This document shows, one piece after another, positions 1-52,284 of a stretch of DNA of 52,284 bases. Numbering within the stretch: the stretch's first letter is position 1; each line of letters opens with the position of its first letter. Both the position numbers and the translations under genes were made by a program. Below the pieces are notes generated by a model. The model saw nothing but the letters and a program-made list of their open reading frames with translations. It did not search any database and was not told where the DNA came from. The stretch is from a virus (taxonomy: Duplodnaviria; Caudoviricetes), in the IMG/VR virus record IMGVR_UViG_3300015050_001030, positions 1 to 52,284 of that record; one strand, 5' to 3'.

Positions 1-123
1 CTTCAATGCCTGGGGCAGTGTTCACTTCAAGGACGTAAGCCTTGTCGTAGTGCTGGTTGTATAGCACGTCGACACCACCGAAGTCAAGACCTAATACTTC
101 CACTGCCTTGACAGCTTGGTCTC
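1..123. repeat. Terminal exact direct repeat, copy 1 (circular assembly overlap)
   Basis: Bases 1-123 are identical to 52162-52284, and the repeat lies inside a continuous ORF. Confidence 0.95.
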
Positions 124-694
124 GTACTACCTGGGGTACGTTGATGTCGTGACGTGCAAACACCCAGTCGTTGTCCAAGTTACGTACGATACCATCAGTC
201 TTAGGAGCACCGTTACGGCGCTTCTTCTGCTGTTCGTCGATGACCTTACCAAAGGCCACGTGGATACGGTACTCGCCCTTGTTCTTGACGTACATGGTGT
301 ACAGCGGAGCTATCGGAAAGGGTTTGCTACCACCTTCGACGACTTCAATTCCTGTTCCACCTTGCCCGTATAGTGTATGGCGCACGACCACTTTTCCTTT
401 GTGCAAGCTAGCTTCCAAGGGATCAGTGGTAAAAGGAGGCACAGTAACACCAGCAAGACTGAGCATCTTAAGAGTGGTGAGTTTATTTCTAGCATAATTC
501 ACATTCTTTGGGTTGTTGATAATCCCGAACTCGTATTTAATTGGGACTTCGCTAGCGCCCCAATTAATTATCCTGTCGCCACGACGTGGCACGTACTTGG
601 AACGATCATGCTTAAGCAAGTAGACGTCCAAGGCATTAGCGAGAAGGTTAGCCCCTTCGCTGTGGTTGCTGTAAGCATAGATCTTAAGTGCCAT
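1..694 (-). CDS. ATP-grasp (RimK-like) ligase, N-terminal part; 246 aa across the contig join (694..1 joined to 52161..52115); not in the ORF track
   Basis: Manual translation MALKIYAYSNHSEGANLLA...IINWG...EYRIHV...LGLDFGGVDVL...AYVLEVNTAPG. EYR, D-x-G-x-D and LEVN-x-x-P are ATP-grasp motifs. RBS AAGGA upstream. Confidence 0.88.
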   Translation of the reverse strand, partial: MALKIYAYSNHSEGANLLANALDVYLLKHDRSKYVPRRGDRIINWGASEVPIKYEFGIINNPKNVNYARNKLTTLKMLSLAGVTVPPFTTDPLEASLHKGKVVVRHTLYGQGGTGIEVVEGGSKPFPIAPLYTMYVKNKGEYRIHVAFGKVIDEQQKKRRNGAPKTDGIVRNLDNDWVFARHDINVPQVVRDQAVKAVEVLGLDFGGVDVLYNQHYDKAYVLEVNTAPGIE

Positions 695-707
695 GTCGTT
701 GTCCTTT

Positions 708-1652
708 TTATCTATTAAGAAGTGGATTAATTGCTGCACGAACACGTACACGTGGGGCAGCAGGAATCTCAGCGAAGCCAAGGTCGTAAGCCTTTGTATA
801 CTTCTTACCGTTATCCACTGCATCCATACGCTTAGCCCACCCGTTCCACTCGTGGAAGTAGGCAAGGGTTAGCAACAGTGAAGCGTTCTCTTCGATCAAG
901 TCTTCGTAGCCTTTGATCTTGATAAGATCTGCCACGAACTTGGGTTCGAATAACTGGTCAAGGAAACCCTTTGCTCCAGCGCTGAAGTACGTATCAAGTA
1001 CAGCACTAGGAATACCGATAGCCTTAGCACGTTGACCCATCCTGTGTAGATTGGTTGCCCAGGTTGTAATAACCTCGGCGTCAGTCGTACCACGCATAGT
1101 CCGATACTCCAAGCTACCGAACTTACGTACAGCAGCTAGGTTCTGTCCTGAATACCGTAGATCATTGTGAAACGTAATGAATGGATGATCATCCTTGAGG
1201 TCGTCGTAGCAATAGTTCAACAAGGCTTCAGCATCCTTAAGGCGGAGACAAAACAAATTGCCTTCACGCTGTTCTTCTCCGCAGTACTTGGTCAGGAGGT
1301 TCTCAACCAACCAGTACGCTGTTATCTTTGCCCACACTTCTGCTGGTGTGTCGTCTAGGATGTTACAGTGCACGTGCAAAGAAGTCCTAGGGCTTTCCTT
1401 TAGCACTCCGTGTTCCTTAGAATTCACGTACTCAGTTAGCCGTGAAATTTTCTTAGGAAAATTATCATCCATAGGAAAAGGTTTACGGCTAACGAACTCA
1501 ATACCGTTGAACCGTAGGCTGCCTTCAGCCTTAGACTTCCAGTCTCCTCGTTCAAGTGCAGCAATAGGCACTGCGCTTTCTACCTCAAGCTCGATACCGA
1601 CGTCACCTTGGACGTCTCGAAACTGAGGCAAGTACTCTCGCATGGTCTTCAC
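708..1652 (-). CDS. Putative amidoligase (COOH-NH2 ligase, GS/GCS fold)
   Basis: Motifs GIELEVE, EGSL, IEFVS, RTSLHVHCN and LEYRTMRGT. Confidence 0.85.
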   Translation of the reverse strand: MKTMREYLPQFRDVQGDVGIELEVESAVPIAALERGDWKSKAEGSLRFNGIEFVSRKPFPMDDNFPKKISRLTEYVNSKEHGVLKESPRTSLHVHCNILDDTPAEVWAKITAYWLVENLLTKYCGEEQREGNLFCLRLKDAEALLNYCYDDLKDDHPFITFHNDLRYSGQNLAAVRKFGSLEYRTMRGTTDAEVITTWATNLHRMGQRAKAIGIPSAVLDTYFSAGAKGFLDQLFEPKFVADLIKIKGYEDLIEENASLLLTLAYFHEWNGWAKRMDAVDNGKKYTKAYDLGFAEIPAAPRVRVRAAINPLLNR

Positions 1653-2257
1653 AAGGTTACTCCGTACTTAGGTAGAACACGGTACAAGAACGAAGTCTCA
1701 GGCCCTTCGAACACGTCGAAGCGTGACTGATGCTGCGTTATCTTACCGATCAAACGGTTACGGAACAACAACCCCAAGTTGGTGGAGTTGATACGTTCCA
1801 ATGCACAGAAGCGATGGAAGGCAAGCTTATTAGACCGACCAGTAAAGATAGCTTCCTTTACTTCGTCGATAGAAGGGTACTCACCTTTGATGCACTTCTT
1901 CATTTCACTCGTTGCGAACCAAGTACCACGTGGTGGGGTGTTGGCGAAGCGAATGAGGTTGTGACAAAGCCCTTGCTTTTGACGACGATCAGGTGACCGT
2001 GCCATGAAGTAAGCTTTGTCTTCTATGTTGAGGTAGCCAAGTGGAAACGGCTTGTAACTGAAGGTGTCTTCAGTGTACTTGACAGTCTTAATGTGCTTGT
2101 TACCAGCACTCAAGTCGTGCAAGTGTACCGTGTTCTTGGTTCCTGCTACCGTGATGTAGTACGGCTCTTTGTCGTACATACAGATAGTACCGTCAAGACG
2201 CATGATAGTATCTTGATGGTCGTTGTACTCAAGTCCCATCTTACACAAACTCCTCAA
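1649..2257 (-). CDS. Hypothetical protein of the ligase cluster
   Basis: 202-aa ORF overlapping both neighbours. Confidence 0.8.
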   Translation of the reverse strand: MRSLCKMGLEYNDHQDTIMRLDGTICMYDKEPYYITVAGTKNTVHLHDLSAGNKHIKTVKYTEDTFSYKPFPLGYLNIEDKAYFMARSPDRRQKQGLCHNLIRFANTPPRGTWFATSEMKKCIKGEYPSIDEVKEAIFTGRSNKLAFHRFCALERINSTNLGLLFRNRLIGKITQHQSRFDVFEGPETSFLYRVLPKYGVTL

Positions 2258-3098
2258 TGGGGAACGCAGGTACGTCCTTAGTACTTATTTTGTACGAAGC
2301 TGCAAGATCCTGAACAGTGTTCTTGTACCGTCCATTGTTAGTTGCAGCCATGTACGGCATGTAGTTGTACATTTCCGCAGCCTTGCGGTAGTAAGCACTA
2401 CGCTTGTTACCTTGTTCAGCTAGCTTAGGAACGAACTTGCTTACTTCGTGCAACCAAGGCCACAAGACTGGGCGTCCAAGCCAAGCGTTGCTTAACGTAC
2501 GGTATTCAACACCGTACGGTTTCGGACGGAAAGCACCAGGCTTACCGTACATTCGCTGTCGTTTGGTATCCTTATCCCAGAACCAAGAGAACGGATACAA
2601 GAAATCATCCATCATCTTTGTAATCTGGCAACAATCCCAAACGTGGTCGGGATCTTCTACGTCAAAGCCCTTGCCCCAACCAATGTGGATGTGGCCAGCG
2701 CCAGTACGCATCGTAGTCTTATTGTCCGGCGGAGTGTTAACCTCGCCGTCCTTGTAAGCGTCAAAGTCGGGATCACACCCAAGCACCTTACTGTGGTCAG
2801 GCAAAGAGTCGAAGTAAGCTTTGTCGTACTCGACACTAGGACTGAAGTCGAAAGCGAATTCCTTAGGAACCATCTTTCTTACGTTGTTAAGAGTGCTTTT
2901 AATATTGGTGACAAAACCGAGCTTAGTAAGTGCGGGTCGGATATTAAACTCAACAGCCGTTCCATCAAGTTGCACAGCGCCTTTGGGCAACTGGTAAGGA
3001 GCAACTTTAGTACCAGGGACAATACCCACAGCAGCGATGTTAACACCTTTAGCGTCCTTCAGAAAGAATTCAGGGTCTGCACCCACTGTAACACGCAT
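2241..3098 (-). CDS. phiEco32-like COOH-NH2 ligase type 2
   Basis: Motifs GADPEFFL, DGTAVEFN, GCDPDFDAY, RTGAGHIHIG and KPYGVEYRTLSNAW. Confidence 0.88.
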   Translation of the reverse strand: MRVTVGADPEFFLKDAKGVNIAAVGIVPGTKVAPYQLPKGAVQLDGTAVEFNIRPALTKLGFVTNIKSTLNNVRKMVPKEFAFDFSPSVEYDKAYFDSLPDHSKVLGCDPDFDAYKDGEVNTPPDNKTTMRTGAGHIHIGWGKGFDVEDPDHVWDCCQITKMMDDFLYPFSWFWDKDTKRQRMYGKPGAFRPKPYGVEYRTLSNAWLGRPVLWPWLHEVSKFVPKLAEQGNKRSAYYRKAAEMYNYMPYMAATNNGRYKNTVQDLAASYKISTKDVPAFPIEEFV

Positions 3099-3099
3099 A

Positions 3100-4269
3100 T
3101 TACACCTTGTTATTGTTTACGAAGTACCTGTACTTTTGTTCAATCACCATGTCCTTGTGCTTGGTCATGTAGATGCCTTCGTACAGCTTCTTACCGTACC
3201 CAACAACTTCACGTACAAGATCATGTTTAGTGCAATTGTCACAGACGCAATCATCTTCTGTGTACCACCAAACCTTGTCTGTGAACTTAAGGCTGTTGGT
3301 ACAGTGAGCACACCCAGCGTCAAGGATTACCTTTACGCGATTGATGGGTATGATCTTGTAAGAGAAGCCACGGTAGGCTTCCATCTCTTTTGCCGACGCT
3401 AGGTATTCCTCTGTCCGACGCTGAGCCATCTCCGCTGCCCGTTCCTTTAGCGTCTTTCCCGTTGCTGCTGGAGCGGGTGGAGGTCCCATTACCGTGGGCT
3501 TGACGTCGGGAACGAAAGGGATACGGCTACCAGTGTACGGAGTGTGATGATACACTCGAACTGGAGGCTTGATGTCGAACTCTTCAGGTTCAAGCCCGTC
3601 AAGTTCGTATTTGTAATGGACGTACTCCTTAAGCAGGATGGGATTGCCCATCTTAGCTCCCCACTCAGCTTCTTCAGCCATGTGGTTAAGGATTGCGTCC
3701 GTACTAGCCCAGTACAAGGTGTTTTGCGAGTGATCAAGCATGATCCACAACGGACGACGGTCGTTACGAGCCATATTGAACGACCCGTCGCGACGATCAG
3801 TCCAAGTAAGGGCAAACGCACCGTGTTCAGCCTTAATAGCTGTCTGCTTGATGTCGTTCTCAGCAAGGAATTTGATCAGCTCTCGGCTATCTGTACTTTT
3901 CTTACCGTCCTTCGGATTGAAGGCATTAACAGTACCGTTATGAGCACCGACGATAGGGCCTTCCCAATACGGGTGAGCGTTCTCGTGATTAATATCCCCA
4001 ATAGTAGCACTGCGATTGTGGCCAAGTAGTAAAAACTTACTTCCAGACCCGATAGCATCTTGCGTCTCTTTCTGAGTGAAGAAGTTCCAAGGACTTACGA
4101 CACCTTTACGGATTTCGTAGTTCACTTGCTTCTTCTTCTTGAATTGTCCTATGCAAACACCAGTGCTGTGCCAACCTCGGAAGGTTGAGTACACACCGAG
4201 CTTGACAAAGTTTTCACGTTCGCTCTTACCGAGGAACGTGTTGCTTTTAGCTCCAAACAAACCACACAT
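3100..4269 (-). CDS. Class II (Ntn) glutamine amidotransferase with C-terminal Cys4 Zn-finger
   Basis: Start re-called to M-C-G-L-F-G (catalytic Cys1 after Met removal; TAATG coupling). Motifs RGWHSTG, GHNRSAT, NAHPY, HNGT, TDS. C-terminal CAHC…CDNC. Confidence 0.9.
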   Translation of the reverse strand: MCGLFGAKSNTFLGKSERENFVKLGVYSTFRGWHSTGVCIGQFKKKKQVNYEIRKGVVSPWNFFTQKETQDAIGSGSKFLLLGHNRSATIGDINHENAHPYWEGPIVGAHNGTVNAFNPKDGKKSTDSRELIKFLAENDIKQTAIKAEHGAFALTWTDRRDGSFNMARNDRRPLWIMLDHSQNTLYWASTDAILNHMAEEAEWGAKMGNPILLKEYVHYKYELDGLEPEEFDIKPPVRVYHHTPYTGSRIPFVPDVKPTVMGPPPAPAATGKTLKERAAEMAQRRTEEYLASAKEMEAYRGFSYKIIPINRVKVILDAGCAHCTNSLKFTDKVWWYTEDDCVCDNCTKHDLVREVVGYGKKLYEGIYMTKHKDMVIEQKYRYFVNNNKV

Positions 4270-4430
4270 TACGCATTCTCTCCTAGAGAAATGACATCGA
4301 TACAAACATCCTTATTGTGGTCTTCCACATAGATGCTCGCTATCTCATGCCAATAGTTACCGTCATGTGCAACAACTTCCTTATCAGGAGGAAATTCTTG
4401 CAAAACTTTAATCAACTCTGCTACTGTCAT
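4269..4430 (-). CDS. Small hypothetical protein (53 aa, MTVAELIKVLQEFPPDKEV…); not in the ORF track
   Basis: Manual translation. Its stop overlaps the start of the GATase. Confidence 0.75.
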   Translation of the reverse strand: MTVAELIKVLQEFPPDKEVVAHDGNYWHEIASIYVEDHNKDVCIDVISLGENA

Positions 4431-4431
4431 T

Positions 4432-4827
4432 TTAGATCATTCCTTTAAGGTAGGCCCAAAGCTTAAGTGCGACTTCGGGATTATCACGGATAAGGCCGAG
4501 CGCCGAGTTACAATTTCTACACAGTAGGCCTCTGACTCGACCAACGGCGTGATCGTGATCAACGACAAGTTTTCCTTCTTCACCGCACGTAAGGCATCTA
4601 TTGTCTTGGGCTCTCCTGAGGTAAACAAGTTCACCAGGGCGAAGTCCAAATTTGCGCTGAGCTTCAACGTCATACCTTCGGGCGGCAACTCCGTCCTTCT
4701 TGGTGTAGTCTCCCCACCGCTTACGATGGCAGGCTTTGCACCAGGCTTGTCTTCCATCTGCACTGTGGCTATCCTTATAAAACTCGCTGAGTTCTTTGTC
4801 TACACGACACTTTTGACAATTCTTCAA
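4432..4827 (-). CDS. Endonuclease VII-family (His-Me finger) free-standing endonuclease
   Basis: N-terminal CxxC…CxxC, plus CLTC…LVVDHDH…GRVRGLLCRNCNSALG. Confidence 0.88.
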   Translation of the reverse strand: MKNCQKCRVDKELSEFYKDSHSADGRQAWCKACHRKRWGDYTKKDGVAARRYDVEAQRKFGLRPGELVYLRRAQDNRCLTCGEEGKLVVDHDHAVGRVRGLLCRNCNSALGLIRDNPEVALKLWAYLKGMI

Positions 4828-4896
4828 TTCAGATTTCCGTTCAGAATTTTACCAAAGAAATTACGGCGATTGGGAAAAAGTCTCACGTGCACACCT

Positions 4897-5133
4897 TTAC
4901 CTATCCCAGAATCGATAATCATTGACGTCTAGTATCTTGTTAAGAGGCCATTCCTCAACACAACCACCAGGGTCACCTAATTCAGTAGGATCGTAGTTCT
5001 CTTTAATGTACTTAACCTGATCAGCAACGCGTTGCCTAACAACAGCTTCAGCAACGCTCTTACTAGTGAACAGACCTAGCTTGATAGGCCCGTCGAACAC
5101 ACTAAAGAACTGAGCTAAGAATACCCTATCCAC
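4897..5133 (-). CDS. Hypothetical protein
   Basis: GTG start with a GAGGAGG RBS, overlapping the upstream stop. Confidence 0.7.
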   Translation of the reverse strand: MDRVFLAQFFSVFDGPIKLGLFTSKSVAEAVVRQRVADQVKYIKENYDPTELGDPGGCVEEWPLNKILDVNDYRFWDR

Positions 5134-5806
5134 AGTGCACCTCCTCAGGCTTATTATTAGCCCGTTCATCTATCCTTTTCCAATCCCGTGCGAAGAGTAG
5201 CTCCAAGCGATCAAAGAAGTGGTCGCGACAAGGCTTAGGCCCAAATTCAGGATGATACTGAGCACAAAAAGCATTGTCGTGATCGTACATAAGCTCTTCG
5301 ATGTCGTTAGCTTCTTCGTCGGCAGTCTCACGCTTCCACAGTTCGTACTGATTTTCCTTACTGTCGGATTCATTAGCCACCCCAAGAATCTGAGCGTCAG
5401 CAGCAGGTATCATCATCTGATGATGGACACTACTGACTTCGATTATCTGGCCACTGATGTTGTCAAGCATCTCGTGGTAGTTACCGTGACCAGTAACGTG
5501 CTGCCACATGCGACCGCCACACAGCACGTTCATTAGCTGCGCACCCCTACAGATACCGACTTTCGGTACGCTGCGAGGGAGCTCTTTATAAGCCCTAACT
5601 TCAGATAGATCTCGCTTAAAGTTAGTAAAAACTCCCGCTCCTGCAAGTACCTTCTCTCCATATAGGTAAGGGCTGATGTCTTCTCCACCCGTAAAGCAGG
5701 CAAGGTGCACGTCCGGATTGTATTCACGTACTGTCTCCCATCCTGCTGTTTTAAACATGTTGACCACGGTGGAGTTAGGTTCAACAATGTACACCTTACG
5801 CTTCAC
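5126..5806 (-). CDS. Class I glutamine amidotransferase / peptidase C26 (gamma-glutamyl hydrolase-like)
   Basis: Motifs TGGEDISP-x-x-Y, GICRGAQLMNV (nucleophile Cys), SVHHQ and QYHPE. GTG start after AAGGAG. Confidence 0.88.
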   Translation of the reverse strand: MKRKVYIVEPNSTVVNMFKTAGWETVREYNPDVHLACFTGGEDISPYLYGEKVLAGAGVFTNFKRDLSEVRAYKELPRSVPKVGICRGAQLMNVLCGGRMWQHVTGHGNYHEMLDNISGQIIEVSSVHHQMMIPAADAQILGVANESDSKENQYELWKRETADEEANDIEELMYDHDNAFCAQYHPEFGPKPCRDHFFDRLELLFARDWKRIDERANNKPEEVHCG

Positions 5807-6683
5807 AGAAAATCTCCTTACTGTATTTGTTAATGTTGGCGATAAGCTCAGGCCGTAGCGGAAGCTTGTCGTCAGCACGTACCGATATGTTGTACAGCTT
5901 TTCAAACGATCCACCGTACGCCTTACGGTCACCGAGATATTTGTATATCCCAGGCACGTCGCTTATAAGGTTTGACGGTGTCACGTAGTTCTGGGTAGGT
6001 GCCTTCCTGGTACCTTTGTCCCAGATAGAATTACACGGAAGGTATTGATGATCCTTAGTGTAATCCTTTGATTGTCCTATGTCAGCAGCACCGTTCTTGA
6101 ACTTGGCCCAAGAAATACCAAAGTTCAACGGGTAATGTGCTGTTGACCCTGCCTTACGTGGAGGTATTGTCGGCTGCAACAAGGCGAAGTTGCTAAGGTA
6201 CATAGCCTGACAAGGAGTGAAACCTTCTTTAAGGTACTCGTTGAACGACACAACGTGAGTTGCGTGTTCGTTAGGCTGTCGAGTAGCAATAAAGAAGTTG
6301 ACTAAGAGCTGAGCAGGAAGGTGAGCGTTGACACGAACGCCACACATATCACCGTTATCACGACGTATAAGAACAGCATCTTTAGTTACTTCTCTCCAAG
6401 GACTATCCTTACCACAGATGAATGACCAATACGCCTCAGCGAGTGGCTTCATCAACTCAGTACTGAACAAAGACGTAGTGACTGTCTCAAGTTTGTCCCA
6501 CTTGATTGACCCTTCGTGAGGGTGAGGAGCATTCATGAAACCGTGACACCCGTTGTTCAAGTGCTTGGCAATGGTGCCGTCACTGTGATCAAACGTTACG
6601 TCGCAACAACCGTAAGATGACATCGCCATAGTACGGGACTTAAAGAACTTATCGCTTAGTTCACACGCAATACTGTGACTCAT
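5796..6683 (-). CDS. Hypothetical protein (295 aa)
   Basis: Long ORF coupled to the downstream GATase; no motif recognised. Confidence 0.8.
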   Translation of the reverse strand: MSHSIACELSDKFFKSRTMAMSSYGCCDVTFDHSDGTIAKHLNNGCHGFMNAPHPHEGSIKWDKLETVTTSLFSTELMKPLAEAYWSFICGKDSPWREVTKDAVLIRRDNGDMCGVRVNAHLPAQLLVNFFIATRQPNEHATHVVSFNEYLKEGFTPCQAMYLSNFALLQPTIPPRKAGSTAHYPLNFGISWAKFKNGAADIGQSKDYTKDHQYLPCNSIWDKGTRKAPTQNYVTPSNLISDVPGIYKYLGDRKAYGGSFEKLYNISVRADDKLPLRPELIANINKYSKEIFCEA

Positions 6684-6688
6684 GTTTG

Positions 6689-6976
6689 TTATGCTACCTT
6701 ACGTCCATTGGGGTTTGACGGGACTACGGTATAAGCCTGAATGGATATACCTTCGGGGGTGTTGGTAAAGCTCCAGAAATATCGGTTAGCCTCAAGCTTA
6801 AGGTACTTGGGGATTAACTCGTAACGCCGATTATGCCACCATTCACCAAAGCCTGGAGTGTTAAAGTCCCAGATCCAAGCACCGAATTTGAACAACGTCA
6901 TTGTCTTATATCTCCATGTATGTATGGCAAAGGCAAACCTCCTTAGGATTGGAGCCCTAAGGAGGTACAAGTTCAC
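6689..6976 (-). CDS. Hypothetical protein, aromatic-rich
   Basis: GTGA overlap with the upstream gene. Confidence 0.65.
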   Translation of the reverse strand: MNLYLLRAPILRRFAFAIHTWRYKTMTLFKFGAWIWDFNTPGFGEWWHNRRYELIPKYLKLEANRYFWSFTNTPEGISIQAYTVVPSNPNGRKVA

Positions 6977-7260
6977 CGCCAGAAGAAAAGCCAGGACCAG
7001 AAGCCCTTGCTCTTTACTTTCTTTGGAACCAACTCAATCTTATCGTCTGCAAATACTGGAAACTCAATAACCTCGCCTCGATTAGATCCCTCAAGGCTTT
7101 CAGCTTTCAGCACTACAATGTGACTGGCCTTGCCAATGATACCAGGACGTTTGTGGTCGTAGGTATCAGTGATCTTAGCCTTACCGTCTTTAAGGAAGAC
7201 CTTATCGCCGGTGTTAAGTTGGCGGGCAAACTTAGTCTTTGCCGTTGCCATTATACGCAT
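6973..7260 (-). CDS. KOW/SH3-like protein resembling EF-P/eIF5A domain I, with amphipathic C-terminal tail
   Basis: ARQLNTGDKVFLKDG…HKRPGIIGKA…GEVIEFPVFADDKIE compared with the EF-P consensus ANDLRKGMTIELDG…HVKPGKGQA…GRVIEKTFRSGDKVE. RBS GAAAGG. The ORF is solid; the fold is inferred. Confidence 0.55.
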   Translation of the reverse strand: MRIMATAKTKFARQLNTGDKVFLKDGKAKITDTYDHKRPGIIGKASHIVVLKAESLEGSNRGEVIEFPVFADDKIELVPKKVKSKGFWSWLFFWR

Positions 7261-7261
7261 T

Positions 7262-7553
7262 ACCTTTCAAGTGAATTCGTATGAACTTGATCGTTTTGCG
7301 GTAGGTATCGAACCTACACAGCGGAACTTTTCACGGTTCCAAAGTATCCCGTGTTCATACGTCAGTACTGTGACGACCAAAAAGGTGAGGCTCACCGCCT
7401 CGGTTTTCAGACTCCGCCACGGAGATGTGTGCGACCATCCAGGATGGGCAGGGATCGAACCTGCATGTTCATCGCTTGTCACCAGTACAGCTTACCATGG
7501 GTCCCCTTGCTGTGGGCAGCTAAGAAGATGCTGGGTGTCTGCATCCGAAGTGA
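7262..7553 (-). ncRNA. Structured RNA with two tRNA-like T-arms
   Basis: GCAGG-TTCGATC-CCTGC (7448-7464) and GTAGG-TTCGATA-CCTAC (7301-7317). Each lies inside a closed multibranch domain (stems 7365-7374/7478-7488 and 7278-7286/7353-7361). Confidence 0.6.
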
Positions 7554-7787
7554 TCATTTACGACGCCGCTTACCTGCGGCTACACGTCTCATTTTAGTAT
7601 GCATCCGAGGTTTCTCAACCTCTTCAACGTCCGCATTGCGTACTAGTTCCGATAGATCTAATATCTTGCGGGCATAGCACAAACCTTGATAGTAGCGTCT
7701 CAACCATACAGCAAGAAACGCATTCAGCACTATAGACAGTACCAATGAAGTACAGACAATGCTGGTGACTACTGCCATTTGTTCCAT
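7554..7787 (-). CDS. Single-pass membrane protein with basic tail
   Basis: N-terminal hydrophobic helix and C-terminal KRRRK; RBS GAGG. Confidence 0.7.
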   Translation of the reverse strand: MEQMAVVTSIVCTSLVLSIVLNAFLAVWLRRYYQGLCYARKILDLSELVRNADVEEVEKPRMHTKMRRVAAGKRRRK

Positions 7788-7799
7788 GACTAACGTACA

Positions 7800-8135
7800 T
7801 CCTCTACTTTAAAGCACCTCGCTTCGTTTCGAGGCAGGCTTATTTTCTCACAGTGCACCGCGAAGTAGTAGTAATACCTCGTCGCTAGCCTGCGAGCAGT
7901 TTGTCGAGCCACCCCGTTGGTTAAGGGTCTTTGTGCGTTGCTGACAGTGACGAGACAGTGATTAGACAATGATAGACCATCATCGTCGTACAGGCCTTGG
8001 TGTCTCATGGTACCTGCACCGCTGCTGTTGCAACGGGTCACACAGTTCCGCCCCTTAGGCAAATACTCCCAAGGCTCACAACCCAACGGTATCAGGACGG
8101 GTGGCGGATTGGTGCTACATGCCGTATACCCGAGG
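7800..8135 (-). ncRNA. Candidate structured intergenic RNA
   Basis: Nested helices 8047-8052/8103-8108, 7952-7957/8001-8006 and 7834-7840/7887-7893, plus internal hairpins. The overlapping ORF is unconvincing. Confidence 0.4.
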
Positions 8136-8136
8136 G

Positions 8137-8430
8137 TTAAGGCACGGGCATGTGAATGTAACCACCTTCACGATGGATACAGATTGGAGGGTCAACTCGC
8201 CAGAGCTGTCCTCCCTGAGACTCACACACCACCTTGTTTTGCTCGGCTAGCGTCGACATGGGGTTGATACGGTGCATGAGTCCTAGGCAGCACACCACTA
8301 GGAAGGCGACTCCAACTCCTGCAAACATGGCTTTGAGACAAAGGGAAATACTACCTTTCCGCTTTCCGGACCTGTGACCAGGGACAGTTTGACTGCGCCA
8401 TCTGGACATTGCGTCGTCGGTACTAAACAT
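8137..8430 (-). CDS. Membrane protein (one TM helix, C-terminal Cys pair)
   Basis: Start re-called to MFSTDD after a GGAG RBS. TM segment AMFAGVGVAFLVVCCLGL. Confidence 0.65.
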   Translation of the reverse strand: MFSTDDAMSRWRSQTVPGHRSGKRKGSISLCLKAMFAGVGVAFLVVCCLGLMHRINPMSTLAEQNKVVCESQGGQLWRVDPPICIHREGGYIHMPVP

Positions 8431-8439
8431 TTGCATTCT

Positions 8440-8608
8440 CCGTTTAAAATTCTGATAGAAAATCCCGAGCTTGAGTGACAAGCCGGAAATGCACACGTAC
8501 ACATACGAAACTCCAATGAGTAAGGGGTAGGCACCCACGCACGGATACCTACCCCTTTGACGACACCGTAAGGGTCAAGACTACTGCGAAGTAGCTGCCG
8601 GTGCCGGA
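8440..8608 (-). ncRNA. Structured intergenic leader with a 16-bp hairpin (possible RNase III site)
   Basis: Hairpin 8522-8557. Its imperfect positions are all G-U pairs on the minus strand. Confidence 0.45.
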
Positions 8609-8609
8609 A

Positions 8610-8804
8610 CTACAACAATTCTTCTATCTCTTGAAGAGACTCAAGGACAGTAAGCTTCTTAGTATTATCAGCATCAAAGAAGATTCTAGTATAACCTGAA
8701 GCTTTGATGGGACTACTTTGTGATTGCATCCAAGCAATGTTATCTACATTAACAGTTATTTGAATTGCTGGAGCAAGGGCAAAGTGAAGACGTATAAGTT
8801 TCAT
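8610..8804 (-). CDS. Small hypothetical protein (64 aa)
   Basis: Common small-phage-protein pattern I-x-VNxDxI…V-x-ESLQEI; RBS AGGA. Confidence 0.7.
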   Translation of the reverse strand: MKLIRLHFALAPAIQITVNVDNIAWMQSQSSPIKASGYTRIFFDADNTKKLTVLESLQEIEELL

Positions 8805-8855
8805 CTTAAGGTTCCTGTACTAGATATAACAGTTAATAGTTATTAGTTAAGAGAG

Positions 8856-8897
8856 AACCTAAGGTTTTCTTTAGGTATACCTTAAGGTATCCTTAGG
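8856..8897. repeat. Short CCT(T)AAGG-type repeat array, copy A
   Basis: acctaagg / tctttagg / accttaagg / tccttagg at about 11-bp spacing, next to an AT-rich tract. Confidence 0.65.
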
Positions 8898-8924
8898 AGT
8901 ATAGAGGTTCGAAGGTTTTGTCAA
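8898..8924 (-). promoter_or_regulatory. Putative sigma70 promoter (short spacer)
   Basis: TTGACA-N15-TATACT with an AT-rich upstream tract. The 15-bp spacer is suboptimal. Confidence 0.4.
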
Positions 8925-8976
8925 GACAAATATTGATATTAATTTAATAATATTTATCTGTCTACTAATTACCTGT

Positions 8977-9318
8977 CTAAGCCGCTTCTTTGGCCTTGTC
9001 GGTACCCTTCCGTGCATCAGGGCTAGTTGCGTCCGATCCTGCGGAGGGAATTGTTCCGCGATTTGCAAAGCGATCCACAACCAACTCATGAACATGATCA
9101 TGGCCCACACGTAGCAAGTCCAGGTTACGTTCATGTTTGCTGGGAGATCGTGCATACGGTTCGTACCTTTCCTTGGTTTCAAATCTACCGCCTAAAGCCC
9201 AAAAGGGTAAGGCTTTGCCATTTCTATGGGTATTCCTACGGGCAGCACGGCATGTGTTGCCGTTAATGACCAAGGGTTTCTGGGTGCGTTTAGTACTGCC
9301 TTCTTTGCGCTTGGTCAT
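8977..9318 (-). CDS. Basic hypothetical protein (113 aa)
   Basis: GGAG RBS; probably disordered. Confidence 0.6.
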   Translation of the reverse strand: MTKRKEGSTKRTQKPLVINGNTCRAARRNTHRNGKALPFWALGGRFETKERYEPYARSPSKHERNLDLLRVGHDHVHELVVDRFANRGTIPSAGSDATSPDARKGTDKAKEAA

Positions 9319-9339
9319 GATTGCTCCGATATGAAAGAA

Positions 9340-9585
9340 AAAGTGCTAGTGCCCTACCGGCTACACGGTACCGGTTTCTCCAGAGCTTAAGCTCACCTTG
9401 GAACCAATGGTTCCTCTGGGAACTTCGCTGGTGTCTTGGTTAGACGAAGGGCACTAGCCACTAGCCCACTACGGTGTGGCGAATGCAGTGTCCTAATCCA
9501 CGAAGGGTAGGCGTTAAAGCATTCGTTCAGGTAGAACCCTCTTGTGAGCATTACCGCAATGCTCTACCACCCGGTGCTAGTGTGA
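9340..9585 (-). ncRNA. Candidate structured RNA, two adjacent multibranch domains
   Basis: Perfect 11-bp closing stem 9345-9355/9448-9458 and 7-bp stem 9459-9465/9576-9582, with several internal hairpins and a 3' U-rich tail. Confidence 0.55.
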
Positions 9586-9658
9586 CTTCCCTGGCCAGTG
9601 CGCTAGGCTGGCTACCTCCCCCTTATCAATGGGGTGCTCTGCTATGAGCTACAGGGAT
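9586..9658 (-). tRNA. Non-canonical tRNA-Ile(GAT)-like gene
   Basis: Cloverleaf TCCCTG-TA-GCTC(ATAGCA)GAGC-A-CCCCA(TTGATAA)GGGGG-AGGTA-GCCAG(CCTAGCGCA)CTGGC-CAGGGA. It lacks the D-loop GG, the T-loop TTCRA and an encoded CCA. Confidence 0.65.
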
Positions 9659-9712
9659 CAAACAAGGTAAAATAAGCGGATTAGACACATCCGTACCTAC
9701 CTCACCTATTAG

Positions 9713-9821
9713 AATGCGTTTTAAGGTGTCACATAGCGCCGTACAGGGCGTTTCTAGGGGTGCCCGGTACCCGACTAAGGGGGTAAGCTAGAATCGCTTA
9801 CATGACCCCTTAGAACGCATT
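9713..9821. repeat. Long imperfect inverted repeat
   Basis: Left arm aatgcgttttaaggtgtca versus reverse-complemented right arm aatgcgttctaaggggtca (17/19). Confidence 0.6.
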
Positions 9822-9986
9822 TGAAGAAATTCGAGGGATTTGGGCAAAATTAACCCTTGCACACCCTTTATTCCAGATTTATGAGCTTATCATCCACCTT
9901 GCAGTGAATTTGATTAGCCTTGTACGTAATAAATCCACCCATTTTAAAGCAGATCTTTTCTTCCTTAGGCAGGCTACCCCACCAAT

Positions 9987-10023
9987 AAAGAAGCCCCAGC
10001 CCTGCAATTAGCAGGACCAGGGC
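9987..10023 (-). terminator. Rho-independent terminator
   Basis: GCCCTGGTCCTGC-loop-GCAGGGCTGGGGC followed by TTCTTT, after the KTSC gene. Confidence 0.7.
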
Positions 10024-10033
10024 GAGTACAAAC

Positions 10034-10249
10034 TTACGGGACATGAGGGTATTTGCCTTTAATGTTCTTGTGATAGTACGTTCCCATACTATCAGCGGCT
10101 AGAAATTCATCGTAAACTTTCTTAGGAACCTTGAAGAACTCGTAGGTTATACCGTTCTGCTTGAACTTAACCAAGAGTTTACCTTGGAATTGTTCGTAAC
10201 CTACGCCGACAACTGCACTTGAGTTAGTGACAGGTGTTAGTTGTTCCAT
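10034..10249 (-). CDS. KTSC-domain protein
   Basis: Pattern SS-x-V-x-x-VGY…L-x-VKF…G-x-x-YEF-x-x-VP-x-x-VY-x-x-FL-x-A-x-S-x-G-x-YY-x-x-NIKG-x-Y. Confidence 0.88.
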   Translation of the reverse strand: MEQLTPVTNSSAVVGVGYEQFQGKLLVKFKQNGITYEFFKVPKKVYDEFLAADSMGTYYHKNIKGKYPHVP

Positions 10250-10481
10250 TTTGGTTCATTGCTCCTATGTTTATGATGTAACGCAAGGTACTTGCGTACC
10301 TTTGCAATGTAAGCACCGGTAAACCCTGGCAAGGGCCACGTGATTTGTTTCCAAGGGATTGCCATCCTCTAGGTATTTGTCACGCTATAATCTGCAGTGA
10401 CCGGACATGCCTGTCAGGTGATACAGCCGATACTGTAAGTTAAGGTAAGGGTAGCGTTCTTCGGACGGGACGATTCCCTAG

Positions 10482-10850
10482 CTACTGGGGAAGTGCCTTA
10501 CCTTTTCTCGGAGTAAAGCCTTTCTTGTGAAGGCTTTCAATCTTGGCTTGAATACGTTTAAGCTCTTGGATCAGGCGCTTCTCAGCCTTACCAGCATGGG
10601 AAGTACGTGAGTCAGAGACACCATGTTGTGTGATGGTTGTCCGCTTAACTTCCGTAATTTCCATGGTGATAACACGATCAGTACCGTGCTTGTACTTCAG
10701 CTTAACGTATTCCTTTAGCGCTTTTTCCATGGTAAGGGCGCGCTTGGTATGAAGGACATCTCGTCCGTATTCATCCGATACCCATATCTTTGCCTTCTTT
10801 TGAAGGACGTGCTTTTGAGTCTTACCCTTAGCATTACATTTAACACACAT
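10482..10850 (-). CDS. Basic hypothetical protein
   Basis: GGAG RBS; Lys-rich, 122 aa. Confidence 0.7.
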   Translation of the reverse strand: MCVKCNAKGKTQKHVLQKKAKIWVSDEYGRDVLHTKRALTMEKALKEYVKLKYKHGTDRVITMEITEVKRTTITQHGVSDSRTSHAGKAEKRLIQELKRIQAKIESLHKKGFTPRKGKALPQ

Positions 10851-10887
10851 ATGACTTCTCCGACATAAAGAGGGGTTACGACAAAGA

Positions 10888-11151
10888 TTAGTATACGCAG
10901 ACCTGCCATTTGTTGTCAGTGCCGACCTTTATGGTGGGACGAGTAACAACTTCTTTAGCGTGGTCACGTGTAGCAAGTCCAAGACATACCAAATCACGCA
11001 GTTCACCTGATAGGGTGCCTCGCGTTCTCTCAGAATCTATCTTTTGGAACAGTTTTTCAGGCATTGCAAATGAGCAATACTTGTTGTTCTTTGACTTAGG
11101 GAAGCATACGTTCCGGTATGAGTCAAAAAGTGCATGGATTTGTGAGAACAC
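10888..11151 (-). CDS. Possible ribbon-helix-helix DNA-binding protein
   Basis: KYCSFAMPEKLFQKID…TLSGELRDLVCLGL fits the beta-helix-helix CopG/Arc pattern. AGGAG RBS. Confidence 0.5.
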   Translation of the reverse strand: MFSQIHALFDSYRNVCFPKSKNNKYCSFAMPEKLFQKIDSERTRGTLSGELRDLVCLGLATRDHAKEVVTRPTIKVGTDNKWQVCVY

Positions 11152-11205
11152 GTTTAACTCCTAAAAGTTGCGCGGAATAATTCCTGGGATTTGGCGGCGA
11201 ATTAA

Positions 11206-11535
11206 CTAGTGCACACCTGCACTAATTAATGGATACTTCTTAGGCCCAAAGTCTATGTAATCTGGCACCTTGACAGTGCCTTCAACAACACCGTCATCAG
11301 TGATAGGCTTAAGCTCGTAGTTGGGACCTACTCGCTCAAACTTGGGGCGGACACGTATCAACGAGCAATACCCAAGGCCCACGAGTTCATGCAAACATGC
11401 ACGTTGTAATGCATGTTCGCAGAACTTCATGTTCTTGTTAGCTTCAGCGTTGATTGCTGTTGTAAGATACTTATCAGCTTGACGCAGGTACGCTGCATCA
11501 CGATACGTTGCGACTGTCATTGTGTCATACCTCAT
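11206..11535 (-). CDS. Hypothetical protein
   Basis: 109-aa ORF; the true start may be the second Met after GAGG. Confidence 0.7.
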   Translation of the reverse strand: MRYDTMTVATYRDAAYLRQADKYLTTAINAEANKNMKFCEHALQRACLHELVGLGYCSLIRVRPKFERVGPNYELKPITDDGVVEGTVKVPDYIDFGPKKYPLISAGVH

Positions 11536-11590
11536 AGGTTAGTGCGGGCCTTTTTTGGTATGGAGTGCCCAATCCATAAGTTACAAACCC

Positions 11591-11812
11591 CTATAGGTCT
11601 GCATCCTTAATCGTTCCCGGTACAATCCAAAACGATTTGACTTTGTGCGGACATTCATATACCGGATTGATTGTCCTACACATGAGCAAGATGTGCTCGT
11701 CAAAGCGTGTGTTATAATACACAATAGCCATTTGATTTGTCCTTATGTTGCTCACATAACACATACCTGCCTTGTTGCATCTCTGCCACACTGTTACCTT
11801 AGTACCACACAA
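11591..11812 (-). CDS. Hypothetical protein
   Basis: 73-aa co-directional ORF; start uncertain. Confidence 0.45.
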   Translation of the reverse strand: MCGTKVTVWQRCNKAGMCYVSNIRTNQMAIVYYNTRFDEHILLMCRTINPVYECPHKVKSFWIVPGTIKDADL

Positions 11813-11823
11813 TACTTAGGCAT

Positions 11824-11855
11824 AAAAAAAGCCCCAGGCATTTCTGCCCAGGGCT
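11824..11855 (-). terminator. Rho-independent terminator
   Basis: GCCCTGGGCA-GAAA-TGCCTGGGGC followed by T7. Confidence 0.85.
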
Positions 11856-11943
11856 CTATCGTAGGTTGTACTGGTCTAGCTCTACCGCTTGCCACCTTAA
11901 CCGATTTCCGGCGACAACCTACAATTAGTCAGTGTACCGAATA

Positions 11944-12594
11944 TCAGCCTTCGAACGGAATTGCTTCCGCTGGCTGTTCACGGCGTCCGCCACGTCCGCC
12001 ACCATTGCCGCCACGCTCAGAGTTTGCAGAGGTCTTGCCCTGCAAACGCTTGTCCAAATCCTTAAGGCTTTCAAGACCTGCAAGGTCTGTCTTTTCGTGG
12101 CCGCGCTTATCGTCATCTGCCGCAACTTTTTCAGCCCGCTTGAGCAGGTTATGAATGGCCTGCTTAAGGTCAAAGCCTTCAAACTCACGGTTCGCATCGA
12201 CAGGCTTGAAGGCTGGCGTAACCTCTGCCAAATCCTTCATGTGTGCCTCTTTGTCGCCCTTGTAGGACAACTCGATTTCAGGAGACACTGCCTTGTGCTC
12301 AAACTTGCGGATCGTTTCTTCCTTACCGGTCGAAACGTTCAGTTCTTTGACTGAGACCCAAGAAAATGGGCCGTGTGCCTCAAACCAACGCACAAGTTGA
12401 GGGCGATCAAAGACGTCAGACGGCAAGCCGTTGACAAACTTGGTCGCAATGCGAACATCGCCCGTGTCAATTGCGTTTCCGACAATTGCAGGGCAAAGGT
12501 CGACGATAATATCACGCATCTGGTTGGCGCCCTGAATGACGCTTTCAACCTTTGCGTTTAGTGCTTTCGTAGCAGTTTCAAAACGCTTAGCCAT
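11944..12594 (-). CDS. Early hypothetical protein (216 aa), probably highly expressed
   Basis: GGAG RBS, own terminator and a long structured leader. The GDV…ATKFVNGLP…LVRWF motif recalls conserved early podophage proteins. Confidence 0.85.
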   Translation of the reverse strand: MAKRFETATKALNAKVESVIQGANQMRDIIVDLCPAIVGNAIDTGDVRIATKFVNGLPSDVFDRPQLVRWFEAHGPFSWVSVKELNVSTGKEETIRKFEHKAVSPEIELSYKGDKEAHMKDLAEVTPAFKPVDANREFEGFDLKQAIHNLLKRAEKVAADDDKRGHEKTDLAGLESLKDLDKRLQGKTSANSERGGNGGGRGGRREQPAEAIPFEG

Positions 12595-12599
12595 TTGTT

Positions 12600-13115
12600 A
12601 TGCTCCAAATGCTATAACTGCCTACACTATTGTAGACAGTATGCTGCATTCGGTTGCTTCGTTGTGCTGCCCTTGTGAGGCTCGCATCCGCTGTTCAGCC
12701 AGAGCCGCGAGGCAACTGCTTACTGGGAAATGCGCTGTGTGTTGTCACAACAAAAATTCCGCGTGGCTCGACCGGCAGCAACTACTGCACACGCCCCTAG
12801 CCAGCTCAGTGAAATCAAGGGATAGCCGTTCCCAGCCGTCCCTTGTCTCTGTACTGTTTTTGCGCAGCTATCCCTAGGCCGTGTTCAGGTGCTAACCCGA
12901 CGGTCTGATTTTCATGCGCTTGTGTTGGGCAATAGCTGCGCCTCTCTCACACACCATTATTGCAGGTGTGCGTAGACACATAACCAGATAGGGATAGGGC
13001 GCAGCAATCTGCGCACGTAGTGTCCCCTATATCACTGGCACCAAGCCAACTATGGTTAGGTAAATCTAACGCTCGAAGCGCAAGGCCCCTAATGGCCCGG
13101 ATAGCAGAGGCATTG
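12600..13115 (-). ncRNA. ~500-nt structured, multistable leader or ncRNA
   Basis: No credible ORF. Many helices. The segment TAGGGATAGCTGCGCA (12861-12876) has three alternative perfect partners. Confidence 0.55.
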
Positions 13116-13118
13116 ACC

Positions 13119-13373
13119 CTATTTCAAGCCGAAACGGGCATACCTCTTGACGGGCCGATAAGAGCCCGTGTTCTGCAAGTCAGCGAATTCCGGCCTAGGC
13201 TTTACTACAAGCCAGTTCCAGCGATCGCCAGCCGCGCAGTCATTCGACGCATCACGCAGTGGCCTGATTTGCCTATTAGCGCCGTCATCCCCAAGCCGGG
13301 TTGGCTTGCGTTCTGGCGTATAGGTCGGGAAATCCCCTGCCGCGTTACGTGTCTTGCGTTTGTCGTTAGCCAT
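13119..13373 (-). CDS. Hypothetical protein (84 aa)
   Basis: ATG (MANDKRK) after a GAAAGG RBS. Confidence 0.55.
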   Translation of the reverse strand: MANDKRKTRNAAGDFPTYTPERKPTRLGDDGANRQIRPLRDASNDCAAGDRWNWLVVKPRPEFADLQNTGSYRPVKRYARFGLK

Positions 13374-13598
13374 AAGTAAACCTTTCGGTGAACATCTGCA
13401 AAGTGACAAACTGTCACAGGAGGATCAAGTCATCTGACTGTCTTCGCTCGCTGCGACTGATTGAGAGTAGACCATATCCGGTTAAGCAATGATACCAACT
13501 TAAGGTTGAAAAGGGTGCGACATTGTGACGCATGTGTAAGGCACTGATTTTACTGGAAGAAATTACGCATTACCGGCGGCTAATCCAAAACAGCACAC

Positions 13599-13859
13599 CT
13601 ATGACACGCGAGAGTAACGCACGCTTAAGTAGTATTTCAAGGCAAAGTCTGTATGCCTCTCTAATTCCATCTCACGCTGTATCTGTTCAACAGGTACAAC
13701 TTCACCTTGCCGTACCATGCTAGTGTTCAGTGTTCTGACTTTCTTAAGCTCAGTATTTAAGATTGTGTAACGTTGCCATGCGCACGCCTTGGTTGACATG
13801 CGATGCGTTGCAGACACATGATGACTGCGACCACGCTTTCGATTGAGAGGTGTGCGCAT
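13599..13859 (-). CDS. Basic hypothetical protein
   Basis: TAATG coupling with the upstream 43-aa ORF. Confidence 0.6.
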   Translation of the reverse strand: MRTPLNRKRGRSHHVSATHRMSTKACAWQRYTILNTELKKVRTLNTSMVRQGEVVPVEQIQREMELERHTDFALKYYLSVRYSRVS

Positions 13860-13990
13860 TAGTTCCACCTGTAGCTATCGAGTATCATAGCCAGGACACA
13901 AGCTTCGCTCATGTTCTCTGCCCAAAATACAAAGTTGTTCTTCTCTATACGCCACAACCCATTGTCGTCTAGTTTATACGTTGCAAGCAT
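13859..13990 (-). CDS. Small hypothetical protein (43 aa, MLATYKLDDNGLWRIE…); not in the ORF track
   Basis: GAAAGGA RBS; manual translation. Confidence 0.6.
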   Translation of the reverse strand: MLATYKLDDNGLWRIEKNNFVFWAENMSEACVLAMILDSYRWN

Positions 13991-14061
13991 AGCGTGTCCT
14001 TTCATGTTAGCGTTAAGGCAGGGTAACACACTGATATTACTACCAATGTGCTACCGCTTCG

Positions 14062-14364
14062 TTAACGGAACATTAGTGGAGCTAAGACAACGATCAGTAC
14101 AATGGCAATCAGCATAACCCATGTTGCCAGCCTTGCTCTGCCTTTGTCAGTATACGTCAGCATGTAGTCAACATACTCTTTGCACTCACGTTCAGCTTGC
14201 TGTTTAGTTCTAGCTGTGCCCGTGATCACAAAGTCGTCAACGTATCCGACCCAGTACGGTTCCTGCCACTTAACGTTGATAAAGCGTTGCTTGTACCATC
14301 CGTAATAGTAGCCTGCCCCGTCCATCTCTTTGCTCAGTATACTCATGTTCTTGATACGCTCCAT
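14062..14364 (-). CDS. Hypothetical protein with C-terminal TM helix
   Basis: TM segment WVMLIAIVLIVVLAPL. Confidence 0.65.
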   Translation of the reverse strand: MERIKNMSILSKEMDGAGYYYGWYKQRFINVKWQEPYWVGYVDDFVITGTARTKQQAERECKEYVDYMLTYTDKGRARLATWVMLIAIVLIVVLAPLMFR

Positions 14365-14499
14365 TTGACTTCACCATATTTGTTAAGGTGTGGCGCCAAA
14401 GTCACAGCTGCACACATATGCAACTATGCCTACTGTTGATTGTAGGATATGAGACACACAACTTAAGAGGGAATTAGCTGTGTGTCCCACGTGCTACAG

Positions 14500-14595
14500 T
14501 CAATGTAACCAGATTGCTATCCTCAGTGCCCAGACAATCACGTATAAGACTATCAGTGCAATGAACAAGCGAGTAACGATACGATCTGTACGCAT
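14500..14595 (-). CDS. 31-aa membrane peptide (MRTDRIVTRLFIALIVLYVIVWALRIAIWLH); not in the ORF track
   Basis: AAGGA RBS; single hydrophobic helix. Confidence 0.5.
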   Translation of the reverse strand: MRTDRIVTRLFIALIVLYVIVWALRIAIWLH

Positions 14596-14611
14596 AACAT
14601 CTGTCCTTCTA

Positions 14612-14752
14612 TCAGTTGCCCATACGCCACAACCAGTTCATTGTTGCACCGCACCATACACGGATACCACGGTATTTACCATGCATACGGATAAAGTGGG
14701 TGTAGTTCTGGTCAAGGTTGTAACGCTTGTTAGACACAACGATAAGGCGCAT
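14612..14752 (-). CDS. Small hypothetical protein (46 aa, MRLIVVSNKRY…)
   Basis: ATG directly after the stop of a 34-aa ORF at 14755-14859. Confidence 0.45.
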   Translation of the reverse strand: MRLIVVSNKRYNLDQNYTHFIRMHGKYRGIRVWCGATMNWLWRMGN

Positions 14753-15066
14753 TGTCAGCTCCAAGATGAATACCAGGGCAGCCGATCTGCCTTGGATGAT
14801 TGAATGTAGCAAATCAATAAGGCACGAATAAGGCAGACAATGAATAATGGATGCGACATAGTGTCACACCCTTAGTATCAATTGAACAGTGTTTAATATG
14901 TGTAATGATTACAACTGGTTAGGACGAGTACAACCTATGCGTGTACTGATGGTATGCATGCAGATCAGTGGTGTACCAACTTTCTGAACACGGACCATCA
15001 GCCTACTGATCTTCTTGTGGTTGACTGTCAGTACACAGATTATCCGCAGGCTGACCCTCCGTACAC

Positions 15067-15096
15067 GGGGGAGTGGGGGGTGCTCTGGGGGAAGGG
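15067..15096 (+). other. G-quadruplex-capable G tract
   Basis: G5-AGT-G6-TGCTCT-G5-AA-G3. Confidence 0.5.
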
Positions 15097-15145
15097 AATC
15101 ACCACCTCACATTTACTAAGGGAAATTCGAAGGGATAGGAAAGCG

Positions 15146-15315
15146 CCTTAAGGTTCCCTGTAGAGGAACCAGCGGTAAGGGATACCTAAGGTTAACCTAA
15201 GCTCTTCCTTTACACTACCTATACATTAACCTTAAATCTCCCTTTACCTTCCTGGAAAGAACCTTAGGTTAACCTAAGGTTAACCTAAGGTATCCCTTAA
15301 GGTAACCTTAAGGTA
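15146..15315. repeat. Short CCT(T)AAGG repeat array, copy B, with ~26-bp inverted arms
   Basis: Tandem 11-bp units ccttaggttaa, cctaaggttaa, cctaaggtatc, ccttaaggtaa, ccttaaggtac. Arms ~15176-15201 and ~15274-15299 are near-perfect inverted repeats. Confidence 0.8.
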
Positions 15316-15424
15316 CTACTACTGGTATAAAGGGGGTAAATGATCTCAAATGTATAAATTTATAAAAATTATAAGAAATTAACAGATTTTTGAATAAAAA
15401 TCATCTTAATCTGTGTCTACCCCC

Positions 15425-15453
15425 TTGACAAATGCTCAATTGTTTGATATCTT
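15425..15453 (+). promoter_or_regulatory. Sigma70-type promoter of the late arm
   Basis: TTGACA-N17-TATCTT with an AT-rich upstream region, ~80 bp before the terminase small subunit. Confidence 0.7.
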
Positions 15454-15533
15454 AGTCTCAGAAAGTAGGAAGAGGTTCCTTTTTCTGGGAGGTTTCAGGG
15501 TTAATAGTTATAAATGTTATCGGAGCAAGTTCT

Positions 15534-16070
15534 GTGATTGTTGACGACCCAAGGTTTAGGAAGAATGAAAAGGGACGCTGGGCAGGTGGCGGTCTGGTTC
15601 TTGAGCTTAACAAAGGCTTAAGGGAGACTGAACCTATCTACACACTGCAAGACTACGACATTACTGTCGATGGCAAGTGGTACCCTTCCTTGTACAGGCT
15701 GTACATGGAAATGGAAGATCCTACTGAGTTTGAGTTTGCTAAGAAGTACCTAGGCTCGTACGGTCAGTGGTTGGCTATCTGTCGGATTGCTGAGTTCAAG
15801 CCTTACCACGAACGTTGGCAGAACGAAGTCATCCTTCAGCTCCAGAGCAGGGCGCTTAAGGCTCTAGTTCTAGAATCGCAGTCAGAGTCCAAGAACAGCT
15901 TTGCAGCTAACAAGTTCATTATTGAAAAAGGCTGGATCGAGAAAACCAGCTCAAGGAACAAGGTAGGCCGTCCGTCTAAGGAGGACGTAGCCAGAGCTGC
16001 TAAGATCGAAGTTGCGGACAAGGACAAGATCCTTGAAGATTACAACCGTCTAATTGGAGAAATGAACTGA
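15534..16070 (+). CDS. Terminase small subunit (putative)
   Basis: First late gene, upstream of TerL. The YPSL-x-x-LY…DPTEFEFA…GRPSKE pattern is typical of SIO1-like phages. Confidence 0.7.
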   Translation: MIVDDPRFRKNEKGRWAGGGLVLELNKGLRETEPIYTLQDYDITVDGKWYPSLYRLYMEMEDPTEFEFAKKYLGSYGQWLAICRIAEFKPYHERWQNEVILQLQSRALKALVLESQSESKNSFAANKFIIEKGWIEKTSSRNKVGRPSKEDVARAAKIEVADKDKILEDYNRLIGEMN

Positions 16071-16342
16071 TGGCTGGTAAGAACGGTGACCTGAGAATCA
16101 ACACTGCTACTACGACCCAGGTCAAGTCTGGCCCAGGGGTACTGAAGCGTATTATCGTAACTACACCTGTAACGGCTGAAACGATTGGCCTGATCGACAA
16201 CACCTCTGGTACGACTGTCAACATTGGCACGATTACCAACAGTGGTGGTATCCCTTACTTCCTGGACTTTGATTTGAACTTCACTGCTGGTCTCCGTATC
16301 GTTACCTCCGGTACGTCAGACATCACGGTGATCTACACCTAA
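16070..16342 (+). CDS. Small beta-rich, Thr-rich protein (possible virion component)
   Basis: 90 aa, coupled to both neighbours. Confidence 0.75.
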   Translation: MAGKNGDLRINTATTTQVKSGPGVLKRIIVTTPVTAETIGLIDNTSGTTVNIGTITNSGGIPYFLDFDLNFTAGLRIVTSGTSDITVIYT

Positions 16343-16343
16343 C

Positions 16344-17897
16344 ATGGTCCAAGATAAGAAGGATCTCATTCGGCGACAAGCTGAATCCGACCTAGAGTTC
16401 TTCATCAAGCTTATAACTCCCAACAGGCTGTTAGGCCAGGTACACAAGGATCTCATTCGGTGGTGGACAAGGCCAGAAGCAAAAAGTCACCAGCTCGTTC
16501 TGCTTCCTCGCGACCATCAGAAGAGCGCTATGATTGCGTATCGAGTCGCATGGGAGATTACTCGGAATCCCGCTATTCGCGTGCTCTACATCAGCAGTAC
16601 AGCGAACTTGGCGGAGAAGCAGTTGAAGTTCATCAAAGATCTTCTATCCTCCGACGTATACAGATTCTACTGGCCGGAGATGGTGAATCTTGAAGAGTCG
16701 AAACGAGAGAAGTGGACCGGTGCTGAAATCTCTGTCGACCACCCTAAGAGAAAAGCTGAGTTCATCCGTGACCCCACGGTATTCACTGCAGGACTTACTA
16801 CTGGTATTGTTGGTATGCACTGCGACATCGCTGTTATGGATGACGTGGTTGTCGGGGAGAACGCATACGATGAACCAGGCAGAGATAAGGTTCGTACCCA
16901 AGCAAGCTACCTTGCAAGTATTGCCGGAACAGATTCGTCTGTGTGGGCCGTCGGAACCAGGTACCACCCAAAGGACTTGTATCACGATTTTGCGAACCAA
17001 ATCGTAGAGATCTGGGGAGATGAAGGCGAAATCGAACAGTCTTACAACTTGTGGGAAACCTTCGAAAGGCAAGTTGAAGATCGTGGCGACGGTAGTGGAA
17101 ACTTTCTATGGCCCCGTCAGAAGACCCGGGATGGAAAGTCCTCGTTTGGTTTTGACAAGAAAGAGCTAGCTAAGAAACGTGCACAGTATCATGACAAGAC
17201 CAAGTTTCGTGCTCAGTACTACAACGACCCCAACGATCTATCAACCGCTACAATCACGCCCGATATGTTCCAGTACTATGATAGGGCACATCTTCACAGA
17301 GAAGGTGGAAAGTGGTACGTTAAAGATAAGCGGCTCAATGTTTTTGCTGCTGTGGACTTCGCCTACAGTGACAAGACTGCGGCCGACTTTACAGCCATCG
17401 TGGTCATTGGAGTCGACAGTAAAAACAACATCTACATTCTCGACATTGATCGGTTCAAGACTAACAAGATGTCTGAATACTTTAATCGGATACTTCGGCT
17501 TCACGTTAAGTGGGACTTCAGAAAGATACGAGCAGAGTGTACAGCAGCTCAGCAGGTCATTGTAAAAGATCTCAAGGAATCGTACATACGACCTCACGGA
17601 CTAGCACTCGCAGTTGAAGAGTTCCGTCCTACTTTCAAAGAAGGTTCCAAAGAGGAACGTATCGAAGCTAATCTTCAGCCAAGGTACAGCAATCTTCAAG
17701 TATGGCACTTTGCAGGAGGCAACTGTAGCTTACTTGAAGAAGAACTGATAATGCAGAAGCCAGCTCACGACGACATGAAGGACTGCTTAGCAGCCTGTGT
17801 CGAGATCGCAGTTCCCCCAGCTTTCCAAAGTGGATCGATGGTAAAGGAACGAGCAGACAACAATTTCTTTCATTCACGTTTTGGAGGTGTAGGTTGA
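16344..17897 (+). CDS. terL: Terminase large subunit
   Basis: Walker A-like LPRDHQKS, Walker B IAVMDD, coupling motif GTRY, nuclease AAVDFA and HDD. Confidence 0.93.
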   Translation: MVQDKKDLIRRQAESDLEFFIKLITPNRLLGQVHKDLIRWWTRPEAKSHQLVLLPRDHQKSAMIAYRVAWEITRNPAIRVLYISSTANLAEKQLKFIKDLLSSDVYRFYWPEMVNLEESKREKWTGAEISVDHPKRKAEFIRDPTVFTAGLTTGIVGMHCDIAVMDDVVVGENAYDEPGRDKVRTQASYLASIAGTDSSVWAVGTRYHPKDLYHDFANQIVEIWGDEGEIEQSYNLWETFERQVEDRGDGSGNFLWPRQKTRDGKSSFGFDKKELAKKRAQYHDKTKFRAQYYNDPNDLSTATITPDMFQYYDRAHLHREGGKWYVKDKRLNVFAAVDFAYSDKTAADFTAIVVIGVDSKNNIYILDIDRFKTNKMSEYFNRILRLHVKWDFRKIRAECTAAQQVIVKDLKESYIRPHGLALAVEEFRPTFKEGSKEERIEANLQPRYSNLQVWHFAGGNCSLLEEELIMQKPAHDDMKDCLAACVEIAVPPAFQSGSMVKERADNNFFHSRFGGVG

Positions 17898-18073
17898 AGT
17901 TTGGTTCAGGACACATTGATCGTGTCGATTCAGCAATTCTTTTATACGAAGATATATGTCGAGGAGTTGCTATTCCTTCAGAAGGTATCGGTTTAGAAGA
18001 AGCAAAAGTTCGATGTCTCAAACAAGCTATCAAGCATTTGGAAATTGAACTTCTCTATTATCAAGGATGTTAA
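17894..18073 (+). CDS. Small hypothetical protein (59 aa, MKFGSGHIDRVD…); not in the ORF track
   Basis: TTGA overlap with the terL stop; GGAGG RBS. Confidence 0.55.
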   Translation: MKFGSGHIDRVDSAILLYEDICRGVAIPSEGIGLEEAKVRCLKQAIKHLEIELLYYQGC

Positions 18074-18075
18074 TC

Positions 18076-18393
18076 ATGAAGTCATTTGTAATCGTAGACG
18101 AAGTAAACAAGCGCAACGAACACACTAAGGCAGAACTTAAGAATCGCTTCGTATCTGAAGCTGCTGCACTGTTTGAACAGGTGTACGCCCCAGAGAACGG
18201 CAAAGACGGTGAGTACGTACTTGCTGTTGAAAAGTCGAAGAAGGTTGGCAAGGACGCTAAGGCTATTGAACAGGCTAACACCGTTGGCCCCAGGCCGACA
18301 GCTTACCGTGATGACCTCGTAGCTAAGGCTTCTGACGAAGCTGTAGAAACCGCCAAGGAAGGCGCGAAGGTAGTGAAGAAGGTTACGCGTTAA
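18076..18393 (+). CDS. Hypothetical protein
   Basis: Charged ORF starting MKSFV after AAGGA. Confidence 0.75.
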   Translation: MKSFVIVDEVNKRNEHTKAELKNRFVSEAAALFEQVYAPENGKDGEYVLAVEKSKKVGKDAKAIEQANTVGPRPTAYRDDLVAKASDEAVETAKEGAKVVKKVTR

Positions 18394-18581
18394 TGTACGA
18401 GCTTCTTATCACTGCTTGTCTAATGAACTCCTGCAAGGTGCACAAGTTCCCAGCTAGTGATATGAACACTCCGTACATGTGCATTATGAAAGGCCAGGAA
18501 GTTGCCGCAAAGGAGCTTCCTGGCTGGACTATTAAAGGCTACAAGTGCAAGTTGATTGATAAGGATGTTGCGAAGATATGA
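18393..18581 (+). CDS. Small four-Cys, possibly exported protein
   Basis: MYELLITACL…C…TPYMC…GW-x-I-x-x-Y-x-C resembles small alphaproteobacterial proteins. Confidence 0.65.
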   Translation: MYELLITACLMNSCKVHKFPASDMNTPYMCIMKGQEVAAKELPGWTIKGYKCKLIDKDVAKI

Positions 18582-20422
18582 GCGGTAAGACTTTAGAAAT
18601 CGATACAGTCCTGTCGCCCAACAAGTACGCGGTAGACATTGCCAATCAGTATTTGACGTGGGAGAACTTCCGCCAGGTCAAGATTTCCGAATGGCAGGAA
18701 GTCCAAAGGTACATCTTTGCTACCGATACTACTAAGACATCTAACTCCAAACTTCCTTGGTCAAACAAAACTACTCTGCCTAAGCTTTGCCAGATTCGAG
18801 ACAATTTATTCGCGAATTATATGTCTCGTATGTTTCCTAAAAAGAAGTGGCTACGCTGGGAAGGTGAATCCCAAGTAGACAACTCACGCGAGAAGTGCAA
18901 GGCAATTGAGTCTTACATGATGTGGGCTGTCGACCGTCCTGAGTGGTACGCCACTATGGGCAAGCTCGTCTTGGACTACATCGACTACGGCAATTGCTTT
19001 GCAATGCCTGAGTGGGTTGACAAGCGTAACGCAGCAGAGGATACAGATGAAGCTAATCCGAAGGAACAGAAAGGATACGTCGGTCCCAGTCTCGTCCGTA
19101 TCAGCCCTTTGGACATCGTGTTCAACCCGACTGCCCCGGATTTCGTTTCATCCCCTAAGATTATACGATCCATTATCACGATGGGAGAAGTCAAACAACT
19201 TGTTGACGCCCTTTCTGCTGATGAAGGTGAACAGGCTGACGCGGAAACAATTTGGACTTATATGAATGAAACACGTATGCGAATGGGTGAGTATCCGCCC
19301 GGATCAACTCATACGAAGAATCCCATCTATAACATTTCGGGATTTGATAACTACCAACATTACCTACAATCCAATTACGCTGAGATCCTTACTTTTTACG
19401 GCGACCTTTTCAACGTCGAAGAAGGTAAGCTATACAAGAATCAAATCATAAAGATTATTGACCGTGATCAGATTATCTCCCAGCGAACCAACCCTTCTTA
19501 CTTCGGGCAGTCACCTATACGTCACGTCGGTTGGCGCGTCAGGCCAGACAATCTGTGGGCTATGGGTCCGCTCGACAATTTGGTGGGCATGCAATATCGC
19601 ATCGACCATCTAGAGAACATGAAGTCTGACGTCTTCGATCTTATCGCCTTCCCGCCTATGAAGGTTAAAGGTTACGTAGAAGACTTTGACTGGGAGCCGA
19701 TGGCTCGTATTTACATTGGTGACGACGGTGACGTTGAACAAGTCCAGATGCCAGCACAAGTACTAGAAGCTGACAACCAGATTGCTCAGCTCATTGGTAT
19801 GATGGAAGAGATGGCAGGTGCACCTAAGGAAGCTATGGGATTCCGTACTCCTGGTGAAAAGACTGCATTCGAAGTACAGCGTATTGAAAATGCTGCTAAC
19901 CGTATCTTCGACAACAAGACAGCTCAGTTTGAACGTGATCTAAGCGAGCCTGCTCTCAATGACATGCTTGAACTTGGTCGTCGTAACATGAATCCTACGA
20001 CCGTAAGGATCTTTAATGATCAACTTAAGTTCACGGAGTTCCTCAATCTCACACCAGAGGATATCACGGGTGTGGGTCGTCTCAAGCCTATCGCTGCTCG
20101 GCATTTTGCAGAACAAGCTAATAAGATACAGAACATCAGTCAATTCTTTTCAAGCCCCATTGGCCAAGACCCAGCAGTTTCAACGCATCTGTCTGGTGAA
20201 GGTATCGCACGTATGATCAACGACCTTATGGAATGGGACGAGTACAAGATCTTCCTTCCGTACGTTCGTATCAGCGAAAGTGCCCAGGCACAAGGAATGG
20301 CTGCTCAGCAGCAAGAACAAACGATGATGGAACGAGATACTCCTGCAGGGTTGATGCCAGGTGACCACGATCCTGAGATGGCAATCCCACCGGAGGACAA
20401 CAGTGAAGAACCTACCGCTTAA
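18578..20422 (+). CDS. Portal protein
   Basis: 614 aa following the terminase. Motifs LPKLCQIRDNL, VRISPLDIVF, GFRTPGEKTAFEV. Confidence 0.9.
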   Translation: MSGKTLEIDTVLSPNKYAVDIANQYLTWENFRQVKISEWQEVQRYIFATDTTKTSNSKLPWSNKTTLPKLCQIRDNLFANYMSRMFPKKKWLRWEGESQVDNSREKCKAIESYMMWAVDRPEWYATMGKLVLDYIDYGNCFAMPEWVDKRNAAEDTDEANPKEQKGYVGPSLVRISPLDIVFNPTAPDFVSSPKIIRSIITMGEVKQLVDALSADEGEQADAETIWTYMNETRMRMGEYPPGSTHTKNPIYNISGFDNYQHYLQSNYAEILTFYGDLFNVEEGKLYKNQIIKIIDRDQIISQRTNPSYFGQSPIRHVGWRVRPDNLWAMGPLDNLVGMQYRIDHLENMKSDVFDLIAFPPMKVKGYVEDFDWEPMARIYIGDDGDVEQVQMPAQVLEADNQIAQLIGMMEEMAGAPKEAMGFRTPGEKTAFEVQRIENAANRIFDNKTAQFERDLSEPALNDMLELGRRNMNPTTVRIFNDQLKFTEFLNLTPEDITGVGRLKPIAARHFAEQANKIQNISQFFSSPIGQDPAVSTHLSGEGIARMINDLMEWDEYKIFLPYVRISESAQAQGMAAQQQEQTMMERDTPAGLMPGDHDPEMAIPPEDNSEEPTA

Positions 20423-20666
20423 GTGGTTCGGCAACAAGAGTGGTGAAGAGAAGAAATCTTTTCACCAGCTTATTGCCAGTAACGCTACTAACAAAGTTAT
20501 AATCAAACTACGACAAATGATTGAACAAGACAAATCTGAAATTGAACGATTAGAGATTACCCCAGACGCAATGGACAATGGCAACTGGGCAAACAAGCAA
20601 GCCTATTTCAACGGACAGAAGTACGCAATGAAACAGATCCTAGACCTATTGGAGTTTACAAAGTAA
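20403..20666 (+). CDS. Small helical protein between portal and scaffold
   Basis: GTG start after GGAGG; syntenic position. Confidence 0.75.
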   Translation: MKNLPLKWFGNKSGEEKKSFHQLIASNATNKVIIKLRQMIEQDKSEIERLEITPDAMDNGNWANKQAYFNGQKYAMKQILDLLEFTK

Positions 20667-20667
20667 T

Positions 20668-21393
20668 ATGACAGACCTATTTAACGGTACCCCTCCGACA
20701 GAGGAAACTGCAGAACAAGTACTAGCCCGTATGAAAGATAAGTACGGAGACGAAGCCAAGATCGCTATGGCTAAGGAACACGCCGACCGGCACATTACCC
20801 GACTCGAAGCAGAGAATGCTGGGATGAGGGAAGATTTGAGCAAACGGAAGACGATAGAAGAATTCTACGCAGAGATCAAGCGTGGAGCTCCACAGCCTAA
20901 TACTCCGCCACAATCGGAAGAACGGAACGAGCTGCCTGTCCAATCCAATGACTCGTATAAACCAGAGGACGTAGAGGCTATCGTCTCTAAAGCCCTCAGC
21001 AAAAAAGAACAAGAAGTCAAGGCCCGAAATAACGTAGCTTACGTCGCACAAGAACTGACAAAAGCTTGGGGTCCCAATTACGCAGAGCGACTACAGGGTA
21101 TGCCAAGTAAACTCGGTGTGTCTCAGGAGTATCTGGAGAAGATGGCAGTCGAAAGCCCGCAGATGTTTCTGCTAGCTGTCGTTGGCCAGCAGAGCCCTAA
21201 TCCGGCTCCGAATGTTACTCCTCCTAAAAGCTCTGTGAGCTTTGCTTCCAACAACGCTAACAGTAACGTAAGGAATTACGCTTACTTTGAAAAGCTGCGT
21301 AAGGAAGACAACGCTAATTATTGGTCTCGCAAGGTTCAGAACGAAATGCATCAGGCAGCTATGCAAATGGGAGAAGACTTCTATAAGTCATAA
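20668..21393 (+). CDS. Capsid scaffolding protein
   Basis: Charged coiled-coil with Pro-rich linkers, immediately before the MCP. Confidence 0.8.
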   Translation: MTDLFNGTPPTEETAEQVLARMKDKYGDEAKIAMAKEHADRHITRLEAENAGMREDLSKRKTIEEFYAEIKRGAPQPNTPPQSEERNELPVQSNDSYKPEDVEAIVSKALSKKEQEVKARNNVAYVAQELTKAWGPNYAERLQGMPSKLGVSQEYLEKMAVESPQMFLLAVVGQQSPNPAPNVTPPKSSVSFASNNANSNVRNYAYFEKLRKEDNANYWSRKVQNEMHQAAMQMGEDFYKS

Positions 21394-21404
21394 GGATGAT
21401 ATAG

Positions 21405-22367
21405 ATGTCAGGTTTTACTACAGGCACTAATGCCCATCTTATCCGGTCGCAGCTCTGGAGCCAACAGCTTAAGGAAGTTGTTCTCGACGAGTTGATGGGT
21501 TGGAAGTGGGTTGACATGATCACGGACTTCCCGGATGGTGATACCATTAATATCCCGTCTATCGGTCAGCCGTCGGTTTACAACTACGCTGAAAACATGC
21601 CGATCCAGTACTCTGCAATCGACACTGGTAACTTCCAGTTCTCGATCAACGATTACAAGGCATGGGGTACGTACGTTACGGAGAAGATGAAGCAGGATTC
21701 CATGTACATGGCCCGCGTTCAGGCTTCGTTCGTACCGAAGGCCCAGCGCGCACTGATGGAAGCTATGGAACAGCGTATCCTTGCTGTCGGCCCTGAAGGT
21801 CAGACTGCTTCGGATTCGAACACGATCAACGGTGGCAAGCATCGTATGGTCGCTTCTGGTACCGGCGCTACCCTCACGCTTGAAGACTTTGCTAAGGCCA
21901 AGTTCGCCCTCGACAAAGCTAACATGCCCGCTACGGGTCGTGTTGCTATCGTTGACGCCTCGGTTGAAGCTGAACTCAACAAGCTCACGAACATCGTTAA
22001 CGTGTCGAACAACCCGAACTTCGGTGGCATGATTACGACTGGTTTCGGTTCTAACCTGAACAAGATCAATCGCTCGATCTTTGGCTTTGACATTTACGTG
22101 TCGAACCATCTCAAGCCGATTACGACTTCAGAGACAATCGATACAGTTGCTTCCGGTACTTCGGCAGTTGCTAATATCTTCTTCTCCACCGCTTCGGACC
22201 TGCTTCCGATTGTCGGCCTGATGCGCCAGGCGCCTAAGGTTGACTCGGAATACAACAAGGACCGCCAGCGTGAAGAGTATGTTATTACGGCTCGTTATGG
22301 CTTCAAGCTGTTCCGTCCTGAGAACCTCGTTACGATTCTCTCGGCCACGGATCAGGTTTACGCTTAA
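21405..22367 (+). CDS. Major capsid protein
   Basis: Motifs LWS-x-x-L, DFPDGDTINIPSIG, IFGFDIYVSN and YGFKLFRPE; strongly biased codon use. Confidence 0.92.
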   Translation: MSGFTTGTNAHLIRSQLWSQQLKEVVLDELMGWKWVDMITDFPDGDTINIPSIGQPSVYNYAENMPIQYSAIDTGNFQFSINDYKAWGTYVTEKMKQDSMYMARVQASFVPKAQRALMEAMEQRILAVGPEGQTASDSNTINGGKHRMVASGTGATLTLEDFAKAKFALDKANMPATGRVAIVDASVEAELNKLTNIVNVSNNPNFGGMITTGFGSNLNKINRSIFGFDIYVSNHLKPITTSETIDTVASGTSAVANIFFSTASDLLPIVGLMRQAPKVDSEYNKDRQREEYVITARYGFKLFRPENLVTILSATDQVYA

Positions 22368-22389
22368 TCCATAAAGGAGAAATAATAAT

Positions 22390-22965
22390 ATGGCACTTCA
22401 AGCTCTCCCGACTGGCTACTGGAAGAATTCCGACGGTCTACTTGTCAAGTTTGGCACGACCGAAGGCATTCCCGGTAAAGCTGGTGAATACCGCGATACC
22501 CATCTTGGCGACGCTGTTGTCAACGTGGAAATCGACTACTCGCTCTTCACGGGCGTGACTGCAACGAACGCTGTTATCGTTGACTACGGTGTCAAGCTTC
22601 CGGCTGGCGCTATTATTGACAACATCGTTGTTGTAGCTGACAAGGCCTTTGTAACCAACCCGACTTCTATTGACGTTGGTCTGGTTCGCGAAGACATGTC
22701 TACCACGTACGACGAAGACGGTCTTATTGACGGTCTGCTTCTTGCGACGTTCGACTCTATCGGTGAACGCACTGAACTGATCTCTACAACTGCAACGTAC
22801 CCGGGCGCTCTTTGGAACGCTTCCACTGGTACCGCACTGGCTAACACGGGCTACATCGTAGCTTCGTTCGCTGGCACGGCTCCGACTGTGGGTAACTTGA
22901 AGTTGAAGATTCAGTATCACGTAATCCCGACGAAGGACAACGGTAACAAGTTGGCTGACGTTTAA
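22390..22965 (+). CDS. Putative capsid decoration / minor head protein
   Basis: Follows the MCP, strong AAGGAG RBS, ends at a terminator. Motif LPAGAII. Confidence 0.7.
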   Translation: MALQALPTGYWKNSDGLLVKFGTTEGIPGKAGEYRDTHLGDAVVNVEIDYSLFTGVTATNAVIVDYGVKLPAGAIIDNIVVVADKAFVTNPTSIDVGLVREDMSTTYDEDGLIDGLLLATFDSIGERTELISTTATYPGALWNASTGTALANTGYIVASFAGTAPTVGNLKLKIQYHVIPTKDNGNKLADV

Positions 22966-22972
22966 TAGAACT

Positions 22973-23010
22973 GGGAAGGGGTACTCCAAAAACCCCTTCC
23001 CTTTTTTCTT
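22973..23010 (+). terminator. Rho-independent terminator
   Basis: GGGAAGGGG-loop-CCCCTTCCC followed by T6. Confidence 0.88.
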
Positions 23011-23031
23011 CTTTTATCGAAAGGTATTACA

Positions 23032-23394
23032 ATGGCCGTAGGTACACAATTCATTGTTTCGTGGCTTGGCAAGAAGGGTATGCTTGGGATTCGTCCTGCT
23101 ACCGTGACTGCTGCCGCAGGTGCAGCTACCTTGAACGCTGCAGCAGGTACAGTAACGTCAGAATCCCTGACGACTGCTGGTGCTGCTGAATACACGCTTA
23201 CACTGACGAACAGCATGGCTCGTCTTGGTGACCACGTTAACTGGTCTGTTGATCCGTTGTCGTCTGCCGGTACTCCCGGTCAGGGCGGCTGTAAGATCAC
23301 TAACGGTACGATGGTGTTCACTGTGACGAACTTGAGCGGTTCAGCATTTGATGGCCCAATTGCTATCAAGTACATGCTCATCCGCGCTGCTTAA
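23032..23394 (+). CDS. Small Ala/Thr/Gly-rich virion protein
   Basis: Composition and position. Confidence 0.7.
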   Translation: MAVGTQFIVSWLGKKGMLGIRPATVTAAAGAATLNAAAGTVTSESLTTAGAAEYTLTLTNSMARLGDHVNWSVDPLSSAGTPGQGGCKITNGTMVFTVTNLSGSAFDGPIAIKYMLIRAA

Positions 23395-23411
23395 GGTTAC
23401 GAGGGGATCTG

Positions 23412-25079
23412 ATGGCTAAAATAACTTTACAAGACGTAGTTACTCTTGACGGTATCACTGCTGCAATTAACAACAACAACGATGCCATTGAAGTAGCTAT
23501 TGAGAAGACGCTGAGTCGTGACGGGACAAGTCCCAACGCGATGGAAGTGGACTTCGACATGAATGGAAATCAGATCCTCAACCTTCCCCTTGCTGTAGAT
23601 CCGACAGATCCAGTAAGGTTGCAGGACATGGAAGACTATTTTGACTCTTTACCAGAAGGCCCACAGGGTCCACAAGGAAATCCTGGTACTAATGGTACAG
23701 ACGGACGTTCTTTTGTTTTTCGAGGTGCTTACAGTGGTGTAACTGCCTACGTAGTTGACGATACTGTCTTAGACAACGGTAGTACTTGGATTAACATCCT
23801 TGCTAGTACTGGTGTATCTCCTCCGACGTTACCTACTACTAGCAATGCTAACTGGGTGTTAATGGCTGCCAAGGGCACCGACGGCGTTGGCACAGGTGAT
23901 GTGACAGGACCAGTAGCTAGTGTAGACAACGAAATTGCTCTGTTCAGCGGAACAGGCGGTAAGACAATTAAAAGAGCAACCACCACGGGTTTGCTCAAAG
24001 CAGCTAGTGGTGTTATCGCCCAAGCTGTTGCAGGAACAGATTATTATAATCCAGGTGGCACAGACGTAGCCCTTGCTGACGGCGGCACTGGTGCATCTCT
24101 TGTTGACCCCAACGCTGACCGCATCTTATTTTGGGACGACAGTGCTGGTGCTGTAACCTGGCTTACCCCAGGCACCAACCTCAGCATTAGTGGAACTACA
24201 CTGAACGCCGCAGGAGGCTCTGCCTCTGTATCGCAGAAGTTTACTGCTACTGGAACGTACACAAGAAGTGCTGGCTGTGTATCAGTAGATATTATGTGCT
24301 TAGGTGCCGGTGGTGGTAGCTCTGGTTGTACTGGTGTAACTAGCAACGCCGCTCTGTGTAACCCTGGTGCTGCTGGTGCAGAATCTATTCTTCATCTGGC
24401 TTTTACCCAGAGAACAATCACTGGCGCTACGCAGGCTAACCCTGCTGTCATAACATCAAACAGCCACGGCTTCCAGAACGGCGATGTTGTTCAAATCAAC
24501 AGCGTTGTCGGAATGACCAACCTCAACGGTAACAACTACACCGTTGCGAACCGCGCAGCTAATACATTTGAACTCTCGGGTACAAACTCCACTGGTTACG
24601 GTGCTTATGTCAGCGGTGGTACGATTGACCTAGTCTCTGTGCCGGTAACTATAGGTGCTGGTGGTACCGCTGGTACAGCCGCTCCTACTGCAGGTGGCAC
24701 AGGAGGCACGACATCATTCGGCGGCTATTGTAACTCAACTGGTGGTGCAGGTGGTCCTAATGCCAGTATAGCCACAGCGGGAACAACAGCAGTATCTACT
24801 GGAACGGCTCTAGGTGGAACAGCCACAGGCGGTGATCTCAACATCCCTGGTCAGCCTCCGTCTCGTGGTTGGCGTGACAGTGGTACGGCAGTGATGATGA
24901 GCAACATTGGTGGGCACTCTCGTTACGGAGTAGGTGGTACTACAGCAATCGGTTCCGACAGTCAAGCTGGACAAGGCTATGGCTCTGGAGCTGGTGGTGG
25001 TGGTACGACAAGCTCGACATCGTACCTAGGTGCAATTGGTGCTCCTGGACTGTGCCTTGTAGTGGAGAACTTCTTCTAA
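23412..25079 (+). CDS. Tail fibre 1 (anchor, collagen-like GPQ, Gly-rich C-domain with inserted beta-barrel)
   Basis: LSRDGTSPNAM-x-x-DFDM anchor and GPQGPQG. An ITGATQANPAVIT…HGF-x-NGD-x-V module is inserted in a Gly-rich domain. Confidence 0.85.
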   Translation: MAKITLQDVVTLDGITAAINNNNDAIEVAIEKTLSRDGTSPNAMEVDFDMNGNQILNLPLAVDPTDPVRLQDMEDYFDSLPEGPQGPQGNPGTNGTDGRSFVFRGAYSGVTAYVVDDTVLDNGSTWINILASTGVSPPTLPTTSNANWVLMAAKGTDGVGTGDVTGPVASVDNEIALFSGTGGKTIKRATTTGLLKAASGVIAQAVAGTDYYNPGGTDVALADGGTGASLVDPNADRILFWDDSAGAVTWLTPGTNLSISGTTLNAAGGSASVSQKFTATGTYTRSAGCVSVDIMCLGAGGGSSGCTGVTSNAALCNPGAAGAESILHLAFTQRTITGATQANPAVITSNSHGFQNGDVVQINSVVGMTNLNGNNYTVANRAANTFELSGTNSTGYGAYVSGGTIDLVSVPVTIGAGGTAGTAAPTAGGTGGTTSFGGYCNSTGGAGGPNASIATAGTTAVSTGTALGGTATGGDLNIPGQPPSRGWRDSGTAVMMSNIGGHSRYGVGGTTAIGSDSQAGQGYGSGAGGGGTTSSTSYLGAIGAPGLCLVVENFF

Positions 25080-25792
25080 TGGCAAAGCTGGTCCTTTCTA
25101 TTGGGGGCAGCAACTCTATTGGTCGTGGTCCAGGTGGTCCGGCTATGAACAGCGCCTCATCTCTAGTTACAGTGTGGAACAATGTGCAGGAAGCCGGTAC
25201 TAACGGCACTGCTTGGATCTCTCCACCTGTTGCCGGTAATGCTCCGTGGGATCCTTCTGGTGCACTAGGGAATAACTTCGCACTGTGGTTCTGTCATCGC
25301 CTTGCCCTTGAAACAGGTGAAACTGTACGCCTGCTTCTGGTGGGCCGTGGTAACGCAAGCGACGTAGAGTTTACAAAAGGCGGTGCCCTATACACCGAAC
25401 TAGCCGATGTGTGGACAGCAGCAGCCCCCGGAGTCCCCGCTGATATACTGTTAACAGGTATTGTTACTACTGCCAACGAAAGTCTGTATCCTACAAAGTA
25501 TCTTCAGATGCGCACAGATATGATTGCTGATGGATACCTTAGAAGTGGTGCACCATCAATTGTCTGTGGTGCTGTCGTAACTGATGACACATTCCTGTCG
25601 AACATGGCTGCAGCTAATCCCTCTATTATGAGATTCGCTCCTGTCACAACACTGAATATCATGCCAGATGGAGATCACTTCACAGGGCCTAGTTTATACC
25701 AGTGGGGCTACGATGTGATGTGGCGTGCGTATTCAGGGTTCATAGGACCAAGAACTATCGCAGGAAACGCACTCAGATTTATTAAAAGATAA
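25079..25792 (+). CDS. SGNH-hydrolase / sialate O-acetylesterase-like protein
   Basis: Block I GGSN (variant of GQSN) and C-terminal DGDH; TAATG coupling to fibre 1. Confidence 0.7.
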   Translation: MAKLVLSIGGSNSIGRGPGGPAMNSASSLVTVWNNVQEAGTNGTAWISPPVAGNAPWDPSGALGNNFALWFCHRLALETGETVRLLLVGRGNASDVEFTKGGALYTELADVWTAAAPGVPADILLTGIVTTANESLYPTKYLQMRTDMIADGYLRSGAPSIVCGAVVTDDTFLSNMAAANPSIMRFAPVTTLNIMPDGDHFTGPSLYQWGYDVMWRAYSGFIGPRTIAGNALRFIKR

Positions 25793-25798
25793 GGGATT

Positions 25799-26998
25799 AT
25801 GATGAAGTTAACTCTCACAGATGTGTTGTCACTGACCAACGAAGCTAGTGCTTTGTCGCGTATTAATGACAACAGTGATGCTATCGAACAGGCTGTGGAG
25901 AAGACGTTAAGCAGAGATGGTACGTCTCCAAATACCATGGAAGCTAACTTGGATATGGGTGGTTATCGTATCCTTAATCTTCCTGAGCCGATTGATCCTA
26001 CTGAACTAGTTCGTGTCATCGACGTTCCTGACCTAGTAGAAGCAGCTATTGCTGACATTGCTGAAGGTCCTGTAGGTCCTGAAGGTCCCGTAGGTCCAAC
26101 CGGACCGACTGGCCCTACTGGTCCTAGTAACAACCCACGTGGGGACTACAGTGGTGCTACAGCGTATGCTAAAGGAGACTTAGTAACTAACCAGTCATCT
26201 TCGTGGATTGCCTTACAGGCAACCACAGGTAACGCTCCGCCGACTCTTCCCACTACCTCCAATGCTTACTGGATGCTTAACGCAGCAGTAGGACCGTCGG
26301 GCCCCGGCACCGGAGACGTACTGGGACAGTCCGCCAGCGTCGACAACGAGATCGCTTTGTTCTCGGGTACTGGTGGCAAGACAATCAAGAGATCAACCAC
26401 GACTGGCCTCGTTAAGGCAGCTTCGGGTGTCATCTCAGCAGCAGTAGCAGGAACAGACTACATCGCTCCTGGAACTGGTAATGCTGACGCCAGTGTAAGT
26501 GCTGCTAGTACGACTGTCGCAGGCAAGGTAGAACTTACCATTGCAAGTGAAGTAACCACAGGTAGTAGTTCAAGTCTTGCTGTAACTCCTGACAGCTTCC
26601 GTGGTAGTGACTTCGGTAAAGCTGTTGTCCCAGTACTGGTGTTCGACACTACTCAGAACGTAGTTGTCGGTGATAACGCAGGTAAGATCTTCTACAGGGT
26701 GCCTGCAGTGCTTAACGGATGGGTGCTTGTAGGTGTAGCTGCAGCAGTGTACACAGCAGGCAGTGGTTCAGTAACTACTATCCAAGTACGTAACATGAGA
26801 ACAGGTAACGACATACTTAGTACTCGTATGACGATTGACAGTGCTGAAACAGATACAGCTACGGCTGCTACTCCAGCTGTCATCAACACAAGTAATGACG
26901 ACGTTGCTACTGCAGACAGAATCGTTATCGACGTAGACACAGCTAACACTACTCCAGCCATCGGTCTGCTTGTCGAACTAACCTTCCAGAAGCCATAA
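25799..26998 (+). CDS. Tail fibre 2 (paralog of fibre 1 N-terminal half)
   Basis: Same anchor LSRDGTSPN, (GPx)n repeat and shared SVDNEIALFSGTGGKTIKR block; different C-terminus. Confidence 0.85.
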   Translation: MMKLTLTDVLSLTNEASALSRINDNSDAIEQAVEKTLSRDGTSPNTMEANLDMGGYRILNLPEPIDPTELVRVIDVPDLVEAAIADIAEGPVGPEGPVGPTGPTGPTGPSNNPRGDYSGATAYAKGDLVTNQSSSWIALQATTGNAPPTLPTTSNAYWMLNAAVGPSGPGTGDVLGQSASVDNEIALFSGTGGKTIKRSTTTGLVKAASGVISAAVAGTDYIAPGTGNADASVSAASTTVAGKVELTIASEVTTGSSSSLAVTPDSFRGSDFGKAVVPVLVFDTTQNVVVGDNAGKIFYRVPAVLNGWVLVGVAAAVYTAGSGSVTTIQVRNMRTGNDILSTRMTIDSAETDTATAATPAVINTSNDDVATADRIVIDVDTANTTPAIGLLVELTFQKP

Positions 26999-27001
26999 CA
27001 C

Positions 27002-27715
27002 ATGCTTACATTTCCACTTGTCAGATCTAGTGCTAACACTCTTGTTCAGACGTTAAGTCTGGTCACGTACACTACTGCTACTGGTAACAGTCCTGTGACT
27101 GTTCCTATGACAGTTCAAGCAGGTGATATGTTGCTGTACAGTGAAATTCAGATGAGGTACGCTATTGACGAAACAACGTTTACGTACCCTAGTGGATTTA
27201 CTGAAATAGGTAAAGGTAGTACAGCTTCTTACCCAAGTTATCCTTACCAAGCTAAGTTTGTTGATAGTTACAAGATTGCAACTGGATTAGAAGGTGGTAC
27301 TACGTTAGCAGTACTCGCTTCTACTCTCGGTAACATTAGTCTTATCGCAAGAATCTTGTTTGTTATACGTGGTAACATTCCGTTCAACGGAGTTCCGATT
27401 GCTAGGTTCAACGGTGTGTACAGGTACAACACCAGTGCTACTGATAATTCTACACCGTTTAACGAGAACTTAGATACGACAGTTGCTAGAATAACTCTCG
27501 CTGACTACGGTAGTCTTACAGGTAACACAGGTAGTTCGTACTGCTTCTTAACTGGTGGGTCAGACGCTTTCTACGGTATCACTTCCCGAGTTGCTTGGCG
27601 TCTTAAGTTGTTAGATGCTGGAGAGACAGGAAGTTCAAGCAGCCAAGCTATTAAGGCGTACGATAGTGACGCACGGTTCCAAGCCGGTGGCTCAATCTAC
27701 TTTAACACAGAATAA
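27002..27715 (+). CDS. Putative receptor-binding / tail-tip protein
   Basis: Thr/Ser/Tyr-rich beta protein after fibre 2; motif VQAGDMLL. Confidence 0.6.
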   Translation: MLTFPLVRSSANTLVQTLSLVTYTTATGNSPVTVPMTVQAGDMLLYSEIQMRYAIDETTFTYPSGFTEIGKGSTASYPSYPYQAKFVDSYKIATGLEGGTTLAVLASTLGNISLIARILFVIRGNIPFNGVPIARFNGVYRYNTSATDNSTPFNENLDTTVARITLADYGSLTGNTGSSYCFLTGGSDAFYGITSRVAWRLKLLDAGETGSSSSQAIKAYDSDARFQAGGSIYFNTE

Positions 27716-27726
27716 AAGGAAACACT

Positions 27727-28455
27727 ATGATCCTCGAAGCTAATAAAGACTTGAAGCTTGGTGCAGCCGGACTGGCTCTTATTAAAGAGTTCGAGGGTTA
27801 CCACAAGAAGCTTCCGAACGGAGATTGCGAAGCTTACCTTGACAAGGTACCAGCTAAGCCAATCTGGACTATCGGCTACGGTTGCACTGAAGGTGTGTAC
27901 AAAGGTATGCGTCTTACAGAAGCTCAAGCCAGTAAGTTATTCCAAGGTGAACTAGTTAAGCACGAAGCCTTCGTTAAGGAGATCGTCACAGTTTCTTTGG
28001 ATCAGAATGAGTTCGACGCTCTTGTGTCGTTCTCTTACAACCTCGGTCCTGGTAACCTTCGTAAGCTGGTAGAGAACCGTCTTAACAAAGGTAACCGTAC
28101 AGCAACAGCTAACGCTATTCCTTTGTACAACCAGGCAAAAGGTAAGAGTGCTAAGGTCAACGGTCTTGCTCGTCGCCGTCAGGCAGAGAAGGCTTTGTTC
28201 CTTAAGTGGACGCCTAAGGACGTTGCTGAGACAAAGACTGGTACGTTGGTTACACGTTTCCAGAACTGGTTTGCAAGCCTAGGTATTGGTACGGCACTGT
28301 CGTGGAACTTCCTAACGGACGTACGACAGTTCATGAACGACCACGCTGGTTGGTTGGTACTTGGTGCGGGTGCAGCTTTGTTCCTCACTTACAAGACTAT
28401 CTTGTGGTCGATGAACAATAACCATCCTGAGTTCATTCCTGAAGATAAGGAGTAA
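27727..28455 (+). CDS. Endolysin, GH24 muramidase with C-terminal hydrophobic tail
   Basis: Motifs LIKEFEG…AYLD…WTIGYG, QNEFDALVSFSYNLG and GLARRRQAE; two C-terminal hydrophobic segments. Confidence 0.92.
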   Translation: MILEANKDLKLGAAGLALIKEFEGYHKKLPNGDCEAYLDKVPAKPIWTIGYGCTEGVYKGMRLTEAQASKLFQGELVKHEAFVKEIVTVSLDQNEFDALVSFSYNLGPGNLRKLVENRLNKGNRTATANAIPLYNQAKGKSAKVNGLARRRQAEKALFLKWTPKDVAETKTGTLVTRFQNWFASLGIGTALSWNFLTDVRQFMNDHAGWLVLGAGAALFLTYKTILWSMNNNHPEFIPEDKE

Positions 28456-28460
28456 TCCTT

Positions 28461-28841
28461 ATGAACTGGTTGTGGTCAATTCTCTCAACGACGACATCCA
28501 CCATAGTTGGAATAGGGCTTATAATGGCCCTGTTCTATTTCGGTGGTCCTATCAGTGAAGTACTGAAGAAAGTATCAGTACCGGTAGCTGAATGGTTTGG
28601 TAAGACTGCCCCTGAGATCTTTCAGGGCTTGTGGGATGGAATCAAAGGTCTGTCCGACATAACTCTGAAAACAGCTATCGTCCTAGCCCTCGTAGGTGGT
28701 GGTCTGTACATCGGTGGTAAATCGAAGTGCGACTGTAAGGCGGCGGTGCAAGCTGAAGTAACTAAACTCAGGAAGGATTATCAGTTTGTCACCAGAAAGA
28801 AACCGCAGCAGAGATCGGGAGGATTATTCAATGTCTTCTGA
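28461..28841 (+). CDS. Membrane protein of the lysis cassette (holin or spanin candidate)
   Basis: Two TM segments, directly after the endolysin. Confidence 0.6.
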   Translation: MNWLWSILSTTTSTIVGIGLIMALFYFGGPISEVLKKVSVPVAEWFGKTAPEIFQGLWDGIKGLSDITLKTAIVLALVGGGLYIGGKSKCDCKAAVQAEVTKLRKDYQFVTRKKPQQRSGGLFNVF

Positions 28842-29064
28842 ACTCGAAGAAGTCAGAATCATGATGGCCAGACTCGAAGCTAAGTTCGACATGGCTATGT
28901 TGATTATTGCTGATATGAAAAAGAACAACGAAGACATGGAAGAGCGTCTTAGTACAATTGAAACTAAGATGAACTACGCCGCAGGTATCGCAGGAATCTT
29001 AGCTATAGTTGCGGTCAGTATGTGGAATTGGTTGTGGACTAAAGGAACGGGTGGGGCAGCCTAA
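28831..29064 (+). CDS. Coiled-coil protein with C-terminal TM (holin-like)
   Basis: ATG after GGGAGG; TM segment AAGIAGILAIVAVSMW. Confidence 0.65.
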   Translation: MSSELEEVRIMMARLEAKFDMAMLIIADMKKNNEDMEERLSTIETKMNYAAGIAGILAIVAVSMWNWLWTKGTGGAA

Positions 29065-29889
29065 ATGAAATACACGCTACTTGAAATGGTACAACTCATC
29101 CTATCTGCTATGGACAGTGATGAAGTTAACGACATTGCCGACACTGTAGAAAGCAATCAGGTAGCGACCCTACTCAAGAGTGTGTACTACGACTGTGCCA
29201 CGGATCTTAACCTACACGAACACGAAGATTTAATTCAGCTAGAACCGTCACTGGACAACGCCAAGCCTTGCTTGATGTACGCTCCAAGTACGGTTACACG
29301 TATTGACTGGATCAAATACGACAACGCGAGTATTGACTACCCAGGCACAGGTAACTACCAGTACGTTACGTATCTTCCTTTGTCTCAGTTCCTTGAGTAT
29401 ACTGAGAACCTCAGTAACGCTGATCAGACTAACCAAAGCAGTATGATCGTCAACGACAACGAAGGTAACGACTACACCTTCTACTTCCAGAACGACAGAG
29501 CACCGAGCTATTACACTCACTTTCGTAACAGTGTAATCTTGTTCGACGCTTACAATTCAGACGAAGACACTACTCTCCAGAAGTCCAAGACGTTGTGCTT
29601 CGGAGCTAAGTACCCTGGTTGGACGATGACGAATACGTTCATCCCTGACCTGGATCCTACACAGTTTTCGTACCTTATCAACAGAGCTAAGACACGAGCG
29701 TTTGTTGAACTGAAGCAGCAGGCTAACCCTGACGCCTCAGGTGAAGCAAGACGACAGAAGATTGTGATTCAAAAGCGTAAACGTAAACTCCCGATGGGTA
29801 GCGAGTTTGACAGACTCCCGAAGTTCGGACGAACCGGTCCGTACCTCAACAGCCCATTCTATTCAAAGATATTAAGAGGAAATGATTAA
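29065..29889 (+). CDS. Tail tubular protein A / adaptor
   Basis: MKYTLLEMVQ-x-IL-x-x-M-x-x-DEVN-x-I-x-DT-x-ES N-terminus; synteny. Confidence 0.75.
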   Translation: MKYTLLEMVQLILSAMDSDEVNDIADTVESNQVATLLKSVYYDCATDLNLHEHEDLIQLEPSLDNAKPCLMYAPSTVTRIDWIKYDNASIDYPGTGNYQYVTYLPLSQFLEYTENLSNADQTNQSSMIVNDNEGNDYTFYFQNDRAPSYYTHFRNSVILFDAYNSDEDTTLQKSKTLCFGAKYPGWTMTNTFIPDLDPTQFSYLINRAKTRAFVELKQQANPDASGEARRQKIVIQKRKRKLPMGSEFDRLPKFGRTGPYLNSPFYSKILRGND

Positions 29890-30180
29890 ATGTATGTTAA
29901 TGATGACACCATCGACTTGGACTACGCAGAAGATGGTTATCGTGAACGAGTGTACGAATGTAAGGGCAAGACCTTCAAGCTCCGTTCCAGTGACCCTTAC
30001 GGATTGATCACAATCCACACTTCGAAAGGGAACCCAAGTAAGGAACTGACAGGTAGTTACACTAACTTCGACCTAGCTATTATCGACATTGAAAAGTTTA
30101 TGGGATCGTACGTACCGCCTAGTCCCATTAATCCGAATGCAGAATTTGCAATGAAGCGAGTTCTTACTCCGAAGGAATAA
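29890..30180 (+). CDS. Hypothetical protein
   Basis: 96 aa; motif L-x-G-x-YT-x-x-x-x-A. Confidence 0.75.
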   Translation: MYVNDDTIDLDYAEDGYRERVYECKGKTFKLRSSDPYGLITIHTSKGNPSKELTGSYTNFDLAIIDIEKFMGSYVPPSPINPNAEFAMKRVLTPKE

Positions 30181-30185
30181 CAAAC

Positions 30186-32693
30186 GTGGCAAGACAAGCA
30201 GGCATAGTAGGACAGAACACTTTCCTCAAAGGATTGATTACAGATGTAAGTGCGCTCTCGTTCCCGCCTGATGCCTGCACTGACACGAACAACTGTATCT
30301 TTGATAGGTACGGTAAGTCTCGTCGTCGTCTTGGTCTACAGTTTGAAGACGGTGCCACTCAGGTAAGTGACACCTTCGACGCTACGTATACTTACACAGA
30401 GTATCTCTGGGAAGCTGTATCGGGAAGAGGGAATATCTCTCTTCTCGTTCAGCAGATCGGACATACTCTGCATTTTTTTGATGCTTCAGCAAACGTGGTC
30501 CCAAGTGCCAACAAGAAATCCTTTACTGTCAACCTCACTACGTACAAGGCTGCTGGTGGTGCTAAGGCTCCTGAGGCTTATCCTTGTGTGTACGCTAGCG
30601 GTAACGGTGATCTCATTGTCACTAATCCTGCATGTGATGTCTTACTGATCCAGTACAACGTAAGCACCAACGACATCACCACTACCATCATCAACGTTAA
30701 AGAACGTGACCTGTACGGCCTTGCAGACGGCCTACGAGTCAACGAACGCCCTACTGAAACAGTAGCCACGTTGAAGAGCAACAACCCAAGACACTACTAC
30801 AACATCATCAATCAATCATGGTACATCGCAGATGCTCTCTCCCAATGGGATACTGCAAGGACTGATATGCCTAGCAATGCTGACATGGTTAGTTATTACC
30901 GTTCGGCTAGCACTACGACTCCTGATGCTTTTGACAACGCAAACGTAACAGCGTTTGACCCAGGAAGTACGCCTGCTGCAAAAGGACACTTCATCCTTAG
31001 CATTACCAATCCTAATCGTACGACAGCAGCTTCAGCAGAAGGCTTCACAGGATTCACGTTACCTGTCGGTGATGTCATCATCACTGGTGGTACGCCTAAC
31101 TCCTGGAACATTGCTAACCAAGCAGCGTTGACTAACCCAACCTTGTGGTACAACAACGTTACGACAGCTACGTTTGCCAACAGTACAGGTACGACAGCTA
31201 CGCTAGGTATCAGACTGTGGAGAGACTTCACCAGTGCTCAGCAATGCAGCAAGGTAATTGTTTACGGTTCTAGTGACCAAGGGTTTGTCACTGGTGCTAA
31301 CCCCAGCGTAACGCTAACGCTGTACGGTAAGAACACTGCTGACGTAAGTGCTACGAGTCTTGGAACGTTGACGTTCACTGACACAGCAGATGAAAGTGCT
31401 GGTCGTACAGTCACCAGCAGCGACACTACTACTCGGTGGGATAAGATCTACGTAGAGCTTACGTGTGGTACGACACAGAGTATGCGTATCGCTGAAGCTA
31501 GGTTTTACTACAGTGCAGCAGGGGACGAAGCAGTGTTCGACACTGTTGAGCGTCCGAGTTGCTGTGCGTTCTACACTAGCCGTGCTTTCTACGCAGGCAT
31601 CGACTACGATAGCTTGTCTTCCAACATCTACTTCACACGTATCATCAAACGGTCAGAGGATTATGAAAAAGCATATCAGCAAAACGATCCAACAAGTGAG
31701 CAATCTCCAGACCTCCTACCCGACGACGGAGGCGTTATCCGGATTCCTGAAATGGGTAGATGTGTTGCACTCTTCTCCACGCAGAGTTCACTTATTGTTA
31801 TGGCCACGAACGGGATATGGGTGGTTTCAGGTTCCTCTGGTTCCGCTTTTACTGCGTCGGACTATCGCGTAAAGCGTATCAGTGAGATAGGGATGAACAG
31901 TCCTTTGTCGGTTCTCAACGTAGGTAACATTCCTATGTGGTGGGGATACGACGGGATATACACCGTCCAGTACGACGCTAACTACGAAGCATTCACTCCG
32001 GTTAACGTGACTCTTCCGATCCTTAACGGCTTCTACGAAGACATCAGTGCTCAAAGCAAGATGTACGTTAAGGCTGCGTACGACAGGTTCAGGAACATCG
32101 GGTATTGGTTGTACGGTGACGGTACTCCGTACAGCTACAACAAGGTGCTGGTAATCGACGGTGTGACTAAGGCGTTCTACCCTTGGGAGTACGAAGTAGA
32201 AGCTGTAGTGCCTAAAGACGTAAAAGGAATTGTGTTTTATGCTGACGCTACTAGTACTGGTTCCCCTAGTATTAAGTACACTGTTGCTACCCCTAGTACC
32301 AACGAGATTTCTTACGCGGAAACCAGAGCTTCGTCGTACCTCGACTGGGACGAACTGGATTACTCATCGTACTTCGTTACGGGGTACAGGCTCGACGGCA
32401 AGACGTTACAGTTCTTCCAGAACAACTACGTAATGATCTTCTTTGATCAAGAAGCCAACAGTAGTTGCTACGTTCAAGGTATATACGATTGGAGTACTGA
32501 TCCAAGTAACGGTAAGTGGAGTACAAGTCAACAGGCTTACTCTGTCAACCATCTTGGTAAGTCAGTGTCGTACAGACGGTTGAAGATCAGAGGTAAAGGA
32601 CGATCAGCTCAGCTTCGTTTTTACAGTGAAACCGGTAAGCCCTTTAACATTATTGGTTGGGCAATCAAGGAGTCCATGAATGCCGACGTATAA
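30186..32693 (+). CDS. Tail tubular protein B / nozzle
   Basis: F-x-KGL-x-T N-terminus, RRRLG, beta-propeller-like body and C-terminal KIRGKGR; synteny. Confidence 0.82.
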   Translation: MARQAGIVGQNTFLKGLITDVSALSFPPDACTDTNNCIFDRYGKSRRRLGLQFEDGATQVSDTFDATYTYTEYLWEAVSGRGNISLLVQQIGHTLHFFDASANVVPSANKKSFTVNLTTYKAAGGAKAPEAYPCVYASGNGDLIVTNPACDVLLIQYNVSTNDITTTIINVKERDLYGLADGLRVNERPTETVATLKSNNPRHYYNIINQSWYIADALSQWDTARTDMPSNADMVSYYRSASTTTPDAFDNANVTAFDPGSTPAAKGHFILSITNPNRTTAASAEGFTGFTLPVGDVIITGGTPNSWNIANQAALTNPTLWYNNVTTATFANSTGTTATLGIRLWRDFTSAQQCSKVIVYGSSDQGFVTGANPSVTLTLYGKNTADVSATSLGTLTFTDTADESAGRTVTSSDTTTRWDKIYVELTCGTTQSMRIAEARFYYSAAGDEAVFDTVERPSCCAFYTSRAFYAGIDYDSLSSNIYFTRIIKRSEDYEKAYQQNDPTSEQSPDLLPDDGGVIRIPEMGRCVALFSTQSSLIVMATNGIWVVSGSSGSAFTASDYRVKRISEIGMNSPLSVLNVGNIPMWWGYDGIYTVQYDANYEAFTPVNVTLPILNGFYEDISAQSKMYVKAAYDRFRNIGYWLYGDGTPYSYNKVLVIDGVTKAFYPWEYEVEAVVPKDVKGIVFYADATSTGSPSIKYTVATPSTNEISYAETRASSYLDWDELDYSSYFVTGYRLDGKTLQFFQNNYVMIFFDQEANSSCYVQGIYDWSTDPSNGKWSTSQQAYSVNHLGKSVSYRRLKIRGKGRSAQLRFYSETGKPFNIIGWAIKESMNADV

Positions 32694-33078
32694 CGTACGC
32701 TCCCTTCAAGAAGCAGACTTCATGGACGTGTGGCGCCTAGCCTTTGAGTGGGAACCTAACATCAACCCTAAGAAGTTCGTAGAGACTTGGAACATGCAGC
32801 AGTCTCTTGCGAATTACGTGCTTACAGAAGATGACAAGATCATCGGAGTAGTGTCGTACACTTTGGGAGAGAACCAGTGGACTGGAGCTAAGTACTGCCA
32901 GAAGATACACTGGTACGTAGGGAAAGACAGTCGTGGGGAAGGTATGAGGCTCCTAGAGTTCATGGAGCAGGATGCCAAGAACAACGGCATCAACGAAATA
33001 AGGATTGGTCTTCCGACCGGAATGGACGCACCTAAAGATTACGAAGCAATTGATGTAACGTACAGGAAGATCGTGTAA
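32680..33078 (+). CDS. GNAT-fold acetyltransferase
   Basis: WYV-x-x-x-x-RGEGMRLL-x-x-ME-x-x-AK-x-x-G (acetyl-CoA binding motif A). Confidence 0.75.
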   Translation: MPTYNVRSLQEADFMDVWRLAFEWEPNINPKKFVETWNMQQSLANYVLTEDDKIIGVVSYTLGENQWTGAKYCQKIHWYVGKDSRGEGMRLLEFMEQDAKNNGINEIRIGLPTGMDAPKDYEAIDVTYRKIV

Positions 33079-33617
33079 TGGGAATCGAAGTAGCATTATT
33101 CAGTGCAATAACTGCAGGCATCGGTATGGCTACCAGTGCTGCAGGTGCGGCTAAGCAAGCTAGTATCAGTAAAGACATAGCGAAGAACAGCGCTAAGCAA
33201 GAGCAGGTACGCCAAGCTCAGATGGCACTTGAAAGCCGCAACAAGAAGCGTGAGCTTATCCGAAGTGCACAGATGGCAGCAGCTCAGGCCAACGTCAACG
33301 CTAACAGTGCTGGTGCAGGTAAAGGCAGTGGCCTCAGTGGTGGTCTCAGTGCTATCAACACTAACGCTGGTGTCGGTACTGGTAACATCAACGAAGCGTT
33401 TGCTTACGGTTCCCAGCTCTTCAACTTGAACGCTCAAGAAGCTGGACTCAAATCCCAGTCAGCTACGTGGGGAGCAGTCAACCAGTTCGGCAGTCAGCTA
33501 TTCAGTAGCAGCCAGCAAGTAGGCCAGCTCTTCGGTAGTACACCTGGGCAGGACCCCACAGGTTCCGGTAACGCTTGGGGTGATAACATGACTGTCTTCA
33601 AGCCGATGAACGGGTAA
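33078..33617 (+). CDS. Internal virion / ejection protein (small)
   Basis: Ala/Gly/Gln/Ser-rich with hydrophobic N-terminus; position after the nozzle. Confidence 0.75.
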   Translation: MGIEVALFSAITAGIGMATSAAGAAKQASISKDIAKNSAKQEQVRQAQMALESRNKKRELIRSAQMAAAQANVNANSAGAGKGSGLSGGLSAINTNAGVGTGNINEAFAYGSQLFNLNAQEAGLKSQSATWGAVNQFGSQLFSSSQQVGQLFGSTPGQDPTGSGNAWGDNMTVFKPMNG

Positions 33618-33627
33618 GGATTATCCA

Positions 33628-36600
33628 GTGGCAGAACTCTTTGACGAACCAGAACTTACCAATCTTACGGATGAAGACGAAGATGTCTACAGTGACGTAG
33701 ACACTCCTAGTCCTCAGCAAGCTGCAGGTTACACTGCTAAGGCCATCATTGGCTTTGGCAGTAAGCCTGTAGATCCTGAGGCTATTTATCGTGGGTACGT
33801 ACAGGCTCAAGAAGGTTACGCTCAGCGTGAGAAAGTAGCCAGTGAGTTTGACCTTGAGACATCTCAGCGTAAGCAGGAGATGGTGAATCAGTACGTGTCG
33901 TCCAAGGCTGCCTCAGGTGAGCCTGTGAACCAAGGTGACATTGCGTACATCCAGGAACTCAGCAAGCAAGAGGTATCCAATCCAGATGCTATCTACGAGA
34001 AGATGTACGGAGCCCGGGTCGTCAACCTTAGTCAAGTACTTCCTAGTAATAGCAAGATTGAAGAAGCAATCGAAGAAACCGGAGACGCTGCCGCAGACGA
34101 AATGAATGCTGCTGCACGCCACACAGCTACACGTGAAGCTATCGGTAAGTACGCCGATCAGATTAACAATCGTGTAAGCAAGATTAAAGGCTTAGACAAG
34201 TGGACAAACATTGGAGAGCAGCTCCTTCCGTTCCTGTCGAGTTACCGACAGACGAACTTAATTGGTACCCACGACTGGTCGCTTCTTGGTTCAAACAAGG
34301 AAGAGCAGTACAAGCAGTTGTACCTGCTGGGACCAGACAAGGCGATAAGTGAAATCAAACGTATCGGTGAAGAGCTGTACCAGCAGAACCCTTACGACGC
34401 CCAGGCATTTATTGACGGAGCTTTGAACTACGGTGCATCAGACAAGGCAATTGATCAGGCCCTCAGTATTGGAGACATTGCTTCAGTCGGTGACGTTGCT
34501 GCTATTGCTACAGTGGTGGGTCGCTCAGCTATCCGTCCTTCACTGAAGGCTACGGTCAAAGCCTTAGCTAAACCTAACGTCAAGCCTAGTGAAGTCAAGG
34601 CTGCCGTAGGTGACCTTCCTGGAGCTGCTGCTGACGAGATCATGGCTAAGAGTATCAACCCTGCCACCAGTGGTAAGGTAGATGCCCAGAGCCTTAACGA
34701 CCTGTACATGCAGACACCTATGTACCAGAACCCTGAAGCTGTCACAACCGGTGGCTCCAGTACGCTTAGTGCTGCCCAGATGCAGGCACTCAAGCAGAAC
34801 ATTGAAGCTCAGCAGGCTGCCCTTATCAAGGGCACTATCGTAGACGGTGTTAATATCGAACGTCTTAACGACCCAGCATTGCAGGCTGTGGCCGTGGAAG
34901 ACAATCGTCGTGTCTTCAACAAGCAGTTCTACCACGCCAGTGAATCAGTCATTGACATGGAGTTCGTCCCAGGTGGACAGTCCGTAGCCAACATTGACTA
35001 CGTTAAGTACAGGGTAGGCACCAAGCCCTCTCAGGAGGTCCGTACAGCGGGTTCACGGTCTGCGACCGTCTCATCCCCTAGGCTGGGAAAGAACGGCCAG
35101 AAACGGCTCCTTGAGTCAGCAAACGATGATGGGTTCAAGATCGAAGGGGAGTTGTCTCCCGGTCAGACCGTGTACCTTAAGGACGACGGTCAGTACGTAC
35201 CTCACAAGTATCTAGGCCAGGAAGGTGACGAAGCTCTGTTGGACGTAGGTCTACCGGAGCCTGTACGTGTACCTGTACAAAGCCTTGAAGCTCCGCTGCC
35301 TAAGATGGAAGCACAAGCTAGTCTGAAGACTACTGGTCGTCAGCTTAAACCTACCAAAGTAACCAACGATGCCAAGCCTGTAAAGGATGGCTACGTTCGC
35401 TTCTACCACGGTGCTGACCCAGGTGGTGAACCTATTGGTTCTACTCCTCGCTGGGTTACACCTGATGAGAAGTACGCTAAGGACTTTGGTAAAGGCAACA
35501 AGGAAGTTTGGTACACAGACGTCAAGAAGGGTAGCAAGGAAGAGAAGGCTCTTCGTGCTTGGGATGAAACTGACGAAGTTGGAAAGACCAATGCTGTTGG
35601 TAGATACAAAGCTGGAGAAATCCAGGCTGTCTTCGGTCGCCTTAAGGGTAAACCGAGCAACCAAATCTTACGTGGTGTTAACGACAACTACAGCGTTAAG
35701 GTAGGATCGACAGGTAAGGAACTGTTTGACACAGAGGATGCAGCAGTACGAGCAGCTAAGGAAGACTACGGCTTTGCTGACTACACAGTCAAGCAACAGG
35801 GCAACGGCTACTACATTGAGATCCTTAAGGCAGTAGACGAGACAACCAATCCCCTCAGAGGCCAGTGGGCTATCACTACAAAGAACACTACACCAGACTC
35901 AATTACAGGTTTCGTGGGTAAGTTCTTTCGTAGTGCTAACTACACCATGCCGTCTGAGGTTATGGCCGTACTCAATAACTCTGTCATCCAAGCTAACGCA
36001 CGAATCAAGATGCTTGGAGCGATTGCTGATACTATGCCTAAACTCAGCAAGAACGCTATGAAAGAGATGAACGACTTCCTTAAGTGGGAACGTACCCAGA
36101 CTAACCCAGTTACAAAAGAGACTGGAATGTTCTCACGTTCGGTAGCCGACCTTGAGCAGAACTGGGCTAAGCTTAACGGTGGTAAGTTCCCAACCGAAGC
36201 TCAAATCAACATGTATTTCTCAGCACGGAACTTCTCCGACGCAGAGTACATGGCTCGTAACCTAGCTTGGGCCAGGGATCTTAACAGGCTCGGCCTTGAG
36301 AATCACTCGTTCCAAATCAAAGTCAATAGTGGGGTTGTTGACAGTGGTCAGATCCAAGGTAAGTTCCTTACGGATTGGCCTGAGCGTGATCTGCTGCGTG
36401 ATGCTGGGGTCTACGTAGTTGACGAAGATAAACATTTCTGGTCTAGGTTCGCAGACAAAGCTGAGATTGACAGACTCAAGAAAGAGTACCAACTTATTAA
36501 TATTACAAAGTACGGGGAAGACAATCTCCGCGCTATTCCAGGTATCGAGATACCCAATAAAAAGATCTCCTACATCCTCGTTAAAGATGTGAAGTCTAAC

Positions 36601-39072
36601 AAGCTCCCTATGAACGCTATCCCGTATCGTGAGGGTCTTCATATCGAATATCCTGATCTACATAAGCTTGTCCAACCACGGGTTAAGGTTCGTGGTGAAC
36701 GAGACGTTAAGACTTACCTTGGTGGTGACTTCAACATCGCAGCACTTCGTACACCGAAGGAAGCTAAGATGTGGGAAGAGCGTTACAACAAAGCCTTCGA
36801 ACTCACTCGTTACGTTCGGGACAACCCGGACGATAAGATGGCAAAGAAGGCGCTGGCGTCTTATGTGTCAAAGAATATGCCTTATTCTTATAAGAGCTGG
36901 TATTCAAAGGCTCTGGGGAAGAACAAGGTCTTTGACATTGATGCACCTCTCGGTACTGTTCGATCTGGAAACACCTTTGACAGTACGTACAATATTGAGT
37001 CCCTGAAGAATCCCGATGGATCTCAGAGGTACAAAAATGTTCTGCGGGCATCGGATGATCCTCATGAACCGTTAAACCAAAGTGTCAACTTCAAGTACGC
37101 TATGGAGCGTGGTGAACCCCTTAGTGATATTCAATCCACAGGCAGTGCAGCGAATCCAGTATACAAATTCGTCCCCACAGACACAGTAAACCCACTTGAC
37201 TCGTTGAGCCGAATCACACAAGCTACAATGCGTGACAAGACCAGTGTAGTAGACAGCAAGCTGATCCTCGGTGAATGGTTTACCAGCGAGTTCGCTGAGC
37301 TTCTCGATGATGGCGTCAGTCGTCAGCTCAGAATGAATCCGTTTGAACAAGTTGCTAATCCTCAGTGGAAGGCTGGAGCTAATAAGAATCCTAAGTATCA
37401 ATCAGCGTTGAAGTTCAGTAAGGTTGCCCAGGAAGTCCTTGGCATGAAGACTGATCAACAACGTAGCTTCGATGTCTTAAGACAGAAGATTGGTGACAGC
37501 TTAGCTGACAAATACGGGTACGATACGTACAAGACCTTTGATGATTGGGCAGATTTTGCAAGCCGTAACGATCCGTTAACGGCGTCGAAGAAGCTTGCCT
37601 GGCACTCTAAGCTTGGTCTGTTCAACCCCATCCAGTTCTTTAAGCAGTCTCAGACCATGGTCCACATGACCGGCATTGTTGGTCCGACCGCTGCTAAGGA
37701 TGCTCTTGGTGTAGGGTATTACTTGCGTGCTGCCGTTCGTGCCCCTAACGAGGCCGTTCTCGACCATCTTGCAGAAAAGGCGAGTGGATGGGGTCTCACC
37801 AAAGCCCAGTTCAGAGAGGTAGTCACGTCGTACGGGGACAACTTCGCTTACCATAAAGTTGGTAGAGAAGTGAGCCTTGCTGAGGGCTTCGAAGACACCA
37901 ACCTCGTCAACAGTCGCCTCGGTAAGTTTCTTGATGCTGGCAGTGTTTTCTACAATGCTGGTGAGGAGCTTGTTCGCCAGACGGCCTTTGCTGCGGCATA
38001 CAAGGAATGGCGGACGGCCAATGCGACTGCTGCATTTGATAACGTCGCTCAGCAAAAGGTAATCAACAGGGCGGTCCTTATGGGCGTCGACATGACGACG
38101 GCGAGCAACGCTAGTTGGCAGCGTGGAGTTCTTGGTGTGCCAACCCAGTTCTTCGCCTACCAGACGCGTCTCATGGAGCAGCTCCTTGGAAAGAGGCTTA
38201 CCCCCGCTGAGAAGTTCCGGGTAATTGGAACCTACAGTGCTGTATACGGCGTCCCCGTAGGGGCTAGTGCCGCTGTCGGTATTTGGCCTTGGCATGAAAG
38301 TCTCCGTCAAGAGATGTTGGACAGGGGAATGAACTCAGATAACGTAGTTATAAGCGCCGTCCAGAACGGTGTAATGCAAGCGATGACTGGTGTCATATTT
38401 GGTGAAGAATACACGACCGCTCAGGACTACGGTCCATCCGGACTCAGTTTCCTTAAGGACTTCCTTGCTGGAGATAAGAGTACTCTTGAGATGCTTAGCG
38501 GTGTTTCCGGTTCCAGCACCTTCGGTTACATACAAGCACTGTCTCCACTTGCCAGTGTCCTTATCCAGACAGCTTCCGGCGATGAGGATGGAGTGCCAGT
38601 CACCGTCTCCGACGTACATGATGTACTCAACAACATAAGTACCGTTAACAACGCTACCAAGATGTATCTTGCCATGACGGCTCATAAGTTCTTTGATAAG
38701 CAAGGGCGTCCTGTGGCCGACGCTGATGCTTGGGATGGTATGATGGTCGGAGTCTTTGGTCTCCAACCTAGGTCCGTTCAGGAGTGGTACGATATGCAAA
38801 GGGTGTCCCTCGGTGATAAAGCTGAGATGGATAAGGTGCGTCAGTACGTGACCAAGCAATACCAGCTTGCTGCACGAGCTGAAGCATACAAAGATAAGAT
38901 GAAGTTCTACCAGCGTGCTCAGATCGCCATGAAGGTCGTACCAGTACAAGACCGTATGGCACTGCTACGCAGCGCACACAAAGGGTACGAAGACCGTATC
39001 TTGAAAGACGAAGCGAGGTTTGCAAGTAAGAGTGCAGCCCGTATGGAAGCCCTACAGAGGAAACAACAATAA
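33628..39072 (+). CDS. Large internal virion / ejection protein (1814 aa)
   Basis: Size, helical composition and position. Contains an apparent inserted SH3-like plus ART-like segment. Confidence 0.8.
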   Translation: MAELFDEPELTNLTDEDEDVYSDVDTPSPQQAAGYTAKAIIGFGSKPVDPEAIYRGYVQAQEGYAQREKVASEFDLETSQRKQEMVNQYVSSKAASGEPVNQGDIAYIQELSKQEVSNPDAIYEKMYGARVVNLSQVLPSNSKIEEAIEETGDAAADEMNAAARHTATREAIGKYADQINNRVSKIKGLDKWTNIGEQLLPFLSSYRQTNLIGTHDWSLLGSNKEEQYKQLYLLGPDKAISEIKRIGEELYQQNPYDAQAFIDGALNYGASDKAIDQALSIGDIASVGDVAAIATVVGRSAIRPSLKATVKALAKPNVKPSEVKAAVGDLPGAAADEIMAKSINPATSGKVDAQSLNDLYMQTPMYQNPEAVTTGGSSTLSAAQMQALKQNIEAQQAALIKGTIVDGVNIERLNDPALQAVAVEDNRRVFNKQFYHASESVIDMEFVPGGQSVANIDYVKYRVGTKPSQEVRTAGSRSATVSSPRLGKNGQKRLLESANDDGFKIEGELSPGQTVYLKDDGQYVPHKYLGQEGDEALLDVGLPEPVRVPVQSLEAPLPKMEAQASLKTTGRQLKPTKVTNDAKPVKDGYVRFYHGADPGGEPIGSTPRWVTPDEKYAKDFGKGNKEVWYTDVKKGSKEEKALRAWDETDEVGKTNAVGRYKAGEIQAVFGRLKGKPSNQILRGVNDNYSVKVGSTGKELFDTEDAAVRAAKEDYGFADYTVKQQGNGYYIEILKAVDETTNPLRGQWAITTKNTTPDSITGFVGKFFRSANYTMPSEVMAVLNNSVIQANARIKMLGAIADTMPKLSKNAMKEMNDFLKWERTQTNPVTKETGMFSRSVADLEQNWAKLNGGKFPTEAQINMYFSARNFSDAEYMARNLAWARDLNRLGLENHSFQIKVNSGVVDSGQIQGKFLTDWPERDLLRDAGVYVVDEDKHFWSRFADKAEIDRLKKEYQLINITKYGEDNLRAIPGIEIPNKKISYILVKDVKSNKLPMNAIPYREGLHIEYPDLHKLVQPRVKVRGERDVKTYLGGDFNIAALRTPKEAKMWEERYNKAFELTRYVRDNPDDKMAKKALASYVSKNMPYSYKSWYSKALGKNKVFDIDAPLGTVRSGNTFDSTYNIESLKNPDGSQRYKNVLRASDDPHEPLNQSVNFKYAMERGEPLSDIQSTGSAANPVYKFVPTDTVNPLDSLSRITQATMRDKTSVVDSKLILGEWFTSEFAELLDDGVSRQLRMNPFEQVANPQWKAGANKNPKYQSALKFSKVAQEVLGMKTDQQRSFDVLRQKIGDSLADKYGYDTYKTFDDWADFASRNDPLTASKKLAWHSKLGLFNPIQFFKQSQTMVHMTGIVGPTAAKDALGVGYYLRAAVRAPNEAVLDHLAEKASGWGLTKAQFREVVTSYGDNFAYHKVGREVSLAEGFEDTNLVNSRLGKFLDAGSVFYNAGEELVRQTAFAAAYKEWRTANATAAFDNVAQQKVINRAVLMGVDMTTASNASWQRGVLGVPTQFFAYQTRLMEQLLGKRLTPAEKFRVIGTYSAVYGVPVGASAAVGIWPWHESLRQEMLDRGMNSDNVVISAVQNGVMQAMTGVIFGEEYTTAQDYGPSGLSFLKDFLAGDKSTLEMLSGVSGSSTFGYIQALSPLASVLIQTASGDEDGVPVTVSDVHDVLNNISTVNNATKMYLAMTAHKFFDKQGRPVADADAWDGMMVGVFGLQPRSVQEWYDMQRVSLGDKAEMDKVRQYVTKQYQLAARAEAYKDKMKFYQRAQIAMKVVPVQDRMALLRSAHKGYEDRILKDEARFASKSAARMEALQRKQQ

Positions 39073-42000
39073 TGGCCGAACGTAAAGAAGCAGGTGTAGG
39101 TGTAGGCTCCCAGGCTTTCCAACCAGGACAGTCAGAAGCTATGGCTGACTGGACCAACGCAAGTAAAGGTCAGACTCCTGACCAGTCTCTTGCTATTGGT
39201 ATCGAAGCAGCAGGCACAGCCTTCAAGCAAGGTATCACAGCTAAGTACAACTACATCACAGATACCATTAGCCAGAAGGCTACGGAAGCTGTGGATGCTG
39301 TACAGAACATGCACCTTGGTTACGAAGACGACATCGCCCGTAGAGCCGGAAACACTCAAGAACTCACAGATGCATACCGGGCTGGAGCAATTAGCCCTAG
39401 TTACTATTGGATGCACATGGACCAGGCTTCAAGGGCTCTACGGGCACAGTATCCTAACTTCAGGGATAACATCGACCAGGAGTTCAGTAAACGTACTGGT
39501 GGTACCCCTGCTAACAAGATCATTCAAGAACTACAAGCTAATGCCAGTGCACGTACACAGTCAGAAGAACAGAAGTTCCAGAAGACTGTAGAACGCTGGG
39601 GTACCAGTGGACTACTACCTCCAGATTTCGACCTTCGTGCTGCACGTGGACAGTCTTACTCTCGTGAAGAGCTTACAGCTTACGTCTTCAACAAGCAGAG
39701 CAACGAGATGCAGCTCAAGGCTGCTAAGGCTGACCTTGAAACTCGTAAGGCTAACCGTGAAGAGTACGGTGCCAAAAGTTATCAAGTCGCTCAAGGTGAA
39801 GCCAACGGCTTCATCAACGATACGTTCAACAGCGTAACAAGCATTGCTGGTAAGGACTACCGACAGGCTATGGCTACGCTACGTCCGTATCAAGCCAGCG
39901 GTACTACGCCTCCGCCTAAGGAGTTCCAAGAGATCATGGGCCAGCTCCTGCCGTTGCAGGACAAGGCTAAGATCGAACTCCAGAACCGTATTAACGGTTA
40001 CCCTGGCTTAAGTAGAGAAGACAAGAAAGCTTTGCTGGAAGACGGCAACGCTCGTATCGACACGTACTTTAATCCTATTCGTGACAAGCAGTTCGGTATC
40101 ACTGGATACCAAGCCGCTACTAACGAATACGCTAAGAACAGTCGTGACGGACAATTGCTGTCCGATCCTGCTATCGCTACCCTTACCAGCTTCAAGACTC
40201 TTGTCGGTCCTGACGTTACCAACGCTTGGCTTAACCAGAACCCTGAAGCATTCGGTGCAAGTCAAACTGCACTGAACCGTCACTGGGGTATGGCTATTGG
40301 TACAGGTCAAGTAAGTGTCACAGGTGCTCTTGCTGAGCTAGACAAAGTTAATGCTGACAGTGCTACTAAGCGTGCCACCATCAACGGTGCCATTAACATG
40401 ATGTCTATGGAAGAAATGCCACAGCAGGTTAAGGCTAACGTTGCTATGGGATTGTTCGGTAAAGACAACCAAGAACTACTCAACACTGTCAACCCTAAAG
40501 ACCGTGCTTCTTTGTACGCTACCCTTACCAACGACAAGGTAGCTACTGAGATGAAGAAGCAAAAGGCCATGGGTAACGACAAGGTGTTTAACGAATACGT
40601 TGACTGGGTAGAGCAGTCATTCCTTGCTCTTAACCAGCAGCACGCTAACACCATGAACCAAGCACGTAGTCGTAAAGACTTTGACGTAGAGTACAGCCCT
40701 ATCCTTAAGCAGTTCGTTCAGAAGACTGTACCCGGTGGCCCCAGCCTTGGGGACGGGATGAACGGTGCTCAAAGAGTGGTCAGTAACCTTCTTGAAAAGA
40801 AGAGTAAGTCTGACGCTAAGGCTGCTATGTCTGACGTTAACACTGCACTCGCTGGCTTGTCCTCAGCTTACAAGGCTATGGGTATGTCAGACGAAGAGAT
40901 CAACAAATCATTTGCAGAGATCTACGAAGCTTTCGGAAGCCCCGCTTCCGGGGAAAGGGGTGAGCCAGCTCAGAATACTTTGTTCAACTACTTGTCGGCT
41001 GCCGTCCGTGGTACGATCCCAGATGACAAACCCAAGGGAAAGAGTACAAAGAATGGTTCTGAACAACAGATCAGTGATAGCCAAATACAGCCGACTCCAT
41101 TATCGCCGCTCGCGACGCAGGCTGAAGAAGTTGGCATCGTCGGGCTTAACCCAGACGACAGCCTTGCTGCTACTGACATCACTCCTGCTGCTCCCCTTAA
41201 CGACGTACAACCCACGGATCGAACTCTCGTCACTCAATACCGTGGAGACGTTATCACTGACCAAGCCATCGTTAACGGTCTTAACGGAGGTACCGCTCAG
41301 CGGACTGTCCCTTTCCAAGGCGAACCCGGTGACGTGGGAGCCGAAGAAGTGGACCAAAGCCAAGGAGTTCCTTTAACCAGTCAAACGACACGGGGTCAAT
41401 CAGCTGCTATAAGATCGAACAACCCTGGTGCTCAGTGGCCTGGTCCGATCTCTTCTAGGTTTGGTTCAACCAGATCTGAAACACTCCGTGACGGTAACAA
41501 GATCGCTATCTTTGACAACCCAGTTGACGGAGCAGCAGCTCAGTTTGCCTTGTTGTCGGAAAGCGACCACTACAAAAACAAAACCCTCCGCCAAGCAATT
41601 AGTACTTGGAGCGGAGGGAACAATGTGAACGGTTACGTTAAGCTTATCGAAAGTCGTACAGGTGTCGGACCAAACACTAAGCTAACACCAGAACTTATGG
41701 CTGATCCTAGGTTTGCTATCCCTCTTGCCAAAGCTATGGCTAGACAAGAAGGTGGTAAAGAGTATCCGTTAACTGACGCTCAATGGGCAGAAGCCCATTA
41801 CAAAGCTCACCCACTTCAGGTAGCTGAGAGTCGAGTTAATAGTAACGCTGACACAAGGGTACGTGGTACCGCTGCTGGTGTCATCCCTAGGTTCAACGCT
41901 CTTAAGTTAGATGACCTTTCAAGTATCAACGAAGCTGTCATCAGCACAGAGAACCTTAAGAACGCTGACGAACGTGATGCTTACAACAGAGAAATGAAAG

Positions 42001-42281
42001 GTGAGTACTTCGGTATTTATAACATGAGGAGGCAAGCTCTTGCTTACCACGTCATGAACCTACCGAACGTAGAACCAGAAGTACGTGCTGAAGCTAAACA
42101 GTTGTTTGAGTCTCTCATTAGTATCCTTAACAAGGACATTAAGAAGTACGAAAAAAACAGAACCCCTGGTGACCCGTACTACGAATCAGGCAGGAATTCT
42201 GTTGGAAACGACATAAGAGAACAGCTACAAGGAGAAGACTCCATAGCAGCTCTTAGGAAGATACTAAACAACAAACGATAA
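39072..42281 (+). CDS. Internal virion protein with lysozyme-like peptidoglycan hydrolase domain
   Basis: AIRSNNPGA…IAIFDNPVDGAAA…TLRQAISTWS…YV…MARQEG near the C-terminus. Confidence 0.75.
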   Translation: MAERKEAGVGVGSQAFQPGQSEAMADWTNASKGQTPDQSLAIGIEAAGTAFKQGITAKYNYITDTISQKATEAVDAVQNMHLGYEDDIARRAGNTQELTDAYRAGAISPSYYWMHMDQASRALRAQYPNFRDNIDQEFSKRTGGTPANKIIQELQANASARTQSEEQKFQKTVERWGTSGLLPPDFDLRAARGQSYSREELTAYVFNKQSNEMQLKAAKADLETRKANREEYGAKSYQVAQGEANGFINDTFNSVTSIAGKDYRQAMATLRPYQASGTTPPPKEFQEIMGQLLPLQDKAKIELQNRINGYPGLSREDKKALLEDGNARIDTYFNPIRDKQFGITGYQAATNEYAKNSRDGQLLSDPAIATLTSFKTLVGPDVTNAWLNQNPEAFGASQTALNRHWGMAIGTGQVSVTGALAELDKVNADSATKRATINGAINMMSMEEMPQQVKANVAMGLFGKDNQELLNTVNPKDRASLYATLTNDKVATEMKKQKAMGNDKVFNEYVDWVEQSFLALNQQHANTMNQARSRKDFDVEYSPILKQFVQKTVPGGPSLGDGMNGAQRVVSNLLEKKSKSDAKAAMSDVNTALAGLSSAYKAMGMSDEEINKSFAEIYEAFGSPASGERGEPAQNTLFNYLSAAVRGTIPDDKPKGKSTKNGSEQQISDSQIQPTPLSPLATQAEEVGIVGLNPDDSLAATDITPAAPLNDVQPTDRTLVTQYRGDVITDQAIVNGLNGGTAQRTVPFQGEPGDVGAEEVDQSQGVPLTSQTTRGQSAAIRSNNPGAQWPGPISSRFGSTRSETLRDGNKIAIFDNPVDGAAAQFALLSESDHYKNKTLRQAISTWSGGNNVNGYVKLIESRTGVGPNTKLTPELMADPRFAIPLAKAMARQEGGKEYPLTDAQWAEAHYKAHPLQVAESRVNSNADTRVRGTAAGVIPRFNALKLDDLSSINEAVISTENLKNADERDAYNREMKGEYFGIYNMRRQALAYHVMNLPNVEPEVRAEAKQLFESLISILNKDIKKYEKNRTPGDPYYESGRNSVGNDIREQLQGEDSIAALRKILNNKR

Positions 42282-42284
42282 ACG

Positions 42285-42320
42285 AAAGGCCCCAGAGGAG
42301 AAATCCCTTGGGGCCTTTTT
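42285..42320. terminator. Terminator between the convergent arms (likely bidirectional)
   Basis: AAAGGCCCC…GGGGCCTTTTT between two facing stop codons. Confidence 0.85.
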
Positions 42321-42321
42321 C

Positions 42322-42699
42322 TTATGCAGCCTTAGCTGCCTCGTATTCTTTACAAAGATCTACGAACTTACTTGCTATCTTAGGTCTATCGTCGACCATA
42401 GAGCCGTTGGCCATAGCGTCCAACAGTATGGAACAACATGCTTTGACGTGACCAAGGTGATGTGCTTGGGAGTCAGGAGCACGTTCTTCTTTACTGTCAT
42501 ACCATGCAAACAAATGTCGGAGGATGGCATCATAGTATACCGATGCTGCGACATCTGTCTCACGCCAGTTCATCAACGTGTACTTACCCTTACCATCCAA
42601 CATAGCTGCGCCTTCTTCAATAAGACCAACAGTAGGGATAGCGTGGAAGGTAGGTTTAAAACGAGCAGCCCCGCTCTTAGGGTTATTGTCCGGGTACAA
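42322..42699 (-). CDS. dATP/dGTP diphosphohydrolase-like (DUF5664) protein
   Basis: Pattern NPK…G-x-x-KY-x-x-x-NWR…YYDA-x-x-RHL-x-AW…DS-x-x-HHL-x-H-x-x-A. Confidence 0.8.
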   Translation of the reverse strand: MYPDNNPKSGAARFKPTFHAIPTVGLIEEGAAMLDGKGKYTLMNWRETDVAASVYYDAILRHLFAWYDSKEERAPDSQAHHLGHVKACCSILLDAMANGSMVDDRPKIASKFVDLCKEYEAAKAA

Positions 42700-43015
42700 T
42701 ATTGTTGTCTCCTTTCGGAATGGGTTTGTCTCCCCATCGTTTAGTTAACTTCTCAGTGTTGTACTTCATAAGTCCATCAAGGTCAGTACCAACAGAAAGA
42801 GCAGCGGCAGTAAGAGACCACAGTACGTCACCAAGTTCATCGGTATATCGGGCAACATCTAGTTTGGTTCCTCTGCGTACTGCTTTAACTGCAACTCCAC
42901 TAACTTCACCTGACTCAGCTGCCAACTCAGCAGCAGCCCAGATAGGGCGATACTCGTCATTAACGTTAGGGCTCCAAGTGCTACGAACAAACTCTTCATA
43001 CTTTTTAAGATCCAC
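42683..43015 (-). CDS. MazG-like nucleotide pyrophosphohydrolase
   Basis: Motifs LAAESGEV…K…DELGDVLW…N-x-x-KL-x-x-R. Confidence 0.88.
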   Translation of the reverse strand: MDLKKYEEFVRSTWSPNVNDEYRPIWAAAELAAESGEVSGVAVKAVRRGTKLDVARYTDELGDVLWSLTAAALSVGTDLDGLMKYNTEKLTKRWGDKPIPKGDNNIVPGQ

Positions 43016-44666
43016 AGATCCCTCCCTTACCACCAATTACACAGATGTCGTTAAACTCTTCTTCAAATTCCTTACCTACCTTGTCGACGACATCATCGTA
43101 TGGTAGACTTGTGATAGGTTGTCCACCCCGACTACCATCAGGATAACAAGTAAAACCACGTAGCCTAGAAGCGTACTTAGCCAGAACGGCTGCGAAGGTT
43201 TTTGCATCGAAGTCCTGCTCTTCCTTAGGAGGTAGGTTAATGGTTGAACTGATACTCATGTCTACGTAGTCTTGGATGTCTGCTTGGAACTTGATCCGTC
43301 GTTCGTAATCGGTGGCCAAGTCGACAGCCGATTCAATACGCTCAGGTTTAATTCCAAGATCAATAAGCCGTTGGGCGGTTGAGTCAACAGCATATTGATA
43401 CTTCCATCGAGTTCCATTAGTGAGGTATCTCCGCTTGTAGGCGACGGCGTAAACTGGTTCAATTCCAGTAGTCGTTCCAGCAAGCATTCCGATGGTACCT
43501 GTAGGAGCAATAGCCCTATTCGCAACCGGTACAGATACTCCCAGTCTATTAGCGAAGTCCCGGCTGGTAGAATTAGACTGTCCTTTGTAGACGTCCAACC
43601 ATTGATGAAGTTCTGGAGTGACTTCATACTTCATCCCTTTCTTGAGTAACCACTCATGGATACCCATGAGACCAAGGCCTAGTCGTCTATTCTTTTCTCT
43701 GACCTTACTAACCTTATCGTAGGGTAGATCAGCCCGAAGAGTCCCACAAAGAAGGAACTTAGTAGCAAGGTCCACAAGGCTTTGGAACTCGGCAATGTTA
43801 TCAACGCGGCTGAGGTTGATGCTACCAAGATTACAGACATCACTATCATCGCTACTAGTAACTTCTGTACAAGCATTTCGTAATGTCTCATTTTCTTTGT
43901 CGAAGAAGTTGAAGGAGAAGCCTGGTTCTCCAGTGGACAGAGCTTGTTCAACGTTACGCAGGAACACTTCACCAACGTTCCCTGTTCGGTAATAATCAAG
44001 CAACCATTCTGTGTCATAGTTCACCGATATGTTTGTCATGTCTAATGGTGCGTTGTAGTTGAAGTCAGCCTCTTTAAGCTGAGCCACAGTCTTGTCAGTA
44101 CCAGCTACGTTGATCTTGTGCCAGTCCTTGACTCCAAGAAACCAATCAATATCTCCATGCTGCCAGTTAAGCGAAGCATAGATGGCGGACCTTCGACTAC
44201 CCCCTTGCATGACATTCCGTCCGATTTCATTAACCATGAACATCTTAGGAATTGGACCTGAGGCTCGTCCACCAGTTCTCTTAATAGTTTGCTTGCTGTC
44301 TCGGTAGACTGAGTAGTCAACTCCAATCCCCCCACCAGTAAGGAGACAGGATTCAGCTCTCCAAGAGACGTTAGCCCAGTCTTCTCTAGTATCTTCTTCG
44401 GCCCTAAGAAGGTAACAGTTATTATAGAACTTATTCGGTCGACCAGCATAGTACAGATACCTTCCACCAGGGATGAACTTCATCTCAGCGATTGCCTCGA
44501 CAAGAGCGACCATATCGTCCTTGTCCAAGTAACCACCACAGACATCGTTGACTAGGGTAAGAGCAAGATCCTCCCAGGTTTCAGCCCCTTGGTGCATATA
44601 CTTGTTCTTGTATATGGTGTACGCCAATTGGCTACGAAATACTTCCGGGAAATCCTTACTCGCCAT
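43005..44666 (-). CDS. nrdJ: Ribonucleotide reductase, class II (B12-dependent) type
   Basis: Motifs PGGR, NNC, RNACTE, CNLGS, LGLG-x-MG and APTGT, with a C-terminal Cys pair. No beta subunit gene in the genome. Confidence 0.82.
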   Translation of the reverse strand: MASKDFPEVFRSQLAYTIYKNKYMHQGAETWEDLALTLVNDVCGGYLDKDDMVALVEAIAEMKFIPGGRYLYYAGRPNKFYNNCYLLRAEEDTREDWANVSWRAESCLLTGGGIGVDYSVYRDSKQTIKRTGGRASGPIPKMFMVNEIGRNVMQGGSRRSAIYASLNWQHGDIDWFLGVKDWHKINVAGTDKTVAQLKEADFNYNAPLDMTNISVNYDTEWLLDYYRTGNVGEVFLRNVEQALSTGEPGFSFNFFDKENETLRNACTEVTSSDDSDVCNLGSINLSRVDNIAEFQSLVDLATKFLLCGTLRADLPYDKVSKVREKNRRLGLGLMGIHEWLLKKGMKYEVTPELHQWLDVYKGQSNSTSRDFANRLGVSVPVANRAIAPTGTIGMLAGTTTGIEPVYAVAYKRRYLTNGTRWKYQYAVDSTAQRLIDLGIKPERIESAVDLATDYERRIKFQADIQDYVDMSISSTINLPPKEEQDFDAKTFAAVLAKYASRLRGFTCYPDGSRGGQPITSLPYDDVVDKVGKEFEEEFNDICVIGGKGGICGS

Positions 44667-44868
44667 CCGTGTCGTTCTCCTTCATACGCTTGTCTGCTTC
44701 TTCAACACCGTGTAGGACAGCATCCCGTACCCACTGCTCTTCAAGTTCCTCTAGTCGTTGACGTCGTTTATCTGACATAGGTCCGCCCCTCTTGTGTTCG
44801 TGCATGTGCTTGGCTACGTAATTCCTTGCCCTGCGCTGCGCTCGTTTCTTATTCTTCTGTAAGTCCAT
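44656..44868 (-). CDS. Small basic hypothetical protein
   Basis: Motif RNYVAK; overlaps both neighbours. Confidence 0.7.
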   Translation of the reverse strand: MDLQKNKKRAQRRARNYVAKHMHEHKRGGPMSDKRRQRLEELEEQWVRDAVLHGVEEADKRMKENDTDGE

Positions 44869-45013
44869 CGTCCATCTCCAGAAAAGGTGGAAGCTTAACT
44901 AGCCCGGCCTCTAACAGGTGTTCGATTACTTCTTGTGCAGTGATGTCTAGTACGTCGAACAGGTCATCGAGGTCGTACAAGTCTAACAGCTCCTTTGCCT
45001 TTTCTTCAAACAT
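44849..45013 (-). CDS. Small acidic protein (54 aa, MFEEKAKELLDLYDLDDLF…); not in the ORF track
   Basis: Manual translation; fills the gap in the operon, with an AAGG RBS. Confidence 0.75.
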   Translation of the reverse strand: MFEEKAKELLDLYDLDDLFDVLDITAQEVIEHLLEAGLVKLPPFLEMDDGLTEE

Positions 45014-45292
45014 TTACCTTACTTCCTGGTACGTCGTGCATTCCTGTCGTGTAGTAGGTATCCAAACCTTTCCACTCCATACGCCACTATTGACGGTACG
45101 GTGTTCGATGCAATGCCAACTCTTAGTGTTAAGTTTGTAGTACTCCTGTGGTCCCTTTGCCCATGATAGTAACATACCAATAGGAATTATAAGGACAGCA
45201 AGAGACAGTAGAAGTACAAACATCATTGGTATGATCGATGTCCACATATCGACAAAGAAATCCCACATATCTTCTAGCATTATTTGAACCAA
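45014..45292 (-). CDS. Membrane protein
   Basis: One long TM helix and a C-terminal Cys pair. Confidence 0.7.
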   Translation of the reverse strand: MVQIMLEDMWDFFVDMWTSIIPMMFVLLLSLAVLIIPIGMLLSWAKGPQEYYKLNTKSWHCIEHRTVNSGVWSGKVWIPTTRQECTTYQEVR

Positions 45293-45672
45293 TCTTTCGG
45301 TATCGACCCAAAGGCGTACGGGAAGCCGTACTTGTCACACCACTGTGAACACAGCAGCTTGCTTCCACCTACCTTGTTGTCTACAGCGAAGACAAATCTA
45401 ATGTCAAGGAAAGGGTTGGTTACTTTAACAGCCCTCATCTTGACTTGATCTTCACTACGAAAGTATCCTTTAACTTCTACGTAAATCTTACCGTCCGGTT
45501 TGTGAATAACAAAGTCTGGATTGTAAGTCTTAGGTAGAAGGTACTGGAGCTTTTCGCCTTCGTACTTAACCTTGGGTCTTTGTTTCTTTGGAACCTGGGA
45601 CCACACAGAGGTCTCTAAACCACTGCGAAATCCATCCGTGTTCTTCTTCCTTATCAGGTACTTTCTTTTCAA
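45280..45672 (-). CDS. T7 endonuclease I-like Holliday junction resolvase
   Basis: Motifs FRSGLE, Y-x-PDF, YVEVKG, DIRFVF and W-x-x-KYGF. Confidence 0.9.
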   Translation of the reverse strand: MKRKYLIRKKNTDGFRSGLETSVWSQVPKKQRPKVKYEGEKLQYLLPKTYNPDFVIHKPDGKIYVEVKGYFRSEDQVKMRAVKVTNPFLDIRFVFAVDNKVGGSKLLCSQWCDKYGFPYAFGSIPKDWFK

Positions 45673-46562
45673 AATCTATCTCTATTTGGTTGTCGAACAA
45701 GTCCTTTTGGTCCATCGATAAGCTCATCCACTCTAGGTTCTGAGACAACCTTGGTCAGGTACTCGACACCGTTGCTGTATAGAAACTTCCTCGTTTCAGG
45801 ATAGCACTTGGCCTTATGTTTACAGTACTTACATTTCGTTGCTAGCTTGAGATTACCAGAGTGCCCAGCAGGTACAGGGCTGAAGCCCCTAGGAGGAGGG
45901 TCAGGCTGTCCAACCACGTCCAACTTATGCTGTACCAAGGCGTCGTAATCGGTGCTCTTGGGCTTCCTGTAGCGATCCAGTACGATTGCTCCAAGCTCTT
46001 TGTCCACTGCAACGAAGGCGAACTCTCCTTTGACTTTAACCTTATCATCGTTTACACTTCCATGGAGATAGAGACCGGCTTGGGTAAGGTACCCAAAGGG
46101 ATCGTCGGCCTCAAGATTATGGGTTTTGAATTTAACAAATCCTCGGGAGTTGGCACTCTTGACGTCGACCAGTACACCGTCGATAACAGCATCCCGGTGA
46201 CCAACAACGCCGTTAACAGTAATAGAATCCTGCTGCCCTTGGACATCATGACCAGCTTCCTCTGCTAAGAACAACGTTAGTTCTTCTAAGATGTCCCCGT
46301 AAAGGAACTTGAAACGTGCTTGTGGTTCAAGAGGCTCAGCCTCAGACGGTGGCGAGTTGACGTCGTACCAGGATTTCCTGTCACATTGCTCACCAATCTG
46401 GCTAAGGCTTAACCCAGGGAGACGTTCCCCTGAACTGAGCCTCTTGACCATCATGTCACTGAGACGTTGGCTGAACGCACGTACTTTATCTTCCGAGAAC
46501 TTATGGTCGCCCGTAAGTATCCCGTAGATGTCATCAACCAACGTCGCAATGGACTTTACCAA
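45669..46562 (-). CDS. Cas4-like PD-(D/E)XK exonuclease
   Basis: S-x-IG-x-x-C-x-RK-x-WY, GHRD, DVKS, Q-x-x-x-Y and C-terminal C-x-x-C-x5-C (four Cys, possible Fe-S). Confidence 0.85.
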   Translation of the reverse strand: MVKSIATLVDDIYGILTGDHKFSEDKVRAFSQRLSDMMVKRLSSGERLPGLSLSQIGEQCDRKSWYDVNSPPSEAEPLEPQARFKFLYGDILEELTLFLAEEAGHDVQGQQDSITVNGVVGHRDAVIDGVLVDVKSANSRGFVKFKTHNLEADDPFGYLTQAGLYLHGSVNDDKVKVKGEFAFVAVDKELGAIVLDRYRKPKSTDYDALVQHKLDVVGQPDPPPRGFSPVPAGHSGNLKLATKCKYCKHKAKCYPETRKFLYSNGVEYLTKVVSEPRVDELIDGPKGLVRQPNRDRF

Positions 46563-47002
46563 GGGCTGTCGACCCCTGCTTCTACGGTCGGCTTGGAGTA
46601 CTCTACTAGGTTGTCAACGCGTACACTCTCCAAGCGATGACCCTTACCCTTCTTACTGTCGTACACAGCGACCTTGACTGTTACTTCACTGCCGTTGCCT
46701 ACCTGACCAGTAAAACGTTCCTCAATATCCTTACTACTTGCAAGGAAAATGTGAGGAGTACCGAACTCTACAAGTTCACCCTTAATAAGCTGGGAGTTCT
46801 TGCGAGCGAACTGGTAGAATTCCCTACCAGTTTCCTTATCCTGCTTTGGCAGGATCTGCATCTCAGAAGCCTTGAACCGTTCCATGGAGTCTTCGTCTAG
46901 GAAGACACCAATAGAGTAACGGTCGTACTTCTGATCCTTTTGTTCCGCGTGAACGCGACACCAGATCGCTTCACCGTGGAAGTAGAAGTGTTCAGTAGCC
47001 AT
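46556..47002 (-). CDS. Single-stranded DNA-binding protein (gp2.5-like)
   Basis: VGNGS-x-V-x-V…RLE-x-V-x-V-x-x-LVEY with an acidic tail ending in Trp. Confidence 0.82.
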   Translation of the reverse strand: MATEHFYFHGEAIWCRVHAEQKDQKYDRYSIGVFLDEDSMERFKASEMQILPKQDKETGREFYQFARKNSQLIKGELVEFGTPHIFLASSKDIEERFTGQVGNGSEVTVKVAVYDSKKGKGHRLESVRVDNLVEYSKPTVEAGVDSPW

Positions 47003-47015
47003 TCAAACCTCCTCC

Positions 47016-47237
47016 TTAGTTAAGCGTTACGGGTTTACCACTGTCGTCTTGTTCCATGATCTCTTCGATACCAGGGGCATCCTTGATGTCATAGATGTCA
47101 ACGACTGCTACGTTCTTGCGAGCCTTGAACATTTCAAGCATGATCTTCTTTGCTTCTTCTTCGTTCTCAGCAGCAATAGTCACGACGCCCTCCATTGGGA
47201 TGTCGAAAGTAGTGCTGATGTTATAGACATTACGCAA
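47016..47237 (-). CDS. Small acidic hypothetical protein
   Basis: Motif I-x-AENEEEA; AAGGA RBS. Confidence 0.75.
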   Translation of the reverse strand: MRNVYNISTTFDIPMEGVVTIAAENEEEAKKIMLEMFKARKNVAVVDIYDIKDAPGIEEIMEQDDSGKPVTLN

Positions 47238-47291
47238 ATGATTAATCCTTTTTATTATTGTTGGAATACTTTGTAGTCAAGGCTGTTATTA

Positions 47292-49148
47292 TTAGTGGGT
47301 GTCTCTCCAGTTCTGTCCAATTGCGCTGCTTCCTGAGAAGGGGCATCGAAGGTTGAATTGTTCTCCGACGATGCGGATAGCATCTCGCTGAGTAGACGCA
47401 ACAAACTCTGCAACATCTAAACCTCCCCATACTTCTGTCTGCCACTCATCGTGAACGAAGTTAACTAACTTGTACTTGATGTTTTCTTTATCAAGGATAC
47501 TCTTCCACAACCGAAGAGCATGCTTCATAATACAGGCTTCTCCGTTCTGGAGGTAGCCTGCTAGCATCAAGTGTTCCGAATCGCATCGAACAAGTCGTCC
47601 GTCAAAGCCTTGGAAGAATCCCCTGATTGCATCTCGTGGGATAGCTTCTCGTTTAAGTGCTGCAAGTCCCGGGTAAGATTCGATGAATCGAGCCTTAGCC
47701 ACAGCACCTTCCCTAGTGCTTCGTTTGAGTATCTGCCCGACTTTCGCATCTCCTGCTCCAAGTAGAAAAGCATAGATGAAAGTTTTCGAGTCATCTCTAG
47801 GGCAGTCAAGGATGTTGCCGTTAATGCTATGTGGATCGGTTCCGTCTTCTTTTCTTCCATTGATTAAACTTTCTGTAAAGACTGGATCATTTATGTAGTG
47901 AGCAAAGATCCTAAGCTGGATACCTTCTGCGTCGGTACCCACCAAGTGGTTACCATCATGGACTCCCCATAGTCCACGCATGTTACTTCCGTATTCGATA
48001 GCGAGCTTAGAAAGTTCTTCTGACTTATACTTGATGCTTTTGATTGCTGCAACGTTTCCAAGATTTGGCTTGGTGTGGGACATGCGGTGTGTCCAAGTTC
48101 CGATTCCGTTGAAGTTAGCGTGAACACATCCGGTAGTATCGTTGTAATTCTCGACCCATTCTTGGAGCGTTCGACGACGACCTTCAAGTAATAGCCGTTT
48201 GACGAGTGCTCTAATCCCTTCGGGGGCGGTGTCGGGTAACGTGGAGAGGTTGGTTTCATTTACTTTCCACCCGAAAATCTTGAAACCAGCCAACCGTTCT
48301 TTATCTTTTTCCTTAGCCGCCTCGATGTGGCCTGCTGTTTTATCCGTAGGTTTCCATCCTGCGTCGTTAAGTCTTTCGACAACTTGCTTATTCGAGTTCG
48401 GGTCGAAAGGTTCCCACTTAACAACAGAGAAAGGGGAATCAACATCAAGGCTAGTAATGTCTTTCCATCCTCTGGGGATGGAGGTAAGGGAGATTGTACC
48501 ATGCTTGGTTACTCTTGGGTTGTATTCTCTAACGAAGCGAGCCTTAGGTGGTAGCTGTACAAGAGATCGATCAATGGCAGAAATGTCCGCACATGTTCGA
48601 TTGAGCAATTCAACGGCAGCATCTCTGTCAAATCTAAACCCATCTCTTTGCATTTCATAGCATGATGTAGCGATGTAATGTTCGATGGAGATTGCGTCAT
48701 TGAATTCCTCACGGTCAAGGTGCTTCATACAGGCTAGGTAGACACGATGTGTAAGCTCTACGTCTTGCTCACAGTACTTGATCATCTCTGGGGTGAGACG
48801 AGACCAGTCACTGAAATTCCCCTTAGGGAACTTGAGTCGCTGGCCCCAGGCTTCAAGGCTGTGTCCGCCTTCGATCTTAAAGTTTAGAAGACGCGAGAGA
48901 ACAAGAGTATCAACGATGCTGTCAGGATGGATGACACAGCCGAGTAGATTACGAATTGCGGGAGCGTCAAACTGAATGAAGTTGTGTCCGATCCACGTGT
49001 CGACTGTTTTACTGAACTCTTGAAACTCTTTGAAGTCTTCTTCGGTGTACGTTTTACTGTTGCCACTATCTATATCCTTTGTTGAAATACAATATATCTT
49101 TGTTGGTGTTAAACTGTCTGCTTCAATGTCGCAGCATACTCTTACCAA
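47292..49148 (-). CDS. DNA polymerase family A with 3'-5' exonuclease
   Basis: Exo motifs DIE, GHN-x-x-x-FD and YC-x-x-D. Motif A DAEGIQLR, motif B KTFIYAFLLG, motif C VHDE. Confidence 0.95.
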   Translation of the reverse strand: MVRVCCDIEADSLTPTKIYCISTKDIDSGNSKTYTEEDFKEFQEFSKTVDTWIGHNFIQFDAPAIRNLLGCVIHPDSIVDTLVLSRLLNFKIEGGHSLEAWGQRLKFPKGNFSDWSRLTPEMIKYCEQDVELTHRVYLACMKHLDREEFNDAISIEHYIATSCYEMQRDGFRFDRDAAVELLNRTCADISAIDRSLVQLPPKARFVREYNPRVTKHGTISLTSIPRGWKDITSLDVDSPFSVVKWEPFDPNSNKQVVERLNDAGWKPTDKTAGHIEAAKEKDKERLAGFKIFGWKVNETNLSTLPDTAPEGIRALVKRLLLEGRRRTLQEWVENYNDTTGCVHANFNGIGTWTHRMSHTKPNLGNVAAIKSIKYKSEELSKLAIEYGSNMRGLWGVHDGNHLVGTDAEGIQLRIFAHYINDPVFTESLINGRKEDGTDPHSINGNILDCPRDDSKTFIYAFLLGAGDAKVGQILKRSTREGAVAKARFIESYPGLAALKREAIPRDAIRGFFQGFDGRLVRCDSEHLMLAGYLQNGEACIMKHALRLWKSILDKENIKYKLVNFVHDEWQTEVWGGLDVAEFVASTQRDAIRIVGEQFNLRCPFSGSSAIGQNWRDTH

Positions 49149-49293
49149 TGTAAATTCCCCTTAATACTACAACCTCTTCTTTCAGATGCATCAGGGCCGA
49201 ATAGGTCCGACAAGTCCCTTATTTCACAGCTTGAAAACTATCTGTGCGTATTATTAACGTCGGAGGAGGATAACTTACTGCATCACTCGCCAA

Positions 49294-49461
49294 TCATCCC
49301 CACTCTACAATACGATAGTTAACTTCCGTTGTACCGTGGTCGTCAATGTCCACGTCACGACACACTTCAGCGTCGTACATAGTCTTACACACTCCGATGA
49401 CTTCACCGAAGCCCGTCTCCTTGTCCCGAGCCAGGACGATGTACTGTGTACTAGAACTCAT
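49294..49461 (-). CDS. Small hypothetical protein (55 aa, MSSSTQYIVLARDK…); not in the ORF track
   Basis: ATGA overlap with the UDG stop; GGAG RBS. Confidence 0.65.
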   Translation of the reverse strand: MSSSTQYIVLARDKETGFGEVIGVCKTMYDAEVCRDVDIDDHGTTEVNYRIVEWG

Positions 49462-50153
49462 AGTCTCCAGAACTCCTTATCTATACCTAACATGGTACAT
49501 GTCTGACTAAATGGTTTACTTCCTTTAAACTGTATGTCTCCCTTACCTGGGTGAGCTTGGGCTAGTGGTGAAGGATGACTGCAAGTGAGAGACATGTTAG
49601 TGTCGACAGTCCTAACCCTACGTCGATGTATTATAGGCTTGAACTGTTGGGCTCTTCGTCCCCACAGGTGCCACACCCGGTCCCCGGGCAACCCTGACAA
49701 CCACCGTATCGTTTCATAAGTAAACATCTCCCAATCATTAAGGTGAGCACCACGCTTACCTTGTTCAGTCGTTAACGCCGTGTTAAGTAAGAGCACGCCT
49801 CGCTCAGCCCAAGGAGTAAGGTCCCCACTACGAGGAAAGGGATAGCCAAGATCACTAGAATACTCATTAAGAATATTCCTAAGGGACGCGGGTATTGCTT
49901 TAACGTGAGGACACACACTAAAGGCAAGGCCGTTAGCATCTCCTCTCTTGGGGTAAGGATCTTGTCCAAGGATTACTACCTTTACATCTTCAGGCTTGAC
50001 AAGCTCAAACGCTTTGTACCGTACGTTATTTACTGGTATTACGTCGTTGCCTCTTAGTTCTGGCATGTGCTTCCAGCCTGGATTCTTTTCCCAAGCTTCC
50101 AGTGGGTTGTCCCACACTAGGCTGTTGGGGTTTGGTACGTGCTTCATACTCAT
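49458..50153 (-). CDS. ung: Uracil-DNA glycosylase, family 1
   Basis: Motifs VKVVILGQDPY, A-x-GLAFSV, SLRNI, GVLLLNTALT and HPSPL. Confidence 0.93.
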   Translation of the reverse strand: MSMKHVPNPNSLVWDNPLEAWEKNPGWKHMPELRGNDVIPVNNVRYKAFELVKPEDVKVVILGQDPYPKRGDANGLAFSVCPHVKAIPASLRNILNEYSSDLGYPFPRSGDLTPWAERGVLLLNTALTTEQGKRGAHLNDWEMFTYETIRWLSGLPGDRVWHLWGRRAQQFKPIIHRRRVRTVDTNMSLTCSHPSPLAQAHPGKGDIQFKGSKPFSQTCTMLGIDKEFWRL

Positions 50154-50188
50154 CCTTTAACTTATTAAACCTAACACCCCAGGCACCA

Positions 50189-51787
50189 TCAGAAAGTCGG
50201 CTTGTACTCATCAATGCCTCCTATGTCCTTAGCTTCTAGCTCTTTGACTGTGAAGTCTTTGGCATTGAACCAGAGTATCCCAGCAGGGCCTGATGAACTA
50301 GCGAAGCGATTGCCACGACAGATAAGTTTGGTTTGATTCCGTACATCGTAACTATCAGCTTCAATGTCACGATCAAGATGTAGTAGGAGATCTGCGACCT
50401 TACTGATGTTACGACTACCCCTAGTCTGTCCGTTGTCGTTAACATGAGACACCAAGAATAATGTGAAGTCTAGTTCTCTGGTCATCATAGCCAGCTTAGT
50501 ACTTAGGTAGTCTAGCTTGGTACGTTCGTCTTCGTTCTCAAACCCAGTGACCAACATAGTTATGTGGTCAAGAAATATAAATTTACAATGTTGTACACCG
50601 ACCAGATACCGAATAACGTCAAGGATATTATCGGGATCATCCGATCCAAAGTGTTTGTAAAAGTGTAACCTTCCATCACGTCTGACCAACTTTTTGAACG
50701 CATCAAGTTGATCAGAAACAGAAACCCCAGCATCAGGAAGATGACTAGCAATTCCGAGCTCATAGCTTGTAAGACCTTGGACACTGCGCTTCTCCTGCTC
50801 TTCTAGATGGATGATACCGATGTTGTAGTCAGTAGTCTTCAGGAGATGGTGCTCGATAGCACGGATGATTTCAGTCTTACCGACCTTCTCAAGCGCAGTA
50901 AAGAGCACCAACTCCTTTGAGCGAATGCCGTACGTCATTTCCTGGAGCGACGGGAAAGGGTACGAGGCTATCGCTTTATTGTCTTCTGATTTGAGAATGT
51001 TTTCAATGTCGTCGAAGCTGTTGATAACCCCTTGTGGGAGATAGTTCTTAGCGTTCCACCAAGCCTTTGTGAACTCGCCCATCTTCCCAGCTTTGAGGTA
51101 GTCATTAGCATCCTTAAGTCCGAGCTTGACATGGAACACTTTGTTGCCATCAAACAACCCCTGAAGAGAGCGTGCCGCCTTCTCTCCTGCAACATCGTTG
51201 TCAAAGCAGACATAGATTTTATCAAATGAGTTCAACCATTTGAATGATCGTTCGCAGTCGCGCCGAGCCGATGTAGCTCCCTTAATGCTGACGACCGGGT
51301 ATTTGGATCCAAGCATTTGGAACGCAGAGAGGCAATCCTCCTCGCCTTCAACAATGGTGACAGCATTAGCAGATCCCGGACCAAAATTCTCTTGCCCGAA
51401 TAAGCATTCGTACTCACGAAAGTTTCCTTCAGTTGTTACATCTTTGTTGAGCGTCTTAACCTTAAGTGCTTGATCACCATAAGGATATTGGAAGGCCACG
51501 GGCTCACCGTTAGGAGATACCCTGCACTTGACAGAGTATTTCTTAAAGGTGTCAACCGTTATACCTCGGTGACTCACGTACTGTAGTGTGTAGTCTGTCA
51601 ATGATTCATCCTTTCTGAGACTAAGGTAACAATCTTTCGCCTCTGTGTCAATACCTTTTTTATGATTTCCGCAAGAAAAGCAGAACGAATGCCCGTCGTC
51701 ATACGTAGACAGGGCATCCGAACTACCGCAGTTATCACAGGGCTGGTGAGCACGTATTAAATTACTCTTCTCCTGCGAGTATTTCAT
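50189..51787 (-). CDS. Primase-helicase (T7 gp4-like)
   Basis: Zn ribbon CDNC…CFSC, TOPRIM EGEED/FDND/KDAND, Walker A GKT, FLDH, RGS. Confidence 0.95.
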   Translation of the reverse strand: MKYSQEKSNLIRAHQPCDNCGSSDALSTYDDGHSFCFSCGNHKKGIDTEAKDCYLSLRKDESLTDYTLQYVSHRGITVDTFKKYSVKCRVSPNGEPVAFQYPYGDQALKVKTLNKDVTTEGNFREYECLFGQENFGPGSANAVTIVEGEEDCLSAFQMLGSKYPVVSIKGATSARRDCERSFKWLNSFDKIYVCFDNDVAGEKAARSLQGLFDGNKVFHVKLGLKDANDYLKAGKMGEFTKAWWNAKNYLPQGVINSFDDIENILKSEDNKAIASYPFPSLQEMTYGIRSKELVLFTALEKVGKTEIIRAIEHHLLKTTDYNIGIIHLEEQEKRSVQGLTSYELGIASHLPDAGVSVSDQLDAFKKLVRRDGRLHFYKHFGSDDPDNILDVIRYLVGVQHCKFIFLDHITMLVTGFENEDERTKLDYLSTKLAMMTRELDFTLFLVSHVNDNGQTRGSRNISKVADLLLHLDRDIEADSYDVRNQTKLICRGNRFASSSGPAGILWFNAKDFTVKELEAKDIGGIDEYKPTF

Positions 51788-52118
51788 CGTCGTTTAACAA
51801 CTCCACAATTTCATTATAGTTCTCATGGTCTTTATTCAAATGATCAAACATATTCATATTGTTATTGGAGTCTTGACTAGCATTCCAACAACGCATACAG
51901 ATAGGATCTTTAGTCTTTGGATCTATAAAAACCAAGTTCTTTGACCGCTTACTTGGCTTTTTAAAACCCAAAGCTTCTGAGTAAAGGCTATCAGGATTTG
52001 ATTCGGAGAAGTCACAAAGCCTACATCGTTCGTAAGTTATCTCACGACCTATACTTTTGTGACCTCTACCAGAATCATTCCACTTCTTAGAGTTATCGTG
52101 TACTTTTCTTTTTATCAT
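51762..52118 (-). CDS. Putative Zn-binding protein (CxxC…CxxC)
   Basis: CRLC and CMRC; coupled to the ATP-grasp and primase genes. Confidence 0.7.
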   Translation of the reverse strand: MIKRKVHDNSKKWNDSGRGHKSIGREITYERCRLCDFSESNPDSLYSEALGFKKPSKRSKNLVFIDPKTKDPICMRCWNASQDSNNNMNMFDHLNKDHENYNEIVELLNDDEILAGEE

Positions 52119-52284
52119 TTAAACTGTTCAAACGCCTCCTTGTATTTCTGTACTGTAGTTCCTTCAATGCCTGGGGCAGTGTTCACTTCAAGGACGTAAG
52201 CCTTGTCGTAGTGCTGGTTGTATAGCACGTCGACACCACCGAAGTCAAGACCTAATACTTCCACTGCCTTGACAGCTTGGTCTC
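52115..52284 (-). CDS. ATP-grasp ligase, C-terminal part (…EVNTAPGIEGTTVQKYKEAFEQFK*)
   Basis: In-frame continuation of 1-694. Its TGA overlaps the ATG of the next gene (ATGA). Confidence 0.88.
   Translation of the reverse strand, partial: DQAVKAVEVLGLDFGGVDVLYNQHYDKAYVLEVNTAPGIEGTTVQKYKEAFEQFK
52162..52284. repeat. Terminal exact direct repeat, copy 2
   Basis: Identical to 1-123. Confidence 0.95.

Follow-up and report, generated by a model that had tools for sequence, protein, structure and literature searches.

Gene and locus

The window analyzed here is the whole 52,284-nucleotide stretch of viral DNA, and this 52.3-kb genome is a complete podophage genome. An open reading frame encoding 95 residues lies on its minus strand at 6973..7260. 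A first-pass annotation had marked this frame with no strand given, and the strings it quoted from the product (ARQLNTGDKVFLKDG, HKRPGIIGKA, GEVIEFPVFADDKIE and KKVKSKGFWSWLFFWR) are all present in the 95-residue translation. The upstream in-frame ATG (7258..7260, minus strand), which gives this 95-residue reading, is an improbable start: a putative Shine–Dalgarno-like AAAGG, read from the sequence at 7263..7267 (minus strand), is just 2 nt away, and the resulting MRI extension is found in no homolog. The second ATG, at 7251, is likely the real start, because the AAAGG stands 11 nt 5′ of it and because the N-termini of all six homologs align as MxxxK. The predicted CDS thus occupies 6973..7251 (minus strand), including a TGA stop codon at 6975-6973, and encodes a protein of 92 residues, here called P0001, to which the product of the gene caller is 100% identical.

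A 12-bp hairpin (6937..6966, minus strand), detected in a scan for terminator-like elements, begins 6 nt past the stop codon; 6 of its 12 pairs are G-C, and a weak T run follows. It is a possible terminator, or a processing or stabilizing element, closing the gene. The gene is part of a minus-strand block that holds genes for enzymes and nucleotide metabolism. Encoded 1-6 kb downstream on the same strand are an amidoligase, a COOH-NH2 ligase, and class-II and class-I glutamine amidotransferases. The closest terminases are those of phages of marine Rhodobacteraceae and Methylophilales.

The gene had also been described as sitting directly behind a double-T-arm RNA. Two exact GGTTCGATNCC motifs are indeed present within hairpins at 7464-7448 and 7317-7301 (minus strand), 50-213 nt upstream of the gene, but no tRNA was called in this region by ARAGORN (default settings) or Rfam. 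No RNA run was listed as containing this sequence. In two DNA sequencing runs, only contigs of 151-270 bases fell over 7329-7777; none covered the gene, and they are uninformative on its expression or habitat.

Protein family and distribution

P0001 belongs to an orphan family of seven proteins (P0001 and six homologs) of 92-96 residues, which share 30-75% identity. Eleven positions (K5, K7, A9, L12, G23, A25, G55, G59, V75, P76 and K77) are invariant in all seven. On these sequence grounds ORF 6973..7251 is a real gene. The six homologs come from contigs of up to 52.8 kb. One further candidate, P0006 (984 residues, repetitive; E 7.4e-4, best stretch 25 residues), was judged spurious and was excluded from all alignments.

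The family had no match in Pfam, PHROGs or NCBIfam, and none of its seven members matched a PADLOC defense or counter-defense model at E<=1. A tblastn search of P0001 against 50,697 GenBank phage records gave no match (best E 0.4). No homolog locus was found in viral contigs searched with family alignment A2, P0004, P0005 and P0008, or in metagenome contigs searched with alignment A1 and P0005; the adjoining 295-residue protein likewise had no relative in viral contigs. When virus records were ranked by terminase, the 10 closest, of which 8 have a completeness of 90% or more, all lacked the family, and the P0001 gene is therefore an accessory gene. It is an orphan of unassigned function in an uncultured phage.

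All seven members are basic, with net charges of +5 to +10 (+7 for P0001). P0001 contains no N-terminal hydrophobic segment, from which we infer that it is located in the cytoplasm.

Predicted fold

EF-P and eIF5A are universal translation factors. The first-pass annotation had aligned the protein by eye with domain I of EF-P over the whole of that domain. An AlphaFold2 model built from the 7-row family alignment had a pLDDT of 72.8 and a pTM of 0.53, a moderate confidence, and is based on seven sequences; the model from a 2-row alignment (pLDDT 43.8) was unusable. Strands were predicted at residues 6-8, 17-20, 23-34, 44-52, 61-67 and 71-74, and residues 5-76 (7024..7239, minus strand) are predicted to form a KOW-like β-barrel, as indicated by AlphaFold2, Foldseek against the PDB, the ESM Atlas and hhalign against EF-P domain I.

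A Foldseek search of the predicted structure, which the annotation had proposed as a check, returned best matches that were specifically EF-P/eIF5A and not generic SH3/KOW domains. EF-P, eIF5A or EfpL was named in 35 of the 43 PDB matches listed, and L24 and NusG were absent from that list. The best match, 5wxk_B, is EF-P domain I on its own; it aligned over 70 columns with an rmsd of 2.4, a TM of 0.79 by target and an E value of 4.6e-3. No match in the PDB or BFVD reached E<=1e-3. Together with 3oyy_A and 3a5z_B, 5wxk_B shares with the model a six-stranded barrel and a long β3-β4 hairpin (TM 0.79 by target, rmsd 1.7-2.8 Å over 67-73 columns for the EF-P domain I matches). The model matched the archaeal/eukaryotic IF5A N-domain at equal rank (7n4d_A, 1bkb and 5gak_q). 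In BFVD, the matches were mostly small uncharacterized phage proteins; they also included eIF5A of the giant viruses Tupanvirus, Fadolivirus and Orpheovirus, which are full-length factors of ~150 residues.

The ESM Atlas model agreed with this placement. Its structural neighbor sets, as listed, were all EFP_N or IF5A-like_N; TM values by query were 0.65-0.72 with the full-length protein and rose to 0.73-0.80 when only residues 1-78 were used. The ESM Atlas feature neighbors (YdfZ, KilR, DUF7205 and a cluster that is 39% KOW) had scores of 0.78-0.84, which is chance level by the calibration of the tool. The YdfZ profile gave only a background hhalign score (11.3). The models thus predict a barrel of ~70 residues of the KOW-like, or "translation-protein SH3-like", type, whose nearest structural and profile relatives are EF-P/eIF5A domain I.

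P0001 differs from EF-P in lacking OB domains II and III and in carrying an added basic and aromatic C-terminal tail, and from IF5A in lacking both the hypusine-type loop and the C-terminal OB domain. The absence of domains II and III had been recognized in the first-pass annotation, and it held: the ORF ends after 92 residues, and neither PF01132 nor PF09285 had a match in the genome at E<=10.

Profile comparison with EF-P and L24

Plain sequence searches did not recover EF-P. The EFP_N HMM (PF08207) had no match at E<=10 in the protein, five family members or the six-frame translated genome, while 14 of 14 control genomes were matched. The IF5A-like_N HMM (PF21485) had no match at E<=10 in the genome search or by hmmscan, and hmmscan of the protein and five family members gave no Pfam KOW match. 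BLASTP against E. coli EF-P was not significant (E 0.15), and hhalign against this single sequence gave a probability of 0.2%. Searches of the PDB with phmmer (protein) and hmmsearch (5-row profile) had best E values of 0.27 and 0.2, with no EF-P.

Aligned by hhalign to an EF-P domain-I profile of 37 rows, the family scored 26.2 (probability 53%, P 1.3e-4, 58 columns). Query residues 9-73 were paired with EF-P residues 6-63 at 21% identity, and the alignment is collinear across the entire domain. Of 200 column shuffles, none reached 26.2 (mean 11.1, sd 2.5, max 21.4), and beta-rich controls remained at background (L14, 11.8; S17, 12.2; EF-P domain II, 10.4; EF-P domain III, 13.0). The likeness claimed by eye is therefore borne out at the level of fold and profile, in the same register on both flanks, but is not significant in plain sequence.

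Against an L24 KOW profile of 30 rows, the family scored 24.0 (probability 20%, 30 columns), over residues 7-36 only; here the N-terminal half (GDKVxLxDGxAKI) aligns with the KOW region of L24 (PF17136/PF00467). EF-P domain I itself scored 23.5 against L24. The L24 score comes close to that of EF-P domain I, so the relation of the family to the latter is at the superfamily level only. With no EFP_N match, no domains II and III and a longer, variable loop, the family is not an EF-P member.

The β3-β4 loop

The β3-β4 hairpin loop (residues 35-43, RPGIIGKAS; 7123..7149, minus strand) was delimited by DSSP of the model, the family alignment and a 4-residue insertion in the hhalign alignment. It is the counterpart of the EF-P loop that bears the modified K34 or R32, but is longer and variable. 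The pLDDT minimum within the barrel (69) falls in the block of residues 31-40.

In EF-P, according to PMC6544042, this loop comprises seven residues with a conserved K or R at the tip, a P at position -2 in the lysine type, and positions 35 and 36 that are important for modification. Measured against that account, the loop of the family is ~9 residues long rather than 7 and has neither a conserved basic tip nor a PGKG/R motif. Across the family, loop sequence and length differ: the tips of the other six members read RAGVIG, SKGVAG, TKGLPT, TRGLPT, QKGSPS and SN--LP, and PG occurs in just one of the seven. All seven have a hydrophobic residue or a proline at the loop center.

The annotation had read the loop as PG-K-G turned into PG-II-G, with the modifiable lysine replaced. 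This depends on the alignment: in that of hhalign, R35-I38 form an insertion and K41 is paired with EF-P K34; lysines K34 and K41 are both still present in the P0001 loop. Two findings had been named in advance as telling against an EF-P mimic, namely best hits to generic SH3/KOW domains and a PG loop that is not conserved in homologs. The second is what we found, because the PG-II-G tip is not conserved.

C-terminal linker and aromatic tail

The barrel is followed by a basic linker (residues 75-82, VPKKVKSK; 7006..7029, minus strand), whose V75, P76 and K77 are invariant in all seven sequences of alignment A3, and by an aromatic tail (residues 83-92, GFWSWLFFWR; 6976..7005, minus strand), a putative interfacial membrane anchor with an interfacial free energy of -8.55 kcal/mol. 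Both elements are present in all seven members. Within the window, -8.5 kcal/mol is reached by only 6 of 36,376 10-mers, in 2 of 314 open frames.

MinD and FtsA bind membranes through C-terminal amphipathic helices, and the phage tails resemble these targeting sequences in being 10-15 residues at the extreme C-terminus, with basic and large hydrophobic residues and a net positive charge. In all seven homologs the 10-mer with the strongest interfacial hydrophobicity is found among the last 14 residues. Its free energy ranges from -2.4 to -8.6 kcal/mol, compared with -2.65 for E. coli FtsA and -0.56 for MinD, calculated with literature values of the interfacial scale. Six of the seven phage tails equal or exceed the FtsA tail on this scale, and all seven equal or exceed that of MinD; the weakest, that of P0005 (-2.38), falls just short of FtsA. 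Net charge over the last 20 residues is +2 to +9, and the last 14 residues hold 3-7 aromatics, versus 2-5 in the remaining ~80.

The phage tails differ from those of MinD and FtsA in being much richer in Trp and Phe and in having no predicted helix. In the AlphaFold2 model the tail is coil (pLDDT ~51-54). The helical moments of the tails are 0.07-0.49, versus 0.23-0.25 for MinD and FtsA, and two of the seven tails contain a proline. The membrane-targeting tail of the first-pass annotation is thus supported as a basic and aromatic element conserved in the whole family and plausibly membrane-binding. Judging from composition and conservation, we consider it probable that tail and linker bind the membrane.

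Discussion

P0001 is too short, and its loop too different, to act as EF-P does. The job of EF-P is impossible for it, because OB domains II and III are missing and because the loop is longer and variable, with a hydrophobic or proline center in place of a conserved basic tip. We propose, tentatively, that P0001 is a KOW-like module that is tethered to the membrane and binds a ligand, perhaps RNA or the ribosome. It would be a small basic phage protein in three pieces: a barrel of ~70 residues, a basic linker with the invariant V-P-K, and a Trp/Phe-rich tail of 10-14 residues. The polybasic linker and aromatic tail would sit at the interface of the cytoplasmic membrane, on its inner leaflet, in the manner of the C-terminal targeting sequences of MinD and FtsA, and hold the barrel at the membrane surface. 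There the barrel, like others of the KOW-like type, would bind a ligand and localize or sequester it during infection. RNA or the ribosome would be a first guess for that ligand, although we regard either as somewhat doubtful.

A different target is conceivable for the same architecture. P0001 may be a generic small SH3/KOW-like adaptor whose target is unrelated to translation. It could, for instance, serve host takeover at the membrane by binding a membrane protein or a component of the divisome, and its likeness to EF-P would then reflect only a shared ancient fold; we consider such an adaptor possible but rather unlikely. Consistent with such an adaptor, the gene lies in a block of nucleotide-metabolism and enzyme genes and is missing from the closest relatives, and the BFVD matches are mostly uncharacterized small phage proteins. 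The ESM Atlas feature neighbors are also small phage or prophage proteins (the KilR cluster and the 39%-KOW cluster among them), at chance-level scores of 0.79-0.84, and the hydrophobic or proline loop center of all seven members is better suited to contact with protein than with RNA. These points are countered by the best structural matches, which point consistently to EF-P/eIF5A rather than to another SH3-like fold, by the strongly basic character of P0001, and by the background profile score of YdfZ.

Two readings would give the barrel a more specific target. In one, which is improbable, P0001 competes at the EF-P site beside the acceptor arm of P-site tRNA and the peptidyl-transferase center, where it blocks or replaces host EF-P and alters translation of proline-rich host proteins, possibly on membrane-bound ribosomes. 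Alignment and superposition extend over all of domain I, P0001 is basic, and it is with domain I that EF-P reaches the peptidyl-transferase center (PMC6544042). The same source names domains II and III as likely participants in the recognition of P-site tRNA and the E-site codon; these domains are absent from P0001, and the loop tip is not conserved and its center not basic. In the other, of similarly small likelihood, P0001 would descend from EF-P/eIF5A domain I as a free-standing protein tethered to the membrane. It would sit in the ribosomal EF-P pocket or grip the acceptor arm of tRNA or of the upstream tRNA-like elements, and so exclude host EF-P or bring part of translation, or of the RNA, to the membrane. 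If this were true, a mimic at the EF-P pocket or acceptor arm would be the first phage factor working by EF-P mimicry.

The original proposal was a non-modifiable, membrane-held decoy of the EF-P-modifying enzymes EpmA and EarP or of a defense sensor that watches EF-P. The fold does resemble the part of EF-P bound by EarP, and in the top PDB match, 5wxk_B, EF-P domain I is complexed with EarP. The very loop on which the modifying enzymes act nevertheless differs in length and sequence among the seven homologs, with PG in one, and it keeps none of the modification-relevant features given in PMC6544042 (7-residue length, P at -2, K/R tip, positions 35 and 36). No PADLOC family matches the proteins, and the host, judged from the phages with the closest terminases, may have neither EpmA nor EarP. 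With an unconserved PG-II-G tip, a loop of ~9 rather than 7 residues and 0 of 7 members matching PADLOC, the decoy finds no support here and is very unlikely.

By analogy with EF-P β-lysylation, P0001 could conceivably be a substrate or carrier for the phage's own amide-bond-forming enzymes, with a lysine of the loop or linker as the acceptor, but we give this little credence. The ligase and amidotransferase genes downstream on the same strand would fit, as would a lysine-rich protein with K5, K7 and K77 invariant. The hairpin and other genes lie between the P0001 gene and this cluster. In addition, the terms amidoligase and amidotransferase occur in papers on LUZ24-like, tf-like and OM43 phages. 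If those phages carry a comparable cluster, they do so without P0001, because P0001 matches none of the 50,697 phage records. A chance open frame would account for the short length and the lack of family matches, but can be set aside in view of the six homologs of the same length (30-75% identity), with their conserved motifs and tail, and of a foldable model from two predictors.

For the membrane-tethered binding module that we favor, the significance depends on the ligand. If the barrel binds ribosomes or tRNA, it would represent a new route of phage interference with translation; if not, the predicted structure would make it a clean case in which the fold of a translation factor has been put to new use in a module tethered to the membrane. 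In either case, its 92 residues make P0001 a small, tractable target for structural and localization studies. Among the papers listed by full-text literature searches, none described a phage protein that consists of a domain-I-like fold on its own. EF-P itself is rare in phage records: E. coli EF-P matches just 17 of the 50,697 GenBank entries. Among the 15 matches listed, coverage of EF-P is at least 96% in all but one (93%), and several of the matching records, such as 500-kb Salmonella contigs, have the appearance of host DNA.

The P0001 gene and its protein family

The open reading frame at 6973-7260, read in the first-pass annotation as encoding a look-alike of EF-P/eIF5A domain I with a membrane-targeting tail, is real: it lies on the minus strand (which had been left unstated), encodes 95 aa and contains all of the quoted peptide strings. 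The more likely start is the second ATG, at 7251, giving the 92-aa protein P0001. AAAGG is located 11 nt upstream of this ATG and just 2 nt from the first one, the gene-caller product has 92 aa, and all homologues of P0001 have the N-terminus MxxxK. A 12-bp perfect hairpin (6966-6937, minus strand), whose 3' arm includes AAGGAGGT, begins 6 nt past the TGA stop.

A word-indexed search with P0001 returned one relative. An exhaustive profile search, run over 1.84 billion representatives, returned five proteins at E ≤ 1e-3; one of these, the 984-aa repeat protein P0006, was dropped, as its match spans 25 residues. Two more rounds of profile searching fixed the membership at seven proteins (7 of 317, then 7 of 2001 candidates). 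The members have 92-96 aa and 30-75% identity to P0001, occur on contigs of which the longest reach 52.1-52.8 kb, and share the invariant residues K5, K7, A9, L12, G23, A25, G55, G59, V75, P76 and K77. No member matched a family in Pfam, PHROGs, NCBIfam or PADLOC; the best sub-significant E values in the first three were 0.002 (SepF, one member), 0.12 and 0.075, and PADLOC gave none at all. No family member turned up in the 50,697 phage records of GenBank, where the best E was 0.4, in the 10 IMG/VR records with the nearest terminases (8 of them with a completeness of at least 90%) or in the JGI metagenome contigs scanned. By these absences it is a rare accessory gene, though one retained across considerable divergence.

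The record carrying it is complete, has direct terminal repeats and a length of 52,284 bp, and shows the gene content of a podovirus-like phage. The large terminase (16344-17897, plus strand) is 57-62% identical to podophage terminases of Celeribacter, Lentibacter and Roseobacter (SIO1, CRP), and ~53% identical to those of Methylophilales phages. A 614-aa product (18578-20422, plus strand), with phrog_332 'head-tail adaptor' as its sole PHROGs match, was taken as the candidate portal because of its size and position. Tail genes are on the plus strand, and the DNA polymerase, primase/helicase and ribonucleotide reductase genes on the minus strand.

Relationship to EF-P domain I

The proposed EF-P likeness failed at the level of plain sequence, and held for profiles and predicted fold. 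BLASTP against E. coli EF-P gave E 0.15 (residues 6-37 against 3-33, the register of the first-pass alignment). HMMs for EFP_N, EFP, Elong-fact-P_C and IF5A-like_N found nothing in six frames of the window at E ≤ 10, with control genomes ringing; sequence searches of the PDB did not retrieve EF-P, and hhalign against a single EF-P sequence gave a probability of 0.2%.

The EF-P domain-I profile built for comparison had 37 distinct rows, drawn from a sample of genomes spanning a single phylum. In hhalign, the seven-row family alignment matched it with a score of 26.2 (probability 53%, P 1.3e-4) over 58 collinear columns (family 9-73, EF-P 6-63). This score exceeded those of all 200 column shuffles (maximum 21.4; mean 11.1, sd 2.5), and reversing the family alignment gave 10.5. 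Column shuffling is a lenient null, and natural beta-rich controls were added, with scores of 11.8 (L14), 12.2 (S17), 10.4 (EF-P domain II), 13.0 (EF-P domain III) and 11.3 (YdfZ). The KOW protein L24 scored 24.0, over 30 columns only; among the profiles compared, EF-P alone gave a whole-domain alignment. EF-P domain I itself scored 23.5 against L24, so the family is about as near to EF-P domain I as the latter is to L24. The profiles thus show a relation to EF-P domain I of superfamily strength.

AlphaFold2 gave a pLDDT of 43.8 with two sequences, and 72.8 (pTM 0.53) with the seven alignment rows. The resulting model of P0001 is a barrel, with strands at residues 6-8, 17-20, 23-34, 44-52, 61-67 and 71-74. 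Foldseek found no PDB match at E ≤ 1e-3. EF-P, eIF5A/IF5A or EfpL is named in 35 of the 43 matches listed; of the other 8, one is a 'hypothetical protein' (1yby_A) and the rest come from ribosome entries, with chains of 126-176 aa, a length fitting EF-P/eIF5A factors, and with chain identity absent from the output. The top match, 5wxk_B, is the EarP-bound domain I of EF-P; it has E 4.6e-3, a TM by target of 0.79 and an rmsd of 2.4 across 70 columns. For the ESM Atlas single-sequence model (pTM 0.51), all sets of structural neighbours listed were EFP_N or IF5A-like_N, with TM by query of 0.65-0.72 when the whole protein was compared and 0.73-0.80 with residues 1-78. The two predictors thus arrive at one fold, and the modelled barrel matches EF-P/eIF5A domain I specifically.

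The BFVD matches listed combine six giant-virus eIF5A-type proteins (rmsd 2.1-3.1 Å) with small, uncharacterised proteins of phages, for which rmsd is mostly 3-6 Å. Many of the latter, 60-100 aa long and encoded by phages of Mycobacterium, Gordonia, Klebsiella, Erwinia, Citrobacter and Aeromonas, match the barrel weakly (TM 0.45-0.6); KOW/SH3-like barrels of small size may be widespread among function-unassigned phage genes. E. coli EF-P itself matches only 17 of the 50,697 GenBank phage records, with EF-P coverage of at least 96% in all but one (93%) of the 15 listed, and several of these suggest host DNA or mis-binning (e.g. 500-kb Salmonella contigs, 3-kb records).

The beta3-beta4 loop and the C-terminal tail

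EF-P depends for its function on a beta3-beta4 loop of seven residues whose basic tip is conserved, and in lysine-type EF-P the proline at -2 is invariant (PMC6544042). In contrast, the corresponding loop of P0001 in the model has nine residues (35-43, RPGIIGKAS), and takes in the part of the barrel modelled with least confidence. The suggested replacement of the PG-K-G tip by PG-II-G agrees with the model geometry, which places I38/I39 at the loop centre; hhalign, which needs a 4-residue insertion here, instead pairs K41 with EF-P K34, a different register within the loop. In the seven members the loop reads RPGIIGK, RAGVIGK, SKGVAGP, TKGLPTM, TRGLPTK, QKGSPSK and SN--LPN: its length varies, its centre is hydrophobic or proline, and G37 is conserved in six. 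PG occurs in only one of the seven. Of the two observations named beforehand as refuting the EF-P likeness, a PG loop not conserved in homologues is thus seen, whereas best hits to generic SH3/KOW domains are not, the structure matches being to EF-P/eIF5A specifically. P0001 is not an EF-P.

After the invariant V75-P76-K77, all seven members have a basic stretch followed by 10-14 Trp/Phe-rich residues, with 3-7 aromatics in the last 14 residues compared with 2-5 in the other ~80. By the Wimley-White interfacial scale (literature values), the tail of P0001, GFWSWLFFWR, comes to -8.55 kcal/mol; among the 36,376 10-mers of the window just 6, from 2 of 314 open frames, reach -8.5. The seven tails range from -2.4 to -8.6, with net charges of +2 to +9, and the tails with which E. 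coli FtsA and MinD target the membrane (sequences from the annotated K-12 genome) have values of -2.65 and -0.56 on the same scale. From its length, the hydrophobic stretch would be too short to span a membrane. The tail is a low-confidence coil in the AlphaFold2 model, and two of the seven tails contain proline. A putative interfacial anchor at the inner leaflet is plausible.

Proposed function

We propose that P0001 is a membrane-tethered KOW-like binding module, in which the barrel would be kept at the membrane by the tail, together with the invariant lysines close to the two termini, and would bind a ligand. RNA or the ribosome is our first guess, because KOW-like folds bind these and P0001 has a net charge of +7. 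Equally live is the reading of P0001 as a simple protein-protein adaptor whose target is unrelated. The boldest reading compatible with the data, binding of the EF-P pocket or of a tRNA acceptor arm, perhaps tied to the tRNA-like elements upstream, seems quite unlikely. The earlier suggestion of a non-modifiable decoy of EF-P-modifying enzymes or of a defence sensor found no support in a loop that differs in length and sequence and rarely carries PG. Among the papers listed by full-text searches, none describes an EF-P domain encoded by a phage or a small phage protein of KOW-like type; the word 'phage' is confined to the reference list in the review PMC12856214.

Flanking elements

The gene had been placed directly behind a double-T-arm RNA, and two perfect T-arm-like hairpins (7464-7448 and 7317-7301, minus strand), spaced by 147 nt, indeed lie directly upstream of it on the same strand. 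They contain the only two exact copies of GGTTCGATNCC in the window, a number that rises to 8 (2.2 expected) when one mismatch is tolerated. Nothing was called at the hairpins by ARAGORN with default settings or by Rfam, whether at gathering level or at E ≤ 10. Only the lowered ARAGORN threshold (-ps80) gave poor cloverleaves, at 7293-7384 and 7439-7512, one with an 8-nt anticodon loop, and the whole 299-nt upstream stretch folds no better than shuffles (z -1.37). Any link between these elements and P0001 is speculation. A terminator-like hairpin followed by TTTTT (7401-7387, minus strand) is located between the two T-arm-like hairpins, and a 270-base contig from another sequencing run spans 7329-7597 with 10 differences. 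Further upstream, a 77-aa ORF (7554-7787, minus strand) without a family match has a hydrophobic N-terminal stretch of ~25 residues and likely encodes a membrane protein; its 3' end contains a sigma-70-like promoter match (7618-7591, 10/12) oriented towards the T-arm region and the P0001 gene. A third sub-threshold tRNA-like call (Leu, CAA; 8297-8369, minus strand; -ps80 only) lies inside a 133-aa ORF (8137-8538).

The next ORF downstream (6689-6976, minus strand; 70-95 aa) is Trp-rich (FGAWIWDF, GFGEWWHNRRY) and matched no Pfam or PHROGs family. Its listed GTG start (6976) overlaps the P0001 stop as GTGA, but a better start seems to be an internal ATG near 6901 that follows a GGAG. On the same strand follow a 295-aa protein and a cluster of amide-bond enzymes (708-5932): a class-I amidotransferase/peptidase C26 (5126-5932), endonuclease VII in mid-cluster (4432-4827), a class-II amidotransferase (3100-4305), a COOH-NH2 ligase (2241-3098), phrog_11055 (1649-2257) and an amidoligase (708-1652). 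Papers on LUZ24-like, tf-like and OM43 phages were returned by a full-text search with the names of these enzymes.

Follow-up and report, generated by a model that had tools for sequence, protein, structure and literature searches.

A proposed 524-nt non-coding leader with a reused 16-nt word ahead of a phrog_1448 early gene in an uncultured T7/SIO1-like podovirus

Background

In phage T7, the host promoters A1-A3 are followed by an RNase III site just before gene 0.3, which is cleaved by RNase III. With its promoters at 498 (A1), 626 and 750, T7 has gene 0.3 at 925, 427 nt beyond A1. The T7 RefSeq table lists no RNase III site; what marks the T7-type architecture is a two-tier hairpin, ~18-20 bp long and interrupted by an internal loop, that stands immediately before the gene. 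In attenuators of the trp type, alternative helices overlap one another and are followed by a hairpin whose tail is rich in U, and in the known leader-peptide attenuators the spacings are much smaller than in the leader described here. Closer to our locus, a hairpin precedes the phrog_1448 gene in the Melnykvirinae (Spp16, phi80-18, GAP227, Atoyac14, Dev-CD-23823 and Proteus PM1). Finally, for six virulent Pseudomonas phages, a study by ONT-cappable-seq reported 29 candidate 5'-UTR-derived RNAs that arise from premature termination (PMC10914365).

Here we describe a leader from an uncultured lineage of T7/SIO1-like podoviruses, in which an initial annotation had seen a multistable RNA with one 16-nt segment and three mutually exclusive partners, proposed to be a co-transcriptional switch or timer, a riboswitch-like element or a large non-coding RNA. 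The window, that is, the whole stretch of DNA analysed (52,284 nt), is a complete 52-kb podovirus genome. We give about an even chance to the reading that the 524 nt belong to a small minus-strand cassette for an early gene, as its ordinary T7-style untranslated leader. If this is true, the locus adds another T7-style early leader, in an uncultured phage lineage. The downstream gene family, phrog_1448, has one of the widest distributions of any early gene in Autographiviridae and no assigned function or fold.

Results and discussion

Genomic setting

This phage has early genes on the minus strand, downstream of promoter-like sites at 15431-15368. No T7-type RNA polymerase was found among its annotated ORFs, which are part of all its ORFs, and the whole window holds no tRNA or tmRNA. 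The leader and its neighbours are as follows.

12595..13118, minus strand: non-coding leader or intercistronic gap of 524 nt, 5' of the 216-aa early gene (stops, codon log-odds, fold)
11944..12594, minus strand: early gene of 216 aa, phrog_1448, function unknown (profile match, codon log-odds)
11828..11857, minus strand: intrinsic terminator 3' of the 216-aa gene (13-pair stem with 7 G-C, then a T run)
13119..13373, minus strand: possible 84-aa ORF, the 5' bound of the gap, coding status doubtful (codon log-odds)

The gap has stops in all six frames, and its three minus-strand frames have codon log-odds of -0.57, -0.26 and -0.43 (against +0.50 in the 216-aa gene), which rules out a hidden gene. 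The 84-aa ORF at its 5' side scores +0.14, lower than the 0.258 that marks the 5th percentile when confident genes are cut into 85-codon chunks, and a 96-aa form of the same ORF had no Pfam or PHROG match. Downstream, the 216-aa gene is strongly initiated, with GGAG 8 nt upstream of its ATG, and is followed by its own terminator, both as first annotated. The protein matches the phrog_1448 profile at E 1.2e-15 (its residues 8-182 align to positions 21-178 of a 190-position profile), is 28-31% identical by tblastn to its homologues in Spp16, PM1 and a Vibrio phage, has 50 distant representatives, and bears a C-terminal tail rich in Arg-Gly-Gly with IPFEG at its end. Its model has a pLDDT of 86.7; a fold search of the PDB gave no match at E<=0.001, Pfam gave none, and in the Atlas no named family scored high enough to be of use.

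With a GC content of 53%, against 47.7% in the genome, the gap would form, together with the phrog_1448 gene and the terminator, a GC-rich island that acts as one cassette, presumably with minus-strand transcription across the leader. On the transcribed strand the 524 nt fold to an MFE of -201.4 kcal/mol (z -3.47, 0 of 100 shuffles as good). In 240-nt pieces, z ranges from -1.5 to -3.1, which falls within the spread seen for coding sequence (mean -1.39, sd 1.48) and is comparable to the 216-aa coding sequence itself (-1.9 to -3.0). Rfam 15 at gathering thresholds gave no match in the whole window, and at E<=10 the sole match in 12300-13700 was aceE-II, on the opposite strand, which scored 10.5 bits where the gathering score is 100. 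The proposal of a riboswitch-like element or large non-coding RNA is borne out as far as the region is non-coding and folds better than shuffled sequence, and finds no backing in the Rfam search or in z-scores that lie within the coding background.

Comparison with T7 and with other phrog_1448 loci

The likeness to T7 begins with the long untranslated stretch ahead of the first conserved early gene (427 nt from A1 in T7, 524 nt here) and extends to the fold next to the gene: in both phages a two-tier hairpin, divided by an internal loop, ends a few tens of nucleotides before the start codon, in T7 when the stretch before gene 0.3 is folded. At 12657-12602 the hairpin of our locus has the architecture of a T7-type RNase III site. 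In many Autographiviridae, moreover, phrog_1448 occupies the position of the first early gene of T7. Unlike T7, this gap has no promoter of comparable quality, and the lower stem of its hairpin overlaps the Shine-Dalgarno sequence; T7, for its part, has nothing like the reused 16-nt word.

A tblastn search with the Spp16 homologue found 315 phage records, mostly Autographiviridae, and in most of the records that are written from the left end the match lies 0.5-3.5 kb from that end. At 10 of the 17 homologue loci inspected, the annotated upstream gap or 5' UTR measures ~490-650 nt: Spp16 488, phi80-18 574, GAP227 547, Atoyac14 620, Kpn1-P3 591, Dev-CD 530, Vibrio 526E57-1 549, Mora-5 at least 652, RSJ5 at least 604, and Acibel007 ~490 when counted from its annotated -10. 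The loci without a gap of ~500 nt are PSTNGR1 (321), Lidtsur (136), AHPMCC11 (83), Misse (22), PM1 (10), phiKMV (10) and VPp1, where a small ORF lies in between. Most of the inspected loci have a strong hairpin that ends 10-30 nt before the RBS. Clear promoters of the TTGACA/TATAAT type can be seen by eye in the gaps of Spp16 and Vibrio phage 526E57-1, and promoters are annotated in the equivalent gaps of GAP227, VPp1, Acibel007 and phiKMV. The recurrence of the ~500-nt gap, taken with the frequent strong hairpin before the RBS, suggests that phrog_1448 expression is commonly under control at the RNA level.

In five Melnykvirinae, the hairpin before the RBS has 19 pairs, of which 10 show compensatory change and one is an invariant U.G. 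It occupies the same position as the hairpin of the window, in the Melnykvirinae 13-25 nt before the ATG, and the two share a two-tier stem, a loop of tetraloop size and, in the upper stem, a U.G followed by a C-G pair; they differ in the internal loop, which is 5x4 in the window and a single A/G mismatch in the Melnykvirinae. A covariance model built from these five and run with cmsearch over the window and the 17 loci recovered the training five and PM1 (54 bits, plus strand) and gave no match in the window at E<=10; MAFFT likewise did not align the hairpin of the window with those of the Melnykvirinae. The likeness is therefore one of architecture, with homology not demonstrated. The same model also gave weaker echoes on the reverse strand.

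The gene-proximal leader

Two hairpins next to the gene can be compared between the window and one relative.

12602..12657, minus strand: two-tier hairpin directly 5' of the start codon (MFE -25.6, z -4.77)
12660..12690, minus strand: hairpin with a variable tip, paired in both sequences (window and one relative)

The first, which ends 7 nt before the ATG, has an upper stem of 10 bp with one U.G, a 5x4 internal loop and a lower stem of 8 bp plus 2 bp, and the 3' strand of the lower stem includes the GG that opens the Shine-Dalgarno GGAG (12606-12603). It makes up 44% of the ensemble, and 0 of 200 shuffles were as good.

The sole relative with nucleotide cover is a 514-nt contig of depth 9.1 that covers 12233-12745; it comes from one DNA run (X1) with a small share of words, whose contigs leave 12746-13800 uncovered. 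Within the coding sequence, third-position differences, counted by hand, fall in 21 of 54 codons (39%). Between 12595 and 12658 there is no difference at all, and the 128 leader bases outside 12659-12681 have one listed difference and at most four, because three differences of that piece are unlisted. The changes are gathered in 12659-12681 (9 substitutions and 3 indels), where the tip of the 12690-12660 hairpin has 4 bp and a 5-nt loop in the window and 5 bp and a 4-nt loop in the relative; the three pairs below the tip do not differ, nor does the general topology (MFE -47.7 and -48.2, respectively).

This pattern, read from one low-depth contig, points to a strong nucleotide-level constraint on the gene-proximal 150 nt, with change that appears to preserve structure; it could equally reflect an element at the DNA level, such as a promoter. 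As a T7-style leader, these 150 nt would control the translation or the processing of the early mRNA, or both: the RBS hairpin would act like the RNase III site before gene 0.3, and its cutting or opening would free the ribosome-binding site. RNase III-type processing and translational control of the early mRNA are accordingly offered as putative functions.

The distal leader and its reused word

Farther from the gene, the sequence and a repeat search give four segments.

12861..12876, minus strand: segment C, the 16-nt hub word TAGGGATAGCTGCGCA (= UAGGGAUAGCUGCGCA)
12989..13015, minus strand: segment A, TGCGCAG followed by an 11-nt insert ATTGCTGCGCC and then CTATCCCTA
12932..12941, minus strand: segment B, GCGCAGCTAT
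12818..12826, minus strand: segment D, GCTATCCCT

The minus-strand reading, the repeat search and a listing of pairs confirm that every pairing first proposed is present. The inverted arms measure 10 nt (100%), 9 nt (100%), 9 nt (100%) and 11 nt (91%), all pairs in the six hub helices are Watson-Crick with no G.U, and the 8-bp helix GCUGCGCC/GGCGCAGC that crosses the A:C pairing as a pseudoknot is there as well, Watson-Crick throughout. The 24 nt of A outside AUU can all pair, 16 with C and 8 with B.

Such an arrangement is rare. When the 524 nt were shuffled by dinucleotides, 1 of 2000 shuffles gave a 16-nt segment with three perfectly matching partners, each 9 nt or longer; three such inverted pairs were observed in the gap against a shuffle mean of 0.53 (three or more in 1.7% of 2000 shuffles); and when the whole genome was shuffled by dinucleotides, with partners within 200 nt, a hub appeared in 0 of 300. 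The real genome has two hubs, this one and an 11-nt repeat array at 15.1-15.4 kb. The finding was chosen from a very large scan, so that even such rarity may still be chance. We regard it as distinctly unlikely that the hub is functionless, left behind neutrally in relaxed non-coding DNA when sequence was duplicated locally or the template was switched between nearby quasi-palindromes, and noticed through a scan of many segments. Besides this selection effect, such an origin would agree with a thermodynamic signal that is unexceptional, with a hub unique to this phage among 11 family leaders (none of the 10 other phrog_1448 leaders has a three-partner hub, Acibel007 reaching two), and with the 5' arm of the hairpin that holds D, which directly repeats the 5' part of C at 9 of 11 positions, the outcome expected of a local duplication; it sits poorly with the 0 of 300 shuffled genomes, with the compactness of phage genomes and with the strong constraint on the adjoining 150 nt.

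Helices without G.U are equally good on both strands, and the hub could then be an element of the DNA, either operator or promoter sites bound by a protein or a site of replication or recombination. The promoters in the equivalent gaps of Spp16, 526E57-1, GAP227, VPp1, Acibel007 and phiKMV would fit, as would the palindrome of A, a single occurrence in the genome that lies ~50-65 bp upstream of a candidate transcription start. We nevertheless hold this very doubtful: the copies of the word are different, overlapping pieces (positions 2-11 in B and 7-15 in D, with an 11-nt split in A), with only CTAT common to A, B and D, unlike repeated protein sites; there is no full-length second copy of C at <=3 mismatches elsewhere in the genome; the gap is GC-rich, not AT-rich; a stricter scan found no promoter above threshold on the minus strand in 12595-13600; and a DNA-binding domain was found in 0 of the 5 neighbouring small ORFs tested.

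As RNA, the distal leader is best described by three local structures.

13014-12999, minus strand: A hairpin, GCGCAG, loop AUUG, CUGCGC, then CUAUCCCUA (P 0.88)
12862..12942, minus strand: B:C stem-loop domain (base-pair probabilities 0.41-0.59; constrained ensemble P 0.47)
12811..12849, minus strand: local 16-bp hairpin with a GGAA loop, containing segment D at 12827-12818 (P 0.92-0.93)

The A hairpin alone reaches -9.9 kcal/mol (z -3.15). In the B:C domain, B (12942-12932) pairs over 10 bp with the 3' part of C (12871-12862), followed by a 2-nt bulge and CCC:GGG; its 96-nt fold has a z of -1.70, with 10 of 200 shuffles as good. The third hairpin, missed by the initial annotation, keeps its probability with or without B and has a z of -3.90 in a 76-nt fold; its tail UUGAUUUC, with 5 U in 8 and a GA interruption, is terminator-like and was not called by a consensus terminator scan. 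Followed by three smaller hairpins in 12760-12660 and by the two-tier hairpin at the RBS, the leader RNA would be a row of mostly local hairpins. The hub exists because the A, B:C and 12849-12811 hairpins use one 16-nt word, and this shared word allows cross-pairings that can be drawn on paper and yet have little or no weight in the ensemble. In a T7-style leader, the distal hub would most simply be a set of read-through or attenuation hairpins. Why the word is reused is left unexplained by three hairpins drawn from it.

In the nearest-neighbour ensemble, B:C has a weight of 0.47, A3:C of 0.03, full A:C of 4e-5 and C:D of 6.5e-8, so that of the three mutually exclusive partners first proposed the complementarities are real and rare, and the idea of comparable states is not upheld. 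When forced, C:D has a probability of 7e-7 to 3e-9 overall and of 7e-7 even without B; it is near zero because D is held in the local 12849-12811 hairpin, than which C:D is ~9-12 kcal/mol worse. Neither the terminator-like nor the RBS-pairing hairpin shows measurable competition with the hub helices in the ensemble. In MFE folds of the growing transcript, B:C toggles on and off and A3:C is transient at length 250. The pseudoknotted state, A:C plus pairing of the 11-nt insert within A to B, lies from -3.6 to +1.9 kcal/mol relative to the nested ensemble depending on the penalty, a rough estimate made by hand and not by pseudoknot-aware computation; since this is near the nested ensemble, a second global fold is possible.

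These values bear on the proposal that A, B, C and D swap partners, nested or pseudoknotted, as a multistable co-transcriptional switch or timer that would set either read-through at the 12849-12811 hairpin or how accessible the early-gene RBS is. Several findings speak for it: how rare the hub is, the full use of A outside AUU, the energy of the pseudoknotted state, the toggling of B:C in the growing transcript and the possible output platforms downstream, namely the terminator-like and RBS-pairing hairpins. We still think it unlikely, with C:D never populated and the local partner of D prevailing even without B, with low weights for the nested alternatives, no Rfam family, fold z-scores that are not outliers, a hub in none of the other phrog_1448 leaders and a pseudoknot energy estimated by hand. 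Of the switch or timer as first proposed, the non-coding region and the rare hub stand, and the ensemble weights, Rfam and fold z-scores go against it; a three-way RNA switch is neither shown nor excluded. There is a slim chance that the distal leader is a new riboregulator, in which a nested fold and a pseudoknotted 24-bp fold would serve as a co-transcriptional timer or sensor for read-through of the 12849-12811 hairpin into the first early gene that T7-like podoviruses conserve most widely. Should the hub truly have two working states, its design would be new, that of an RNA timer both compact and self-contained.

A relaxed scan found one further feature in the gap, with a score of 9, that the stricter scan missed.

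12956..12986, minus strand: weak candidate promoter (extended -10 TGcAATAAT, poor -35)

From this promoter, we infer, RNA would start just 5' of segment B, and the hub might then be a small RNA in its own right, ~140 nt long, or an RNA derived from the 5' UTR through premature termination. Its start would be near 12948, after an extended -10 at 12964-12956, leaving segment A as upstream DNA. Its parts, in order, would be the B:C stem-loop, a linker at 12860-12850 that is single-stranded and rich in A, and, serving as terminator, the 12849-12811 hairpin with a tail rich in U. This order of parts and the promoter candidate favour such an RNA, and the 29 premature-termination candidates of the six Pseudomonas phages offer a precedent; they share with our locus a structured 5' UTR and a terminator-like hairpin upstream of a phage gene, and they differ in that they were mapped experimentally, whereas ours is known from sequence, and in that hosts and phages are unrelated (PMC10914365). 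We consider a small RNA quite improbable, given the poor -35 of a promoter that the stricter scan did not call, an interrupted U tract in a hairpin that the terminator scan did not call, and the rejection of the idea that C acts in trans on phage mRNAs (8 partial matches elsewhere, the 93rd percentile of real 16-mers).

Returning to the leader as one transcript, its chain of alternative helices, which overlap and precede a hairpin with a U-rich tail, resembles attenuators of the trp type, as does an ORF that spans B; this 30-codon ORF (12978-12886) stops 10 nt before C and, unlike those of trp-type attenuators, has no Shine-Dalgarno sequence. A leader-peptide attenuator was rejected on this ground and because C:D, the would-be antiterminator, has a P of 7e-7 even without B.

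Relatives of the hub were sought widely. The region 11800-13600 had no blastn match among phages; the 16-mer of the hub occurs at two loci in viral contigs, with no similarity beyond it, which makes them chance matches; and the viral contigs yielded neither the 216-aa protein nor the 22-nt hairpin. Gene and gap are both absent in 80 of 80 terminase-anchored loci of related phages. A protein word search gave one relative (P0002, on a 2.8-kb contig), itself without a match in viral contigs. The metagenome contigs held no copy of a 24-nt piece of the RBS hairpin, and a two-protein alignment found nothing in metagenome or genome contigs. From the phage, viral, metagenome, genome-contig and X1 searches together, no relative covers 12746-13118.

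Two further roles for the word were tried and rejected. As a trans-acting seed on phage mRNAs, C has 8 partial matches elsewhere against 1.9 in codon shuffles, and the background of real 16-mers of the genome, with a mean of 3.5 and 7.3% reaching 8, rules this out; the match pair at 42602-42642 aligns locally with a score of 25, where shuffled sequences average 21.6 and reach 31 at most, and 455 of 500 codon shuffles contain pairs of matches to the hub region that lie no more than 60 nt apart. Nor does the word hold up as a motif or promoter used across the genome: the excess of GCTATCCCT-like 9-mers, which have no shared flanks, consists mostly of in-frame Ala-Ile-Pro codons.

A proposed leader of an early cassette

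We read the 524-nt stretch at 12595-13118 on the minus strand, which lies 5' of a 216-aa gene (12594-11944), as the untranslated leader within a self-contained early cassette. This cassette would correspond to the GC-rich island at 11.85-13.5 kb, where GC content is 50-57% against 42-47% in the flanks. Stop codons are present in all six frames of the stretch, and under a codon model built from 16 long genes its three minus frames score -0.57, -0.26 and -0.43 per codon where the 216-aa gene scores +0.50; together these results rule out a coding role. The Rfam comparison proposed in the initial annotation matched the stretch to no family, and a search of it for tRNA and tmRNA found none. The gene itself is strongly initiated, as had been described, with GGAG 8 nt ahead of its ATG, and the terminator ascribed to it is a good intrinsic one at 11857-11828. 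The window is the entire virus record of 52,284 bp and has direct terminal repeats; in its terminase it shares 57-62% identity with Celeribacter, Lentibacter and Roseobacter podoviruses.

Layout of the virus record
15.5-42.3 kb, plus strand: long-ORF block, starting with the terminase gene at 16344
15431-15368, serving the minus strand: promoter-like sites
From ~15.4 kb downward, minus strand: small early ORFs
0.7-6.7 kb, minus strand: amidoligase/glutamine-amidotransferase cluster, next after the small early ORFs
Spanning the record ends: replication genes (primase-helicase, DNA polymerase, Cas4-like exonuclease, ribonucleotide reductase, MazG)

The leader lies 2.4-2.8 kb downstream of the promoter-like sites. 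We take the plus-strand block to be structural, judging from its position, the terminase being the ORF identified there.

The complementarity hub

The distal leader contains a hub of complementary segments that is real and unusual. At its centre is a 16-nt word, segment C (12876-12861), with the partners A (13015-12989), B (12941-12932) and D (12826-12818). Every element listed in the initial annotation was found on the minus strand where it had been placed, a repeat search recovered the same arms, and all pairs of the six proposed helices, the pseudoknot helix included, are Watson-Crick. When the 524 nt were dinucleotide-shuffled 2000 times, a 16-nt window with three perfect partners, each 9 nt or longer, arose once; among 300 shuffled genomes none had one anywhere, while the real genome has two such hubs, this one and an array of 11-nt units at 15.1-15.4 kb. 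The complementarity cluster exceeds local chance expectation; because it was picked from a very large scan, a chance origin is made less likely rather than eliminated.

The genome holds no second full copy of the word at up to 3 mismatches, and where its 9-mers are in surplus elsewhere, they mostly encode Ala-Ile-Pro in frame and have no flanks in common, so a genome-wide motif was rejected. Segment C has 8 partial matches elsewhere against 1.9 in codon shuffles; 16-mers taken from the genome itself average 3.5, however, and 7.3% of them reach 8, so C was rejected as a seed that would pair with phage mRNAs. A protein-binding region acting at the DNA level is very unlikely, and the least probable of the alternatives considered for the hub.

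Folding of the leader

The leader has an MFE of -201.4 kcal/mol (z -3.47), and sliding 240-nt windows along it give z from -1.5 to -3.1. Since these scores overlap the coding range (mean -1.39, sd 1.48 over coding sequence 1-7680; -1.9 to -3.0 in the 216-aa CDS), thermodynamic stability alone is not distinctive. Helix weights were obtained from constrained partition functions.

Ensemble weights of leader helices (A3, 3' piece of A; A-insert, 11 nt splitting A)
A hairpin: 0.88
B:C: 0.47
A3:C: 0.03
A-insert:B: 1e-4
Full A:C: 4e-5
C:D: 6.5e-8

Segment C had been credited with three mutually exclusive partners. The pairings exist, but their weights are not comparable, at 0.47 for B:C against 4e-5 for the full A:C and 6.5e-8 for C:D. 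The last is negligible because D is engaged as the 3' arm of a local hairpin that had been overlooked (12849-12811; 16 bp, GGAA loop; z -3.90), which forms with P 0.92-0.93 with or without B. The 5' arm of this hairpin is a direct copy (9/11) of the 5' part of C, while the B:C domain by itself is unremarkable (z -1.70). The A hairpin uses the GCGCAG half of the word, the D hairpin the CUAUCCCU half and B:C the middle; the distal anatomy is that of three hairpins built from one 16-nt word, and because they reuse it, cross-pairings arise automatically.

Three local hairpins with a common word are the simplest reading of the hub. The true switch first proposed carries the most weight among the rivals and is still unlikely: a pseudoknot of A:C with A-insert:B lies at -3.6 to +1.9 kcal/mol relative to the nested ensemble (a hand estimate, without pseudoknot-aware folding), and a second global fold is possible on that hand-estimated energy, but the vanishing weight of C:D, with D held in its own hairpin, speaks against switching. 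That the hub is a neutral by-product comes next in weight and is likewise improbable. Third, and doubtful, is that the hub yields a small RNA of its own, ~140 nt long with its start near 12948; the extended -10 candidate promoter ahead of that start, at 12964-12956, is weak. Under the three-hairpin reading, the 12849-12811 hairpin would perhaps act as an attenuation or read-through point, which would be in keeping with the RNAs from premature termination reported for 5' UTRs of other virulent phages (PMC10914365).

A 30-codon ORF on the minus strand, from an ATG at 12978 to a stop at 12888-12886, crosses segment B, its stop lying 10 nt short of C. It lacks a Shine-Dalgarno sequence and probably arose by chance, but its geometry is what a leader-peptide attenuator would need.

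The gene-proximal leader and its counterparts

Searches of phage DNA, viral, metagenome and genome contigs found no relative covering the hub. The only close protein relative (P0002, 72-74% identity) is encoded on a 2.8-kb contig, and a 514-nt contig of a relative from one wastewater DNA run covers 12233-12745. Its coding part has 26 listed differences at 12433-12577, 21 of them at third positions of 54 codons (hand count). There are 0 differences at leader positions 12595-12658, while 9 substitutions and 3 indels cluster at 12659-12681; the remaining 128 leader nt have 1 listed difference and at most 4 possible, 3 of that piece being unlisted. The cluster maps to the tip of a predicted hairpin (12690-12660), and applying the listed changes leaves the topology as it was, with the 4-bp tip becoming a 5-bp tip of other letters (MFE -47.7 vs -48.2). 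These counts, from a single depth-9 contig of one run, suggest that the gene-proximal 150 nt are more conserved than the neighbouring CDS, with one structure-preserving replacement. Within this part, the two-tier RBS hairpin at 12657-12602 (44% of the local ensemble, z -4.77) has a 10-bp upper stem with one U.G pair, where the opposite strand would give a C/A mismatch, then a 5x4 internal loop, and an 8-bp lower stem whose 3' strand includes the first two G of GGAG.

The 216-aa protein is a member of phrog_1448, a family without assigned function; it has 50 distant representatives in a large protein library, and its confident structure model (pLDDT 86.7) found no fold match in the PDB. With a Spp16 homologue as query, tblastn returned 315 phage records, mostly Autographiviridae, with the gene usually 0.5-3.5 kb from the left end. 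An upstream gap of ~490-650 nt without annotated gene is present at 10 of 17 inspected loci and absent from 7; in several of the gaps host-type promoters are annotated or can be seen. At most of the inspected loci a strong hairpin ends 10-30 nt ahead of the RBS; the three-partner hub is absent from 10/10 other leaders of the family. The pre-gene hairpin of five Melnykvirinae has 19 pairs, 10 of them with compensatory change, and an invariant U.G. In Melnykvirinae-type phages this conserved, covarying hairpin sits 13-25 nt ahead of phrog_1448 genes.

Melnykvirinae-type hairpins, by phage locus
L084: 2394-2443
L087: 1791-1836
L088: 1081-1127
L089: 1077-1124
L095: 552-603
L100: 432-479

To our knowledge, this hairpin seems to have no Rfam entry. 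Its covariance model matched a sixth phage and gave no match in the window, and the RBS hairpin of the window would therefore be an analogue by position and shape rather than a demonstrated member. The T7 layout before gene 0.3 is alike (promoters at 498, 626 and 750; gene at 925); the T7 stretch there folds like the strong pre-RBS hairpins of phrog_1448 loci, and the apex of the Melnykvirinae-type hairpin resembles the hairpin before gene 0.3. RNase III cuts these T7 pre-gene sites, and by analogy the constrained gene-adjacent part of our leader most likely controls processing and/or translation.

Other features of the cassette and record

The 216-aa protein has a C-terminal tail (11944-12020) with abundant Gly and Arg-Gly-Gly and with PAEAIPFEG as its last residues; the tail recurs in P0002 and is absent from the other 39 aligned family members. 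We take it to be reminiscent of RGG RNA-binding boxes and of the acidic IPF tip of bacterial SSB, so the protein may be a nucleic-acid binder, possibly of its own leader. In the post-gene terminator hairpin, 35 nt (11821-11855) match a separate 233-nt contig from the same wastewater DNA run with 3 differences and flanks unlike the window; judged from this match, the hairpin may be common to another phage. The GC-rich island (11850-13500) spans a doubtful 84-aa ORF, the leader, the 216-aa gene and its terminator, and may have been acquired as one unit.

At 708-6683 on the minus strand lie amidoligase, COOH-NH2 ligase, glutamine amidotransferase and GlmS-like aminotransferase genes (PHROG E 1e-35 to 1e-62), with an endonuclease VII gene inside the cluster at 4432-4827; this is possibly a module for peptides, metabolites or DNA modification. 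The units of the 11-nt array (15140-15320; consensus AACCTTAAGGT, close to a palindrome) are found in either orientation and make 24 inverted pairs within 1.3 kb. The array separates the minus-strand early block from the divergent plus-strand block, adjoining the best promoter-like sites and an AT-rich stretch at 15340-15440, and may mark where the genome truly ends, a site of packaging or replication, or a regulator array. The same early transcript region has a second large hairpin ahead of a gene, at 14436-14503 on the minus strand, ~70 nt upstream of a 100-aa early ORF (14364); it is an imperfect 28-bp hairpin with an MFE of -34.8 kcal/mol (z -5.53, 0/200 shuffles).
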